Positions 1 through 64,000 of a stretch of DNA of 64,000 nt are shown one piece after another. Each line of letters starts with the position of its first letter. Position 1 is the stretch's first letter. A program made the translations under genes and the position numbers. The DNA is from an uncultured delta proteobacterium. Its GTDB lineage: Bacteria; Desulfobacterota; Syntrophorhabdia; Syntrophorhabdales; WCHB1-27. The DNA lies in NCBI GenBank assembly GCA_963810935.1, contig CAWEPK010000010.1, positions 1 to 64,000 of the forward strand. Direction: 5' to 3'. The notes beneath the pieces are model-generated. The model was given only the letters and a program-made list of their open reading frames with translations, had not been told where the DNA came from and did no database searches.

Positions 1-1553
<1,553 letters not shown>

Positions 1554-1597
1554 AACTTGACACCTGATTGTTAAAATAGGGGCCTAACTATTTTTTA

Positions 1598-1610
1598 TTG
1601 TCAAAGAACA
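1598..1610 (-). promoter_or_regulatory. rRNA antitermination BoxA-like element
   Basis: Minus strand TGTTCTTTGACA, close to the BoxA consensus TGCTCTTTAACA, in the rrs leader. Confidence 0.65.
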
Positions 1611-1638
1611 GTAAAACAACAACTTTCTGCGAGTTGTT

Positions 1639-1666
1639 ATTATAATCTCTTCCGCTACAAAGTCAA
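1639..1666 (-). promoter_or_regulatory. sigma70-type rRNA promoter (proximal)
   Basis: Minus strand TTGACT-N16-TATAAT. Confidence 0.7.
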
Positions 1667-1713
1667 GAGGTCTTCGATTAACTTACAAAGAGCCGCTTCA
1701 ACCGCAGGAGGAG

Positions 1714-1743
1714 AGTATAGCACCTTCGCGTACTTCCTGTCAA
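1714..1743 (-). promoter_or_regulatory. sigma70-type rRNA promoter (middle)
   Basis: Minus strand TTGACA-N18-TATACT. Confidence 0.65.
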
Positions 1744-1825
1744 CAACCAAAAAGCCGCCGAAGGCACTTTATTTAAGCGTTCTGAAAGAACAATCCAACG
1801 CCTCGACAAACACGCGAGGAGACCT

Positions 1826-1853
1826 ATTATACGCCTATTCTTCCCGATGTCAA
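1826..1853 (-). promoter_or_regulatory. sigma70-type rRNA promoter (distal)
   Basis: Minus strand TTGACA-N16-TATAAT, perfect consensus hexamers. Confidence 0.75.
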
Positions 1854-1988
1854 TAGTTAAGTCGGGCCTTCGGGCCAAACCGCTCCGTCCCCGTCGAAAA
1901 TGTAAAGGGACAGCCTATCCTACACGCAAAACAGCCGGTGAATAGCGCGCTACACCGTGCAAAAGATCCCGGCCCCTCGGGTGAGTAT

Positions 1989-2021
1989 AAAAAAAGAGGG
2001 GTGGTTGCCCACCCCTCTTTT
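1989..2021 (-). terminator. Rho-independent terminator after gcdA
   Basis: GAGGGGTGG-TTGC-CCACCCCTC stem-loop with an A7 tract on the plus strand (U7 on minus). Confidence 0.8.
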
Positions 2022-2038
2022 GCTCGCTTTGTAACTGG

Positions 2039-3760
2039 TTACCCCTTGATGAGGCGGGGCAGTATCATCTGGTGCTGCGGGCAGATCGAAGTCGGGTTCT
2101 GGTAGCAGCAGTTCGCGAAGGCCACGAAATACTTTCTCAGGTCCGCCATCTTTACCACCTCGTCGACCATACCCGTCTTCGCACAGTAGGCGGGTCTCGA
2201 CTTGTCGTAATATTCCTTGACCGTCTTGTTCATCTGCTCGATCACGGGCGCGAGCGGCTTGCCCGCGTCTTTCTCCTTCACGAGTCTCCTCGCGAAGCTC
2301 GCCACCGCGGCCGTCTCGCCGTGCATGACGTATATCTCCGTGGTCGCCGTGCCTATGGTGAAGGCGTTGTTGTTGTTCGCCTGCGGCCCCGCCATGATAT
2401 AGTGCGCGGCCGCCGTACCCTTCCGGAGCACTACGGTCATCATGGGGGAGTCGTTCGCCTGCTCGATGGAGTAGATGAGCGACTGCCCGAGGCCGAGAAG
2501 CTCCGCCTTCTCGGCGAGGTCGCCGACGTCGATGCCCGTCGTGTCCTGGATCCAGAGCATGGGCACCCTGTCTCTGCCGCACAGGCTGACGAACTCGTTC
2601 ACCTTGATGAGCCCTTCCCTATAGAACTTGCCGCCGATGCCGGGGTACGGCGCATACTTCGGGTAGCCCCTCGGCAGCATGCCCTGCTTGTTCGCGACAA
2701 CGCCGATGAGGAACCCGTCGATCTTGACTAGGCCCGTGTAGAGCTCCGGGCCGTATTCGGGACGGAATTCCATGTGCTCGCTGCCGTCGACGAGCCTTGA
2801 GAGGAACTGGTAGATGTCGTAGGTCATCTTCTGGTTGAAGGAGACGACGTGGTAGAGGTCTTCGGCCGGGAACGCGGGCGCGGCCGGCTCCGCCACCCTG
2901 AAGAACCTGCCGTCGTAGGCCGGCAGGTAGGTGACCCATTCCTTCACTGCGTCGAGTATCGACTCTTCCGTCTGGAAGACCTGTTTGAAGAAGCCCGTCT
3001 CGTCGTAGTGGATCGCAACCCTGCCCGGAGGCACTGACTTGAACTTCCTGGTGGCTTCGATGATCTGCTCGGCCATACCCTCGTCGAAGAACCCCTTGGG
3101 GGCCATGCCGCTGACTATCCCCGCGCCGCCGACGGCGATGTTGCAGTCCTTATGGGCGAGGAGCAGCGTGGGGCTGATACCCTGGTAGCCGCCGCCTGCC
3201 GGGTTCGTCCCGTAGATGGCCGCAAGCACGGGTATGCCCAGCTTGTTCAACTCTGCGTGCCTGAAGAACGTAGTGCCGTTGCCACGCCTGTTGGCATAGA
3301 CCTTCTCCTGCTCCGTCAGCTTGACGCCCGAGCAGTTGACGAGCCACACGAGCGGGCAATGGAGCCTTTTCGCTATGTCCGTGACCCGGAGGATATTGTC
3401 CGACTGGCCCGCGATCCAGGCGCCCGCCATGACCTTGTTGTCGAAGCCGATTATCACGCACCACCGGCCGTTTATCCTGCCGAGGCCGTCGACGACGCCT
3501 GTCGTCCCCGACTCTTCCTCCATGGGGTCGTAAAGCATGTGGAGGGGCGCCCAGGTGCCCTTGTCCACTATGTACTCAAGGCGCTGGTGGACCGTCCACT
3601 CGCCCCTCTTCGCAAGAACTTCCTTAGGAAGGCCGGCATTCATTTTCTCTTCCAACAGCTTGCCGATCTCCTGCTCGACTTTCTTGATCTCCTCGGCGTT
3701 TGCCGCGTTTTCCTTCACGGGTTTTCCGAATGGCTGCATTTTCTCGAAATACGGTCTCAT
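2039..3760 (-). CDS. gcdA: Glutaconyl-CoA decarboxylase alpha (carboxyltransferase) subunit
   Basis: 573 aa; NCSGVKL, GTNPAGGGY, QDTTGIDVG, RKGTAAAHY and C-terminal YQNPTSICPQHQMILPR closely match GcdA as I recall it. Confidence 0.9.
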   Translation of the reverse strand: MRPYFEKMQPFGKPVKENAANAEEIKKVEQEIGKLLEEKMNAGLPKEVLAKRGEWTVHQRLEYIVDKGTWAPLHMLYDPMEEESGTTGVVDGLGRINGRWCVIIGFDNKVMAGAWIAGQSDNILRVTDIAKRLHCPLVWLVNCSGVKLTEQEKVYANRRGNGTTFFRHAELNKLGIPVLAAIYGTNPAGGGYQGISPTLLLAHKDCNIAVGGAGIVSGMAPKGFFDEGMAEQIIEATRKFKSVPPGRVAIHYDETGFFKQVFQTEESILDAVKEWVTYLPAYDGRFFRVAEPAAPAFPAEDLYHVVSFNQKMTYDIYQFLSRLVDGSEHMEFRPEYGPELYTGLVKIDGFLIGVVANKQGMLPRGYPKYAPYPGIGGKFYREGLIKVNEFVSLCGRDRVPMLWIQDTTGIDVGDLAEKAELLGLGQSLIYSIEQANDSPMMTVVLRKGTAAAHYIMAGPQANNNNAFTIGTATTEIYVMHGETAAVASFARRLVKEKDAGKPLAPVIEQMNKTVKEYYDKSRPAYCAKTGMVDEVVKMADLRKYFVAFANCCYQNPTSICPQHQMILPRLIKG

Positions 3761-3985
3761 CCTTCTTCCCTCCGGTGGGTTTTTATATTGTTATAGATTT
3801 CACAATTATATTTTTCGGCGTGCCTGTTTGTCAATAGAAAACGGCGGGCGACTGCGGCAATCCGCCTCTATTTTCGCGCTCTTTTCAAACTCAAGGGTCG
3901 TTTGTGACAATTTTCGCAATGGCTCACATGGGCAAGCGAGGAAGATGTGGGGGGGCGGGACGCCCCGCCCCCCACCGTTCAATGC

Positions 3986-5272
3986 CTAGTGCTTGAATAA
4001 CCGCTGGCCCGCAAATACCATAGTCACGCCTGCCTCGTTACAAGCCTGTATGACCTCAAAGTCCCTTTCCGAGCCGCCCGGCTGGATAACGCCCGTCGCG
4101 CCTTCCTTTATGGCTGCGTCTACCCCGTCCCTGAACGGGAAAAAACCGTCGGATACGACAACGGAGCCGAGGAGGCCGCCTTTTTGTGCCCGCGTGTATT
4201 CCTCGATCCCCTTCAGGTCCTCCATGCGCCTCTTGCCCGCCTCCGCTTCCAGCCTGAACACCGCCAAAGGCACGCCGAATTTCTTGAATACCTGTGCATC
4301 CATAAATTTGGTGTACGCTTTGAACACGGCGATCTCCACAACGCCTACCCTGTCCTGCTCGCCGGTACCTATGGCCACGGTCGCCCCATCCTTCACGAAA
4401 AGGGCTGAGTTGGAGCTGACGCCCGACTCAACGTACCAGCCGAAAAGCATGTCCTCTAACTCGCGCTCGGTCGGCGCCCTTGAAACTTTGTATGTCTCTC
4501 CCTTGTACGTGGTCTCGGCGGGCTTCAAATCGCCCTTCCCCTTGATCTTCAGCGGCTGCGACTCCTGGATAATGAGCCCTCCGTCCATGAGCGACTTGAA
4601 GTCGATGATCCGCTTGGTCTTGTACTTCTGGAGCTTCTCGATCTCCTTGATTTGCAGTATGCGGAGGTTCTTCCATTTCTTAAGGATATCGAGCGCGGCC
4701 CCTGAGTAGTCCGGGGCGCAGACGACCTCGAAATAATAAGGGACCATCGCCTTGGCCGTCTCTTCGTCAAGGGTCTTTGTGAAGACTACGGCGCCGCCGA
4801 ACGCAGCAATGCGGTCGCACCAGAACGCCTTCTCGAACGCCTCGGCGGTCGTCGCGCCCTGCGCTGCCCCGCAGGGGTTGTTGTGCTTCATGATGGTGCA
4901 GGCCGGCTTCGCGTCCAGAAAACGGAGGATATTGAGCGCATTATCCACGTCCGTCAGGTTGATCTTGCCGGGGTGCTTGCCCACCTGGAGCTGGTCGGAC
5001 TCGGTGAGCTTGCTCACCAGGCCCGCATCGAAATCGAAGAAGCGCACGTCGCCGAGAACGATGTTGCCGTTGACCAACTCGTAAAGAGCGGCCGGCTGAT
5101 CGGGGTTCTCGCCATATCGGATGCCCCGCTCGACGTCCGCCTTTTCGTCCGCGTCGTAGATGGACCAGGTTCTTTTCCGGTACGAGAGCTTCTGCCCACC
5201 CATGTCGATGGTGATTGTGTCAGGGAACCGGTCCTGTACTACCTTTTTGTACATCTCTTTAATCTCAGCCAT
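3986..5272 (-). CDS. purH: PurH-like AICAR transformylase-domain protein (no N-terminal MGS-like IMP cyclohydrolase domain visible)
   Basis: RYGENPDQ, MKHNNPCG, AFGG, SDGFFPFRDG, IQPGGS, terminal RLFKH. Confidence 0.8.
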   Translation of the reverse strand: MAEIKEMYKKVVQDRFPDTITIDMGGQKLSYRKRTWSIYDADEKADVERGIRYGENPDQPAALYELVNGNIVLGDVRFFDFDAGLVSKLTESDQLQVGKHPGKINLTDVDNALNILRFLDAKPACTIMKHNNPCGAAQGATTAEAFEKAFWCDRIAAFGGAVVFTKTLDEETAKAMVPYYFEVVCAPDYSGAALDILKKWKNLRILQIKEIEKLQKYKTKRIIDFKSLMDGGLIIQESQPLKIKGKGDLKPAETTYKGETYKVSRAPTERELEDMLFGWYVESGVSSNSALFVKDGATVAIGTGEQDRVGVVEIAVFKAYTKFMDAQVFKKFGVPLAVFRLEAEAGKRRMEDLKGIEEYTRAQKGGLLGSVVVSDGFFPFRDGVDAAIKEGATGVIQPGGSERDFEVIQACNEAGVTMVFAGQRLFKH

Positions 5273-5342
5273 ATCTTCTCCTTATGTGGTCAAGTCTCCG
5301 CCTTCCGATCCTGCCTTCCCTCACCCCTTGGCCAGAGCCCTT

Positions 5343-7232
5343 CTACTTCATAACCCCCCAGATTGCCTCGGCCATCGATTCTATGTCGAGCCGCTCGGCC
5401 TTAAGGACGTCTTCCGTGTCGCCCGACAGGCCGTAGCGCGTCACGCCGAATCGCGCGAGCCGCCCCTTGTACCCGTGCTCAAGGAGCCAGAATGCAACCG
5501 TCGGAGCAATACCTGTGGCCGGGTTATGGTCTTCATATGTAAAGATATAAGGCGCCTGGAGCAATTGCCCCATCGTCTCCTCGTCGACCGCGGCCACGCA
5601 GGGCATGTTGATTACGGCCAGCGACGCGTGCTTCTGGGCCAGCGCGGTCCTTATCTTTATCGCCCGGTCGAGCATACCGCCGTACGCAATGATCGCACCG
5701 TCCGTGCCCGGCCTGATCGTGTCCATCCGGCCGTACACAAAACGGTAGCCGTTGGAGAAAAACGGACTGCCCTTCTCATCGCAGATTACGGGCCATGCCG
5801 ATCTGCCGGCGCCGATCATGAAATTCCCCTGCGTAGCTGCCGCGTGGCGGACGGCGCGGTCCGTCTGGTTCGCGTCCGCCGGAACCACCGGCTTGAAGCC
5901 GTAAAGGTTTCGCGCAAGGCCGATGTAGTCGATGCACTGGTGCGTCTTGCCGTCCTGGCCCACGTCGAGACCGCAGTGCGTCAGCACGAGCTTCAGGTTC
6001 GTCTGGTTTATGTCGTTCAGCCGCTGCTGGTTGTATGTCTCGTCCATGCCGAAGACGCCGAAGTCGGCAAAGAAGGTAACAATGCCCATTGCGGAGAGGG
6101 CGCCGCTCACGGTAGCCGTGTTATGCTCCTGCACGCCTCCCTGGAAGAAATAGTCCGGATAAGCCTTCGCGAAGTCTCCCGTTTTGACGGATGTAGCCAG
6201 GTCGCAGTCGAATACGCAGACCGGCCTGCCGGCAGCGATATTCTTGTCGCCCAAGTCTTTCAGGGCCTTGCCGAAGGCGCTCCTGTTGTCGAGCTTGCTG
6301 TCCGGCGGGTATGTGAAGGGCTCGCCGGGTTCTAAGCCCTGCCCGTTACGGACGGCGGATGGCTTCCACTCCCAAGTCCCTTTGCGTTTCTGCCTGTAGC
6401 GCTCCGTGCCGTCCTCCAGGCCGAGGATCGACATGGCTTCCGCCATCTCACCCGCGTTGAGCGGCATGCCGTGATACTGCGCCTTGCCCTCCATGAAAGG
6501 GACGCCGTGGCCGATGACGGTGCGGGCAATCACGCATACGGGGTTTGCCGCGGCCTTCGCCGCCTTCAGCGCCCGGTAAAGCGCGTCGAAGTCATGGCCG
6601 TAAACATCGATCACGTCCCATCCGTCCGCGCGGTAGTCGTCGGCGATGTTGACCGGCATAACCATGTCCGTTGCACCGCTTATCTGGATGCCGTTGCAAT
6701 CGACGACCACGGTGATATTGGAAAGGCCGTACTTGCGGGCGAACCTGCGCGCCTCGGCCACCTGCCCCTTCGCCTGCTCGCCGTCGCTCATCATGACGTA
6801 GACGTGGTACTGCTCTTTCTTAAGGGCGGCGGCCAGCGCAAAGCCGCAGCCCGCGGAAAGCCCCTGCCCGAGGTTGCCCGTCGACCAGTCCATGAAAGGA
6901 AGGCCCCTGACGACGTGCCCCTCGTAGGGGCTACTCACGCTCCTGAAAAACGCGACTACTTCGTCGGGCGGCAGATGGCCCAGGCGGGCGAGCGCCGCGT
7001 ATACGCCGGGCGACGTATGGCCGTGGCTCACCACGATCCGGTCCCTGTTCGGCCCGGCAAGGTCGGCGTATGAAAGAACGACGAGGTACATCTCTAACGA
7101 CGACATAGCGCCACCCGGATGGCCTGAAGCCGCCAGGTGCGTCATCGTCAGGACATCGCCCCGTGCGAGACGGGCTGTCTCCTGCATGCGGTCGATTTCT
7201 TCGGCTGTCAAACCCTCACGATCAAACGACAT
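5343..7232 (-). CDS. tkt: Transketolase
   Basis: SGHPGG, SHGH, STGNLGQG, TPP motif SDGE...N, DGKTHQ; ATG at 7232 has a GGAGGGG RBS. Confidence 0.9.
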   Translation of the reverse strand: MSFDREGLTAEEIDRMQETARLARGDVLTMTHLAASGHPGGAMSSLEMYLVVLSYADLAGPNRDRIVVSHGHTSPGVYAALARLGHLPPDEVVAFFRSVSSPYEGHVVRGLPFMDWSTGNLGQGLSAGCGFALAAALKKEQYHVYVMMSDGEQAKGQVAEARRFARKYGLSNITVVVDCNGIQISGATDMVMPVNIADDYRADGWDVIDVYGHDFDALYRALKAAKAAANPVCVIARTVIGHGVPFMEGKAQYHGMPLNAGEMAEAMSILGLEDGTERYRQKRKGTWEWKPSAVRNGQGLEPGEPFTYPPDSKLDNRSAFGKALKDLGDKNIAAGRPVCVFDCDLATSVKTGDFAKAYPDYFFQGGVQEHNTATVSGALSAMGIVTFFADFGVFGMDETYNQQRLNDINQTNLKLVLTHCGLDVGQDGKTHQCIDYIGLARNLYGFKPVVPADANQTDRAVRHAAATQGNFMIGAGRSAWPVICDEKGSPFFSNGYRFVYGRMDTIRPGTDGAIIAYGGMLDRAIKIRTALAQKHASLAVINMPCVAAVDEETMGQLLQAPYIFTYEDHNPATGIAPTVAFWLLEHGYKGRLARFGVTRYGLSGDTEDVLKAERLDIESMAEAIWGVMK

Positions 7233-7271
7233 ACCTTCCCCTCCCTTGGATACCAAACAACCCCTGAATCC

Positions 7272-7913
7272 TTACGACCCCTCGTAGTTTCCTTCCAGGT
7301 AATAATCACAAACGTCTTTCAGCGAGCAGCGAGGGCAATCCGGCTTTTTCGCCCTGCAGATGTACCTGCCGTGGAGGATCGTGAGGAGCGAGAACGCCGT
7401 CCATTGCGCTTCCGGCACGATCTTTTTCAGGTCCTCCTCTATCCGCTCCGGCCGCTTGTTTTTCGTAAGGCCGATGCGGCCGCTCACCCTCGCAACGTGT
7501 GTATCTACGATGATTGCAGGCTTGCCGTAGGCAAGGCCCACAATCATGTTGGCCGACTTGCGCCCTATGCCTTTTACCGTAGCGAGCGTATCGATGTCGT
7601 CGGGGACCCGCCCGCCGAACCTCTCCCCGATCTCGCCCGCTATGTTCTTGAGGCTGCGCGCCTTGTTATGGTAAAAGCCCGTCTCCTTAATGTCCTCTTC
7701 CAGCTCCGGCACAGGTGCGTTGATATAGTCCTGCGCCTTCTTATACTTTTTGAAGAGGCGCTCAGTCACGCGGTTGACGCGCTCGTCGGTGCACTGGGCG
7801 GAGAGGACGGTAGCGACGGTCAGCTCAAGCGGGTTCGACCAGTTAAGCTCTACACGGGGTTTGCCGTGCATGGCTTTCAGCCGCTTTATAATGGCGTTAA
7901 TCTCTTTTGCCAT
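7272..7913 (-). CDS. nth: Endonuclease III
   Basis: LSAQCTD, HhH GIGRKSA, VDTHV, 4Fe-4S motif C-x6-C-x2-C-x5-C. Confidence 0.95.
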   Translation of the reverse strand: MAKEINAIIKRLKAMHGKPRVELNWSNPLELTVATVLSAQCTDERVNRVTERLFKKYKKAQDYINAPVPELEEDIKETGFYHNKARSLKNIAGEIGERFGGRVPDDIDTLATVKGIGRKSANMIVGLAYGKPAIIVDTHVARVSGRIGLTKNKRPERIEEDLKKIVPEAQWTAFSLLTILHGRYICRAKKPDCPRCSLKDVCDYYLEGNYEGS

Positions 7914-9631
7914 TTCTCACCTCGCTGAATAGGTCTTTCATCCCTTTGGCGTCCCTGGTGTTGGCTACATCATTTGCCGTGAGCCAGCCTTTTCTTGCAA
8001 TCCCTATCCCGTAGAAAAGCTCCGCCAGCCCGGCCGCATGGTGGGCATCCGGGTCGATGGAAATAGCGACGCCCTTCGCCGCCGCCTCGGGCAGGTACCG
8101 CCAGTCGATATCAAGGCGGTACGGGCTCGCGTTCAGCTCGATAACAACGTGAAGGCGCGCCGCTTCCTCTAAGATGCGCGACATGTCCACCTTGTAGCCG
8201 TCCCTGGCCAGAAGGAGCCTTCCCGTAGGATGGCCGAGGATTGTCGTGTAGGGGTTCTCCATAGCCTTCACGATGCGTGCTTCCATCTCTTCCTGACCCA
8301 TCGAGAAGCCCGAACGTACGGACGCCACTACGAAGTCGAAGCCTTCGAGCAGCTCGTCGTCGTAGTCGAGGCTCCCGTCGGCCAGTATGTCGCTTTCTAT
8401 GCCCTTGAAGAAGGTGAAGCCTTCATTTTCCGCGTTGAACTCGTCGATCGCTTCCCACTGCCTCAGCACGTCGTCAGGCTTCAGGCCCCCTGCGTAATAT
8501 GCGCTTTTCGAATGGTCGCAGATGCCGACGTAAGAGAGGTCGAGGTTGCGCGCGGCGTCGCAGATGGCGCGCAGGTCGGACGAGCCGTCGCTCATGCTCG
8601 TGTGCACGTGGAGCGTGCCTTTAAGGTCGGCCGTCTCGACAAGGCGGGGCAGCGTTCCCGATGCTGCGGCCGCGATCTCGCCCCTGTCCTCGCGCAGCTC
8701 CGGGGGGACGTAGGAGAGCCCGAGGAACTCATAGATGTCCACCTCCGCTGCGACTAAAGGGCCGGCCTGCCTGCCAGATTTGGAGAGGCCCTGCTCGTTC
8801 GGGACAAAGCCTTTTCGTTCTGCCGGCTCGCAGAGGCGCGACGTGTGGGCGGCGCTCCCTGTAAAATAAAGGACGGCGAAAGGGAAGGAACGCGCCTCCA
8901 CGACGGTCATGCGCGCCTCTACCCCCGTTACGAGCATGCAGGCGATGCGCCCGCCGTACCCTGTCCGCACCTCTTCTATTTCCGGAAAGGAGGCCAGGTG
9001 GGCCGATATCTCCGCCGGGTCGCCTCCGCCGACTACGATATCGACGTTTCTCACTACCTCTTTCTTGCGCCTTATGCTGCCGCAGGCTTCAACGAGGCCG
9101 CCCGGCACAATCCGGCCGAGGCGCTCTTTAAGCCTCATCGCCAGGGGATAGACGTCCACAAAAAGGTGTTCTCCCTTGTGGCGCCTCAGGAATTCGATGC
9201 CCTTGACGATCCTTTCCTGCGTCTTGGCGCCGAAGCGGAAAAGGCTGACGAGGCGGTTCTCCTTGCAGGCGTACTCCAGCTCTCCCAGGGAAGAGACGCC
9301 CAGTTTCTCGAACAGGAGCCTTATCTTGCCCGGCCCGAGGTTGGGTACCTGCAGCAGACTCCAGGAGCGTAGGCGGGATCTTCCTCGCCAGCTCCTCGTA
9401 AAAGGCCATCCTGCCCGTATCGTGATATTCGGTGATGTTGGCGGAAAGGGTCGCCCCGATGCCTTTGATCGTCTTTAGGCGCCCTTCCATTATGAGTGAA
9501 TCGAGGTCATCGAGGCCCGCGACCACCTTCGCCGCGTTGTGGTAGGCTTTTGCTCTGAAGGGGTTTTCTCCTTCGATCTCCAGCAGGGCCGCGATCTCCT
9601 CCAGAATGGCTGGAAGCGATCTGAGCTGCAT
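7897..9631 (-). pseudogene. polX: DNA polymerase X / PHP exonuclease, split by one +1 frameshift near 9360 (possibly a sequencing error)
   Basis: N-terminal GENPFRAKAY and IKGIG in 9128..9631; removing one base at GAG-T-CTG continues LLQVPNLGPGK...IVKGIEFL in frame into 7897..9159, which has GSIRR, YFTGS, PPELRE and PHP motifs HVHT, CDHS, GHPTGR, DAH. Confidence 0.85.
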
Positions 9632-9740
9632 CAGTTATTATCATACAGGGGGCGAAAAGATGTCAATAAAGCAATAACCCATTTTGAGTCTCAAAACGGG
9701 TTATTGCTTGCCGGCAGGGCCGCCCCGAGGCGGCGGCAGG

Positions 9741-10586
9741 TTAGTAGTACCTCCCGTTCGCTTCCTCGCCGATGATGGCGAAGTTTGCTTTTGACGTCGC
9801 TAACGGGTCGGATTTCCATGAGAAGCCTATCGAGGGTACCTCGACTGCTGCTTCGAGTTGGGCTGTCGCCTTGAAGCCCTCGATCCGGAACTGCTTTGCC
9901 GGGTCGGCGTATGAAATCTTCTCGCCTGTCGCTTTCCAGACTATCGTTATGTCCATCCTGGCGGGTGTTGTCTGTGCCTGGAATGCAGGCCACGCAGGCT
10001 GGTCTATTATTCCTATGCCTTTCATTTGAAGGATCGCGGTCTTTCCGTCATCGCTCCAGGTGATTCCGCCTTCCGGCACCGGTACTACCCAGTAAAGACC
10101 GCAGAATCCCACCGGGGGATGAAAGTCGTGCATCTGATTGGCCGGGGCAACCTGCCCCTTGAAAAGGGTGAGTCACAGGTGGGCGAAGGTCCCCTTGCGG
10201 GCTGCGCGGCCGGTGAAATACCCGCCTTGCATGAAAGAATTGTCGGTGGTCGGGCTTCCGAAGGGGATGCGGTTCCCTTTATTGTCCGTCCCCATGCCCG
10301 TAAAGTCGCTGCACCTGGCGACCTTCCCCTTGAAATGATAGATGCTGGAAGGCTCGTTGCCCGGCCCGGCCGGCTGATTATGACTGCCGTTCTTGTCAAG
10401 CCACGGGATGGGATAGGGGTACGTGCTGCCGTCGTACACGAATTGGCCTGACCCTTCCGAGGCAGCCGCAGCCTTTGCCGACCCGGGCAAAGATAGAGCG
10501 GATGATAGGGCGAGGGCCAGCCCCGAAGCAAGGAAACCGCGTCTGCCGCAAGCGGGCATCGCGGGCGAATCTCTCCCTGAATCCAT
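9741..10586 (-). CDS. Putative Tat-exported selenoprotein, 281 aa, Sec candidate at codon 138 (TGA at 10173-10175)
   Basis: RRGFL twin-arginine signal with AKA cleavage site; TGA followed by 13 sense codons (LTLFKGQVAPANQ) in frame with the 9741..10133 ORF; SECIS-like hairpin directly 3' of the TGA. Confidence 0.7.
10144..10175 (-). promoter_or_regulatory. Candidate bacterial SECIS element
   Basis: mRNA UGA-CUCACCCUUUUCAA-GGGGCA-GGU-UGCCCC; G-containing apical loop 21-23 nt after UGA; GCAGGUUGC resembles the E. coli fdhF SECIS apex GCAGGUCUGC. Confidence 0.65.
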
Positions 10587-10722
10587 GGGTACCTCCTGCT
10601 CGATTATGGTTTGTCCCTGTGAAACTTAAGTCCCTGTCCGCCCGTTCGCAATGACCGCCGCGATCATGGCGTGAAATGGAGAGATCTGTCCGGGAAGCCG
10701 GATGCCGTGTGGCAGGTAAGTG

Positions 10723-10796
10723 CGCGCCCGGCAGGATTTGAACCTGCGGCCTTCGGCTCCGGAGGCCGACGCTCTATCCAGCTGAGCCACGGGCGC
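10723..10796 (-). tRNA. tRNA-Arg(CCG), CCA not encoded
   Basis: GCGCCCG/CGGGCGC acceptor stem, D-arm GCTCAGCTGGATAGAGC, anticodon loop CTCCGGA, T-loop GGTTCAAATCC. Confidence 0.97.
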
Positions 10797-10887
10797 AATA
10801 GGTAAAGATTATAACTCAGAATACCCGTAAAAACCACTTCACGATCCTTTTAATATAAAAGGTGCGGCGCCGCGGCGAAAGCACTTA

Positions 10888-11031
10888 GGACCGAGGGGGC
10901 CGGAGGAAATCTCGATGGATTTCGCGTTGCTTTTCGACGAAGCGAGCCGGAGCATACGTTTTGTGTATGTGAGGACTCGCGCCCGAGAAAACGACGCGAA
11001 AGACGCGAGATTAACCCGGTCCCCTCGGCCC
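10888..11031. repeat. ~140-bp imperfect palindrome (ERIC/MITE-like element or structured RNA)
   Basis: Nested inverted arms CCGAGGGGGCCGG/CCGGTCCCCTCGG, AATCTCG/CGAGATT, TTCGCGTTG/CGACGCGAA, GCGAG/CTCGC, CATAC/GTATG. Confidence 0.55.
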
Positions 11032-11111
11032 GCGCCCAAGGAAAAGGATTGACAGCTTATTCCAAGGCTGATAGCTTTAAGGAATTGCGAACCGCTAGGG
11101 AGGGCCATTTT

Positions 11112-11321
11112 ATGGATGGAAAGGTAGCACGGATTACGGAACTCGTCGCCGGCTCCGCCAAGAGCTTCGATGACGCGGTTACAGTAGGTTTCAAAAGGGC
11201 CTCGAAGACATTGAGGGGCATATCGGGGATCAAAGTCAAGGACTGGCGGGCAAAGGTCGAGGACGGGAAGATCGTGGAATACAGGGTTACCCTGGAAGTC
11301 GTTTTTATACTGGAGAGTTGA
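11112..11321 (+). CDS. Dodecin family protein
   Basis: 69 aa; ELVAGS..SFDDAV...RASKTLR...VEDGKIVEYRVTLEVVF pattern; GGGAGGG RBS upstream. Confidence 0.88.
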   Translation: MDGKVARITELVAGSAKSFDDAVTVGFKRASKTLRGISGIKVKDWRAKVEDGKIVEYRVTLEVVFILES

Positions 11322-12249
11322 CGCGCAGGCCCGCATCGGCCGGGCGCCCTTTCAGGTGCCACAGGAGAAGGCGCGCATAATAACCGTACCTTCTCCTGAC
11401 CGACTTTCCAAACAGCACAAAAGGCAATAGCGTAGCAGGCAGAAGGAACATGACGGCCTTGCACAGCCGCACGAACGCGAAGGTTGCGCAGTAAGGCCGG
11501 GAATGGTATTTCTGCATAAACGCGTGAAGAGAGATTGCGTACTCCATCCTGCCCCGGACCCAGGATTGCGACACGGTCCTGCCCTGCAGATGGACGAGCC
11601 TGGATGCGGGAAGGAAAACCACCCGGAAGCCGCTCCTTGACGCGCGCAGGCAGAGGTCCGTCTCCTCGAGGAAGAAGAAGAACCTCTCGTCAAAGCCCCC
11701 CGCGACATCGAAAACACGGCGCCTCACCATCAGGGCTGCGCCTATGAGGGACGCCACATCGGTCGGCCCGGTCAGTCCTTCGCCCTTTGTCCTGAACCTG
11801 CCGGAAAAGAGCGCGAGCAAAGCCCCGGGCAAGAGCTCCAATGCGAGGCTCGGTATGGGGGCAAAGGAACGCTGCGGCCTTCCGTCTTCGTAGACGAGCT
11901 GCGGCGCGGCAATGCCTATCGATCCATCCTGCCGCATGTGGTCCAGCAGCTTGATTATCTCGCCCTCGATCAGGCGCGTATCCGAATTGAGAAACAGGAC
12001 AAACTCGCCGGAGGACCGCCGTAAACCAATATTTGCCGCGGCTGCAAACCCCCTGTTTTCCTGACTGCCTGCATAAGAGAAATGCGGGAAGCGGGAGGCC
12101 ACCATTGCTTCCGTCCCGTCGGTCGAGCCGTTGTCGACGACGATCACTTCCCGCAACGCGGCCTGAAGCGGCCTATCCGCTTCTATGGACGCGAGCAGGC
12201 CGGCGACCAAGTCGCACGTATTCCTGGTTATGATGATTATCGAAAGCAC
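11305..12249 (-). CDS. Glycosyltransferase family 2
   Basis: LSIIII, VVDNGSTDGT, NRGFAAAAN, FLNSD, FDERFFFFLEETDLC. Confidence 0.92.
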   Translation of the reverse strand: MLSIIIITRNTCDLVAGLLASIEADRPLQAALREVIVVDNGSTDGTEAMVASRFPHFSYAGSQENRGFAAAANIGLRRSSGEFVLFLNSDTRLIEGEIIKLLDHMRQDGSIGIAAPQLVYEDGRPQRSFAPIPSLALELLPGALLALFSGRFRTKGEGLTGPTDVASLIGAALMVRRRVFDVAGGFDERFFFFLEETDLCLRASRSGFRVVFLPASRLVHLQGRTVSQSWVRGRMEYAISLHAFMQKYHSRPYCATFAFVRLCKAVMFLLPATLLPFVLFGKSVRRRYGYYARLLLWHLKGRPADAGLRVNSPV

Positions 12250-12297
12250 CGGTATATCCTACCCTACACACCAAAGACAGCGCAAGGGTGGCCGGCG

Positions 12298-12720
12298 CTA
12301 TACCGCCAGTTGCGGTAACTCGTCCTTTTTCCGGTAGACCAGCGCCTGGCAAATAGCCACCAGGCCGTCGCTGTCCTCCACCGTGATATAGTACGTGGCC
12401 GTCTTCCTGCCCTTGTTGGTCTCCGTCGATTTCGCGCGCAGCAGGCTGTTTTTCTTTGCCGGTTTAATGTAGGTGACGTTCATATTGAGGGCAACCGCCG
12501 TAGTGCCGTGGCTGTTCGACGATATCTCGAACGCCTCGTCGATCAGGGAGAAGACGGCTCCGCCGTGCGCAGTGCCGTGTATGTTGTCCATCGACTCCTT
12601 ATACTCCATCTCGCACAGGGCGTAGCCGTCGTCCACGTCTACCAGCCTTATCTCCATGAGCTGTGCGAAAGGCTCCCCCGACACGATCTTCCTGAATGCC
12701 TGTTTCCTTGCATCTTCCAT
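12298..12720 (-). CDS. PaaI-family hotdog thioesterase
   Basis: N.HGTAHGGAVFSLID motif; start at MEDARK with GGGGG RBS. Confidence 0.9.
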   Translation of the reverse strand: MEDARKQAFRKIVSGEPFAQLMEIRLVDVDDGYALCEMEYKESMDNIHGTAHGGAVFSLIDEAFEISSNSHGTTAVALNMNVTYIKPAKKNSLLRAKSTETNKGRKTATYYITVEDSDGLVAICQALVYRKKDELPQLAV

Positions 12721-12748
12721 TATCGGACCCCCCTGTACAAGAATGGTA

Positions 12749-14140
12749 TTATTGCTTCCTGCCCGGCGCCAGCGACGCAAAAATTCCGCAGCCGCAGAGA
12801 ACGGCGAAAACGGAGAAAACGACGCCTACACTTTTTAAAAAGGCATGATAGCGGTCCGGTGTTATCTGGACCTGGCCTACATAGAGAGAAAAAATGAGCA
12901 TCGAAATGCCGATGCTGAACGAGTTACCCAGGAGCCGCATCGTCTGGGAGACGCCCGAGGCCACCCCGTATAAGCGCTCGTCCACCGAACTCATTGTCGC
13001 GTTAGTGTTGGGAGAGGAGAAAAGCGCGAAGCCGAGGCCGTGGAGGGCCAGCGTGCCGACGACCAGCCAGAGCGGCGTTTCCTCGCCGAGGAATGCGAAC
13101 AATATCAGCCCGACGACGGTACATGCCATGCCGACGGAGGCCACGTTCCTGGGGTCTCTCCTGTCGGATAACCTGCCGGCGTACGGAGAAAAGACGGCCT
13201 GCACAACGGGCTGCGCAATCAGGATCAGGCCCGCAGTCCTGGGGTTCAGGTGCTTGGTGTATTGCAGGTAGAGGCTCATGAGGAAGCCTATGGCATAGGT
13301 CGCCGCGTAGTTGATGAATGCAGCCAGGTTCGACAGCACGAAGACGCGGTTATACCGAAACAGCCGCAAGTCCAGCAAAGGAAATTCCCTGTGTTTCTCC
13401 CATTTAACAAAAACAGCCATGCAGGCGATGCCGGCGCCAAGCCCCATGAACCCCTCCTTCGCCGGCAGCAAGCGGAAACCGTAGAGGACAACGCCCAGGG
13501 CTATACAGTAGACGACAGAGCCGAAGACATCGAAGTACTCCTTACTGCCGTCGGCCCATTCTCCCTTGAGCTTTGCGGACGCCCATAGCGTGATGGTAAT
13601 GCCCATGAAAGCGGAGACGAAGAAAATGCTCCTCCATCCCCACTGCTGGGTGAGGAAGCCGCCTATCGGCGGGCCCATGGAGAGTCCGCAGTAGACCGCG
13701 GCGAGCGCCAGGCCGAGCACCTTCCCTCTTTCGGCTGCTGCGAAAACCGACATGAGGATTGCGATCCCATTGCCGTAGATCATGGCGCTCCCCAGCCCCT
13801 GGAGGCACCTCGCTGCGATAAGCACGCGCCCGGTCGTCGAAAAACCGCATACAATGGTGGAAAACGAGAAGAAGGCCATCCCCCAGAGGAAGAGCTTCTT
13901 CCTCCCCCAGATATCGGCCATCCTCCCGAAAGGCAGCACGAATATGGCCCCGGGGACGACATACGCCAAAGGGACGAAGGTCATGAGCACCGCGTCCATG
14001 CGGAGGTCGGCCGACATGGCAGGCAGCGCAATGTTCGTGCTCGACATCATGAAGGGTGAAAGGAAAGAAGAGACAAGGGCGGCAGCAAGCGCCGCCTTCC
14101 TCGTTGTTTCGTCAGACCGTGCGTCGGCGCCCGCACTCAT
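12749..14140 (-). CDS. MFS transporter (DHA2/EmrB-like)
   Basis: NIALP, GRMADIWGRKK, RCLQGLG, GPPIGGFL, WRSIFF, GRLSDR; many hydrophobic helices. Confidence 0.9.
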   Translation of the reverse strand: MSAGADARSDETTRKAALAAALVSSFLSPFMMSSTNIALPAMSADLRMDAVLMTFVPLAYVVPGAIFVLPFGRMADIWGRKKLFLWGMAFFSFSTIVCGFSTTGRVLIAARCLQGLGSAMIYGNGIAILMSVFAAAERGKVLGLALAAVYCGLSMGPPIGGFLTQQWGWRSIFFVSAFMGITITLWASAKLKGEWADGSKEYFDVFGSVVYCIALGVVLYGFRLLPAKEGFMGLGAGIACMAVFVKWEKHREFPLLDLRLFRYNRVFVLSNLAAFINYAATYAIGFLMSLYLQYTKHLNPRTAGLILIAQPVVQAVFSPYAGRLSDRRDPRNVASVGMACTVVGLILFAFLGEETPLWLVVGTLALHGLGFALFSSPNTNATMSSVDERLYGVASGVSQTMRLLGNSFSIGISMLIFSLYVGQVQITPDRYHAFLKSVGVVFSVFAVLCGCGIFASLAPGRKQ

Positions 14141-14223
14141 TTACATTTCCCAGGATGCATGACTTCTCAGTTTATCACAACGAGTCGGCGGATCAAGCAA
14201 TGGACCTCCCTTCGAGATATAAG

Positions 14224-14300
14224 GCTCCTTCATCCTTTTTATGAGGGGGTGGCTCCGCGAGCTTTGCTCGTGGAGGGGGCGACGCTAGCCCCAGTAATTG
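14224..14300. repeat. 77-bp REP-like double-hairpin element (dispersed copy)
   Basis: Reverse complement of the unit CAATTACYGGGGCTAGCGTCGCCCCCTCCACGAGCAAAGCTCGCGGAGCC...CTCATAAARAGGATGAAGRAGC seen at 27293-27577. Confidence 0.9.
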
Positions 14301-14309
14301 TGCGCCTTT

Positions 14310-15401
14310 TTATGCGAGCGTCCTCAGTATCTCGACGCCTTTCTCAATGGCGGGCAGGCCGGCCGCGAAGGAGATGCGCACGTGCGATTTTTTGAGGGAG
14401 AAGACGCTGCCCGGTATGATGAAGAGCCTGTTCCTGAGCGCGCGCTCCACGAAGGCGTCGCCGTCGCCCTCCGGTGTTTCGGGGAATATGTAGTAAGCCC
14501 CTTGCGGCTTCACTACGCGGTACTTGTCTTTGATGCCCTCGTAGATCAGGTCCCTTTTCTGCCTGTACCCTTCTATAAGGCTGCTCGTGTCGTAGTCCAT
14601 GGCGAAGAGGGCGGCCTTTTGCGCCACGGAGTTGACCGCGCTGAACGCATACTGCTGCATGGTAACCATGCTGTCGATGATCTCGGCGGGGCCGGCCGCA
14701 AAGCCGATGCGCCATCCCGTCATGCCCCAGTCCTTCGAGAACCCGCCGAAAGTCAGCGTATTTTCGTAGAGGCTCCCGAAATAACCGGGTGCTCCGTTGA
14801 AAACAAAGCGGTCGTATATGTCATCCGAGAAGACGAGCAGGTTCCTCTCTCTTGCAACACGCGCCACCATCTCAAGCTCGCCGGCCGAATAGACGGCGCC
14901 CGTGGGGTTGTTGGGGCTGTTGATGAGGATCCCTTTGGTCCTCGGGGATATGGCTGCCCGCAGGTCCTTTTCCCTCAGCTTGAAATCGGGGTATGTGTCG
15001 AAAAAAACCGGCTTGCCGCCGAGGAGGAGCACCTGGTATTCGTAAAGCACGAAATACGGGTCGGGGATTATCACCTCGTCGCCGGGGTTGAGGGTGACCA
15101 TGAAGGCGAGCAGCAGGCCGCCCGTGACACCCGGCGTGATAATGGCGTCATCGCACGAAACACGCTTCGCACGGAGATATTTTAGTACCTTCCCGCGCAG
15201 CTCCGGCAACCCGCCGGAAGGCGTATACTTGTTGAACCCGCCCCGGATAGCCCTTACCGCCTCCTCCTTGACCGGCTCGGGCACGTCGAAGTCCGGCTCG
15301 CCCAGGCTTAAATCGACCGGGTCCTTGACGGTCCTGGCAAGGTCGAAGATACGTCTCACCCCCGACGGCTTTATGCGCGCAACCCTATCTGCAATCCACA
15401 T
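14310..15401 (-). CDS. Class I/II PLP-dependent aminotransferase (aspartate/aromatic type)
   Basis: LSLGEPDF, YTPSGGLPELR, NSPNNPTG, SDDIY, GFSKDWGMTGWRIG. Confidence 0.92.
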   Translation of the reverse strand: MWIADRVARIKPSGVRRIFDLARTVKDPVDLSLGEPDFDVPEPVKEEAVRAIRGGFNKYTPSGGLPELRGKVLKYLRAKRVSCDDAIITPGVTGGLLLAFMVTLNPGDEVIIPDPYFVLYEYQVLLLGGKPVFFDTYPDFKLREKDLRAAISPRTKGILINSPNNPTGAVYSAGELEMVARVARERNLLVFSDDIYDRFVFNGAPGYFGSLYENTLTFGGFSKDWGMTGWRIGFAAGPAEIIDSMVTMQQYAFSAVNSVAQKAALFAMDYDTSSLIEGYRQKRDLIYEGIKDKYRVVKPQGAYYIFPETPEGDGDAFVERALRNRLFIIPGSVFSLKKSHVRISFAAGLPAIEKGVEILRTLA

Positions 15402-15516
15402 ATCTGCTCCTTACGGTCTCTCCTGTCGCGGACGTCCTCGCAAGGTCGGACCGGATATTGTACCACTTTTTGGGCAGGTCCTTTTCATCGAGAATAATTT
15501 TTGTTCGATTCTCCAT
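15385..15516 (-). pseudogene. TrpB2-like N-terminal stub (43-codon ORF; first ~25 aa TrpB2-like)
   Basis: GGAGGT RBS then MENRTKIILDEKDLPKKWYNIRSDL, matching the KxxLxExxxPxxWYNIxxDL start of TrpB2 proteins; then diverges and stops within the first codons of the aminotransferase. Confidence 0.65.
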
Positions 15517-15542
15517 GCTGACCTCCAATCATAAATTTACCC

Positions 15543-15621
15543 GAAAAGAATAGGGCCATGAGGCACGCTCATGGCCCTATAAAACAAAGGCCATGAGCGA
15601 TACGCGAAACCGCTCATGGCC
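15543..15621 (-). terminator. Two tandem attenuator terminator hairpins
   Basis: Minus strand GGCCATGAGCG-N11-CGCTCATGGCC-TTTGTTTT, then ATAGGGCCATGAG-N5-CTCATGGCCCTAT-TCTTTT. Confidence 0.8.
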
Positions 15622-15643
15622 GAAAAGTGCCGGCGGCCTCACG

Positions 15644-15697
15644 TCATGAGGTCCACCACCACCAGCCTTCGCGCTTAATGTTTGTCTTTACGGACAT
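15644..15697 (-). CDS. trpL: Trp attenuator leader peptide MSVKTNIKREGWWWWTS
   Basis: ATG TCC GTA AAG ACA AAC ATT AAG CGC GAA GGC TGG TGG TGG TGG ACC TCA TGA, directly upstream of terminator hairpins and a TrpB2-like start. Confidence 0.85.
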   Translation of the reverse strand: MSVKTNIKREGWWWWTS

Positions 15698-15767
15698 ATC
15701 CTTTTATAGCACGGGCTGCGGGCGGGCGTCAACAGGTTTCGGGGCGCATATTGTTATTGGAGGTGAG

Positions 15768-18311
15768 ATGGACAAAAACGAAGCTGCGGGCCGCGATCTG
15801 CGTGACGTGCTGGCGGCCCTCGGCACGTCTGAAGCAGGTCTTGCGGGCCTCGATGCGCAAAAACGGCTTGCCGGGACAGGCAGAAACGTCATAAGGAGAA
15901 GACGCGTGCAGGCCCTCGCTGTGCTCGCCAGGCAGGCTCGAAAGCTCTCTGGCCTATCTGCTTATGGCTGCCTGCGTTATCTCCCTGTTTCTCCGCAACA
16001 TCTCCGATGCCATAGTGATTGCCGCCATACTCTGCATCAACACGCTCCTGGCTTTCTTTCAGGAATACAGGTCTGAGAAGACCATCGAGAAGCTGAACAG
16101 GCTCGTCAGCAAACGGGTCTTCGCCAGAAGGGACGGGAGGCTCGTCCTGATCGACGAGGAAGAGCTTGTGCCGGGCGATATCGCGGTGCTCAGGGAAGGC
16201 GACGTGGTGCCCGCCGATATGCGGCTCGTTGAGGCGGACAACCTTGAGGTCGATGAATCGCCGCTCACCGGCGAGTCGGTCTCCGTGTTGAAACAGGCCA
16301 CAGGCGCGGCGGCCGGAGTCAATGGACCGGACCGGCAAAATGCGACCCTCCTTTTCGCCGGGACCACGGTGCGCAAAGGCAAGGCCGTAGGCGCCGTCTA
16401 TGCGACCGGCAATAATACGGATCTCGGCCGCATAGCCTATCTCTCGGCCGGCGCAAAGAGGGTGACGCAGTACGAAAGGTCGCTGCAATCTTTCAGCTCG
16501 TTCCTTATTAAGATGGTATTTATAGCCCTCGTCGTGGTCTTGGCCCTGAAGCTCATCGTTATCCGGGACCTTTCGTCGATAGGCCCTCTTCTGCTCTTTC
16601 TCGTGGCGCTGGCGATAGCCGTTGTACCGGAGGCCCTTCCCGTCATCGCGACGGTCACGATGTCGGCCGGCGCGTCGAAGCTCGCGCGGAAGCAGGTCAT
16701 CGTAAAGCGCCTCTCTTCGCTGGAAGACCTGGGCAACATCAACCTTCTCTGCACCGATAAAACGGGCACTCTGACCGAGAACCGCATGGCCGTTGCCGGC
16801 ATTACTTCCGTCGATCCCCGCCTTTTTCAAAGGCTGGCATTCGCCGGCATAGAGGCGGCCGATATCGAGGAGGGGAGGAACCCCTACGACCTGGCTTTCC
16901 TCCACTTTGTCCCCCGCGACATCAAGGAAGAGGCGGCGCAGTTGAAAATCGTCAGGGAGTGCCTTTCGACCCGGAGACACGCCAAAAGCGCATCGTCTTC
17001 CGGGAGGCGGCATCCGGCAAGCATCTTCTCGCGGTCTACGGCGCGCCGGAGACGCTCATGCAAACGGCGCACACCGATAAGCCGGAAGAGTATGCGTCAC
17101 GGCTAAGGACAGAAGGCGAAAGCGGCCTGCGCAGCCTCGCTATCGCCTGCGGCGAGATGAAAAACGCCGACGCGCCCATTGATGAAGACGGAAACGGCGT
17201 ACCCCTTGTCTTCCTCGGCTTTGCCACGTTCACGAGCCCCCTGCGGGCGAGCGCCAAAAAGACGATAGAGACGGCCCGCAAGATGGGAATAGAAATCAAG
17301 ATCCTGTCGGGCGATTCCAGGGAGGTCGTCGAATACGTGGCCCGCGAAGTGGGCCTTATCGAGGCGGGCGAGCGCGTCCTCACGGAGGACGACCTTGCCG
17401 CAATGACACCTGCCCGTCTCAAGCACGCCGCCCTTTCGTGCAAGGCTTTCGCCCGCGTATCGCCCGCCCGCAAGCTCGAGCTGATCGACCTGGTGAAAGA
17501 AGAGACCGTCGTCGCCTACCAGGGAGACGGCATCAACGACGCGCCTGCGCTCAAGGCGGCCGACGTCGGCATCGCTGTGGATTCGGCGACCGACATCGCG
17601 AAAGAGAGTGCCGACATCATCCTTCTGAACGACGGCCTGGATGTGCTCATTAACGGCATCGATTACGGCAGGTCGATCTTTGTCAACATCAACAAGTATA
17701 TAAGGTATACGATGGTGGGGAACTGGGGCAATTTTTTCGCCCTGGCGACTTTATACGTCCTGGCGTCCCGCCTGCCTCTTCTGCCTGTACAGGTGCTGCT
17801 CACAAGCCTCATCACGGACGTGCCTCTCATCATGATAGCGGGCGACGCAGTCGACCCGAATGAAGTGGAACGGCCGGAGAAGCGCGACGTCCGGGGTCTA
17901 TTTCTGATCTCCCTTATCCTCGGCGTGCCGACCGCCGTTTTCGAGCTTCTCTTCTTCAGCATGCTTGCAGGCCGGCCAGCGCCTTCGGCCCGGACGGCCT
18001 TCTTCCTCTACCTGACGTTTATGCAGCTTGCCGTGATTTTTTCCGTAAGGAACAGGGATTTCTTCTGGAAGGGTGAAAAACCGTGGGTCGTATTGACGGC
18101 CGCCTTCGCCGCCGCTTTTATCTTCTCTCTGGCGTTGCCTTATCTACCTGTCTTCCAATCCGTATTCTCGTTCGTGCCTCTGCCGGCCTATGAGGTGGTC
18201 CGCATAATCTTGATGACCGCCTTCTATTTCATCGTAGTGGACGCGGTGAAGGTGCTCCACTACAGGCAGTTTGCCCCCATATTATTCAGGACCGCCGCTG
18301 GAGAGCGGTAA
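15768..18311 (+). pseudogene. P-type cation ATPase (MgtA/Pma1-like) with two frameshifts (~15936, ~16958)
   Basis: VPAD, DESPLTGES, VPEALP, DKTGTLTEN, PFDP, SGD, GDGINDAPAL spread over three frames; GGAGGTG RBS before 15768. Confidence 0.85.
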
Positions 18312-18326
18312 GCGTACGCTGGAATC

Positions 18327-18357
18327 AAAAAAACCCTCCCCCATGAGGGGGGAGGGT
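18327..18357 (-). terminator. Terminator at the end of the dehydratase operon
   Basis: ACCCTCCCCC-loop-GGGGGAGGGT with an A7 tract on the plus strand. Confidence 0.75.
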
Positions 18358-18395
18358 GATGTGCTTTACGCCTGTGAATTTGCTATAAGAAGCGT

Positions 18396-19724
18396 TTACT
18401 TCCGCGCCTTGGCGGTCGCAAGAGTCTCTATAAACGCGTCTATCCTGTTGTGCGTTTCGGCTTCGTTGTAAGAGCTGATATCGACTATGTCGCCCTCCAT
18501 AATCATGACGGGTATGTCGCCGTAGACCTTCTTCAGTACCTCGGCCTGAAGCATGATGCCCGCATGCCATGAGCGGCAGGAGAAGGCTGAATGGAAGACA
18601 ACGCCGTCGCACTTGTAGTCTTCGATGTACTCGATGAGGCGCTCTACCTCCGGCGTCGAGCCGGGGCGGTTTCTCGCCTTGTCGTACCAATGTGTCCAGA
18701 AGCGCACCCATCTCCACGCGAGGTGCTCCAGGGGGTCGTTGGTCTGGGGCAGGTCGAGCCGGTAGACCGCCTCGCTGCACCGGTACGTCGTCTCCACGGG
18801 GAAGACGGCGCCCTGGTTGTTGAAGTACTGGAAGTCAGCCAGGGCGAACCAGGAAGGCAGCCCGGCGCCCCAGAGGAGCCTGTATTTCTCGTTCTCGACG
18901 ACGGCCTCTTTCTTCTCTATCTTCTGCAGAAGCTCCTGCCGCAGGTCGGCATAGAAATCGTAACATTCCTGCGTGCCGAGCATGAAGGAGATGGGGACCA
19001 TCGTATTCATCGCGTCGCCCGTGTCCATAGGGCACGGTATCGCTTTGCGCAGCTCGTAGGTCTCGATGAATATGTTCCACGTCCGGTCCGTCAAATCCAC
19101 GATGGCGGCTAGCTTGTCCCAGTCCATCTTCTTGCCTGTCACCTTCTCGCAGAAGCGGACGCAGGCGTGAAGCTCTTCCGTGCAGTACTTGACGTAGAAC
19201 TTCTCCTGCTCCTTGTGGTCCAGAGTGGGGTCCCACGGCGGGTAATACAAACCTCCTACAAAGACAGGCACGTCGGGCAGGTAGTGCTGCGTCGCCTGAG
19301 GCCATTTATACCTGGGGTCGCACAACTGTTGGCCGGAGCCGAGTATCATGTCCGGCCTGCCCATGCCGCCCCACGGCGGGTTGGGCGGCATTTCGCCCCC
19401 AAGCTCCTCGCGCCACATATCGAACCCAAGGTTGCAGGTGGCATATGTGCACAGGGAGCGGGAGAAGTCTTCGGCCTCCGCCTTCTGGAGGAACCTTTCC
19501 GCGTCGCGCTTGGCGGCGCATATGCCGGAAAAGCTCTCGCCCCAGGCAGGCACAATATCCATCGACCGCATGATCTCATCGACCGCGCAGACTATGAAGG
19601 CGTAGGCAACTTTCTTTCCTTCCGCCCTTGCCTGTACGGTCTGGATCATGTTGGCGCGCGTCATCTTCGGTATTTTTGCCGCTGCGGCCGTCGCAAGCGT
19701 CCTCGGTTTTTTCTCGTCAGCCAT
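18396..19724 (-). CDS. 2-hydroxyacyl-CoA dehydratase / benzoyl-CoA reductase subunit (HgdA/BcrB-like)
   Basis: FSRSLCTYA, QLCD, YRLLWG, DGVVFHSAFSCR, EGDIVD, RIDAFIE. Confidence 0.85.
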   Translation of the reverse strand: MADEKKPRTLATAAAAKIPKMTRANMIQTVQARAEGKKVAYAFIVCAVDEIMRSMDIVPAWGESFSGICAAKRDAERFLQKAEAEDFSRSLCTYATCNLGFDMWREELGGEMPPNPPWGGMGRPDMILGSGQQLCDPRYKWPQATQHYLPDVPVFVGGLYYPPWDPTLDHKEQEKFYVKYCTEELHACVRFCEKVTGKKMDWDKLAAIVDLTDRTWNIFIETYELRKAIPCPMDTGDAMNTMVPISFMLGTQECYDFYADLRQELLQKIEKKEAVVENEKYRLLWGAGLPSWFALADFQYFNNQGAVFPVETTYRCSEAVYRLDLPQTNDPLEHLAWRWVRFWTHWYDKARNRPGSTPEVERLIEYIEDYKCDGVVFHSAFSCRSWHAGIMLQAEVLKKVYGDIPVMIMEGDIVDISSYNEAETHNRIDAFIETLATAKARK

Positions 19725-19744
19725 CTCGTATCCTCCTTACATTC

Positions 19745-20917
19745 TTATGCGATCATTTCGAGGAACGCCTCGATCCTGGTCCTTGTCCTTCCGAGGGTCG
19801 ACGTGGAATATTCGTCCTCAAGATAGAGCACGGACGCCCCTGCCTGCTCGACAAAGCGCTTGATGGCCGGGACCTCGAAACCGTAAGGATCGCAATACTT
19901 GTAGACAAAAATGATAACTCCTTTCACCCCGAAGTCCTTGATATAACTCTTGAGATAGCCGAAGCGGGCCTCAAGGTTCTGCTCGTACGTCTGGCCTTCG
20001 GAGACTATATGCGTCGTGGGTATCTTGATCCTGCGCAGGTAGCGCTCCGAAAGCGCGCCCATCGGGTCGCCGTTTTCGTCCGCGTCCGGCCAGTAGACCT
20101 TGGCGCCGACGGAAAGGTAGTCCATGACCAGCTTTCCACCTGCGTCCTCGATGATTTTAGCTACCGAGGTATTGTCCATCTGATCGCCTATCAGCATGAC
20201 GCGCGCGCCAGGGGCCCCTGACGGGCCAATGCCGGCCTTCCCCCTCTCCTGTACCTCGGCCGTAACGCCCTCGATCAGGGCGGTAGACTCGTCAACGGGC
20301 AGGCTCATCGCCGCCACCAGGACCTGCATCATCTCTACGCCGGAGATAAGGGGCGGGTCCGATTTACGCAGGGCATAAAGCGCCCGCATTGCGCGCCTGT
20401 TGGCGTTGTGCGCCTTGATCGCAGCGGCGAGGTCATCGTTCGTTATCTTTTTGCCGGTGAACTTTTCCAGGCTGCCGGCAAAAACACCCAGAACGGACTT
20501 GAAAAAATCCACGGACGGGTCGTCCGTCACGTGGGGCACATTCAGGAAGTGCCAGTAAGGCAGCTTTAGGGCGTAATACCACTCGTTGTTCGTCTTGTCC
20601 GTGCTGTCGCACTGGTGCGGCAAGACCATGCCGTCTATGTAGTCGAACTTACCCTTCAGCACCGAGTCGAAAACGTTGCGGATGAAGGGGCATACGATCG
20701 TCTCCATGTGCGCGTCCGCCCGCGTGATCGGCTCCGTCACGTCGCCTCTCAGCCGCAAGGGTACGACCCCGGCTGCGGTGAGGACCTCTACGGGCCCGAG
20801 GGCGGTCAGGTAAGCTATCACCTTTTTGCCGGCGGCCTTCAGCTCCCTCGCTCTCAACCCATACTCGTTGTAATATTTTTCCGCCAATGCCAGTCCGTCT
20901 GCCTTCGCGTTCGCCAT
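19745..20917 (-). CDS. 2-hydroxyacyl-CoA dehydratase / benzoyl-CoA reductase subunit (HgdB/BcrC-like)
   Basis: PVEVLTAAG, VCPFIR, PHQCD, YKYCDPY, RTRIEAFLEM. Confidence 0.85.
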   Translation of the reverse strand: MANAKADGLALAEKYYNEYGLRARELKAAGKKVIAYLTALGPVEVLTAAGVVPLRLRGDVTEPITRADAHMETIVCPFIRNVFDSVLKGKFDYIDGMVLPHQCDSTDKTNNEWYYALKLPYWHFLNVPHVTDDPSVDFFKSVLGVFAGSLEKFTGKKITNDDLAAAIKAHNANRRAMRALYALRKSDPPLISGVEMMQVLVAAMSLPVDESTALIEGVTAEVQERGKAGIGPSGAPGARVMLIGDQMDNTSVAKIIEDAGGKLVMDYLSVGAKVYWPDADENGDPMGALSERYLRRIKIPTTHIVSEGQTYEQNLEARFGYLKSYIKDFGVKGVIIFVYKYCDPYGFEVPAIKRFVEQAGASVLYLEDEYSTSTLGRTRTRIEAFLEMIA

Positions 20918-21045
20918 AGTTATCCCTCTTTCTAGAAGCACTTATATTTGTAAAGCGTCGGTTGTCGTTTCTCTTATTGAGTGAGCAGGGGGCAGGCCGT
21001 TATGGCCGGCCCCCTTGCCGTAGTCCTTTCTATAAGTGGTTCTTT

Positions 21046-22623
21046 CTATACGTGGTCCTTCCACAGGCCATACCGCTCGCGCAATATCCTGTGCAGGATC
21101 TTGCCCGCGCCGGAGCGCGGCATCTCCTCGTCCTTGATGAAATAGATGTTCTTGGGGACTTTGAAACCGGCGATCTTGCCCTTGCAGTGGGCCTGGATCT
21201 CCTGGGGCGTCGAGGTCTGCCCCTCGTGGAGCACGATCACCGCCGTCACCTGCTCGCCCCATTTCTCGTGAGGCACGCCGATAACCGCCACGTCCTTCAC
21301 CTTCTCGAAGCCGCCCACGCAGTTCTCCACTTCCGACGGGAAGATGTTCTCGCCGCCGGAGATGATCATATTGGCCTTCCTGTCGACGAGGTAGATGTAG
21401 CCTTCCTCATCCCTCATGCCCATGTCGCCCGCGCTGAAGTACTCACCCTTCATGGCAGCCGCCGTCTTCTCGGGCTCCTTCCAGTAGCCCTCGAACAGCA
21501 TCGGGCTGCGCGAGTACAGCTCACCGACTACGTTCGGCTCGGTGACGAGCTTGCCGTCTTCATCATAGAACTTGATAACGTCGGACCCGATCACCTCCCT
21601 GCCGCAGGAACCGAGCTTTGTCAACTGCTCATTGGGCTTCAGTATGGTCACTATGCCCGCTTCCGTCGACCCGTAAGCCTCGTCGAGCTGCGAGTTGGGG
21701 AACATCTTGAGGACTCCGAGCTTCGTATCCTTTCTCGCAGGCGCGGAAGAGATGAGCAGTTTTTTGATAGTCGTGAGGTCGTATTTCTTCTTCACCTCGT
21801 CGGGAAGGGCGAGCATCATGATGTAATGCGTAGGGACGAGGGACGTAAAAGTGACCTTATGGTCGGAAAACGTTTTGAGCAGGTCTTCCGGGTTGAAGCT
21901 CACCATGTTGTAGCACATGACCGTGCCGCCCACCCAGGTGGCCACGAACGAATAGAAGAGCGAGTTGACGTGGCAGCAGGGCATGACCAGCAGGTTGACG
22001 TCGTTAAAGTCGAACTGGTGGTCGAAGATCGAGATAAAATACTGGGCAAAGAGCGAGGCGTGCGTCTTCATGACGCCTTTGGGCTTGCCCGTGGTGCCGC
22101 CCGTGTACATGATGACCCAGATGTCTTCCGAGCTCACTCGCGTGGCCGGCTCCTCGGGGCTTGCCTTCGCCAGGACGTCCTCATACGGGAGGAAACCGTC
22201 GAACTTCGGGTTCTCCACGCCGAACGAGATATAGGTCTTAACCGTCGACAGGCTTTTCTTCATGCCGTTGACGTGTTCTACCCACTGGTCCTGGACGATG
22301 AAGGCCTTCGCCTCGCAGTGGTTGACGATGTATTCCATCTCCGGGCCGGACAGCCGGAACATGATGGGGACGCAAACGAAGCCGCCCTTCGCCGCGGCCG
22401 CATAGATCTCCATCCACTCTACGGCGTTGTAAGCAAGCGCGGCGAACCTGTCCCCTTTAACCAGGCCCTGCGCCGCCAACGCGTTCGCAAGCCGGCAGGA
22501 ACGCTCATCCCATTGCTTGTACGTGAACGACTTGTTCAGGTCCTTGATGGCGACCTTGTTAGGCCACTTGAAAGCGCCTACCCTCACTACGTCCTTTGCA
22601 GTCATCCAATTCCCAAGTTTCAT
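21046..22623 (-). CDS. AMP-dependent acyl-CoA synthetase
   Basis: YTGGTTGKPKG, YGSTE, AGD, DRKANMIISGGENI, PRSGAGKI. Confidence 0.93.
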   Translation of the reverse strand: MKLGNWMTAKDVVRVGAFKWPNKVAIKDLNKSFTYKQWDERSCRLANALAAQGLVKGDRFAALAYNAVEWMEIYAAAAKGGFVCVPIMFRLSGPEMEYIVNHCEAKAFIVQDQWVEHVNGMKKSLSTVKTYISFGVENPKFDGFLPYEDVLAKASPEEPATRVSSEDIWVIMYTGGTTGKPKGVMKTHASLFAQYFISIFDHQFDFNDVNLLVMPCCHVNSLFYSFVATWVGGTVMCYNMVSFNPEDLLKTFSDHKVTFTSLVPTHYIMMLALPDEVKKKYDLTTIKKLLISSAPARKDTKLGVLKMFPNSQLDEAYGSTEAGIVTILKPNEQLTKLGSCGREVIGSDVIKFYDEDGKLVTEPNVVGELYSRSPMLFEGYWKEPEKTAAAMKGEYFSAGDMGMRDEEGYIYLVDRKANMIISGGENIFPSEVENCVGGFEKVKDVAVIGVPHEKWGEQVTAVIVLHEGQTSTPQEIQAHCKGKIAGFKVPKNIYFIKDEEMPRSGAGKILHRILRERYGLWKDHV

Positions 22624-22652
22624 ACCAACCCCCTAAGTATAATTTTTGGATG

Positions 22653-23912
22653 CTACTCTACGAGCTCCAGAAGATGATGCACCTTCTGGGGCATTCCATT
22701 TTTATAGATATTGTCGATCAGGTTTATCATGCACCCCGGGCATGCCGTCACGACGATATCCGCTCCGGTCGCTTTTATGCCGTCCATCTTTTTTGCAGCG
22801 ATCTTCTTTGTAAGGTCGTAATGATAGACGCTGAAAGAACCGCCCATGCCGCAGCAAAGGTCGGCGTTCGGCGCCTCCACGTATTTGAGCCCTTTCAGGC
22901 CCTTCAATATGGCCCTCGGCTGGTCCTTGATGTTCTGGTACCTGACGAGGTGGCACGGATCGTGCCAGGTCGCCGTCTTGCCCTCGAACTCCTTCCGCAG
23001 GGTAAGCTCTTCCGGCTTGACCTTCAGCACGTCGATGATGAACTCCGTCGAGTCCTTGATCTTTTTCTCGAACTCGCCGTACCGCTTCTCCTGGTCCGGG
23101 TTGTCCGCCAGGTATTTCTTGTAGTCCTTCAGCGTGGAGCTGCATGTACCGCACGCAGTCACTATCGTGTCGACGCCCTCGAAGGCCTTTATGTTCTCAT
23201 CCGCCAGGCGGCGTCCCGTCTCGAAATCGCCGCCGAAGTAAACGGCCGCTCCGCAGCAGTTCTGCTCCTTCGGCACCACTACCTCGACACCCCTTTTGGT
23301 CAGGAAATCGATCATCTTCAGCCCAAGGTCCGGATAGACGAAATCGGTGGCGCAACCCATGAAGTAACCGACCTTCATCTTCGCCGGGCCTACAGCGGGA
23401 TAGAACGGCTTGACCCGGTCGCGGAGGAACGTTTTGGCTAAGGCCGGAAAGTTCCTTCCACCCAGCGACTTGATGAAATCCGGCAGGTGGCGCACGTTCC
23501 CTTCAGTCTTCGGGAGGAGCCACTGGAACGTCTGCATCAGCTTCGCGTAGCGCCCCATCGCTTTCCTGTCCGCCATCGCCTTGCGGTAGACAAACCCCTT
23601 GATCAGGCCGAGCCCCTTTTCCTTCACCATCTGGGCGCGGGCCGCCACAACGACCCTGTCTATCTGCGCCTTCGCCGGACAGTTGGCGACGCACCGCTTG
23701 CAGAGCAGGCACTTGCCGATGATCTCGGCCATCTCGGGGGTAAACTCCTGCTCCCCCCTCAAGATAAGCTTCGTCAGGTAGTTCTTGCCCCGCGCCACGG
23801 ACGTTTCCACTCTTTCTTCCTGGTAGACGGGACAGAAGAAGCTGCAGAAGCCGCACTTCATGCACTGGTCCGTAAATTGCTCGATCTTTTTCAGCTCCCT
23901 GAGATCTTTCAC
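22653..23912 (-). CDS. glcF: GlcF-like Fe-S oxidoreductase subunit (two 4Fe-4S motifs plus two CCG domains)
   Basis: CMKCGFCSFFCP, CLLCKRCVANCP, CCG, HDPCHL, CCGMGG, TACPGC. Confidence 0.85.
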   Translation of the reverse strand: MKDLRELKKIEQFTDQCMKCGFCSFFCPVYQEERVETSVARGKNYLTKLILRGEQEFTPEMAEIIGKCLLCKRCVANCPAKAQIDRVVVAARAQMVKEKGLGLIKGFVYRKAMADRKAMGRYAKLMQTFQWLLPKTEGNVRHLPDFIKSLGGRNFPALAKTFLRDRVKPFYPAVGPAKMKVGYFMGCATDFVYPDLGLKMIDFLTKRGVEVVVPKEQNCCGAAVYFGGDFETGRRLADENIKAFEGVDTIVTACGTCSSTLKDYKKYLADNPDQEKRYGEFEKKIKDSTEFIIDVLKVKPEELTLRKEFEGKTATWHDPCHLVRYQNIKDQPRAILKGLKGLKYVEAPNADLCCGMGGSFSVYHYDLTKKIAAKKMDGIKATGADIVVTACPGCMINLIDNIYKNGMPQKVHHLLELVE

Positions 23913-23922
23913 AAATAACCCC

Positions 23923-25302
23923 CTAATCCCAGATCTTGCCTGGATTCATTATATTGTTCGGGTCGAAGAGCGCCTTGATGCCCTTCATCATGTTGATGAC
24001 TACGGGGTCGGTCACCTTGTTGAAGAATTTCTGCTTCTCGAGGCCGATGCCGTGCTCGCCGGAGAGCACGCCGCCCAGCTCTACCGCGCCCATAATGATG
24101 TCCTCCATTGCGCCGGTCGCCCTCTTAAAGTGCTCCTTGTCGCTCATGTCCGTCATGATGGAGGGGTGAAGGTTGCCGTCGCCGGCGTGCCCGAGCACGG
24201 TGATCTCAACATTGTATTTCTTCGCAAGCTCTTTGCACTTGTTGATGAGATCGGGTATCCTGCCCCTCGGCACGGTCACGTCTTCGGCGAGAACGGTCTT
24301 CGCCTTTCCGAAGACTGCCGCGAAGCCCGCCCTTCGGGCAAGCCAGTACTTGTTCGCCTCGTCAACGGTCTGCGCGACCTTCACGTCCTTGGCCCCGTAC
24401 TTCTTCGTGATCTCGACGATCTTCTCGGTCTCCTTCTCCACCGCCTCGGCTATGCCGTCGCATTCGAAGAGGAGCACCGCGTCGGCGTCCTTCGGCAGGC
24501 CTATGGGCATCATCTCTTCGATCCTGTTGATAACCCAGTTGTCGATCAGCTCGATCTTACACGGGATGACCCCGTTTTCGAGTACCCTGAAAACGCTCTC
24601 GCCCGCGGTCGCCACGTCGTCATAGACGACGACTATCGTTTTCCTCGCCTGAGGCAGAGGAGATAGCTTAAGCTCCGCCTTGGTGATGACGCCCAGCGTG
24701 CCCTCGGCGCTGATGAAGATGTGGAGCAGGTCGTATCCGACGACGTTCTTCAGCGTCCTCCCGCCCAGGTTGACTATATCACCGGAAGGCATGACGACCT
24801 CGACGCCGAGGATATACTGCTTGGTAACGCCGTACTTGACGCAGGCAGGGCCGCCCGCGTTTTCCGATACGATGCCGCCCATTGTCGCGCCCAGGAAGCT
24901 CTGCGGGTCGGGCGGGAAGAAAAGACCGTCTTTCGCGAGCCGCAGCGTCAGGTCCTGGAGGACGACGCCCGGCTCAACGGTCGCCGTCAGGTTTTCCTTG
25001 TCGATCTTGAGTATCTTGTTCATCCGTGTCATGACCAGCGAGATGCCGCCCAGCCAGGGGACAGAGCCGCCGCTGACGTTGGTTCCGCCTCCCCTCGGCG
25101 TAACGGGTATCTTTTCCGCGTTCGCAATCTTGAGGATCGCCGAAACCTGGCTCGCGGTCGTCGGGAAGACGACAACGTCCGGCTTGTGTATCCAGTTCGT
25201 CGTCCCGTCGTATGAGTACGCCTTCAACGCCTCATCCGACGTAAGCACGTTTTCGTTACCTAGAATCTTCTTGAACTCGCTTATCAATGCTTCGTTGACC
25301 AT
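23923..25302 (-). CDS. glcD: GlcD-like FAD-linked 2-hydroxyacid dehydrogenase
   Basis: PRGGGTNVSGG, FFPPDP, KYGVT, AEGTLG, GHAGDGNLH, GEHGIG, NPGK. Confidence 0.88.
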   Translation of the reverse strand: MVNEALISEFKKILGNENVLTSDEALKAYSYDGTTNWIHKPDVVVFPTTASQVSAILKIANAEKIPVTPRGGGTNVSGGSVPWLGGISLVMTRMNKILKIDKENLTATVEPGVVLQDLTLRLAKDGLFFPPDPQSFLGATMGGIVSENAGGPACVKYGVTKQYILGVEVVMPSGDIVNLGGRTLKNVVGYDLLHIFISAEGTLGVITKAELKLSPLPQARKTIVVVYDDVATAGESVFRVLENGVIPCKIELIDNWVINRIEEMMPIGLPKDADAVLLFECDGIAEAVEKETEKIVEITKKYGAKDVKVAQTVDEANKYWLARRAGFAAVFGKAKTVLAEDVTVPRGRIPDLINKCKELAKKYNVEITVLGHAGDGNLHPSIMTDMSDKEHFKRATGAMEDIIMGAVELGGVLSGEHGIGLEKQKFFNKVTDPVVINMMKGIKALFDPNNIMNPGKIWD

Positions 25303-25507
25303 TGCAAACCCCCATGCATTGTTATTGGGGCCCGAGTCCCCATCATGCGATCTTCGCCCCGGCGGGCGCCCGCGCGCTTACGGGCCGTTCGCCCGCGGGT
25401 TATAACCTCTTTGCCAGAAGAAGAGGCGTTGCCGGCCATACAATTTCTATCCGCCTGCCGACTCTCTAACAACCTTATAACGCTTTTTCAGCAAACAAGC
25501 GTCCGGC

Positions 25508-27106
25508 TTATGAAGATTTCTTGAACTCCTTCTCCATCGCGTCCTTCGCGGGCTTCACGTACATATCGCGAAGCTTCGGCTTCTCGATTTTCCCGGACGG
25601 GTTGCGCGGCACAGGCGCCAGCACGACCTTTTCCGGCCACTTGTACTTCGCGAGGCCGCGCTCTTTTATAAAGTTTATCACTTCTTCTTCCGTAAGTATC
25701 TCATCAGGCCTCGCCTGGACGATTGCCATTACGATCTCGACGAGCCTCGGGTGCGGGTAGCCGAGCACGGCCACGTCCTGGATCTTCGGGTGCTTTCGCA
25801 GCACGTCCTCGATCTCGGCCGGGAATATATTCTCCCCGCCCCTGATGATGAGGTCCTTGGCCCGGTCTGCGAAGAAAACAAAGCCTTCTTCGTCCTTGTA
25901 AGCGAGGTCCCCGGTATGGAGCCAGCCGTCGGTGATTGTTTTTGAGGTCATTTCAGGGTTGAAGGCATATTCCTTCATAAGCCTCGGGCCCTTGAGCAGC
26001 AGTTCTCCCACGGCGTCGGCGGGCATCTCTTTCCCGTCCGAATCGACCACCTTCGCCTCCATGAAGGCCGTCGCCTTGCCGATGGAGCCGGGCTTCCTCA
26101 TAATGTCGTCATCGTAGCAGTTGAGCGTCCCGCCGCCGCCCCCTTCGGTAATGCCGTATATATTGGAGATAGGCAGGCCGGGGAATATCTTCTTCGAGTC
26201 TTCGAGGAGCGCGTACGGCACGGGCTGCGCCCCTATCTCGATGTGGCCCAGACGGGAGAGATCGTAATCCTTGAGGTTGATCTTGCCGGACTTGATGGCC
26301 GCCAGGAGGTCGGCCCACGTCGGGACGGTGTTCCAGCCGCCCGTGCACCCCTCGTCCGCCATGGTCCGGAGGTAGTTCTCCGGCTGAAGCTCCATGGGCA
26401 TGAGGATCTTTCCAGCGGCTATAAAGCAAGGGAAGGACAGGAAGAGCGTTCCGCTGTGGTAGAACGGATGGGGCGACAGGTAGACGCTCATGTGGCCCAG
26501 GTTATAGGTAAGGGCGTTCCCTATGCCTATCCAGAACAGGGTGCCGTGCGTGTGGGAGACGGGTTTAGGCGCGCCCGTGGTGCCGGAGGTGAACATCAGC
26601 TCCGCCATATCGTCGTCTGCCATGTCGACGAGGACCGGCCTGTCCTTGCCGCTTTCCATGATGTCGCTGTAGGACTTCATACCGGCCGGGGCCTTGCCCC
26701 CCACGCAGATGTACTGGCTGCAATAAGTCATCTCCTGTCTGATCGGCTCGACCCTTCCGACGAACCCATCGCCCAGGATAAAAACCTTGCTCTTTGTCAC
26801 GTCGCAGGCATACTTGATATCGCCGCTTGCGAACCGGAAGTTAAGGGGGCTGATGACTGCCCCTGCCTTAAGGACCGCCATGTATGTGATGTACCACTCG
26901 ATGCTGTTGAGCATCAGGTGCTGGACAACGTCGCCCTTCTTGATCCCGCACTCGTCGATGAGGTAGTTCGCTACCTTGTTGGTATCCTCTTCGAGCTTCT
27001 TCCAGGTGAGCGCTCTGCGTGTCTTGGTCGATGGATAGCTTTCGATCAAAAATTCCCTTTCCGGAAATTTGCTTGCATTAAGACGGCAAAAACTCGAAAA
27101 ATTCAT
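25508..27106 (-). CDS. AMP-dependent acyl-CoA synthetase
   Basis: FTSGTTGAPK, YGITE, WLHTGD, RGGENI, PRNPSGKI; TTG start. Confidence 0.92.
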   Translation of the reverse strand: MNFSSFCRLNASKFPEREFLIESYPSTKTRRALTWKKLEEDTNKVANYLIDECGIKKGDVVQHLMLNSIEWYITYMAVLKAGAVISPLNFRFASGDIKYACDVTKSKVFILGDGFVGRVEPIRQEMTYCSQYICVGGKAPAGMKSYSDIMESGKDRPVLVDMADDDMAELMFTSGTTGAPKPVSHTHGTLFWIGIGNALTYNLGHMSVYLSPHPFYHSGTLFLSFPCFIAAGKILMPMELQPENYLRTMADEGCTGGWNTVPTWADLLAAIKSGKINLKDYDLSRLGHIEIGAQPVPYALLEDSKKIFPGLPISNIYGITEGGGGGTLNCYDDDIMRKPGSIGKATAFMEAKVVDSDGKEMPADAVGELLLKGPRLMKEYAFNPEMTSKTITDGWLHTGDLAYKDEEGFVFFADRAKDLIIRGGENIFPAEIEDVLRKHPKIQDVAVLGYPHPRLVEIVMAIVQARPDEILTEEEVINFIKERGLAKYKWPEKVVLAPVPRNPSGKIEKPKLRDMYVKPAKDAMEKEFKKSS

Positions 27107-27143
27107 TGACCCCCCCTTGTGCTGTTTTTTACGCGCACTTCAG

Positions 27144-27171
27144 GCGGGTGGGCCGCGAACGGCCCACCCGC
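27144..27171. other. GC-rich stem-loop flanking the tandem array
   Basis: GCGGGTGGGCC-GCGAAC-GGCCCACCCGC perfect 11-bp stem. Confidence 0.6.
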
Positions 27172-27183
27172 TTAAGGACTTGC

Positions 27184-27603
27184 CATTACCGGGGCTCGCG
27201 TCGCCCCCTCTCGCCGGGGTACCCGCTTCAGCGGGTCGTTCCCCTCATAAAGAGGATGAAGAAGCATTGCTATATCGCTTCCTTCCCCATCGCAATTACC
27301 GGGGCTAGCGTCGCCCCCTCCACGAGCAAAGCTCGCGGAGCCTTCCCCTCATAAAGAGGATGAAGAAGCATTGCTATATCGCTTCCTTCCCCATCGCAAT
27401 TACCGGGGCTAGCGTCGCCCCCTCCACGAGCAAAGCTCGCGGAGCCTTCCCCTCATAAAGAGGATGAAGAAGCATTGCTATATCGCTTCCTTCCCCATCG
27501 CAATTACTGGGGCTAGCGTCGCCCCCTCCACGAGCAAAGCTCGCGGAGCCTTCCCCTCATAAAGAGGATGAAGAAGCATTGCTATATCGCTTCCTTCCCC
27601 ATC
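27184..27603. repeat. Tandem array, 104-bp period (77-bp REP-like element plus a copy of the iorB 3' end); three near-identical units and one diverged unit
   Basis: CCCCTCATAAAGAGG recurs at 27241, 27345, 27449, 27553; CTATATCGCTTCCTTCCCCATC at 27270, 27374, 27478, 27582. Confidence 0.95.
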
Positions 27604-28175
27604 TCGAATGCCTTGATGTTCAGCTCGTGTATCTTGGCGGGGAGAAGGTCTGTAAGGGCCCTTACCCACATGTCTTTTTTGATCTCCGGGAAGAACTTGG
27701 AGAAGGCGCCGACCAGGACGACATTGGCGGCCTGGGCGTTCCCGAGGGAAACGGCCATCTCCTGCCCTTTGACCACGTGCACGTTCCCGTTGAAGAACTT
27801 TTTGAACGTCTCCGGTATGTTCTCCGGGTACTTAGCCAGGCCCAGGTTAACGCCCGGGGGCAGTATCTTCTGCTCGTTGATGACTATCTTTGCGCCATCC
27901 TTGCAGTAGTTTATGTACCTCAGCGCCTCCAGAAGCTCGAAGGCAAGGAGGAAATCGACGTCTCCGTACTTGATCAGCGGCGAATAGACTTTCTTCCCGT
28001 AGCGGAAATGCGTGGTCACGTCGCCGCCCCTCTGGGCCATGCCGTGAACCTCGCTCTTCTTGACGTCGTAGCCCGCCTCGACAAACACGTGCGCCAGGAT
28101 GTTGCTCGCCAGTATCGCCCCCTGTCCGCCCACGCCCGAAAGCAATATGTTGGTGACTTTGTCGGTCTTCTTCAT
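27582..28175 (-). CDS. iorB: Indolepyruvate:ferredoxin oxidoreductase beta subunit
   Basis: GVGGQG, SEVHGMAQRGG, ANVVLVGA, NIKAFEMG; TGATG overlap with iorA. Confidence 0.93.
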   Translation of the reverse strand: MKKTDKVTNILLSGVGGQGAILASNILAHVFVEAGYDVKKSEVHGMAQRGGDVTTHFRYGKKVYSPLIKYGDVDFLLAFELLEALRYINYCKDGAKIVINEQKILPPGVNLGLAKYPENIPETFKKFFNGNVHVVKGQEMAVSLGNAQAANVVLVGAFSKFFPEIKKDMWVRALTDLLPAKIHELNIKAFEMGKEAI

Positions 28176-29980
28176 CACGCACCTGCCTTTCCTGGAAGTA
28201 TTGACTCGAACTTGCAGACCTGCGCGCAGAGGCCGCAGCCGGGGCACTGAAGCCTGTTGATCGAGACTGTCCCTTTTCTCTTTTTGCCGTCCTTGGTAGT
28301 ACCCTCTTTCTCGACCCAGCTTATCGCGGGGCAGCCCAGCTCGAGGCACAGCTTGCATCCGCGACATGCCTCGGTATCGATGAAGTAGAAGGGGTGCTCG
28401 AACTTCCTTTTCTCCCTCCTGTGCAGCATGCAGGGGCCGTTCTGGGTGATTACGACCGAGGCCGCGTCCCTGTTCATCTCTTCCTTCAGGGTCTCCATCG
28501 TCGCCTTGACGTTGTACGGGTCGATCTTGGCTATATGCTTTACGCCGAGCCCCCGCACAAGCTGCTCGTAGTTCACCATGTTCGACGGCTCGCCTTTCAG
28601 CGTGAAGCCCGTGCCCGCGTGCTCCTGCAGGCCGGTCATACCGGTCGTCCTGTTGTCCAGAATAATAGAGGTGGCGTACCCGCCGTTATAGACGGTGTCC
28701 ATGAGCGGGCCGATGCCGCTGTGGAGGAAGGTGGAGTCGCCGATGACCGCGCACATCTTGCCGAGGCCCTCATTCCCCATCGCCTTGCCCGCGCCGTAAG
28801 CCTGGCCGATGCTTGCGCCCATGCAGACGCACGCGTGGAGCGCCTGGAGGGGCGGGGCCGTGCCCAGCGTGTAGCAGCCTATGTCTCCGAAAACGAATGT
28901 GCCTAGCTTCTTGAGCGCGTAAAACAACGCCCTGTGCGAGCAGCCGGGACACATGTTCGGCGGCCTGCGGGGCAGGTCTTCCGGCTTAACGCGTACGGCC
29001 GGCTCCTTGTATTTCTTGCCTGTCAGAGACTTCTCGACGATCTCGGGCGACAGCTCGTACATGTTCGGAATAAGGTCCTTCCCGTGGAAGACCTTGAAGC
29101 CCAGCGCCTTGATCTCCGTCTCCAGGAACGGGTCGAGCTCCTCGACGACGATCACCTTCTTCACCTTCTTATAGAAGTCGGCGATCATCTTCTTCGGAAG
29201 GGGCCAGACCATGCCCAGCTTCAGGTAGGAGTAATTGGGAAAGGCGTCTTTCGTGTACATGTAAGCTGCGCCGGCCGTGATTACCCCTATCGATGGGTCG
29301 TTGATCTCCATCTTGTTGTAGGAGAACTTGTCGGCGTACTCCTCCAGCTTTCTCATCCGCTCCTCGATGACCTTTCTTCTTACGCGGACGTTGGCCGGGA
29401 CCATGACGTACTTGGTCGACTCTTTCTGGTCTAGGCCCATGGCCACCTTGGATTCCTTCCTGTCCTTGAGGTCCACGATGGAATCCGAGTGCGACACCCT
29501 GGTCTCACCTTTGAGCAGCACCGGCGTGTCGAACTTCTCGCTGATGTCGAAGGCGATCTTGGTGTAGTCCTTGCACTCCTGCGCGTCGCCGGGCTCCAGC
29601 ATGGGCACCTTGGCGAAGCGCGCCCAGTTCCTGGAATCCTGCTCGTTCTGCGAGCTGTGAACGTTCGGGTCGTCCGCCACGACTATCACGAACCCGCCCT
29701 TTACGCCCGTGTAGGCGAGCGTCATGAACGGGTCGGAGGCCACGTTCAGGCCGACGTGCTTCATGCATGCCATGGCCCTCGCACCCGCGATTGCAGCACC
29801 CGAGGCAAACTCGACCGCAACCTTTTCATTGGGCGACCACTGCGCCTTGATCTCCTTGTACTTGGCGATCTCGGCGAGGATCTCGCTGCTCGGGGTGCCG
29901 GGATACGCGGCGGCTACGGTTACCCCCGCCTCCCAGGCGCCTCTCGCTATCGCTTCGTTTCCTTGTAAAACTTTCTTCAT
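28175..29980 (-). CDS. iorA: Indolepyruvate:ferredoxin oxidoreductase alpha subunit
   Basis: GNEAIARGA, YPGTPSSE, MKHVGLNVA, MCPGCSHR, GDIGCY, GDSTF, C-terminal ferredoxin motifs. Confidence 0.95.
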   Translation of the reverse strand: MKKVLQGNEAIARGAWEAGVTVAAAYPGTPSSEILAEIAKYKEIKAQWSPNEKVAVEFASGAAIAGARAMACMKHVGLNVASDPFMTLAYTGVKGGFVIVVADDPNVHSSQNEQDSRNWARFAKVPMLEPGDAQECKDYTKIAFDISEKFDTPVLLKGETRVSHSDSIVDLKDRKESKVAMGLDQKESTKYVMVPANVRVRRKVIEERMRKLEEYADKFSYNKMEINDPSIGVITAGAAYMYTKDAFPNYSYLKLGMVWPLPKKMIADFYKKVKKVIVVEELDPFLETEIKALGFKVFHGKDLIPNMYELSPEIVEKSLTGKKYKEPAVRVKPEDLPRRPPNMCPGCSHRALFYALKKLGTFVFGDIGCYTLGTAPPLQALHACVCMGASIGQAYGAGKAMGNEGLGKMCAVIGDSTFLHSGIGPLMDTVYNGGYATSIILDNRTTGMTGLQEHAGTGFTLKGEPSNMVNYEQLVRGLGVKHIAKIDPYNVKATMETLKEEMNRDAASVVITQNGPCMLHRREKRKFEHPFYFIDTEACRGCKLCLELGCPAISWVEKEGTTKDGKKRKGTVSINRLQCPGCGLCAQVCKFESILPGKAGA

Positions 29981-30193
29981 AATGGATTCCCCCTATCCGG
30001 CGCAATGCCTGTTTTATTGTCAGCCGGAGCCCTCTATAGCCCCTGCTTTGTATACAATGCCAAAAGGCCGTTCGTCAACTGTCTCGTGGGACTACCCGGA
30101 CTATTTTGTCCGGGTAGTCCCTGTAAAACATCTGTTTCTATGTTTGTCTTCCGCTCATTAAATGCAGACTTTGCCCTGCTGGTGCTCTCCTTC

Positions 30194-31779
30194 TCATGCT
30201 GCCTTTGCCGAACGGGCCTTAGCTTTCGAAGGGAACAGCTTCTCTATCAGTTGTACGGACGGCGGCTTCGAGATAAGGCTGCCGCCGAAGTAAAGGACGG
30301 CACAGCCGCCGATCAGTATCCATTCCATGGTACCCATGCCGAGAAGCGCCGGCTTCCTCCCGAGCACTGCCCAGCCGCCCCATAAGGTCGCAGCCGTGCC
30401 GTAAATAACGGTGAGGATCGCCCCCACCTTGGTAGCCCGCTTCCAGTAATAGGAGACCACGGTAACGAAGACAAAGACCGCACCGAGTCCCATTGCGGCC
30501 AGCCCCATGAATACGGCGAGAAGCGCCGGGGGCCGCTGCAGGGTAAAATAGTACGGCAGGAAGAGGAAAATGGCTATCAGGACGTAGCCAAGGTAAAGCA
30601 TGGACTTGTCGGAAACCTGCGGCGCCCATAGCTTTATTATGTCCCTGGTCACGTTTGCGCTCATGATGAAAACCATCGCGGAAAGGGTCCCGAGCGCTGC
30701 TCCGACCAGACCCGTCAGGTAAACGGACAAAAGCGGGCTGCCGCCCACGGCCCAGGCGAGCATGGGGGCCGAGAGGTCTGCGCCCCACTGTTTGTTGGCC
30801 AGAAGGTTGGTCCCGAAGATCATGCGCGCCACCAGCCCGTTGCTGGAGCAGTCGAGCATAACCGGAATACCCGCCGTCATCCAGACGACGAAGCAAAGCA
30901 GGATGAACTCTCTCTTGTTCAGCTTCTTCATGCCGAGGAACCGGCTCACGTTATGAGGGAAGCCGACAGACATCGTGAAGAAAATGACGGGCGTCGCCAT
31001 GATCCCCACCCAACTCGAGAGAGCTGCGTCATGCCTACTTTTGGAAGGGTCGGGTCTATAAGGGCCATGAGGTTCGGCTTCTGAGCCATCAAGGCGTGTG
31101 AGATGCTGCCGAAACCGCCCGCCCAGATAAGCGCCCAGAGACCGAGGACCGCGCCGACGAGGCCCAGGAAGGCGCCCTTCACGGCGATGAACCACTGCGT
31201 GCCCATGTAGCCGCCGAGGATCAGGAACAGCCAGGCGATGATGACTGCGATAAGAAGACACCAGACTGCAGGCAGGCCCGTGACTGCGTACCAGACCGTT
31301 CCGGCCGCCTTGAGCTGGCCTACCGAATACATGAAAAGGAAGAAGAGCATACAGACGGCTATCAGGGTCTGGAGGCCCTTTGACTCAAAGCGTCTGCCGA
31401 TCGTCTCGGTGATCGTGGCCGCGCCCAGCTTCTGGGCGAAGTCCCTCGTTTTGGTTGCGGCGAGCCAGACAGTCGGGATGATACCGACCAGCGTCCAGAT
31501 GCCTGCAAACCACATCCCCGGGAAACCGACGGTATAAACGACCGCCGTGCTGCCGCAGAAAGCCCAACCCGATATGTAGGAGCCGGTGAGGGCCAGTCCC
31601 GTAACCCACGGGCCTATGTCCCTCTTCCCAACGAGATATTCATCGAAGGATTTCCACTGTTTCTTCGCTACGGCACCCAGAAAAATTGCTACTGCGAGAA
31701 GGCAGGCAACGCCGATGATTGCTCCAACGATCATACCTGCGGTCGGCTCGGGAATATTGAGAAATTTCGTTGGATTCAT
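30194..31779 (-). pseudogene. Sodium:solute symporter (SSS family), one frameshift near 31018
   Basis: EYLVGKRDIG, ISGWAFCG, TITETIGRRF, YSVGQL in one frame; PHNVSRF, SANVTRD, YWKRAT in the other; one added base at CTC-TCT-CGA joins them. Confidence 0.85.
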
Positions 31780-31895
31780 TTCTCCCACCTCCTCGCGATA
31801 AGCCACGTTCCGATCAAGGTCATAAGGAAAGTACCAAGAATTAATAAACCCCAGACGATCCAGGCGGTGGAAGGATCAACGCTTGTAGGCTGCAT
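31776..31895 (-). CDS. 39-aa single-TM protein, likely symporter accessory peptide
   Basis: AAGGAGGT RBS; MQPTSVDPSTAWIVWGLLILGTFLMTLIGTWLIARRWEK; ATGA overlap with the symporter start. Confidence 0.75.
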   Translation of the reverse strand: MQPTSVDPSTAWIVWGLLILGTFLMTLIGTWLIARRWEK

Positions 31896-32250
31896 GCGAC
31901 CTCCTTACTTTCGATTTTAGATAAACCTGGCGGGGAGTTTACGTGTAGACCTATCACCTCCTTATTTCAAGGATATTCACGGAACTTGCAAGACGCGGTG
32001 AGATGTAGCGACAATACGAGCTTTATGGCGGACTCCCCTATCCCCCTGTACACTGTATCAACTTAAACAATAAATCAATAAAAATGGGTAAGTCAAGAAG
32101 AATTTTGCGCGGCGGGTATTTTCGCGGGTAATTGCCCGAGCATTCGGGACAACAGGATGGAACAAGCCCGAATGCGGCTAAACCGCACGCAAAGGGGCGG
32201 GATCTATACAGCCCTTTTGCGTGCGATAAAGCCTGATTCCATGGAAAAAC

Positions 32251-32979
32251 TTATTCTTTCACGGGGGGCTGCATGGTCTGGGACTCGCCTGCGCCCATGG
32301 GCCGCTCCATCGTATCGGGCGGCATCCCCTCGCCCATCATCTTATGGCCGCCCGTCCCCGGGCCCATGCCCATGCCGCCGCGGCCCACCGTACCCTGGCT
32401 CATGCAGCCGCATCCTCCGCCTTTTTCCTCATGCCGGTCCATCTTTTTCCAGCCCGTCTTGTGGTGGAGCATAATCAGGAAATCGAGCTTCTCTATCTGC
32501 TCGGGCGTCAGTATTGACCTCCATTCTATCAGGGCCATCGTCCGCCTGTCCGCAATCTGCTGCTTCAGGGCGCTCATCTCTTTTTCGCGGGCAATGAGCG
32601 TTGCTGCGTCCACCTTCGGGTCGGTAAAGAGCTTCTCCATCTCGACCCGCTTTGCCATGATGTCATACCTCAAGTTGTGGGTCTCCATGAAGTAGCGGCG
32701 CCATACCTCGCGGCTTTTCGCTACCTGCTCCTTCGACAGGTTAAGGAAATGGGCCATGCGGGCCATCTTCCCGTGATGGAACTGGCCTTTCCATTCGGGC
32801 GCAGCCTGCTGCCCGGCCGGGGCCGTACCTTTAGCAGCCGGCGGGTCGGCGGGGTCCGTGTCAGCCACCAGCATAATTATCTCTTCATCGCCTACTGCCG
32901 CCTCTTGCGCAAGCAGAGGGGCGGTCAGGAAAAGAACAAAGATTGCTGTGCACGCCAGAGCCAGATATCCCCTCTTCAT
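32251..32979 (-). CDS. Spy/CpxP/ZraP-family periplasmic protein
   Basis: Signal peptide; LNLSKEQ and ILTPEQ (LTxxQ) motifs; Gly/Met/His-rich tail. Confidence 0.75.
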   Translation of the reverse strand: MKRGYLALACTAIFVLFLTAPLLAQEAAVGDEEIIMLVADTDPADPPAAKGTAPAGQQAAPEWKGQFHHGKMARMAHFLNLSKEQVAKSREVWRRYFMETHNLRYDIMAKRVEMEKLFTDPKVDAATLIAREKEMSALKQQIADRRTMALIEWRSILTPEQIEKLDFLIMLHHKTGWKKMDRHEEKGGGCGCMSQGTVGRGGMGMGPGTGGHKMMGEGMPPDTMERPMGAGESQTMQPPVKE

Positions 32980-33149
32980 ACCAACCTCCTGTGATGGGTT
33001 TTTTGTTCGATCTTATTTATATGATACACCTCTTGCCTGCCTGACGAAACTTAATAACGCATTGCGACTCAGACAAGGGAGAGGCATTAGGAAGGGGCCG
33101 GCCGTAGATGCCCGTTGACACAGCCTCTCGCCGGAAGCATCATATCCTC

Positions 33150-33830
33150 ATGCTCGACCTGTTGGGACCGTTCCTGTTCGGGCTGGCCGGCAGCGCCCAC
33201 TGCCTCGGCATGTGCGGCCCCATCATAGTGGCCTACGCTATCCATATTGGCCCTCCCGCATCTTCAGGCACGTCCCGGCTTGTGCTGCCCGCAGGCGCGC
33301 TGTTGCACCTCGCCTTCCATGCGGGCCGCCTTTTCACCTATGGCCTTTTAGGCGCAACGGCGGCGGCCCTCGCCGGGACCGGTGCCGTTTCCGGCCTGAG
33401 GGCCCCCATTTCTGCCGGCGCAGGGGCGATCATGGTCCTTTTGGGCGCCGGGCTGGCAGTCGGCCCGTCTTTTCATCTCATCCCTCATTCCGGATCGGGC
33501 GGGGCCACGGCTGCTGCGGCTAAGCGCCTCTCCCCGCTTTTCTCATCGGGCCGCCTGGCGTCAAAGCTGGCCCTTGGGTGCGCCGCAGGCTTCCTACCGT
33601 GCATGTTTTCGGCTGCCATGGTCATCAAGGCGGCCTCGACCGGGAGGCCGGCTTCCGGGCTTTTTACCATGCTCTCCTTCGGCATGGGCACCGTCCCCGC
33701 CCTGTTCGTTACCGGTCTTTCGACGTCGCTTTTTACTTATAGGGTAAGGCTCGCGGGCAAGCGCGCGGCCGCACTGATGTTGGCCGTGATGGGCTTGTTT
33801 CTCCTGTATAAGGGGGTCGCGGCGCACTAA
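33150..33830 (+). CDS. Sulfite exporter TauE/SafE-like (DsbD_2) membrane protein
   Basis: GSAHCLGMCGP, HAGRLFTY, GFLPC, FGMGTVP. Confidence 0.85.
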   Translation: MLDLLGPFLFGLAGSAHCLGMCGPIIVAYAIHIGPPASSGTSRLVLPAGALLHLAFHAGRLFTYGLLGATAAALAGTGAVSGLRAPISAGAGAIMVLLGAGLAVGPSFHLIPHSGSGGATAAAAKRLSPLFSSGRLASKLALGCAAGFLPCMFSAAMVIKAASTGRPASGLFTMLSFGMGTVPALFVTGLSTSLFTYRVRLAGKRAAALMLAVMGLFLLYKGVAAH

Positions 33831-33864
33831 CTAAGGCCCAAAAAAGGAGACTCCCGGCCGGCCT

Positions 33865-34998
33865 CTACGCCTCGGTCGGCTCCATGTCCATCTTGATCGC
33901 AAGGAACTTCAGGAGGTCGCGCAGGGCGAGGATGCCCACGAGCTTGCCCCGGTCTATGACCATAAGGCGGCTGGTGCCCGCCCTGTTCATCTTCTCAATC
34001 GCCTGGGTGGCGTCGGCTTCCGGATCAATGGTATTGCCTTCCGTGCAGGTCTCTGCGATCTCCTTCACCGTGTGGCTGCCCCATTCTCCACGCGGCACTT
34101 CTTTGAGTTGGTTGATCGTGACCACGCCCATGAGCTTCTCGCGGTCCACGACGGGGAACATCTTGTAGTGATAGCGGTAAATGTAATCTTCCATGAGCTG
34201 CGCCAGGGTCACGGAGGGATTGACCGTGATCAACTCGGGCTTCATGAAGCGCTTTACGTGCTCCCCCTGGAGCGCCCGCTTGACGAGCAACTGGCGATAC
34301 GAGGCCTGCGAGGCGTTACGCAGGAACATGCCGATGAGGAACCACCATATGCCGCTGATAATGCTCGAATAAATGAAGGAGACGATCCCCATTATCATCA
34401 TCGCCGCGCCGAAGCCCTCGCCGATTTTGGAGGCTATGCGCGTGGCCCACTGGAGCTGCCCCTTCGCCCGCCAGAGGATCGACCGGAGCACCCTTCCGCC
34501 GTCCAGCGGGAAGGCAGGCAGCAGGTTGAAGATACCCAGAAGGACGTTAAGGTAGGCAAGGTAAAGCAGGACGGCCGTATATGGCGGCGGCACGTACGAT
34601 GCGGCTGAAAGCGCGACCAGGTAGAAAATGCCGGCCAGGACGAAGCTCGATACAGGCCCGGCGACAGCCATAAAGAATTCCACGGTCGGGCTGTTCGGCT
34701 CTTCCGTCATCTGGGAGACCCCGCCGAAGATAAAGAGCGTGATGCCGCTGATCTTGAGGCCGTAACGGCGGGCTATCAGGGAGTGCCAGAACTCATGGAA
34801 AATTATCGACACGAAGAGCCCGAGCGCGCCGGCCACCCCCATCCACCAGTAGGTGCTTTTTTCCAGTCCTTTGTAATATGCCGGGAAAACACCGGAGGCC
34901 AGCGACCAGACGATCAAGAATGCTATGATGAGCCAGCTCGCGTCCGCGCTCACCGTAAAGCCGAATAGCCTGAAGAGCTTTATCTGTCGGCCGAACAT
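33865..34998 (-). CDS. Site-2 protease (M50) with CBS pair
   Basis: HEFWH, LFIFGG, AGP, NLLPAFPLDGGR, C-terminal CBS domains. Confidence 0.92.
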   Translation of the reverse strand: MFGRQIKLFRLFGFTVSADASWLIIAFLIVWSLASGVFPAYYKGLEKSTYWWMGVAGALGLFVSIIFHEFWHSLIARRYGLKISGITLFIFGGVSQMTEEPNSPTVEFFMAVAGPVSSFVLAGIFYLVALSAASYVPPPYTAVLLYLAYLNVLLGIFNLLPAFPLDGGRVLRSILWRAKGQLQWATRIASKIGEGFGAAMMIMGIVSFIYSSIISGIWWFLIGMFLRNASQASYRQLLVKRALQGEHVKRFMKPELITVNPSVTLAQLMEDYIYRYHYKMFPVVDREKLMGVVTINQLKEVPRGEWGSHTVKEIAETCTEGNTIDPEADATQAIEKMNRAGTSRLMVIDRGKLVGILALRDLLKFLAIKMDMEPTEA

Positions 34999-35577
34999 AT
35001 TGTATAGCCTCCTTGAGCGGGTCCTTCGAGGCAAACCGCTTTTTAAGCTTATATGCATATATATAATGCCGGGAAGACCCAAAGAAAAGCATGTTTACCG
35101 CCCTGCCCTTCAAGGACCCGCGGCAGCGGACGGTGGAAAGAAGAGAGGTATTCGTAACTGCTCTTTAATGAAAGCAGACCGTGACGAAACCGGAAACAGC
35201 CGGCTCGTACCCGTCTGTATACAAACGGACCGCAAGGCCCTTTCTTCTTTACATTTTTTTTGTCTTGACAATCCGGAGCGCCTTGTGCATATTATCACAA
35301 GGGCTTTACAGCATAAATGTTTCAGTGTAGGATGTGGTGTGGTCGTTGGGGTGGAACGGGGGTACATGCGGCCGGCAAGCTCGAGGTATATTATCTCCAT
35401 ACCGGTAAGCGAAGCGCCTGGCGGGCACACATCCGCCGGGTGTCCCTCAATCGAACTCCGATAGAACAGCATGAGCAGGCAGTCTATAGGTATTCCATCT
35501 CCTGAGACATCAGGCGAAGGACGGCCGGTAAGGATGCGCCGGGCAGGTTTGCGGAAAATCGAAACTCTGGAGGAGAA

Positions 35578-35985
35578 ATGGACAGAAAGCCAACGATCTT
35601 GCTTGTCGATGACGACATTGATTTTGTCGATCTGAACAAAGCCGTCCTGGAGAACCAGGGGTTCGCCGTCGTGCCCGCTTACTCCGGTAGAGAGGGGCTC
35701 GGCAAGGTGAGGTTCGAGCAGCCCGACCTTATCATTCTCGATCTGATAATGGAGAAGCACGATTCGGGCTTTACGTTCGCAAGGACCGTAAAGGCCGACC
35801 CTATCTATAAGAAAATCCCCATCCTCATGCTGACGGCCGTAGGGGGGACTACGGGATGTGAGTTCTCCCAGGAAGCCGACGGGTACTGGATGAAAACGGA
35901 TGATTACGCCTGCAAGCCGCTCGAGCCGGAAGAACTGGTCCAGCGGGTAAAGAGCCTGCTCGCAAAAAGCAGGGGCGAGGCATAG
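35578..35985 (+). CDS. Single-domain response regulator
   Basis: LLVDDD, PDLIILDLIM, MLTAV, KP; GGAGG RBS. Confidence 0.9.
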   Translation: MDRKPTILLVDDDIDFVDLNKAVLENQGFAVVPAYSGREGLGKVRFEQPDLIILDLIMEKHDSGFTFARTVKADPIYKKIPILMLTAVGGTTGCEFSQEADGYWMKTDDYACKPLEPEELVQRVKSLLAKSRGEA

Positions 35986-36019
35986 GAAGGCACGAAAAGG
36001 CGGGCAAAGGCCCCGGCCG

Positions 36020-36853
36020 ATGAAAACGATGGACAGGAGTAAGCATAAACCCACCGTTGACGGTAAACAAAAACAAGCCGATAAGGGCAAAGCTGCGACC
36101 GGCCGGGTGAAGGTGCCCTACGTTGCAGTGGCAGCCCACGAGCTGCGCTCACCGCTCGCCGCTATTTACGGCTACCTTTCAGCGTATCTTTCCGGCGCCG
36201 CCGGGACAGACCCGAAAACGAACCGTAACATGCTTGAGCGGGCCAAAGTCAGGACGCGCACGCTCCTCGACCTCGTAGACGACCTTCTCCGGATAGAAAC
36301 GCTCAACTCCAAAAAAACAGCCGGGAAGGAGGCGGTGGAACTGGGCGGCGCGATCAGGAATGCGGTGGAGTTGATCCTGCCCCAGTGCGATGCCGGGAAC
36401 ATACGCGTCGAGATCGATATCGCCGGCCCCCTGCCCCCCGTTAAGGCCGACCGCGTGCAGATGGAGGAGCTTTTCACCAACCTCGTCTCGAACGCGGTCA
36501 AGTACAATGTAAGCAACGGCCGGGTGATAATACGGGCGAAACCGGTGCGGGGCTTCGTAGAAGTGCAGGTAACGGATACGGGCGTTGGCATGGACCGGGA
36601 AAGCCTGCGCCACGTATTCGAGCCGTTCTACAGGGTATCGGACCCGCAGACGCGGCGGGTGCCCGGGACCGGGTTGGGCCTCTCCATCGTCAAGAAGATC
36701 GTGGAGTCCCATTCCGGCCGGATAACAATCAAGAGCGAGCCGGGCAAGGGTACAACCGTAATCGTAAAGCTTCCCATGAAAGATCATGACAGGCATGACC
36801 CCGAATCGGGGAGAAAGTCAAAAAAGGAGAAAATATGGCCAAAAGAGCGCTAG
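36020..36853 (+). CDS. Histidine kinase (HisKA + HATPase only)
   Basis: HELRSPL, NLVSNAVKY, DTGVGM, FEPF, GTGLGL. Confidence 0.9.
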   Translation: MKTMDRSKHKPTVDGKQKQADKGKAATGRVKVPYVAVAAHELRSPLAAIYGYLSAYLSGAAGTDPKTNRNMLERAKVRTRTLLDLVDDLLRIETLNSKKTAGKEAVELGGAIRNAVELILPQCDAGNIRVEIDIAGPLPPVKADRVQMEELFTNLVSNAVKYNVSNGRVIIRAKPVRGFVEVQVTDTGVGMDRESLRHVFEPFYRVSDPQTRRVPGTGLGLSIVKKIVESHSGRITIKSEPGKGTTVIVKLPMKDHDRHDPESGRKSKKEKIWPKER

Positions 36854-39111
36854 ATGTGAGCAAAGAGCAAAGACATAACGAGATTGTCGAGAAACGGCAG
36901 CTTGCGCCCTCCCTCGTCATGTGGAAGCTCTACGTCCCGGATATAGCCAAGCGCGTCAAGCCAGGCCAGTTCGTGGTGTTGAGAGCCGATGACACGGGCG
37001 AGCGGATACCGCTCACGGTAGCCGATTTCGACCGTGAGAAGGGGCAGATAACGGTCATCTTCCAGGAGGTGGGCGCTTCCACGAAGAAGCTTTCCCGGCT
37101 GGACGCAGGCGGTATAGTCCTCGACGTCGTGGGACCGCTGGGCAAGGCAAGCCATATAGAGAAGTTCGGGACGGTAGTCTGCGTAGGCGGCGGCGTCGGC
37201 GTAGCGCCTGTCTATCCGATAGCCAAGGCGCTTTACCAGGCCGGCAACAAAATCTTCTCGATTATAGGCGCAAGGAACAAGGAGATGCTCATCCTCGAAG
37301 ACGAGATGAGGGCGGTCAGCAACGAGCTGCTGGTCACTACCGACGACGGCTCGTACGGCCGTCACGGCTTCGTTACCGACGAGCTGACGCGGCTCATCCA
37401 GGAAGGAAATCAAATCGATCTCGTCCTCGCTATAGGCCCGGTCGTCATGATGAGGGCGGTAGCCGAAGTAACGAGGCCCTACAACCTCAAGACCGTCGTA
37501 AGCCTCAACTCGATCATGATCGACGGCACGGGCATGTGCGGTGGGTGCCGGACGACCGTCGGGGACGATACGAAATTCGTCTGCGTGGACGGCCCGGAGT
37601 TCGATGCGCACAAGGTGAACTTCAAGGAGCTGATGCAGCGCCAGCAGATGTACGGGAGGGAAGAACGGCGCGCCATGTGGGACCACCAGTGCAAGCTGGA
37701 GGCCCAGGTGGCGGTGAAAAAAAGCAAGAGGCGGGAGAGGATGCCGGAGCAGGAACCGAAGCTCAGGATCCAGAACTTCAACGAGGTGGCGCTGGGATAC
37801 ACGCGCGAAAACGCGCTCCGGGAGGCTGCGCGCTGCTTGACATGCAAGAAACCCGCCTGTGTCGAGGGGTGCCCTGTGGCAGTCCAGATACCCGAATTCA
37901 TAGGCAAGATGAAGGAAGGCGACTTCATGGCCGCTATCCGCATAATAAAGGAGACAAACAGCTTGCCTGCTGTCTGCGGCCGCGTCTGTCCCCAGGAGTC
38001 GCAGTGTGAGAGCAAGTGTATACTGGGCAAGAAGGGTGACCCGATTGCGGTCGGCCGGCTCGAAAGGTACGCGGCCGACTACGAGCTTGCCGCAGGCGAT
38101 GTAAGGGTGCCCCCTAAGCCTAAGCCCACCGGCAAACGCGTGGCCGTCATAGGCGGCGGGCCTGCCGGGCTTACCGTTGCAGGCGAGCTCTCCAAGAAAG
38201 GACATGAAGTGACGGTCTTCGAGGCGCTCCATAAGGCGGGAGGCGTCCTCGTTTACGGCATCCCCGAATTCCGTTTGCCTAAGGCCATCGTCCAGCGCGA
38301 GGTCGATTACGTGCAGAAGCTGGGCGCGGAGATGAAGCCGAACACCATCATAGGTCAGACTGCGACGGTGGACGAGTTGTTCGCCGAGGGCTACGACGCC
38401 ATCTTCATCGGCACCGGCGCCGGACTCCCCTACTTCCTCAACATACCGGGCGAGAACCTGAACGGCGTTTACTCGGCAAACGAGTTCCTCACGCGCGCCA
38501 ACCTGATGAAGGCATACCTGTTCCCCGAATATGACACGCCGATAAGAATGGCCAGGAAGGTCGCGGTCGTCGGCGGCGGCAACGTGGCAATGGACTCGGC
38601 CAGGGTGGCAAAGAGGCTGGGCGCAGACCACGTCTACCTCGTCTACCGGAGGTCGCGCGCCGAGATGCCCGCCAGGGCGGAGGAGGCCCACCACGCCGAA
38701 GAGGAAGGCATCGATTTCAGGATGCTGACCAACCCCATAAGGATAGTCGGGGACGACAAGAACTGGGTCAAGGGGATAGAGTGCGTTAAGATGGACCTGG
38801 GCGAGCCGGACGCCTCCGGCAGGCGCAGACCAGTCGAGATAAAGGGGTCCGAGCACATCATTGACGTAGAGGTGGTCGTCGTCGCCATCGGCCAGGGACC
38901 GAACCCGATACTTACCCAGAGTACAGAAGGCCTGGCGCTCCGGCGGTCGGGCAACATCGAGGCCGACCCGGAGACGGGCAAGACGAGCCGCAAGGGCGTA
39001 TTTGCCGGTGGAGACATCGTGACCGGCGCAGCGACGGTTATTCTGGCGATGGGTGCCGGGCGGAAGGCGGCGGCGGCGATAGACGAGTACCTGAAAACCG
39101 GCCAATGGTAA
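36835..39111 (+). CDS. nfnAB: Fused NfnA-NfnB electron-bifurcating transhydrogenase (SudB/GltD-like)
   Basis: ERIPLT, GPLG, DGTGMCGGCR, CVDGPEF, followed by EAARCLTC, CGRVCPQE, GGGPAGL, YGIPEFRLP, GGGNVAMD. Confidence 0.88.
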   Translation: MAKRALDVSKEQRHNEIVEKRQLAPSLVMWKLYVPDIAKRVKPGQFVVLRADDTGERIPLTVADFDREKGQITVIFQEVGASTKKLSRLDAGGIVLDVVGPLGKASHIEKFGTVVCVGGGVGVAPVYPIAKALYQAGNKIFSIIGARNKEMLILEDEMRAVSNELLVTTDDGSYGRHGFVTDELTRLIQEGNQIDLVLAIGPVVMMRAVAEVTRPYNLKTVVSLNSIMIDGTGMCGGCRTTVGDDTKFVCVDGPEFDAHKVNFKELMQRQQMYGREERRAMWDHQCKLEAQVAVKKSKRRERMPEQEPKLRIQNFNEVALGYTRENALREAARCLTCKKPACVEGCPVAVQIPEFIGKMKEGDFMAAIRIIKETNSLPAVCGRVCPQESQCESKCILGKKGDPIAVGRLERYAADYELAAGDVRVPPKPKPTGKRVAVIGGGPAGLTVAGELSKKGHEVTVFEALHKAGGVLVYGIPEFRLPKAIVQREVDYVQKLGAEMKPNTIIGQTATVDELFAEGYDAIFIGTGAGLPYFLNIPGENLNGVYSANEFLTRANLMKAYLFPEYDTPIRMARKVAVVGGGNVAMDSARVAKRLGADHVYLVYRRSRAEMPARAEEAHHAEEEGIDFRMLTNPIRIVGDDKNWVKGIECVKMDLGEPDASGRRRPVEIKGSEHIIDVEVVVVAIGQGPNPILTQSTEGLALRRSGNIEADPETGKTSRKGVFAGGDIVTGAATVILAMGAGRKAAAAIDEYLKTGQW

Positions 39112-39169
39112 GCAATAAATGAATGAGGGCAACGCGGCCGGGCATTACGCCTAGCCGCGTTGCGACAGT

Positions 39170-39203
39170 AAAAGGGCCTGCGGATTACTCCGCAGGCCCT
39201 TTC
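39170..39203. terminator. Bidirectional terminator between nfnAB and coxG
   Basis: AAAAGGGCCTGCGGA-TTAC-TCCGCAGGCCCTTT between convergent genes. Confidence 0.75.
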
Positions 39204-39225
39204 GTTTGTAAAGCTCAGTTCGCGG

Positions 39226-39678
39226 TTATACGATAGCCTTCAGCTTGGCCTGGAGGTTTTTGACGAACTCTTTCTCAACCTCAGTAGCCTTGCTTCTCAT
39301 TACCCTGTCACCGAACATGGCCAGCTTGCCGACCATATTCACGTCCATTTTGTAGGCGATCTCGACGTCTCCGCCGCCCAGCTCCTTCAGGTCCATCGTG
39401 ATCTTGTCCTTCATCTGGCCGAGCTTCGTCTTGTCGACAGCCTCTCCCTCCATCTCAAGGTGCGTGGGCGCCTCGACCTTCGTGAGCACCTGCCGGCCTG
39501 ACATCGTGACCTTGATGATGCCGACGCGCTGCTTCATGGTGACGTCATACGTCTTCTCGTCGATCTTGTCGATCTTCTCGGCGCCCGGCAGGCAGGCGGC
39601 TAGGGCTTCCACGTCAAAAAGTGTATCCCAAAGCTTCTGGATGGGTGCGTTCACCGTGAACTTTCCTTCTATGATCAT
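39226..39678 (-). CDS. coxG: CoxG/SRPBCC family protein
   Basis: F.V.AP...LW, LAACLPGAE, GKLAMFG. Confidence 0.85.
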   Translation of the reverse strand: MIIEGKFTVNAPIQKLWDTLFDVEALAACLPGAEKIDKIDEKTYDVTMKQRVGIIKVTMSGRQVLTKVEAPTHLEMEGEAVDKTKLGQMKDKITMDLKELGGGDVEIAYKMDVNMVGKLAMFGDRVMRSKATEVEKEFVKNLQAKLKAIV

Positions 39679-39718
39679 CTATCTATTCCTCCTGTCTTTC
39701 GGGCCGTGCGCCCGTTCG

Positions 39719-39985
39719 CTATTTCTTTCCCTTCTCAACCTCTTTCTTCTCGGCGTCCTTCTGGATGACTTCGCCGAGAAGGACGTAGCTGGCGTTTCCG
39801 GGCTTCGTGGCCTGCTCGATCATGAGATCGATGAACGACGTACCCTGAGGGGCAACAGCCTCATCGACCCATTTCCGGTGCGGCTGGTCGCCGGTGCCGA
39901 ACATGTGACGTGCACAATCTATAGCACTGCCCGTTTTTGCCTTCTTACCGCAGACGGGGCATAATATAGGACCGCTTACGCTCAT
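39719..39985 (-). CDS. Small hypothetical protein with CxxC...H...H zinc-finger-like motif
   Basis: CPVCGKK...CARHMFGTGDQPH; GGAGG RBS; lies inside the operon. Confidence 0.7.
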   Translation of the reverse strand: MSVSGPILCPVCGKKAKTGSAIDCARHMFGTGDQPHRKWVDEAVAPQGTSFIDLMIEQATKPGNASYVLLGEVIQKDAEKKEVEKGKK

Positions 39986-40000
39986 TGTATCCTCCTTTCG

Positions 40001-42316
40001 TTATTTCTTCTGTTCTGCTTCTTTCTTTTCCCTGAGCGCCTCCAGGACCATGTGCGGCCTGATCGGGCATTCCTTCATCTGGACGCCGAAGCGATGGAAC
40101 AATGCATTTCCAATCGCAGCCGCAGTCGGGTTCGTAAGGCCTTCGCCCGCTTCCTTCGCGCCGTAAGGACCCTCCGGCTCGTAGGTGTCGATCTCTGCAA
40201 TGTTCGCCTGAGGCATCTCGGGCGCCTTTATCATCTTGTAGTCGACGAGGTTCGGGTTCATCAGCTTGCCGTCTTCGTACGGCATATATTCCAGGTAACC
40301 GTAGCCCGCCGCCATTGAGAAGGCGCCTTCGAGCTGGCCGATGAGGCCCAGGTGGTTGATAGGCTGGCCGCAGTCGTGGGCGGTGAGGCTGTCGATGAGC
40401 GTGATCTTGCCCGTCTCCTCATCCACGTCGACCTCGACCCCCTGAAGCATGTAGCTGTATGCAGGCGAGATCATGCCCTTGCGATGAGGCGTATAGTAGC
40501 CGCGGCCCATGATCTTCTGGCCGTCTTTTCCGCGCAGGGCCTTCCTTACGAGCTTTACGAAATCTTCGCCCCTCTCCGGACGGGCGATGGCGTGCACCCA
40601 CCTGTCCTTGATGTCGAGGTCGTAGACGATGTTGAGACCCGACTGGGCGTAGGCGAACTCCAGAAGCTGTTTCTTCGCGTTTTCCGACGCCATCTTCACG
40701 GCATTGCCCGACATGAGGGTCTGCCTGGAGCCCCATGCACCGAGGTCCGGCGGGCAGTGGTCGGTGTCGCCCGAATGTACCTTGATGTCCTCGACCTTCA
40801 CGCCGAGGGTCTCTGCGCAGATGATGGCCATCGTCGTGTTGGAGCCCTGGCCGATGTCATGTGCGCCGATGTGCAGCTCGACCGTCCCGTCCTGGTTGAT
40901 AGTGACGATCGCCGACGAGAAGGAGTACGGCGTGTCGAACCAGTTGAAGATGCCGCCCGACATGAACCCGCAGGCCGAGAGGCCGAGGGAGTGGTTCTTC
41001 GGCATCGTCTTCTTCTTATCATCCTGCCATTTCTTGATCTCGGTTAATGCCTGATCGATGCCGCAGCTTGCGATCGTCGCCTGGCCGGGCAGTATCGTGC
41101 CTTCCTTGTGGGCGTTCTTCCGCCTCATCTCGATCGGGTCGAGGCCGAGGTCGGCCGCGATCCACTCGATCTGCTGTTCGGAGCACCACATAGCCTGGGG
41201 TGCGCCGAAACCGCGCATCGATGTTGACGGCAGGGTGTTCGTGTAGACGCGGTAGCCGTCATAGCGGTAGCCTTTCTTCCACTCGTAGGGGAAAGAGTGG
41301 AAAAAGCCGGTCAGGTAGAGGGCCGTTGCGCCCATGCCTGTGTATGCACCGCCGTTCGTGAAGACCTTCGCCTCGCGCGCGAGGAACGTCCCGTCCTTCT
41401 TCACGCCTGTCCGGGTGTAGTAGAACATCGGAGTCCGCCGCTTCGTGGCGATGAAATCTTCTTCCCTGGTATAGACGATCTTGACCGGCCTGTAGCATTT
41501 CATCGAAAGGATGGCGGTGCAGAAGATCGCGCCGTCCAGCTCGAACTTGCCGCCGAAGCCGCCGCCCGTGTACGCGCCGATAACCCTGATGTCGCCTTCC
41601 CTCATGCCGAGGACGCCGGCCATGAGGCCCTGCATGTAGTAGCAGCCCTGGTTGGAGTGGTAGATGGTCATCTTCTTGTCGGGCGTGTAGCTCGACACCG
41701 CGCAGCGCGTCTCCATGCACATATGTGCCTGGCCGCCGCAGCGGAACCAGTCTTCCCTGATGTACTCGGCTTCCTCGAAACCCTCGTCCACCTCGCCCCA
41801 CTCGATGTGGCGCGTGACGTTGATGTTCCGCTCGAAACCCTCATGGATATCGGGAGCGCCCTTCTTAATAGCTTCCAGGGGCTCAAAGACCGCGGGAAGG
41901 ACTTCGTAGTCGACTTCGATCAGGTCGAGGGCTTTCTCCGCTATCTCTTCCGTGACTGCGGCAACGCATGCGACGGGCTCGCCGATGTACCGGACTTTGT
42001 CGACCGGCAGTATCTGCTCATCGCAAAGGTCCTTATAGCGCCGCCAGATGCCCTGCTTCATGCCGAGGGTGTCCAGCTTTCCGCAGGCCGCTGCGACCAC
42101 GCCGGGGTATTCCAGGGCCTTCGAGTAGTCTATGTTCTTGATGATAGCGTGGGCGTGGGGGCTTCTCAATATTTTGCCGTAGAGCATCCCGGGGAGCTTG
42201 ACGTCGAATGTATAGGTGGCCCGGCCCGTGACCTTTGCCCAGCCGTCTACGTTATGGACATGGGTGTTAAGTACCCTGAACGGCTCGTGTGGGTTGATTA
42301 CTGTATATTTGTTCAT
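40001..42316 (-). CDS. Xanthine dehydrogenase-family molybdopterin subunit (4-hydroxybenzoyl-CoA reductase alpha-like)
   Basis: KVTGRATY, LRSPHAHA, GGGFGGK, MRGFG, IGQGSNT, GSRQT, GPYGAKEAGEG. Confidence 0.88.
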   Translation of the reverse strand: MNKYTVINPHEPFRVLNTHVHNVDGWAKVTGRATYTFDVKLPGMLYGKILRSPHAHAIIKNIDYSKALEYPGVVAAACGKLDTLGMKQGIWRRYKDLCDEQILPVDKVRYIGEPVACVAAVTEEIAEKALDLIEVDYEVLPAVFEPLEAIKKGAPDIHEGFERNINVTRHIEWGEVDEGFEEAEYIREDWFRCGGQAHMCMETRCAVSSYTPDKKMTIYHSNQGCYYMQGLMAGVLGMREGDIRVIGAYTGGGFGGKFELDGAIFCTAILSMKCYRPVKIVYTREEDFIATKRRTPMFYYTRTGVKKDGTFLAREAKVFTNGGAYTGMGATALYLTGFFHSFPYEWKKGYRYDGYRVYTNTLPSTSMRGFGAPQAMWCSEQQIEWIAADLGLDPIEMRRKNAHKEGTILPGQATIASCGIDQALTEIKKWQDDKKKTMPKNHSLGLSACGFMSGGIFNWFDTPYSFSSAIVTINQDGTVELHIGAHDIGQGSNTTMAIICAETLGVKVEDIKVHSGDTDHCPPDLGAWGSRQTLMSGNAVKMASENAKKQLLEFAYAQSGLNIVYDLDIKDRWVHAIARPERGEDFVKLVRKALRGKDGQKIMGRGYYTPHRKGMISPAYSYMLQGVEVDVDEETGKITLIDSLTAHDCGQPINHLGLIGQLEGAFSMAAGYGYLEYMPYEDGKLMNPNLVDYKMIKAPEMPQANIAEIDTYEPEGPYGAKEAGEGLTNPTAAAIGNALFHRFGVQMKECPIRPHMVLEALREKKEAEQKK

Positions 42317-42798
42317 GACTTTGCCTCCGTGTATTTGCCCTTTGCCACTGAATCGATGGCGCGGACAATGCTGTTGTAGCCGGTGCAGCGGCAGATATGG
42401 CCCTCGATCCCTTCTCTGATCTGTTTATCCGTAGGGTTCTTGGTTTCCATCAAAAAGGCCGTTGCCGACATCAGCATCCCGGATGTGCAGAAACCGCACT
42501 GGAATGCGCCTTCATCGAGGAATGCCTTCTGGATCGGCGCAAGCTCGCCGTCCTTTTCAAGGCCCTCGACCGTGAGGATCTTCTTTCCCTGGGCCTGGGC
42601 TGCGAGCACGGAGCAGCCCTTGACGGACATGCCGTCAACGACGACGGTGCAGGCGCCGCAGGATACCGTATCGCAGCCCCTCTTGGTGCCCGTAAGCTCC
42701 AATGCGTCCCTTATCGCTTCGACCAGAAGGGTCTTCGTGCTTATATAAACCTCGTAATCCCGGTCGTTTACATTAAAATGCATCAATTGTTTGTCCAT
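42313..42798 (-). CDS. 2Fe-2S subunit (CoxS/HcrC-like)
   Basis: GCDTVSCGAC, QCGFCTSG, CRCTGY. Confidence 0.93.
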   Translation of the reverse strand: MDKQLMHFNVNDRDYEVYISTKTLLVEAIRDALELTGTKRGCDTVSCGACTVVVDGMSVKGCSVLAAQAQGKKILTVEGLEKDGELAPIQKAFLDEGAFQCGFCTSGMLMSATAFLMETKNPTDKQIREGIEGHICRCTGYNSIVRAIDSVAKGKYTEAKS

Positions 42799-42812
42799 TA
42801 GGGCCTCCCTGT

Positions 42813-43685
42813 TCAGCTGATCTTAGCCTTTTCAAAGGCTGCTTTCGCCATCCTCTTGGTGAGGATCTTTATAAGATGGCGCCGGTATTCCTCGGATGCG
42901 TGGATGTCGGCCACCGGCTCGCAATCCTCAGCCGCAACCTCTCCCGCCTTCTCGAAAACCGCATCGGTCAGCTTTGCGCCGATCAGGACCTTTTCTGCCT
43001 CTTTAGCCCTGACTGTCGTCGCCGCCCCGTTGCCGAGCACTACTCTCGCGTCCTTGCACGTGCCTCCGCCGTTGAGCGTGATGGTGACTGCCACGGCCAC
43101 GATGCCCTGGTCTGAGTCGAGGAGGTTGAATTTCTGGTACTTCGTCGCCGATTTCTTCGGAGGGGGCGGCACAATCACCTCGACGATGATCTCGTCATGG
43201 TTCATTGCCGTCTCAAAGAGGTCCGTGTAGAAATCGTCAAGGGATATAACCCGCTCGCCGGAAGCCGAGGCGACCTTTACGGACGCGTTCAGAGCGGTAA
43301 GCACGGGGGCCGGGTCGCCCGCTGCGTCTGCGTGGGCCAGGTTCCCGCCGATCGTCCCCCAGTTACGCACCTGGATGGATGCCAGCTTCTCTTCCATCTC
43401 CACCAGGACAGGGTATTTCTCTTTCAGGAGCGCCGATTTCTCGATCGTGCGATGGGTTGTGGTGGCGCCCATCTTGAGACCCTCTTTCTCATCGAACTTG
43501 ATGTAGCTCAGCTCATCCAGCCCCTTGATGTCGATAACATACTCCGGCGTCACGAGGCCCTGACGCAGGATTATCAGCAGTGACTGGCCTCCGCAGATAA
43601 CCTTGCAGTCTTCCTCGTGCTCCGAGAGCATTTGGAGCGCCTCTTTGGCGCTGCCGGGTTTGAGGTAAGTGAAATCATAGATCAT
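42813..43685 (-). CDS. FAD-binding subunit (CoxM-like)
   Basis: GGQSL, QVRNWGTIGGNLAHAD, DIHASEEYR. Confidence 0.92.
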   Translation of the reverse strand: MIYDFTYLKPGSAKEALQMLSEHEEDCKVICGGQSLLIILRQGLVTPEYVIDIKGLDELSYIKFDEKEGLKMGATTTHRTIEKSALLKEKYPVLVEMEEKLASIQVRNWGTIGGNLAHADAAGDPAPVLTALNASVKVASASGERVISLDDFYTDLFETAMNHDEIIVEVIVPPPPKKSATKYQKFNLLDSDQGIVAVAVTITLNGGGTCKDARVVLGNGAATTVRAKEAEKVLIGAKLTDAVFEKAGEVAAEDCEPVADIHASEEYRRHLIKILTKRMAKAAFEKAKIS

Positions 43686-43924
43686 AAGCCTCTCCTTTCA
43701 ATGAAGTCTTCGATGTTCACCATCGTACCCGGATTGTCCCCTATGTCTGTCGGGAACTCCCAGTAGGTGAACACTGCGCTGCTCTTGACACTCGGCCTCT
43801 CCGCGTCCGCCTCTTCCCGATTCCTCGAAGCCCCGCACGTTTCCATGTGGCGGCCCCGGTAGACCGCGCATTCCCTGCACGGAATCTTCGAAAACGGACA
43901 TACTCCTACTGCTTTTGACGACAT
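43682..43924 (-). CDS. Small Cys-rich hypothetical protein
   Basis: CPFSKIPCRECAVYRGRHMETC; GGAGGT RBS; ATGA overlap with the FAD subunit. Confidence 0.72.
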   Translation of the reverse strand: MSSKAVGVCPFSKIPCRECAVYRGRHMETCGASRNREEADAERPSVKSSAVFTYWEFPTDIGDNPGTMVNIEDFIERRGL

Positions 43925-44201
43925 ACTACCTCCAACAATTATAACTCCACTTTGTTGACGGGTCCAAGATTTTCCCGAGGTCCGGTCACATTATTCATCT
44001 TAGCGATTGATTGTTTCCTATGCTGACCGGGCCACCTGTTCAATCCAGTGGATTGTGGTTAGTTTCATTGTTATGAACCCATACGCGAATATACGATTAA
44101 TTACATACGCTTGTCAAGGAGAATTTTGTGTGAGAGAAGGGAATGCCAGATTTTTTGTTCACTATAGAAAACCTTATGCCCTATGCACGCGGTTAAGGGA
44201 C

Positions 44202-45224
44202 TTAAGGCTCGTCTCTCCCTATGCTGACCCCGCTGCCCTGACTCGTGCCTATGCGTTTAAGGAAGGCGTCTTTCTTCTCGAACGGCACATAAACGTGATA
44301 AACGCCCCTTGGGAGCTTGTACTTGCGGATGTGCAGGTTGTACTGGCGGAACGTCCTGTACGGAAGCTCCATGGCGGCGGCGAGGAACGCAGTGTGCGTC
44401 TCCCGCTCGACATCGATGGTCAGCTCCGCGACGGCATAAGGCTTGTAGTAGTCGGACTTTTCTATCGGCAGGCCGTATTTGCGGGCATTGGACAGTATCT
44501 CCTTCAAGGCCGCTATCCGGTAGACATACCTCTCGGTCTCCTCAGGCAGGAACATCTCGAAGAAATCGCGCGTGTTCTGGTTCTGCATCACCTCCCTGAT
44601 GCGCGCCTCGCCCGCGTTGTAGGCGGCCATGGAGACCAGCCAGTCGCCGAACTCGCTGTGGAGCTTGTTCAGGTACCCCAGGGCGGACCGCGTTGACCTT
44701 TTTACGCTGTACCTTTCATCGACGGAATCGCTGATGAAGAGGCCTTCCCTCTTGCCCGTCTCCTTTATGAACTGCCACAGGCCGCCCGCGTTGGCCTTGG
44801 AGACCGCCCTAGGATTGAGATAGCTTTCCGCTATGCACAGATAGATGAGGTCCGGAGGCATGGCCATCCGGTCTATCTCCCCGGAAACGACGTCGAAGAA
44901 TTTGGCGTACCGCTTTACCAGGACAGTGAGGAGGCCCCTGTTGTCCAGAAAGTTGTAAAATTCACGCTCGAAGCCCTCCCTGGCCTCCGGGCTCGAAAGG
45001 GGTATTGCCCTGTCGCACAGGACCACCCGCTCCGGGACGGGGGCCATCCTGAGGAAGGTCACGTCCCGCTTGAGGACCTCCGCTTCTTTTTCCAGTTCTG
45101 CGATCCTTTTCTCCGGGGAAAGCAACCTTTTAGCGGGCTGTGTCGTCTGTGCGTGAAGAACGGCGGGGGCAAGGAAGGCGGCAGCGAGAAACGCCAGGCA
45201 GGCAAGAAGCGCCGTGCGTCTCAT
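44202..45224 (-). CDS. Lytic transglycosylase (SLT/MltD-like)
   Basis: Signal peptide; IAES, AGGLWQF, AAYNAGE, LPEETERYV. Confidence 0.92.
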   Translation of the reverse strand: MRRTALLACLAFLAAAFLAPAVLHAQTTQPAKRLLSPEKRIAELEKEAEVLKRDVTFLRMAPVPERVVLCDRAIPLSSPEAREGFEREFYNFLDNRGLLTVLVKRYAKFFDVVSGEIDRMAMPPDLIYLCIAESYLNPRAVSKANAGGLWQFIKETGKREGLFISDSVDERYSVKRSTRSALGYLNKLHSEFGDWLVSMAAYNAGEARIREVMQNQNTRDFFEMFLPEETERYVYRIAALKEILSNARKYGLPIEKSDYYKPYAVAELTIDVERETHTAFLAAAMELPYRTFRQYNLHIRKYKLPRGVYHVYVPFEKKDAFLKRIGTSQGSGVSIGRDEP

Positions 45225-45451
45225 TTCCGCGCCTCCTCCCTGATGATATCGGTCAGGGTCTTCACCCTGTTCTGCATGCGTTCCAGCAGCGCCTTAACGT
45301 CCAGAAGAATAGAAGCCATGCTGTCGTGCCTCTTCCTGTAAATGGCCTCCAGGTCTTTCCTCCAGTTCTCGGTGACCTCGGCCTCCCGCCTGTTGGTTTC
45401 CAGCTCGAACCTTTTTGTCAGCTCCCGGCGCAGTTTGGGATCAATCTCCAT
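45221..45451 (-). CDS. Small coiled-coil hypothetical protein
   Basis: 76 aa, overlaps both neighbours as in an operon. Confidence 0.7.
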   Translation of the reverse strand: MEIDPKLRRELTKRFELETNRREAEVTENWRKDLEAIYRKRHDSMASILLDVKALLERMQNRVKTLTDIIREEARK

Positions 45452-46016
45452 CGAATCGCTCCTCTTCCTTTTCTCTTATAAAGTGCCGGTAGAAAAGTAT
45501 CGCCGCGACCGCCCCCATGACGGCCAGCGGCACTATGACTTTTTCGTAGCCCTTGGTATCGCTCACGAAGATGTAGACCACGTTAGCGAAGCTGTAGCCG
45601 ACTATGGAGATTATAACTGCCCATATTATGGAGGACGCCACATCGATGATGAGGAACCGGCCGGAAGCCATGTTGGCGCACCCCAGAAGAAGGAGGATGA
45701 TGGAGCGGAAGCCCGCCAGAAACCTCATTATAAAGAGGATCAGGTGGCCGTATTGGTGGATGATCTTGTTGGATGTTGCGGCCCTGCGGCGGAGGAAATC
45801 ATACCGCTCGATAATCTGCCTCCCGAAGAACTTGCCCAGGAAAAAGAAGGAGCAATCCCCGGCAAAGGTGCCGATAAAGGACCAGAAAATCACGTGCCGC
45901 AGCTTGAGGAACCCGAGCTTCGCGAATATCGCTGCAAGCAGAATGGTTGTCTCGCCTTCGATGAATGTTCCGATGGCTACGCCTACGTAACCCAAGCGGC
46001 TTATAGTTTCTTCCAC
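45441..46016 (-). CDS. dedA: DedA family membrane protein
   Basis: FIEGET, GD...F.LG, RFLAGFR, IIWA. Confidence 0.88.
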   Translation of the reverse strand: MEETISRLGYVGVAIGTFIEGETTILLAAIFAKLGFLKLRHVIFWSFIGTFAGDCSFFFLGKFFGRQIIERYDFLRRRAATSNKIIHQYGHLILFIMRFLAGFRSIILLLLGCANMASGRFLIIDVASSIIWAVIISIVGYSFANVVYIFVSDTKGYEKVIVPLAVMGAVAAILFYRHFIREKEEERFDGD

Positions 46017-46141
46017 GGGGTCAAATTGTACACAGATTGAAAGGCGGAATCAAGTCAGGGCACCTACAGGCGGCCGGACGCGTTCGACCCACGCACTAAG
46101 GTTGCGCGTGGGTGCCCCGGCCCGTCCCGCTCCCGGCGTTA

Positions 46142-46867
46142 TCACGCCCTGGCGGCTTTGGCCTGGTTCCTCTCACCTATGCGCATAAGAATGATGCCTA
46201 TCTCATAGAGGAGATAGAGGGGCACGGCGAGGAGCGACATGTTGTAGACGTCCGGCGTGGGCGTGATCACGCTCGCAGCGACAACTATTATCAGGACAGC
46301 GTAACGCCTGGTCTTCGACAGCTTTTTTGAAGTGACTACGCCCAGCTTCCCCAGCACGAGCAGTATGATGGGCAGCTCGAAGGCGGCGCCGAAGGCAAAG
46401 ACCATTGTGATGCAAAAGTGGACGAACCGTTCCGTGGATATCGTCGCCTTGAGGACGCCCCCCTGATAGCTCAGCAGGAAGCCGATGCCGGAAGGCAGCA
46501 CTATGAGATAACAGAAAACGCTCCCGACATAGAAAAGGAGCGCAGCGAAGACAACGTAGAGGTAGCCGTGGAGGAGCTTTTCCCGGAGCATCTCGCGGAA
46601 CTCGCGCCATATGAGGAAGACGATGATGGGTGTTGCGAAGAAAAGGCCCGTATAAATCGCCATCTCGACGGACGAGAAAAAGACCTCCGAAAGGTTGAAA
46701 TAGTAGAGAGTGACGTGCACGTGCCGGGTTAGTAAGATTATGAGTTTCTTCGAGAAGATAAAGCTGGCGGCGCTGAAGCACGCAGCCACGAGCAGGCCCC
46801 TGAAAACGACGCGCCTCGCTCCGTAAAGTATGCGGAAAATCTTCTCCCTGTCTATTTTAGGCAGCAT
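46142..46867 (-). CDS. tatC: Twin-arginine translocase subunit TatC
   Basis: FELP, RRYA, ITPTPD, LYEIGI. Confidence 0.9.
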   Translation of the reverse strand: MLPKIDREKIFRILYGARRVVFRGLLVAACFSAASFIFSKKLIILLTRHVHVTLYYFNLSEVFFSSVEMAIYTGLFFATPIIVFLIWREFREMLREKLLHGYLYVVFAALLFYVGSVFCYLIVLPSGIGFLLSYQGGVLKATISTERFVHFCITMVFAFGAAFELPIILLVLGKLGVVTSKKLSKTRRYAVLIIVVAASVITPTPDVYNMSLLAVPLYLLYEIGIILMRIGERNQAKAARA

Positions 46868-46937
46868 TTCCGGACTGCTGGGCGGTGCGTACCGCCGCAA
46901 CGGTTTGCGCGGCCGCGAGCGGCGGGGGAGTCAATAA

Positions 46938-46965
46938 ATTACCCTGCTGCTTGCAGCAGGGTAAT
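46938..46965. repeat. Perfect palindrome
   Basis: ATTACCCTGCTGC-TT-GCAGCAGGGTAAT (13-bp stem). Confidence 0.7.
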
Positions 46966-46989
46966 AAAGCAAGCGTAGCGCCGCGCCGA

Positions 46990-47044
46990 GAGGGGTGGCT
47001 CCGCGAGCTTTGCTCGTGTAGGGGGCGCTGAGCCCCAGTAATTG
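46990..47044. repeat. Partial copy of the REP-like double-hairpin element
   Basis: GAGGGGTGGCTCCGCGAGCTTTGCTCGTGTAGGGGGCGCTGAGCCCCAGTAATTG matches 14243-14300. Confidence 0.85.
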
Positions 47045-47200
47045 CCTGTCGTAAAGCGTGCGGATACCCCGGAGAACGATCGGCACCTACTGGAATCATT
47101 GCAAGCATAGGCTTAATGTATTATTAAAGAAGAATAAAGTCAAACGCTTGCGGACATTACGGGCAAAGGGCCCTACTGGAATAACACCAAGGAGGTAATC

Positions 47201-47671
47201 ATGTTGGACGTGCGCCGCGTACTCGTGACCGTGCAGGCCGCTCCCGATTGCATTAACGTAGTCGGATACGCGGCGAACCTGGCCGAGAGGCTGCACGCCA
47301 AGCTCTACATACTCGATATTATTTATAATCCCTTTGCCTACACGGGCTGGAACCTGCCGATGCCTTTCCTGGAGCAAAATTACGAGAGCCTGCTTGCCTC
47401 CGTGAAGGAACGGCTGAAGGCAATGACGGAAGGCGACCTCAACGGGCGCATCGATATAGAGACGCTTGTGCGTGAAGGGGAGCCGGCCGGCCAGATATCC
47501 GCCGTCGTCGAAGAGGAGAATATCGACCTGTTGGTCCTGCCCGCCCATGAAGAGACCCGCATCGAACATTTCCTGTCCGCGAAGATGACCGCAAAAATCG
47601 TCAGGACTTTACCGTGTTCCGTGCTCCTCGTAAAACAGGACCTGGACGTCCTCTGCGACGCCGCGCCTTAA
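47201..47671 (+). CDS. Universal stress protein
   Basis: RRVLV, GEPAGQI, DLLVL, IVRTLPCSVLLV; AGGAGGT RBS. Confidence 0.9.
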   Translation: MLDVRRVLVTVQAAPDCINVVGYAANLAERLHAKLYILDIIYNPFAYTGWNLPMPFLEQNYESLLASVKERLKAMTEGDLNGRIDIETLVREGEPAGQISAVVEEENIDLLVLPAHEETRIEHFLSAKMTAKIVRTLPCSVLLVKQDLDVLCDAAP

Positions 47672-47706
47672 AACGGGCATCAACGCCCCTGAAGGAGGCG
47701 CTTTCG

Positions 47707-48633
47707 ATGAATGACCCGGAGCAGTGGCCGGCCCTGCCCCTCGACGCATGGAAGGAGACGTACGAGACGGTGCGCCTCTGGACGCAGGTCGTTGGAAAGG
47801 TACGGCTGAAACTCGCGCCCCTTGTCAACCACTGGTGGAACGTGGCGCTTTACGTAACGCCGACGGGCCTTACGACGTCCATGGTGCCATACGGCAGCGG
47901 CGGGTTCGAGGTGCGGTTCGATTTCGTGAGGCACCTGCTCACCGTCGACGTCTGCGGCCGCACGGAAGGCAGCGGCAAGATGTCCCTTGCGGCCGGTCCG
48001 GTGGCGGACTTCTACCAACGGTTCATGGAGCTCCTCCATTCCCTCGGGATCGACGTCAAAATATGGACGATGCCGCAGGAGATGGAGACGTCCATCCCTT
48101 TTGAGGAGGACCGCGACCACACCGCCTACGACCCGGAGTACGCCCGGCGCTTCTGGCGCGTGCTTGTCCAGTCGGACAGGGTGCTGCAAATCTTCCGCTC
48201 CCGCTTCACAGGCAAATGCAGCCCGGTCCATTTTTTCTGGGGCGGCTTCGACATGGCGGTCACGCGCTTCTCGGGCCGGGGCGCTCCTTTGCACCCCCCG
48301 GTGCCGCATATAGCCGACTTCGTAGTGCTCGAAGCATATTCGCACGAGGTGAGCAGTTGCGGGTTCTGGCCGGGGGGAGGCCCTATCGCGGAGGCGGTTT
48401 ATTACGCTTACGCATATCCCGAGCCGGCAGGCTTCAGGGAATATCCGATAAGCCCGGATGACGCCTTCTACTCCCGCGATATGGGTGAATTCATCCTGCC
48501 TTATGAGAAGGTGCGTACTGCGTCCGACCCGGACAACGAGCTACTCGCTTTCCTTCAAAGCACTTACGTTGCGGCAGCAGAAACGGGACATTGGGACATG
48601 TCAAGGCTTGAGCGCCCCTCGCCTGAAGGGTGA
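47707..48633 (+). CDS. DUF5996-like conserved protein
   Basis: WPALP, QVVGK, NHWW, SPVHFFWGGFD, AYSHEVSSCGFWPG, YAYAYPEP. Confidence 0.75.
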   Translation: MNDPEQWPALPLDAWKETYETVRLWTQVVGKVRLKLAPLVNHWWNVALYVTPTGLTTSMVPYGSGGFEVRFDFVRHLLTVDVCGRTEGSGKMSLAAGPVADFYQRFMELLHSLGIDVKIWTMPQEMETSIPFEEDRDHTAYDPEYARRFWRVLVQSDRVLQIFRSRFTGKCSPVHFFWGGFDMAVTRFSGRGAPLHPPVPHIADFVVLEAYSHEVSSCGFWPGGGPIAEAVYYAYAYPEPAGFREYPISPDDAFYSRDMGEFILPYEKVRTASDPDNELLAFLQSTYVAAAETGHWDMSRLERPSPEG

Positions 48634-48716
48634 TGAGGCGGCGGCTTAAGGCGCTAAGGGTAACAGGAGCTACCCCGCGCCGCCCTCCCCGTGGTACAAT
48701 ATGGGAGGGAGCCGTG

Positions 48717-49124
48717 ATGGAGCACTGCAAAGGTAAGATCGTAAAGCTGCTGGTCGACCATTTCGGGAGCGATTTCCGCAGGATAACACACGCCCTCGAA
48801 GTCCTGAAATACTCCGAAAACATCATGGAAGAATACGAAGGGTGCGACTACGAGGTACTTATAGCCTGCGCCCTACTGCACGACGCCGGTATAAAACCGT
48901 CGGAAGAAGCGCTCGGGTACAACAACGGCAAGACGCAGGAGCAGTACGGTCCCCCGGTTGTGCGGGCGCTGCTCGAAAGCATCGGATTCCCGGACGCGAA
49001 GACGGCCAAAGTCTGTGAAATCGTCGGCAACCACCATTCACCCTCGCGGTACGATTACGTGGAGTCGAAGATACTGAAGGAAGCCGACAGGATAGTCAAC
49101 AGGCGGGAGGCGGCCAACTCGTGA
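48717..49124 (+). CDS. HD-domain protein
   Basis: H...LLHD...HH...EAD. Confidence 0.85.
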   Translation: MEHCKGKIVKLLVDHFGSDFRRITHALEVLKYSENIMEEYEGCDYEVLIACALLHDAGIKPSEEALGYNNGKTQEQYGPPVVRALLESIGFPDAKTAKVCEIVGNHHSPSRYDYVESKILKEADRIVNRREAANS

Positions 49125-49573
49125 GGTACGAATCGGGCAGGATAGGCCGGTGCTTTGTCGTCAGGTTCGAGCACGGCGACGATATCCTCGAGGGGCTGTC
49201 GGCGCTCGCCCAGAAGGAGGAAGTCGCAGCGGCCGTCTTCTATCTTCTGGGCGGCCTAAAGGAGGGCCGCATCGTAGCCGGGCCGGAAAGGGAAGAGATG
49301 CCGCCCGAGCCTGTCTGGCGCGAGATCGCAGAGAGTCACGAAACGGTGGGGGTAGGCACCATCTTCCTGCACAACGGCAAGCCTGCCATCCACTTCCACG
49401 GCGCCTACGGGAAGCGGGATACGGTGAAGGCGGGCTGCCTGAGAGAAAATGCAAAGGCGTTCATAGTAATGGAGGCGGTGGTTCTGGAGATGGAAGGGAT
49501 AGCGGCAAAGCGCGAGCGCGACCCCCTCTCCGGCATGGTGCTTCTCGATCTGAAGGGCAGCGGCGCCTATTAA
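49121..49573 (+). CDS. PPC/DUF296 domain protein
   Basis: VRFEHGDDI, LGG, E..GVGTI, IHFH, AGCL. Confidence 0.85.
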   Translation: MRYESGRIGRCFVVRFEHGDDILEGLSALAQKEEVAAAVFYLLGGLKEGRIVAGPEREEMPPEPVWREIAESHETVGVGTIFLHNGKPAIHFHGAYGKRDTVKAGCLRENAKAFIVMEAVVLEMEGIAAKRERDPLSGMVLLDLKGSGAY

Positions 49574-49609
49574 GTCCCGATAATCCTCGATTTTTCTTGC
49601 ATTAAGCCG

Positions 49610-50833
49610 TTGTTAAATGGTAATTCTCCCATATTATCCCAAGAATCTAACCGGGAAGAGGAGAAGATCGTCATATCCGTGCACCGGCAATCCCTTTCGT
49701 CTAAGAAACGGCTAATCCTGAAAAAGGGGCCTGCAATCCGCTCGGGCCGGGCGGCATTCTTTATGGCTATGTTCCTCCTGGTTCCGGCTTCCGCGTGGGC
49801 GGCGCCCGAGCCGCAGGACCACCGCCATGCAGAGCAGCTCCTGGTGAAGAACATCGCGCCGGGTCAGGACGTCACAGACCATGAGTGGGGGGTTGTACGG
49901 CTCGAGCTGGGAGTGGAGAAGAAGGGTGCGCCGGAGACCGGCAAGAAGACCAGGGTGCGCCACAGCCCGCTCAGAGTCAAGGTAGACGATAATGAAGCGG
50001 CCTGCTATGTCGTCGATTCAACGACGGGATACGACGGCAAAAAAACGTATGCATACAGGACCCTCGCTATCCGGCTCGGCGCACAGCCGGGGCCCAGGGT
50101 CATCACGGTCCTTTACGACGGCCTCGTCAGAAGCGTCCACGTGACGTACAACCCGTCGGGGCAGCTCGAATTCGCCGACCTTTACGACCACCAGGCTATC
50201 TTCGGAAAAAAGCCCGTGACGATACACTGGTTCGGCTGCTACCTGCAGAAAGAGAGCGTCAAGGTCGGCCTCAACGGGCAACCCTTCCCGCCGGACATGG
50301 AAATCACCCAGGACGCGCCTGAGATTATCGCAGGTCGCATATCGGCCGGCGAGAAGCTAAAACCGGGAACGAACAGGGTGCGGATAGAGGCCCTGGACAT
50401 CAAGGGCGTCAAATGCGTGAGGGAGCTGGTCCTCCACTATTACCCGGACAACAGGATACCTTTAGGCGATGAGTTCTCCCTCAACCTAGGCCTGGAAGAA
50501 CCGAAAAACGGCCCCTTCTACGACACGGTCGTCAAGGGCAGGGCCGTCGAGAAAATGCGCAGGTCCGGGCAGCGGCCGGCACCCGAGCGCATGGGCGGCC
50601 GGATGATCGTCCCCCCTGGAAAGGCCGTCATTGCATGGTTCAGGGCTGCGTGGCCGGGCGAGAGCACGATCGCAACCACGATGAAGCAATATGCGACCGA
50701 CGAGCCCATGGAAGTCGAGAAGGCCCGCGTCGCAGTTTACCAGGCGGCGTCTCAACCCGGCGCCGGGCAGGGCGGTCTCGATAAATACCTCAAGCACCTG
50801 CCCTTCTGGCCTACTCAGCGCACAGGCAAGTGA
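49610..50833 (+). CDS. Hypothetical secreted beta-rich protein (true start probably nearer 49763)
   Basis: Long ORF; signal-like AAFFMAMFLLVPASAWA; Ig-like strands (LKPGTNRVRIEA). Confidence 0.65.
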   Translation: MLNGNSPILSQESNREEEKIVISVHRQSLSSKKRLILKKGPAIRSGRAAFFMAMFLLVPASAWAAPEPQDHRHAEQLLVKNIAPGQDVTDHEWGVVRLELGVEKKGAPETGKKTRVRHSPLRVKVDDNEAACYVVDSTTGYDGKKTYAYRTLAIRLGAQPGPRVITVLYDGLVRSVHVTYNPSGQLEFADLYDHQAIFGKKPVTIHWFGCYLQKESVKVGLNGQPFPPDMEITQDAPEIIAGRISAGEKLKPGTNRVRIEALDIKGVKCVRELVLHYYPDNRIPLGDEFSLNLGLEEPKNGPFYDTVVKGRAVEKMRRSGQRPAPERMGGRMIVPPGKAVIAWFRAAWPGESTIATTMKQYATDEPMEVEKARVAVYQAASQPGAGQGGLDKYLKHLPFWPTQRTGK

Positions 50834-50839
50834 CCGCTT

Positions 50840-52246
50840 CTATTCAATTTCGCTGTGATTGATGTGATGCTTTCTCATGAGGGCGTGGAAATTAGGGCGG
50901 AGCAGTCCCACTTGTTCGGCCGCCCTTGTCACGTTCCCGTGGCTTCTCTTGAGCGCGGCCATGATAAAGGCCCTTTCTATCTCATCGACGATTTTTTGTG
51001 TCGCCTCCCTGCGGATCTGCTTCAGCTCCTCGGCCGTTTTCGGCACCGGCGCCGGGCCCTTGCCGGCCTTCCTGCCGCCTAAGGCGAAGGCCACCTCCCG
51101 CGAGTCCGCCACCGGCTCGTCGATCATTATGACGAGCCTCTCGACCATGTTCTTCATCTCCCTGATGTTGCCGGGCCAATCGTAAACCTCCAGCAGCCGG
51201 AGGGCCTCCGGCGAAAAGCCTTCCACGTCTTTGTGCATGGTGCGGCTGTAATAATCGAGGAAGTAGCGGGCAAGCAGGGGTATGTCCTCTCTGCGCTCCC
51301 GCAACGGCGGCAGGTAGATGCGGAAGACGTCCAGCCGATAGAAAAGGTCCTCCCTGAAAAGGTTCTCGCCTATCATCTTTTCGAGGTCGCGGTTGGTCGC
51401 CGCCACGAAGCGGATATTGACTTTGCGGCTCCTGGAATCGCCCACCCTTTTGAATTCCTGCTCCTGGATCACCCGAAGCAGCTTGGCCTGAATATCGAGG
51501 TTTATATTGGAGACTTCGTCGAGGAAGAGCGTGCCGCCGTCGGCGATCTCGAGGAGCCCCTGTTTTGTCTCCGCCGCCCCCGTGAAGGCGCCTTTCACGT
51601 AGCCGAACAGCTCGCTCTCTATAACGCTCTGGGCAAGGCTGGCGCAATCGACAACGACGAAATTCTTCTCTTGTCTCCGGCTGTTGCTGTGGATCGCGCG
51701 CGCCACCAGCTCTTTGCCGGTGCCGCTTTCCCCGTTTATGAGCACGGTGGAATCGGTGGGCGCGACGCGCTTCACCAGCCCGGAGACCTCCTTCATCGCC
51801 GGACTTTCGCCGATCATGTTGTCGATCTCGAACTTGCGGCTCAGCTCTTCACGCAGGTATCTGTTCTCCGACACCAGCCGCCTGTGGTCGAACGCCCTTC
51901 CCACGGTCGTCGTAAGCTCGTCGGGGGTGAAAGGCTTGGAGACGTAATCAAAGGCGCCAAGTTTCAGGCAGGCGACTGCGGATTCGACCGTCCCATAGCC
52001 GGTTGCGATTATGACGGTCGTCTCCTGCCTCTGCTGTTTGATCTTCTTAAGGACGGAGATGCCGTCGAGCTCCGGCATCTTAAGGTCGAGGAGAACGAGG
52101 TCCGGGGGATCTTCGGCATGCCGGTCGAGCGCGTCGCGCGGACTGGTGAACGTCCTCACCTCGTAGCCCTCTTCCCGAAGCGCCTCGGCGCAGCTCCTGC
52201 ATATATTTTCCTCGTCGTCTATGACGAATATCTTCCCTTCGGCCAT
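50840..52246 (-). CDS. Sigma54-dependent response regulator (NtrC/AtoC family)
   Basis: REC domain; GESGTGKE, ESELFG, GAFTGA, LFLDE, WPGNIRE, Fis-type HTH. Confidence 0.95.
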   Translation of the reverse strand: MAEGKIFVIDDEENICRSCAEALREEGYEVRTFTSPRDALDRHAEDPPDLVLLDLKMPELDGISVLKKIKQQRQETTVIIATGYGTVESAVACLKLGAFDYVSKPFTPDELTTTVGRAFDHRRLVSENRYLREELSRKFEIDNMIGESPAMKEVSGLVKRVAPTDSTVLINGESGTGKELVARAIHSNSRRQEKNFVVVDCASLAQSVIESELFGYVKGAFTGAAETKQGLLEIADGGTLFLDEVSNINLDIQAKLLRVIQEQEFKRVGDSRSRKVNIRFVAATNRDLEKMIGENLFREDLFYRLDVFRIYLPPLRERREDIPLLARYFLDYYSRTMHKDVEGFSPEALRLLEVYDWPGNIREMKNMVERLVIMIDEPVADSREVAFALGGRKAGKGPAPVPKTAEELKQIRREATQKIVDEIERAFIMAALKRSHGNVTRAAEQVGLLRPNFHALMRKHHINHSEIE

Positions 52247-52276
52247 CTTACCTTCCGGGCGCCCCGGCGAAACAGG

Positions 52277-53398
52277 TTATCCCAGGGGCAGCCTTATGGT
52301 GAAGGTCGTCCCTTTCCCCGGCTCGCTCTCCACGTCGATGGTGCCGTTATGCTTGTCTATAATGCCGTAGGAGACGGCAAGCCCCAGGCCCGTGCCCTTA
52401 CCCGGCTCCTTCGTAGTGAAAAACGGGTCGAACACCCTGGCCAGGTTCTCTTTGGGTATCCCGTAGCCAGTGTCCGAGACCTTGATCTCGACTGTCATGC
52501 CCCGGTCCGCGAGCCGCGTGCCTATGCTCAACTGCCCGCCCGTCGACATGGCGTCGAGGGCGTTTATGATGATATTGACGAAGACCTCCAGCATCTGGTT
52601 CGGGTCGAGCTGTAAGGAAGGGACGTCTTCGAGCGCCTTAACCACCGTTATCCGGTTCTCAGCCACCTTAAGCTGGTTCTTCGTCAGCGAGAAGGCTGCT
52701 TCTATGATTTTGTTGATATCGCACTCTTCCTTCCTCGGCTCGCTCTGTCTCGCGAAGTTGAGGAGGCCCCTGACGATCTCCCTGCAACGGGTCGTTTCAT
52801 TCACGATAATCTCAAGCTTTTCTCTTTGCTCGCCTTCCGCTTTCTTCAGCATGAGGGAGCTGAAGGTGAGGACCGATGTCAGAGGGTTGTTGATCTCGTG
52901 CGCGATGCCCGCCGCGAGCCTGCCTATCGACGCCAGTTTTTCGGACCGCATCAGGCGCTGTTCGTTCAGGCGCCGCTTCTCCTCGAGCTGCCTCCTGTTC
53001 TCGAACGCCCTCCCCACCGCCATAGACAATTCATCCGGCGTAAACGGCTTCGAGACGTAGTCGAAAGCCCCGAGCTTCAGGGAGGCAACCGCCGTTTCGG
53101 CAGTTGCGTAGCCGGTAATGATGACCACCATCGTGGCGGGGTGGACCTTTTTGATGTGCCTCAGGACGTCTATCCCGTCCGCCTCGGTCATCTTGAGGTC
53201 GAGGAGAACCAGGTCGGTGGACTGGTCGTCCAGGTACCGCAGCGCGTCATTAGCCGCGGTGAACGCCTTCACCTCATAACCGTCGTCCTGGAGCACCTCG
53301 ATGCAGCTCATGCATATGTACTCCTCGTCGTCGACGACGACGACCTTACCTCGCGAAAACTGCCCGGCACGATTAACGGACTGAAACTCTGGGCACAT
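52277..53398 (-). CDS. Hybrid REC-histidine kinase
   Basis: N-terminal REC (VDDE, DLKM, KPF) fused to [25 protein letters not shown]. Confidence 0.92.
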
Positions 53399-53422
53399 AT
53401 TTAACAGCTCCTTGACAAGAAT

Positions 53423-55348
53423 CTAATCAAACTCGCTCCCGGCTTTCCTTTCGGGGTGGCCGGTCATTGGAAGCCTTATGAGAAAGGTCGTGCCTTTCCC
53501 GACTTCGCTTTCCACGTCGATAGTGCCGTTATGCCTCTCAACGATCCCGTAGACGACGGCCAGCCCCAGGCCCGTGCCTTTTCCGGGCTCCTTAGTGGTG
53601 AAGAAAGGCTCGAACACCTTCTCAAGATCGTCTTTGGCGATCCCCTGTCCGGTATCGGCCACCCTGATCTCGACCCATTTCCCGTCCTGCGAAACTCCGG
53701 TGGAGATGTTCAGCTCGCCGCCCTCGGTCAGCGCATCGAGGGCGTTGATTATAAGGTTGACGAATACCTCCGTCATCTGGCTCGGGTCGAGGTACAGGGC
53801 CGGTATCTCCCCGAGGTCCTTCTTCACGGCGATCGGCTTTTCCTTGACCCTCAATTGATTTCCCATAAGGGCAAGGGCGCTCTCGACGACCGGGTTGAGG
53901 TCGCAGCTCGTCTTGCTCAACTGGCCCTGTCTCGCGAAGCAGAGCAGCCCTTTTACAATCTCCCGGCAGCGGGTTGCCTCCTTAACTATTATGTCCAGCT
54001 TTTCCTTCTGGCTTTCATGGCCTTTTCTCAAAAGCAGGCTGCTGAATGTAAGCACCGAGGTCAGCGGGTTGTTGATCTCGTGCGCTATGCCCGCCGCGAG
54101 CCTGCCGATGGAAGCCAGCTTTTCCGAGCGCATCATGCGCTGCTCGTTGAGCCTGGCGATCTCGCGGTCCCTCGATTCGAGCGAGGACGCCATAAGGTTG
54201 AACATGATCTCAAGCTCGCCCACCTCCGCCGTCGAGTGTGTGCTTACGCGCGCGGAAAAATCGCCTTTCGCGATCTTGTGCGAAGCGTGCACGAGGGCAT
54301 TGATGGGCTTGACGATCGAGCCGGAAAAGAAAGTGGCCATGACAATGGCGAGGGCCACGCCGAATAAGCTGATGCCGAGGAATATTGCGATTGTCTTCGT
54401 CCGCATGTCCGCGAACTTCTGCTCCAGCGTAGCCACGGCTATCATGCCTATGATCTGTCCGCCCATGTTGCTTAAAGCCTCATAGGCAGCCACGTACCCC
54501 TGGTGGATGACGGGGGCCTCGCCGACCCACCGGCTTCCCTGGCCGAGCACCGTGCGGGAGACTTCACCGGACAGGCTGGAGCCGAAACCCCTAGTCCCGT
54601 CATCGTTAGTAAACGTTGTCGATATCCGGACGTTACCCAGGAACAGGGTCGCGCCCCCCACCTGTTTTCCGCCGTACTTCTCGTTCTGGAAAAGGACGTC
54701 CCTGATCCTGTCCACAAGCTCGTCGTTCCGGTTCAAAAGTTCGGCGCCGCAGAGCACGCCCAGGACGCGCCCTTCTGGGGATATGATAGGCGACGCAGCC
54801 ACGAGGACCATGGCTGCCGGCTCGGAAGGGGACGATGTTACCGAGCATCGGGACTCGGCATCCCGCCCTTCCCTGGCAACGGCTTCGCGCGACCATGCCT
54901 CAAGCGACGAAACAGCCTTGCCCGAGGTGAGGGCCCGGCCGACGACGGCGTCGCCGGCGAGATTATCTCCCGATTGGCCGGGGTTCCCGGCCCTGAGCAT
55001 CACGTTCCCTTTCGCATCGGTGACATTCAGTATGTCCAGCCCGCCCTCTTTCCGGACCTCTTCGAGATACCGCTGCAAACCGGCGCGGTCCCCTTTCGAT
55101 AAGGCGGCATGAAGCTTATTCTGGCTGGACGAGAATTGAACCGTGTTCAGGATGTTTTCGAGGCGATGGTACAGGACGTACCTTGCCGAGTTCAGCGCGT
55201 TCCTTACGTTGCTCTCCGCCTGCCCCATGGTCCATTTGTTGATAAGCAGCGTACCCACGAAGCAGGAAATGAGGGTGGTGATGGCGATAACCGCAATGAA
55301 CTTAATGACTAATTCCGACTTCAGACCACGCTGCCAAAATTGTAGCAT
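53423..55348 (-). CDS. Membrane sensor histidine kinase (Cache + HAMP)
   Basis: Two TM helices, periplasmic domain, [13 protein letters not shown]-boxes. Confidence 0.93.
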
Positions 55349-55582
55349 GCAATTATACCTTCATAAAAAACGCCGGGGTGGACTAAGCCGGCCCAACGGG
55401 CCTGCCACCCCACCCCCCGCAATATATTAGCACAAAACGAGCCACAATAGGCATGGGCGGTTTGCTTCCTGCCGTCACTTTATGCTTGAACAGGAAAGGG
55501 CTCCTGGCATAAGCTTCTTCTTTCGGCATTGCCCGTTACCACGTGGGGCCTTCCGCCGATTATTCCTATAAGCGAGACTAAA

Positions 55583-56785
55583 ATGGCGATCGAGAAGAAG
55601 CAGCGCGGCTTTGTTATGCTTATCCTCGGCGGGTTGGCAGCCGTGGGGCCGCTGACTACCGATATGTACCTGCCGGGCTTTCCTTCGATAGCCAAAAGCC
55701 TGCATACCGACATCGCCCATGTGGGCTTTACCCTTACAAGTTATTTTTTCGGCTTCGCCATAGGCCAGCTCTGCGTCGGCCCTGTCCTCGACCGGTACGG
55801 CCGGAAGAAACCGATGAAGCTCAGCATGATCCTCTATATAGTCGCCGCCCTCGGATGTGCCCTCGCCGCCTCCATCGAACAACTGGTGACCTTGAGGCTG
55901 CTGCTCGCTATAGGCGGGTGCGGGGGGATAGTGGGCAGCAGGGCCGTCGTCCGTGACCTCTTTTCGGGAAACGAGATGGCCCGCGCCCTTTCCCTGCTCA
56001 TGATGATCTTCGGCGTCGCCCCGATCGTCGGCCCGACTATAGGCGGCATAGTAGTCACGCTGTTCGGCTGGAGGTTCATCTTCGTTGCCCTCGCCATTTT
56101 TGCCGTCATGGTGCTCGCCGCCGCGCAGTACCTGCTGCGTGAGACAAAGGAGGAAGACCTTTCGATCTCGTTACGCCCGGCAAGCGTGGTACGGGAGTAC
56201 ATCTCGGTACTGAAAAACAGGGAGTTCGCCATCCATGCGGGCGCCGCCGCGGGTGTCACGGGCTGCCTTTTCGCCTACATCGCTGGCTCTCCGTTTGTCC
56301 TGATCGACCTTTTCGGCTTTTCGGCAACGCAGTTCGGCTGGATTTACGGGGTCAACGCATGTTCTCTCGTGGCGGCCAACCAGGTCAACAGGATGCTCCT
56401 GCGAAGGCATGACAGCAGGTCGGTGCTCCTCGCGTGCGCCGTGTTCCAGACTTCGACCGCCCTTGCCCTGACTGCCGGAACGTACATGAAGGTCCTGCCC
56501 GTAATCGCGTCGCTGGTACTCATATTATGCGTGCTCTTCTGCTTCGGTCTCGCGTTGCCCAACGCGACGGCCCTTGCGCTTGCGCCTTTCTCCCGGAACG
56601 CAGGCAGCGCGTCCGCGCTGCTCGGCAGCGCTCAGATGATCGCAGGCGTTGTCTGCACGGCCATGGTGAGCTTCCTGTTCGACGGGACGCCGTTCCCCAT
56701 GTCGCTGATGATCTCCGTCTCCGCTGTCTATGCCCTGGTGCTGGCCGTCTCTTCTGTGCTCCGCTTTCGCCGGTTGCGTCCGTAA
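55583..56785 (+). CDS. Bcr/CflA family MFS efflux transporter
   Basis: TDMYLPGFP, DRYGRK, RAVVRD, APIVGP, AGSASALLG. Confidence 0.92.
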   Translation: MAIEKKQRGFVMLILGGLAAVGPLTTDMYLPGFPSIAKSLHTDIAHVGFTLTSYFFGFAIGQLCVGPVLDRYGRKKPMKLSMILYIVAALGCALAASIEQLVTLRLLLAIGGCGGIVGSRAVVRDLFSGNEMARALSLLMMIFGVAPIVGPTIGGIVVTLFGWRFIFVALAIFAVMVLAAAQYLLRETKEEDLSISLRPASVVREYISVLKNREFAIHAGAAAGVTGCLFAYIAGSPFVLIDLFGFSATQFGWIYGVNACSLVAANQVNRMLLRRHDSRSVLLACAVFQTSTALALTAGTYMKVLPVIASLVLILCVLFCFGLALPNATALALAPFSRNAGSASALLGSAQMIAGVVCTAMVSFLFDGTPFPMSLMISVSAVYALVLAVSSVLRFRRLRP

Positions 56786-57063
56786 GGGATGCTTACGGTG
56801 CGGTAGACGGCCAAGGCGGAAAAGTCTTCCGCGCCCGGTGTTAACCTGGTTTTTCCCGTTAAAAGCACCCCTGTCCTACGATACGGCTTGCTGACGCCGT
56901 TTCTTCAGCCGCACCGTGCTTTCGCCTTGAACTGTCCATAAGATTTATTTTAGAATCGAAGATCGAAAGGGTCCGGGCGTTGCTCTCGTAAGCAACTCCG
57001 CTGTCTTTGAGTGGAAAGTGTAGTCCGTTGGCTCGCAGCAAAAGGCAAGAGGAGGATCCGGAA

Positions 57064-57165
57064 ATGGATGAGAACCTTTTCACAGGTGTATGGATCGGCT
57101 GCATCGCCTTTATCGTAAGCTGTCTTGTCAATTATTTGTTTGTCCGCCTGAACCAGAGCGGGTAG
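57064..57165 (+). CDS. 33-aa single-TM small protein
   Basis: GAGGAGG RBS; MDENLFTGVWIGCIAFIVSCLVNYLFVRLNQSG. Confidence 0.5.
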   Translation: MDENLFTGVWIGCIAFIVSCLVNYLFVRLNQSG

Positions 57166-57178
57166 GCCCGGAAAGGAC

Positions 57179-57961
57179 CTATTCGTCCACTATCGGGTTC
57201 GAAAGGGTGCCTATGCCCCAGATGGAGCATTCGACCATCTGTCCGGCTTTAAGGAACACCGGGGGCTTTCTTGTATAGCCCACGCCCTGCGGTGTGCCGG
57301 TGAGTATGATCGTGCCCGGTAAGAGCGTCATGCACTCGGACAGGTAGGAGACGATCCGGCGGCATGGGAAGATCATATCCGACGTGTTCGACGCCTGCAT
57401 GGCCACCCCGTCGATCCGGCAGGTGATGTCGAGGTTATCGCCGTCCACGTCCGTCTCTATCGCCGGCCCGATAGGGCAGAAGGCGTCATAGCTCTTGCCT
57501 CTCGCCCATTGGCCGTCCTTGAACTGGGCCGCCCGGTTCGATACGTCGTTTCCGACGGTATATCCCAGGACCACGCCCGGCACGCCGTCTTCACTTATGT
57601 TTTTGGCGCGCTTCCCTATAACGATAACCAGCTCGGCCTCGTAGTCTATGCTGTCACGGTAAGCGCGGGGAAGCACGATTGGGTCGCCCGGACCGCACAG
57701 GGCCGTCGTCGTTTTAAGGAATATCAGGGGCGCAGGAGGGTATGCCATCCTGGCCTCGTCGGCGTGCTTCTTGTAATTGAGGCCCAGGCAGATGATATTG
57801 GGCGGGGAGACCGGGGCAAGGAGCCTGACCGCGTCGGGCTTCACCGTATCGGCCGTCTTGTTGAGACCGGCGAACGGGTCTCCCTTGCACCTGTATATAA
57901 GGCCCTCTTCGACGATGCCGTATTCCTGCCGTCCTTCATAAAGAAATCGAATGATCTTCAT
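57179..57961 (-). CDS. Fumarylacetoacetate hydrolase family protein
   Basis: CLGLNY, DYEAEL, NDVS, GKSYD, TGTP.GVG. Confidence 0.93.
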   Translation of the reverse strand: MKIIRFLYEGRQEYGIVEEGLIYRCKGDPFAGLNKTADTVKPDAVRLLAPVSPPNIICLGLNYKKHADEARMAYPPAPLIFLKTTTALCGPGDPIVLPRAYRDSIDYEAELVIVIGKRAKNISEDGVPGVVLGYTVGNDVSNRAAQFKDGQWARGKSYDAFCPIGPAIETDVDGDNLDITCRIDGVAMQASNTSDMIFPCRRIVSYLSECMTLLPGTIILTGTPQGVGYTRKPPVFLKAGQMVECSIWGIGTLSNPIVDE

Positions 57962-58002
57962 ATCCCGTCCTCCGCGTGCGATTATTAGAATAGAGTGGCG
58001 CC

Positions 58003-58890
58003 TTACGTGTCGCGGCCGAAGCGCCTGTGCGCCAGGAACCACTCGTCGGGTCTATCCCTGACGATCTCTTCCAGGAACGCGTTGACCCTCCTCGCGTTCC
58101 GCACGATAAGCTCGTCGAGGGGCGCGCCGTGCCGCTCTATGAGAAGCGGCTCGTTGTAAACAATAGTGTACCGGAGGAAACCTTCCCTCCTGGCGTAGAC
58201 CGGCACGACCGGCACGCCCGTCTTCATGGCAACCGCCACAACGCCCTTCGATGTGGGCACCCTTTGCCCGAAAAGGTCTACCCAGACGGCCCTCGACCGC
58301 TTCTCCCTCTGGTCTCCCAGAAAGGCCACGATGCGGTCTTCGGCCAGGAGCCGGGCTACGTCGCGTGCCGTATCCCTGTTCGGAATGATCGTAAGCCCCG
58401 TCGAGCCCCGCAGGCCGTTAATAAAATCGTTCAGCCTGGCATGCCCCTTCAGGGGGCGCGCCAGCGCGACGATCTCACGGCCGAGCAAAATCGAGCTCAG
58501 ACCCGTTATCTCCCAGTTCGAATAGTGGAACCCCAGGGCGAGGACGCCCCGGCCGCCGTTAAGGGCTTCATCGACCCGCCCCCTCTTCTCCAGCTTGAAC
58601 CTGGCGCCATATTCCTTTCTCGGGACAAACTGGAAGAGCAGGCTTTCTATGAAATTGACGCCCAGCTTCCGAAAGCAACTCTGCGCGACAGCCCTGGCAT
58701 CGCCCGGGGCACGGTCCGCCATTATCCTGCGGGCGTTCGCTACGGCCACGTGCCGCCTTTTGCCGAGGCAAAGAAAAGCTATGCTTCCCATTCCTGCACC
58801 TACGGAGGTGCACGCTTTTTCGGGAAGGACGCGCAACGATTGCCGGAAGGCCTTTAGAAACCAGATGAGGAGAAAATCGATCATAAACAA
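58003..58890 (-). CDS. Lipid A biosynthesis acyltransferase (LpxL/HtrB family)
   Basis: HYSNWE, LGDQ, P.EWFLAHRRF. Confidence 0.88.
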   Translation of the reverse strand: MFMIDFLLIWFLKAFRQSLRVLPEKACTSVGAGMGSIAFLCLGKRRHVAVANARRIMADRAPGDARAVAQSCFRKLGVNFIESLLFQFVPRKEYGARFKLEKRGRVDEALNGGRGVLALGFHYSNWEITGLSSILLGREIVALARPLKGHARLNDFINGLRGSTGLTIIPNRDTARDVARLLAEDRIVAFLGDQREKRSRAVWVDLFGQRVPTSKGVVAVAMKTGVPVVPVYARREGFLRYTIVYNEPLLIERHGAPLDELIVRNARRVNAFLEEIVRDRPDEWFLAHRRFGRDT

Positions 58891-59010
58891 GGTCGGGTTG
58901 CCCTAAAGCGCCGCGTGCGCTGCTTGATCGCGCACTACCGGCCGCCTTTCTTTCTTGGTGCCCGAAAAGCGGTTTCTTAGTCTTATGCGCGGTCGGCGCG
59001 CCCGTCCATC

Positions 59011-59184
59011 CTACTCCTTGGCGGGGATTGCTTCGTCGATGAGCATGATGGGTATGTCATCCTTTATGGGGTAAAGGAGCTTGCAGTTGCGGCAAACCAG
59101 ACCGTCCCCCGCGCTGTTTAACGTGATGTCGCCTTTGCATTTTGGGCAGCAGAGAATGTCAAGCAACTCCTTCTTCAACGGCAT
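59011..59184 (-). CDS. Trm112/YcaR family protein (57 aa, below the ORF-track cutoff)
   Basis: MPLKKELLDILCCPKCKG...LVCRNCKLLYPIKDDIPIMLIDEA. Confidence 0.92.
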   Translation of the reverse strand: MPLKKELLDILCCPKCKGDITLNSAGDGLVCRNCKLLYPIKDDIPIMLIDEAIPAKE

Positions 59185-60927
59185 TTAAGCCTCCTGGTCG
59201 GTCTCCCGTTTCGTTAATTCGCTTTCCCTGTTGGCATTCTTCATGGCCGGCTCAAGCAGGTCCCCGAGGGTGGAAAAGGCCCGCGTCTCTTCCCGCGGGA
59301 AGCTTGCGACATCTTTCTTCTCCTCGGCCCTCCTCTGCATCTTTGTAGAGAGCCCTATCCTCTTGTCCCTCTCATCGACATTGATGACTGTGGCCTTGAC
59401 CATGTCGTCGATAGCAAAAAGCTCGGAAGGGTGCTTCCCCTTGCCGCTCTCTATCTCGGACAGATGTATCAGCCCTTCGATGCCTTCTTCTATCTCCACA
59501 AAAACGCCGAAGTCGGTAATGCTCGTGACGTAGCCCTCGACGATGTCACCCACGTGGTAGCGCTCCAGAAGCCCCTTCCACGGGTCTTCCTTGAGCCTCT
59601 TGATGGAGAGCGAGAATTTCTTCTGCTCGCCGTCGATGTTAAGCACGAGGGCCTCGACAAGGGCTCCTTTCTTGTAGCTTTCGGCGATGACGTTCTTCCT
59701 GCGCGACCACGATATCTCCGATATGTGGACCAGCCCGTCGATGCCGTCTTCCATGCCGACAAAAAGCCCGAAGTCGGTAAAGTTCTTTATCTTGCCCTTC
59801 ACTATGGAGCCGGGCGGGTATTTCTGCGCAAGCTCTTTCCAGGGGTCGGCCTTGAGCTGTTTGAGCCCAAGGGAGACCCTTTTTTTCTCCTTATCGACGT
59901 CGAGGATCTGGAGATCGAGCATGTCGCCTTTGGTCACGAGCTTCGACGGGTTCCGCATCTTCTTGTCCCAGCTCATCTCGCTGACGTGGAGGAGCCCTTC
60001 CAGCCCGGGCTCCAGCTCGACGAAGACGCCGTACTCCACTACGCCCACCGCCTTCCCCTTCACGCGGGAGCCGACGGGGTATTTCTCGTCGATGTTGAGC
60101 CACGGGTCTCCCTTTAGGTCCTTGATGCTGACCGAGACCTTGTGCTTCTCAAAATCGATCGTCATTATCTTGACCTTGACCTCGTCGCCGATCTTCAGTT
60201 GTTCCTTGGGGTGGGTGATCCTGCCCCACGTTATGTCGTTCACGTATAGGAAGCCGTCCACACCGCCCAGGTCGATGAACGCGCCGTAATCGGTGATGCT
60301 CTTCACGAAGCCGTAAACTACCTGGCCGTCTTTGACGTTATTCCAGAATTCCTTGCGCTTGCGCTCCTTTTCCTCCTCGATAAGCATGCGCCTCGAGACG
60401 ATGACGTTCGCCTTCTTCTGGTTGACCTTGATTACCTTGTACTTAAGGTTGCGGCCGATAAAAGATGCGGGGTTCTTGACCGGCTTGATGTCGACCTGCG
60501 ATATGGGCAGGAAGGCAGTCACGCCTATATCGACCATGAACCCGCCCTTAACCTCCGATACTATCGTTCCCTCGACGGCCGTCCCCTCCTGGAGCGATTT
60601 ATCGATTGTCTGCCACAACTTGACCCCGTCAACACGCTGCTTCGAGAGCGTGAGAAGTCCGTCCCTCACCTCCCTGCCCGCTATCATCACTTCCACTTCG
60701 TCGCCTACGCTGACCGTTACTCCGCCCGACTTATCGAGGAACTCGCTTAACGAAACCCTGCCTTCGGATTTCAGCCCGACGTCAACGATTACCGAGTCCC
60801 CGTTTATATCTATAACTATCCCCGTTATTATGTTCCCTTCCTGGAGGTTTCGCATGGAGGTTTCATAGAGCTCCTCCATCTCCTCCTCGGTGTCTTTTTG
60901 TGCGATGGTATCGACCGTCTCTACCAT
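59185..60927 (-). CDS. rpsA: 30S ribosomal protein S1
   Basis: Six S1 repeats (DYGAFIDLGG, GVFVELEPGLEGLLHVSE, DFGVFVEIEEGIEGLIH). Confidence 0.97.
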   Translation of the reverse strand: MVETVDTIAQKDTEEEMEELYETSMRNLQEGNIITGIVIDINGDSVIVDVGLKSEGRVSLSEFLDKSGGVTVSVGDEVEVMIAGREVRDGLLTLSKQRVDGVKLWQTIDKSLQEGTAVEGTIVSEVKGGFMVDIGVTAFLPISQVDIKPVKNPASFIGRNLKYKVIKVNQKKANVIVSRRMLIEEEKERKRKEFWNNVKDGQVVYGFVKSITDYGAFIDLGGVDGFLYVNDITWGRITHPKEQLKIGDEVKVKIMTIDFEKHKVSVSIKDLKGDPWLNIDEKYPVGSRVKGKAVGVVEYGVFVELEPGLEGLLHVSEMSWDKKMRNPSKLVTKGDMLDLQILDVDKEKKRVSLGLKQLKADPWKELAQKYPPGSIVKGKIKNFTDFGLFVGMEDGIDGLVHISEISWSRRKNVIAESYKKGALVEALVLNIDGEQKKFSLSIKRLKEDPWKGLLERYHVGDIVEGYVTSITDFGVFVEIEEGIEGLIHLSEIESGKGKHPSELFAIDDMVKATVINVDERDKRIGLSTKMQRRAEEKKDVASFPREETRAFSTLGDLLEPAMKNANRESELTKRETDQEA

Positions 60928-60937
60928 GCGTTTCCCC

Positions 60938-61762
60938 CTAAAGATTTTTTACACGCCTCTCCACTTTTTCTATTATGAAGTCGGGTGTCGAGGCTCCCCC
61001 CGCTATCCCGACTTTTTTCACGTCTTTTAGCCAATCGGGCTGCACCTCGTCCTCCGTCTCGATATGATAGGCCCGCGGCTGGATGCGCTTTACGGCGGAA
61101 AAGAGCTTCGTTGTATTCGAGCTGTTTTTTCCGCCGACAATCAGCATGGCGTCGACCTTTCCTGCCACGTCGATCGACTCGTCCCTTCTTACGCTCGTGC
61201 TCTCACAAATTGTGTTGTAAACCCGCAACTCTTTAGCTCCGCATGCCAGCGAGCTTACCACCCTTGCGAACGTCTCCTCGTCGAGTGTAGTCTGGCTGAC
61301 TACGCCGACCTTTTTGGCTTCAATCGAGAACGAATTATGCAATACAATACCATCGTTCCCCAAATAACTCAACACACTTTTTACCTCCGGGTGGCGCTCA
61401 TCCCCTGCAATTACAACCTTATAGCCGTTCCTGAGAAGGAACAATCCGCAGTTCCTGACCCTCTTCACATACGGGCAAGTCGTGTCGATGGCAACAAGGC
61501 CCTTCGCCCTTATATACTCCTCTTCTTCCTTCATGATGCCGTGCGACCTGTACGCGACCACGCCCGCATCGAGGCTGTAGACGTCGTCGATGGGCACAAT
61601 GCCCTTCTCCCGCAGCGACTCGACTACCTGCGGATTGTGCAGAAGGGGCCCGAGGGTGTAGACCGTCTCGTTCCTGCGCGCGGCCTCCTTCAGCACCCGC
61701 GACACGGCCCTGTTGACGCCGAAGCAGAACCCGACATGCGCAGTTTTGATTACTTCTATCAT
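60938..61762 (-). CDS. ispH: 4-hydroxy-3-methylbut-2-enyl diphosphate reductase
   Basis: GFCFGV, HN, RSHG, TCPYV, HPEV, SQTT, TIC, SSN, GASTP. Confidence 0.95.
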   Translation of the reverse strand: MIEVIKTAHVGFCFGVNRAVSRVLKEAARRNETVYTLGPLLHNPQVVESLREKGIVPIDDVYSLDAGVVAYRSHGIMKEEEEYIRAKGLVAIDTTCPYVKRVRNCGLFLLRNGYKVVIAGDERHPEVKSVLSYLGNDGIVLHNSFSIEAKKVGVVSQTTLDEETFARVVSSLACGAKELRVYNTICESTSVRRDESIDVAGKVDAMLIVGGKNSSNTTKLFSAVKRIQPRAYHIETEDEVQPDWLKDVKKVGIAGGASTPDFIIEKVERRVKNL

Positions 61763-62418
61763 TTCAGTGCCTGCCTGACGTGGGCTTCCATAACGGCCAC
61801 CACCTCCTCGACGGTCATGCCCGTCGTATCCACGGAGATGGCGCCTTCAGGGCGGACGAGCGGCGCTATGTCACGCTCGGAGTCGGCCCTGTCCCTCCGC
61901 TCCATCTCTCCTTTCACCTTCTCCATGTCTGCTGCGCCCATCCGCCCGGATGATTCCAGGTGCCTCCTTTTCGCCCGCTCGGCGAGGTCGGCATCCAGGT
62001 AGAATTTCACCTCAGCGCCCGGGAAGACCACGGACCCCGTGTCCCTGCCTTCGGCCACTATCCTGCCCGCTTCCCCTATCCGCCGCTGCATGCCTGTGCA
62101 ATACGCCCTGATCCGGGCATCCTGGGAAAGGGCCGAGGCAAGCATTGAGATCTCGGGCGTCCTTATGCCCTGCGTGATGTCCCGGCCGGAAAGAAGGACG
62201 ACGGTCGTCCCGTCGAACGAGAATTCGAGGGCGAGGCCGGCAAGGAAAGCGTCCAAGTCTTCGGGCGGGCGCTCCGTGTACGCATAGGCTACGGCGCGGT
62301 ACATGGCGCCCGTGTCGAGGTACCTGTAACCGATTAACCGGGCGAGCTGCCTCGCGACAGTGCTCTTGCCCGCCCCTCCCGGCCCGTCGATAGTGATTAT
62401 AAGGTCTTTTCTTTTCAG
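61759..62418 (-). CDS. cmk: Cytidylate kinase (start likely CTG at 62418)
   Basis: The frame extends upstream of the ORF-track start through IITIDGPGGAGKST and YLDTGAMYRA; EGRDTGSVVFP, RD..DS.R. Confidence 0.92.
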   Translation of the reverse strand: MKRKDLIITIDGPGGAGKSTVARQLARLIGYRYLDTGAMYRAVAYAYTERPPEDLDAFLAGLALEFSFDGTTVVLLSGRDITQGIRTPEISMLASALSQDARIRAYCTGMQRRIGEAGRIVAEGRDTGSVVFPGAEVKFYLDADLAERAKRRHLESSGRMGAADMEKVKGEMERRDRADSERDIAPLVRPEGAISVDTTGMTVEEVVAVMEAHVRQALK

Positions 62419-63483
62419 CTAAGCCAGCCTTTTCAGCGCCTCTATAAATACCTTGTTCTCGTCCATGGTCCCCACCGTCACCCGTATATAGTCGGGAAGC
62501 CCGTATCCGCCGAGCCAGCGCACCAGGACCTTCTTATCGAAGAACCTGTCCGTCAGACCTTTGGCGTCGGGCCCTATCTTGATGAGGATGAAATTCGCCT
62601 CTGACGGCCGCGCGTCCAGGCCGAGGCCTTTAATGGATTCATACAGGTATTTTTTTCCGTTCCGGATGTTTTCCAGGACGGAAGCCAGATGGCCCTCGTC
62701 GCTAAGAGCGGCCCTTGCCGCCACAAGGGCCATCATATTCACGCTGAACGGCTGTTTGGTGCGCTCCAGGAAGGAAACGAGCGACTTCTCGGCTATGCCG
62801 TAGCCGGCGCGAAGGCCTGCCAGCCCGTATGCCTTCGAGAAAGTCCTCATAATCAGGACTGGGCGCCGGTCGATATAAGCTAAAGACCGGGGAAAATGCT
62901 TGTTGTCCGAAAATTCGGCATACGCCTCGTCCACTACGACGAGCGCTTCTGCCGGGAGCTTGTCGAGAAAGGCGCCGAAGGCCCGATCCTCGAAGATCGT
63001 GCCGGTAGGGTTATTGGGGTTGCAGAGGAAAACGAGCCTGGTTTTCTCGCCCGCCATGGCAGCCATGGCCTCAAGGTCGTAATAGAGAGAATCGAGGGGT
63101 GCGGCCGCCACTTCGTAACCGTAAATATTGGCGGCTATGCGGTAGAAGGCAAAGCTCGGCTCGGAGATGAGGGCCTCCCTCCGGCCGTCCGTCCGCAGGG
63201 CCCTGCAGGCGGTCTCGATCAATTCATTGGAGCCGTTTCCGATAATGATGTTCTCCGGCGCCAGGCCGTACTTTTTGGCGATCAGCGACTTCAGCTCGGC
63301 CTCGCTCTCCGGGTACCTGTTGACGTCGAAAATGGCGTCTGCTATCGCCTGGACAACTGCAGGAGACGGTGGATAGGGGTTCTCGTTCGAGGAAAGGCGG
63401 ACCCAGCCCGCGTCCGCCCCGTAAAGCGCAGCCTTCGGATAGAACGGCACGCGCCGGATCGATGCGTCTATAGACAGCTTCAT
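62419..63483 (-). CDS. hisC: Histidinol-phosphate aminotransferase
   Basis: LSSNENP, GNGSNE, NPNNPTG, DEAY, RTFSKAYGLAGLR. Confidence 0.93.
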   Translation of the reverse strand: MKLSIDASIRRVPFYPKAALYGADAGWVRLSSNENPYPPSPAVVQAIADAIFDVNRYPESEAELKSLIAKKYGLAPENIIIGNGSNELIETACRALRTDGRREALISEPSFAFYRIAANIYGYEVAAAPLDSLYYDLEAMAAMAGEKTRLVFLCNPNNPTGTIFEDRAFGAFLDKLPAEALVVVDEAYAEFSDNKHFPRSLAYIDRRPVLIMRTFSKAYGLAGLRAGYGIAEKSLVSFLERTKQPFSVNMMALVAARAALSDEGHLASVLENIRNGKKYLYESIKGLGLDARPSEANFILIKIGPDAKGLTDRFFDKKVLVRWLGGYGLPDYIRVTVGTMDENKVFIEALKRLA

Positions 63484-63506
63484 CCCTTCGCCCCCACCCG
63501 GTATTC

Positions 63507-63992
63507 TTACATCTTATATTTGCCGAAATCGTCGGGCGAGAGGTTTTCGAGGATCTCTTCCCATTCCTGTGTATCGACGACTACCTTGTCCTCTTTCTTC
63601 GACAGCTCGACCTTGGCCGATTTCTTTATCACCTGCTCGTCCACGAATATCGTTGCGCCGACCCGGAGGGCCAGCGCTATGGCGTCCGAAGGCCGCGCGT
63701 CTATGACGAGCCGCCTGTTTTCGACTTCAAGGTGTATCATGGCAAAATACGTATTGTCCTTCAGGTCGTTGACCTCGATCTTTACTACCCTCGCGTCGAG
63801 CTTATCGAGGACGTTTTTAAGGAGGTCGTGGGTCATCGGCCTGGGCGTCTGCACGTTTTCCAGCGCGGTCGCGATGCTCGACGCCTCCAAGAGGCCGATC
63901 CAGATGGGAAGGACTTCCTGTTCTTCCAAGTCCTTCAGGATCACTATCGGCGTATTCGTAAACGGGTCGACGGTGATGCCTGCGACTTTCAT
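63507..63992 (-). CDS. Bifunctional nuclease family protein (DUF151)
   Basis: LPIWIG..EA, RPMTHDL, DARPSDAIALA. Confidence 0.93.
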   Translation of the reverse strand: MKVAGITVDPFTNTPIVILKDLEEQEVLPIWIGLLEASSIATALENVQTPRPMTHDLLKNVLDKLDARVVKIEVNDLKDNTYFAMIHLEVENRRLVIDARPSDAIALALRVGATIFVDEQVIKKSAKVELSKKEDKVVVDTQEWEEILENLSPDDFGKYKM

Positions 63993-64000
63993 TTCCTTCA

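What the first reader, a model, noticed from the sequence alone, without database searches (positions are those of the whole stretch)
9741..10586. Candidate Tat-exported selenoprotein hidden as two hypothetical ORFs
Seen: the 137-aa ORF (10173..10586) and the 130-aa ORF (9741..10133) are in the same frame. Only a TGA and 13 sense codons separate them, giving ...RKGTFAHL-U-LTLFKGQVAPANQMHDFHPPVGFCGLYW... (281 aa). Directly 3' of the TGA is GGGGCA-GGU-UGCCCC, with its G-containing loop 21-23 nt downstream. The N-terminus has an RRGFL twin-arginine signal with AKA cleavage, and tatC is in this window. Established: bacterial SECIS elements lie just downstream of the Sec UGA with a G in a small apical loop; E. 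coli fdhF has GCAGGUCUGC. Inference: this is a periplasmic selenoprotein. It has no thioredoxin-type UxxC/CxxU motif and does not resemble any formate dehydrogenase, hydrogenase or other selenoprotein family I recognise, so the family may be undescribed.
Basis: partly seen in the sequence, partly recalled or inferred. Interest (0 to 1): 0.88.

Follow-up and report, generated by a model that had tools for sequence, protein, structure and literature searches.

The report
Uncatalogued exported selenoprotein gene family
Two neighbouring "hypothetical" reading frames are really one gene for a secreted selenium-containing protein, from a widespread soil-bacterial family that is absent from the selenoprotein lists I could check.

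Summary
On the minus strand, ORFs 10586..10173 and 10133..9741 share one frame, joined by TGA (10175..10173) and 13 sense codons, giving a 281-aa protein.

The selenoprotein reading is strongly supported:
- The aligned codon is TGA in 90 of 90 related loci from genomes. It is also TGA in 80 of 80 loci of a distant soil-metagenome subfamily.
- Downstream codons vary mostly at third positions.
- A hairpin 14 nt after the TGA meets the published bacterial SECIS model. Its stem covaries.
- The genome has selA, selD and tRNA-Sec.
- Contigs from three other samples show the same TGA.

Twin-arginine export signals are conserved. The confident model (pLDDT 87) is an all-beta barrel with no specific structural relative.

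No Pfam or NCBIfam model matches, so none of the families in a 2026 catalogue of 119 fits, as far as their models can test this. Non-Sec forms are very rare. That probably explains why searches that depend on Cys homologues missed the family.

The biochemical function is unknown. I infer a periplasmic active site built around Sec138, His153 and Asp115/154.

The mechanism is an ordinary kind of recoding. The protein family is new.

The parts
9741..10586 (-). Single selenoprotein coding sequence, 281 codons plus TAA. ATG at 10586..10584 and stop at 9743..9741.
   Evidence: Full-length homologues with one in-frame TGA. Third-position-dominated variation downstream of the TGA.
10173..10175 (-). 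Selenocysteine codon UGA (residue 138)
   Evidence: The aligned codon is TGA in 90 of 90 loci and 80 of 80 loci. Contigs from three other samples cover it with 0 differences.
10144..10158 (-). SECIS-type hairpin GGGGCA-GGU-UGCCCC. It has a 6-bp stem and a 3-nt loop starting with GG, with 20 nt between the UGA and the loop.
   Evidence: it is the MFE structure, -10.9 kcal/mol; it meets all four constraints of the bSECIS model quoted; 92.2% of cells are paired, and pairs 30:38 and 32:36 covary.
10470..10586 (-). Predicted twin-arginine signal peptide (residues 1-39). The RR codons are at 10544..10539. The hydrophobic stretch is followed by A-K-A.
   Evidence: for the sequence. RR is conserved in at least 95% of both subfamilies. 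The cleavage site is inferred, not tested.
10592..10597 (-). Shine-Dalgarno-like AGGAGG, 5 nt before the ATG
   Evidence: Read directly.
9669..9709 (-). Terminator-like hairpin with a 19-bp stem, followed by UUUAUU, 31 nt after the stop codon
   Evidence: -25.7 kcal/mol, z -7.15, 0 of 200 shuffles as stable. The consensus scan did not list it.

Best explanation
Window 10586..9741 (minus strand) is one gene for a 281-residue selenoprotein.

How it is read: the ribosome reads UGA at codon 138 as selenocysteine. A short hairpin 14 nt downstream, inside the coding sequence, acts as a bacterial SECIS element, which recruits SelB carrying Sec-tRNA(Sec). This step is established knowledge of the pathway; it was not tested here.

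Where the product goes: it carries a twin-arginine signal, so it is probably folded in the cytoplasm and exported by Tat to the periplasm. The mature part is an all-beta meander barrel.

What it does (inference, about 0.3): Sec138 sits near one end of a strand. Going by the strand boundaries of the model, it is flanked on the neighbouring strands by the family-wide invariant Asp115 and His153/Asp154. Together they would form a selenol-based active site, or a metal or ligand site, inside or at the mouth of the barrel. The almost complete absence of Cys forms suggests chemistry that a thiol cannot do well.

The gene belongs to a large family with two subfamilies, found in uncultured soil and peat bacteria of several phyla. 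Gene callers either cut the gene in two or read the TGA as Trp.
For: Conserved TGA
- It is in frame in all 9 other relatives' genomes that have a match.
- It is TGA in 90 of 90 loci, 85 of them distinct in the 75-nt stretch.
- It is TGA in 80 of 80 loci of the roughly 30%-identical subfamily.
- It is TGA in all 5 further genomes with a match, out of 400 sampled in the phylum of G061.
- 91 of the 120 database proteins listed stop exactly at this column. Nine others show W there. The subfamily DNA shows that such W is TGA.

Translation continues past the TGA
- Downstream, pairwise differences by codon position are 0.214/0.158/0.576 over 139 ungapped columns. Upstream they are 0.144/0.109/0.526.

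SECIS
- The window hairpin has a 6-bp stem, a GGU loop, 20-nt spacing and -9.5 kcal/mol. This fits the model constraints quoted from PMC13188914.
- 167 of 170 loci meet constraints i-iii, and 136 of 170 also meet the energy limit. Only 1655 of 33487 (4.9%) control anchors in the same genes do so.
- The stem is paired in 92.2% of cells, against 38-62% when slid.
- Pair 30:38 is AU 35, GC 32, GU 6, UA 2. Pair 32:36 is AU 42, CG 29. 0 of 500 shuffles reach the observed score.
- These pairs link synonymous third positions to Ala/Val and Gln/Pro changes (my reading).

Sec machinery
- selA 568.6 bits.
- Two selD copies, one with an in-frame TGA.
- Three tRNA-Sec predictions.
- selA is over the cut-off in 5 of 5 carrier genomes from other lineages.
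- selB is intact in 4 of 4 related carrier genomes.

Not a sequencing error
- Contigs of runs X2-X4 span the codon with no difference.

Export
- RR is conserved in at least 95% of both subfamilies. TatC genes are present.

Fold
- AlphaFold2 with 67 rows gives pLDDT 87.1 and pTM 0.79, all-beta from residue 85.
Against: - There is no direct evidence of selenium incorporation or of expression.
- The hairpin is not more stable than shuffles (z +0.95, +0.60). RNAalifold predicted no consensus structure.
- selB in this assembly is split over three frames. This could be assembly indels or a broken gene.
- The usual Cys-homologue support is nearly missing. There is one Cys form (P0240), seen only as a database protein.
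- Rare forms with Ser (P0122), Glu (P0123) or Gly (P0008, P0017) at the column exist. They could not do Sec chemistry, and I could not check their DNA.
- The placing of the active site rests on DSSP strand boundaries, not on coordinates.
- No conserved neighbouring gene, family match or structural relative points to a function.
Confidence: 0.9

Rival explanations
1. The TGA is a nonsense mutation or an assembly error, so the locus is a pseudogene or a miscalled gene.
For: This assembly does contain split genes. The neighbouring family-X polymerase lies in two overlapping frames, and selB lies in three frames.
Against: TGA is at the same column in 90 of 90 and 80 of 80 loci from many lineages. 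Contigs from three other samples agree. The downstream half is under purifying selection.
Confidence: 0.01
2. These are two independent small genes: a 137-aa exported protein and a 130-aa cytoplasmic protein.
For: Both ORFs are open under table 11, and the second begins with ATG. Public gene calls mostly list the halves separately.
Against: The ATG of the second ORF (Met152) is Ile or Val in the relatives, so its start is not conserved. The 13 codons between the ORFs are conserved as protein, L-T-L-F-x-G. The AlphaFold2 model builds one barrel from both halves.
Confidence: 0.01
3. The UGA is read through, but not as selenocysteine. It could be read as Trp or Gly by a suppressor or a variant code, or by leaky termination.
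For: Database translations show W (13 proteins) or G (2 proteins) at the column. There is no direct selenium evidence.
Against: - The W forms come from TGA read under another table.
- The hosts carry selA, selD and tRNA-Sec.
- A covarying SECIS-type hairpin sits at the canonical distance.
- selA is read without internal stops in 61 related genomes, which argues against a TGA-sense code.
Confidence: 0.04
4. Concerning function only: the barrel is an outer-membrane protein of the NspA/OmpW/OmpX type rather than a soluble periplasmic enzyme.
For: The best structural scores are to small outer-membrane barrels: porin III Z 9.1, NspA Z 8.8, OmpW Z 8.3. The strands are long, and the C-terminus is aromatic (..GRYY).
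Against: - The signal is a conserved twin-arginine one. To my knowledge (recalled), outer-membrane barrels use the Sec route.
- Z values of 8-9 are in the range the tool calls common for unrelated barrels.
- Soluble barrels score almost the same: CghA 8.5, Fsa2 8.4, AttH 7.3.
Confidence: 0.1

Closest known systems
Bacterial selenoprotein genes with an in-ORF SECIS, such as the formate dehydrogenase alpha subunit (FdhF/FdnG)
   Same: An in-frame UGA is followed within about 20 nt by a short hairpin whose small apical loop starts with G-G/U. It depends on selA, selB, selC and selD. The periplasmic formate dehydrogenases are also Tat substrates (recalled).
   Different: There is no molybdopterin or any other known domain. 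The fold is an all-beta barrel. The motif is H-[IL]-U-L-T-L-F or F-[IV]-U-L-D-L-[YF], not UHxP.
Computationally predicted 'hypothetical' selenoprotein families of the 2026 catalogue (for example hypothetical proteins DG, DW, DF; GOS_B, GOS_C)
   Same: They are known only from sequence and are of unknown function. Support comes from conserved TGA plus a SECIS-like hairpin.
   Different: Those families have NCBIfam models, and our protein matches none. The deep-Sep families are reported to have Cys homologues (passages). In this family Cys forms are almost absent.
Small meander beta-barrels: outer-membrane NspA/OmpW/OmpX, and soluble calycin-like barrels (AttH/CrtC, CghA/Fsa2, YceI)
   Same: The overall topology is an antiparallel barrel: Z 9.1-7.3, 118-141 aligned residues. 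Language-model features of the Ser-form homologue P0122 point weakly to CrtC and DUF2804 (0.86-0.87).
   Different: There is no sequence relation and no Foldseek match at E <= 0.001. Scores are within the range of unrelated barrels. To my knowledge (recalled), none of those is a selenoprotein.

Membership tests
Bacterial selenoprotein (Sec-UGA plus bSECIS) | In-frame UGA conserved at one column among homologues | tested here: met
   TGA in 90 of 90 loci, 80 of 80 loci and 5 of 5 further genomes. No TAA or TAG was seen.
Bacterial selenoprotein (Sec-UGA plus bSECIS) | Protein-level conservation continues in the same frame after the UGA | tested here: met
   Codon-position differences downstream are 0.214/0.158/0.576 over 139 columns. 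Invariant residues are found in both halves.
Bacterial selenoprotein (Sec-UGA plus bSECIS) | Hairpin fitting the bSECIS model: loop 3-9 nt, stem 4-16 bp, G in the first two loop positions, 16-37 nt from the UGA, MFE <= -7.5 | tested here: met
   Window hairpin: 6 bp, GGU loop, 20 nt spacing, -9.5 kcal/mol. All four constraints are met in 136 of 170 loci, against 4.9% of control anchors. Model text. Covariation.
Bacterial selenoprotein (Sec-UGA plus bSECIS) | Host encodes selA, selB, selC and selD | tested here: inconclusive
   selA, selD and tRNA-Sec were found. selB is present but lies in three reading frames in this assembly. It is intact in 4 of 4 related carrier genomes.
Bacterial selenoprotein (Sec-UGA plus bSECIS) | Cys-containing homologues at the Sec column | tested here: inconclusive
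   One Cys form (P0240) is seen among the database proteins that span the column. Its DNA could not be fetched.
Bacterial selenoprotein (Sec-UGA plus bSECIS) | Selenium shown in the polypeptide | not testable with these tools
   Needs 75Se labelling or mass spectrometry.
Tat (twin-arginine) substrate | N-terminal RR motif, then a hydrophobic stretch and an A-x-A site | tested here: met
   GRRGFLASGLALALSSALSLPGSAKA. RR is conserved at 0.95-0.96 in both subfamilies. The Pfam TAT_signal model hit only 1 of 13 members.
Tat (twin-arginine) substrate | Tat translocase encoded by the host | tested here: met
   Two TatC matches on the contig, one of them in the window.
Any of the 119 catalogued prokaryotic selenoprotein families/subfamilies (PMC13188914, Table 1) | Match to the family's Pfam, NCBIfam or TIGRFAM model | tested here: not met
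   0 families at E <= 1 in Pfam-A and NCBIfam release 20, and none in 13 members at E <= 10 apart from TAT_signal and OST_IS. The few catalogue rows defined only by CDD or PANTHER ids could not be scanned. Their names (TlpA-like, CopZ, BtuF, Prx-like, Fe-S oxidoreductase) do not suggest a beta-barrel.
Thioredoxin-fold redox selenoproteins (UxxC / CxxU) | Cys three residues from Sec; thioredoxin-like fold | tested here: not met
   The sequence is AHL-U-LTL. The model is all-beta.
Calycin-like / AttH-CrtC lipocalin barrels | Clear structural or profile similarity | tested here: inconclusive
   AttH Z 7.3, CghA Z 8.5. Atlas features for CrtC score 0.86-0.87, on homologue P0122 only. There is no sequence match.

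The most novel reading that the evidence does not exclude
This is a Sec-obligate family of Tat-exported beta-barrel proteins that carries out selenium-dependent chemistry not yet described. One possibility is Sec138 as a ligand of a metal or cofactor loaded before export, by analogy with the Tat-exported Mo/W and Ni selenoenzymes. Another is a Sec-His-Asp catalytic centre in the periplasm of soil and peat bacteria. The family stayed invisible because selenoprotein searches lean on Cys homologues, which it almost lacks.
Probability: 0.3. Interest if true: 0.85.

Novelty: new member of a known kind. Interest (0 to 1): 0.7.

Why it matters
It adds a selenoprotein family that is widespread yet has, as far as I could find, not been catalogued. 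Relatives were confirmed in 244 stretches of species-representative genomes and 341 metagenome stretches. All 80 genome records listed are metagenome-assembled genomes, from Acidobacteriota, Nitrospirota, Desulfobacterota-type lineages, Verrucomicrobiota and others.

The family is unusual in three ways:
- It has a non-thioredoxin, all-beta fold.
- It is exported by the Tat route.
- It keeps Sec almost without exception, which suggests a reaction where sulfur will not do.

It also exposes a systematic annotation error: the halves are called as separate hypothetical proteins, or TGA is read as Trp. And it shows a blind spot of search methods that need Cys homologues. Finally, it gives a concrete target for asking what selenium does in the periplasm of anoxic soil bacteria.

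Tried and rejected
Family and sequence searches
- Pfam and NCBIfam scans of the joined protein and both halves gave nothing. The only hit was a chance Kunitz match at E 0.18.
- A Pfam scan of 13 diverse members gave only TAT_signal in 1 member and OST_IS at E 0.24.
- A profile search of PDB sequences gave only a titin fragment at E 1.8.

Structure searches
- Foldseek against the PDB with both models gave no match at E <= 0.001.
- VIA-align over 48,161 chains gave best Z 9.2 and 9.1 to generic small barrels, so no specific relative.

RNA folding
- RNAalifold on the 85-row alignment predicted no pairs.
- Single-sequence folding showed no excess stability.

Neighbourhood
- In 80 loci no gene family was shared by more than 12 loci. 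The family in 12 loci is a DUF302-type protein.

Expression
- No RNA holder was listed for this stretch.

Other attempts
- The ESM Atlas tool would not take the read-through protein. The natural Ser-form homologue P0122 gave only sub-threshold leads.
- The DNA behind the Cys, Ser, Gly and Glu forms could not be fetched.
- The earlier-findings look-up by sequence found nothing.
- The first AlphaFold2 run, with subfamily 1 only, left residues 1-79 unmodelled. It was superseded by the 67-row run.
- Anchoring the C-terminal codon comparison on the stop codon misaligned the sequences. It was replaced by a codon-threaded alignment.

Full report
**1. The observation.** On the minus strand, a 137-aa ORF (10586..10173) ends in TGA at 10175..10173. 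A 130-aa ORF (10133..9741) lies in the same frame 13 sense codons later.

- Read with TGA=U, the frame gives a 281-residue protein with ...GTFAHL-U-LTLFKGQVAPANQMHDFHPP....
- An AGGAGG sits 5 nt before the ATG.
- A 19-bp hairpin followed by UUUAUU lies 31 nt after the TAA. Its energy is -25.7 kcal/mol, z -7.15.
- A promoter-like site for the next gene follows at 9666..9637.
- A tRNA-Arg(CCG) lies just upstream at 10722..10796.

The gene therefore looks monocistronic.

**2. Is the TGA real and conserved?** A word-indexed protein search returned 150 relatives, of which the best 120 were listed.
- 91 of those 120 end exactly at query residue 136/137, at their own C-terminus.
- 14 span the column: 9 with W, 2 with G, and 3 badly aligned.

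That pattern, many independent gene calls stopping at one column, pointed to a shared in-frame stop. The DNA confirmed it:
- Among 60 relatives' genomes, 9 besides the window's own have a match. Every match that covers the column has exactly one in-frame TGA.
- A scan of species-representative genomes confirmed 244 related stretches and kept the best 80.
- In these 80 loci plus the 10 loci, the aligned codon is TGA in 90 of 90. 85 of them are distinct in the surrounding 75 nt.
- A profile search of 1.84 billion representatives found 614 proteins at E <= 0.001. Most of the 150 listed are halves that end or start at the column.
- The few more distant full-length proteins showed W, C, S or E at the column.
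- I scanned metagenome contigs with that distant subfamily (about 30% identical to the window protein; motif F-[IV]-U-L-D-L-[YF]). 341 related stretches were confirmed and 80 kept. The codon is TGA in 80 of 80.
- So the W in those database translations is TGA read under another table.
- Five further genomes, out of 400 sampled in the phylum of G061, also have exactly one TGA.
- Contigs assembled from three other samples of the same study cover 10173..10175 with no difference. An assembly error is excluded.

**3. Is the downstream half translated?** In a codon-threaded alignment of 90 loci, pairwise differences downstream of the TGA are 0.214/0.158/0.576 for codon positions 1/2/3, over 139 ungapped columns. 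Upstream they are 0.144/0.109/0.526 over 53 columns. The ATG that starts the second ORF (Met152) is Ile or Val in the relatives, so it is not a conserved start.

**4. The hairpin.** The review PMC13188914 (sections 5 and 7 read) gives four constraints for the bacterial SECIS model:
- an apical loop of 3-9 nt;
- a stem of 4-16 bp;
- a G in the first two loop positions;
- 16-37 nt between the UGA and the loop, with MFE <= -7.5 kcal/mol.

The window hairpin meets all of them: a 6-bp stem, a GGU loop, 20 nt spacing and -9.5 kcal/mol.

| Test | Result |
|---|---|
| Loci meeting the three structural constraints | 167 of 170 |
| Loci also meeting the energy limit | 136 of 170 |
| Control anchors at other in-frame codons of the same genes that pass | 1655 of 33487 (4.9%) |

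On the 85-row alignment:
- The stem is paired in 92.2% of cells, against 38-62% when the 3' arm is slid.
- Pair 30:38 is AU 35, GC 32, GU 6, UA 2.
- Pair 32:36 is AU 42, CG 29.
- 0 of 500 shuffles reach the observed covariation.
- In the reading frame, these pairs tie a synonymous Gly third position to an Ala/Val second position. They also tie a Gln/Pro second position to a synonymous third position (my reading). That is an RNA-level constraint, not a protein-level one.

Against this, RNAalifold predicted nothing. The single sequence also folds no better than shuffles. Relatedness of the sequences inflates shuffle tests, too.

**5. The machinery.**
- The genome has selA at 568.6 bits.
- It has two selD copies, one with an in-frame TGA.
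- ARAGORN predicts three tRNA-Sec genes.
- selB is found, but as three pieces in three frames: 194, 106 and 43 bits.
- The neighbouring family-X polymerase is also split, so assembly indels are a plausible cause. selB is intact in 4 of 4 related carrier genomes.
- selA is in 57 of 61 genomes of the order sample, so it does not discriminate there. It is also over the cut-off in 5 of 5 carrier genomes from other lineages.

**6. The protein.**
- RR is conserved at 0.95-0.96 in both subfamilies. TatC genes are present.
- There is no Pfam or NCBIfam family and no PDB sequence relative.
- AlphaFold2 with subfamily 1 alone gave pLDDT 72.8. With 67 rows from both subfamilies it gave pLDDT 87.1 and pTM 0.79. 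Residues 51-281 are confident, and the fold is all-beta with long strands from residue 85.
- Foldseek found nothing at E <= 0.001.
- The exhaustive aligner gave only generic barrels: porin III Z 9.1, NspA 8.8, CghA 8.5, OmpW 8.3, AttH 7.3. The tool itself calls this range common for unrelated chains.
- Residues conserved in both subfamilies (147 distinct sequences) include H69, D115, M119, Y123, U138 (100%), Q151, H153, D154, W166, D195, W217, S259 and N277.
- H136, C92, H84 and H156 are conserved in subfamily 1 only.
- From the DSSP strand boundaries, I infer that D115 pairs across from U138 on one side and residues 153-155 on the other. C92 would lie one strand further out. This is inference, because I had no coordinates.

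**7. Context and distribution.**
- Neighbouring genes are heterogeneous. The only recurrent one is a DUF302-type protein, often fused to DUF202, in 12 of 80 loci.
- The family is patchy. It was found in 6 of 21 genomes of the window's own family and 3 of 34 genomes of another family.
- It was found in 1 of 400 other genomes sampled across the phylum, and in 5 of 400 in the phylum of G061.
- All 80 genome records listed are MAGs. By their titles they come from Acidobacteriota (the majority), Nitrospirota, Syntrophorhabdales/Syntrophaceae/Desulfomonilaceae, Verrucomicrobiota, one Dormibacterota and one 'Betaproteobacteria'.

**8. Comparison with what is known.**
- The 2026 catalogue lists 119 families or subfamilies, each with a domain id (Table 1 read). 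This protein matches none of the Pfam or NCBIfam models.
[quoted passage not shown] It also says deep-Sep itself may miss selenoproteins that lack them.
- BSepDB (passages) collects only previously reported families.
- Three literature searches turned up no description of a Tat-exported barrel selenoprotein. That is not proof that none is in print.

**Verdict.** This is a real selenoprotein gene with a canonical kind of recoding signal. It belongs to a large, nearly Sec-obligate family that is, as far as I could test, uncatalogued. Its function is unknown.

Noticed in passing
window 7897..9631 (-): A family-X DNA polymerase (HHH_8, DNA_pol_B_thumb and PHP domains) is split into two overlapping ORFs in different frames (9631..9128 and 9159..7897). 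This is either a frameshift or an assembly indel. A promoter-like TTGACA-18-GATAAT site lies at 9666..9637.
   Followed up: partly
G000 contig C5:224288-226169 (locus L002): The only selB candidate of this assembly lies in three pieces in three reading frames (194, 106 and 43 bits). selB is intact in four related genomes.
   Followed up: partly
G000 C4:30323-30418, C6:4921-5016, C11:126660-126755: ARAGORN predicts three tRNA-Sec genes on three contigs of a 4.06-Mb assembly with 7% estimated contamination. This is an unusual number.
   Followed up: no
loci L037, L066, L071, L072, L077, L087, L092, L093, L098 and others: DUF302 proteins, often fused to DUF202, sit next to the selenoprotein gene in about a tenth of the loci (12 of 80 by clustering). 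This is the only recurrent neighbour.
   Followed up: partly
database proteins P0002-P0011, P0124, P0183, P0205, P0236: Public gene calls from one source read this TGA as Trp, apparently by choosing another genetic code for short contigs. Other sources truncate the protein at the column and name the halves 'hypothetical protein'.
   Followed up: yes
database proteins P0240, P0122, P0123, P0008, P0017: Rare full-length relatives show Cys, Ser, Glu or Gly at the Sec column. I could not check whether these are true codons or other readings of TGA.
   Followed up: no
loci L105-L184, about 8 codons before the RR motif: Subfamily 2 has a conserved H-F-W-E/Q-R-A stretch just before the twin arginines. 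The n-region of its signal peptide is therefore itself conserved.
   Followed up: no
window 46205..46825 (-) and G000 C10:278622-279272: There are two TatC-family genes on the same contig. The one in the window scores lower: 129.1 against 215.3 bits on the NCBIfam tatC model.
   Followed up: partly
locus L029:4001-4810: The matched stretch of this Nitrospirota MAG holds an extra in-frame TAG at codon 34, in the signal-peptide part. I left the row out of the protein alignments.
   Followed up: no
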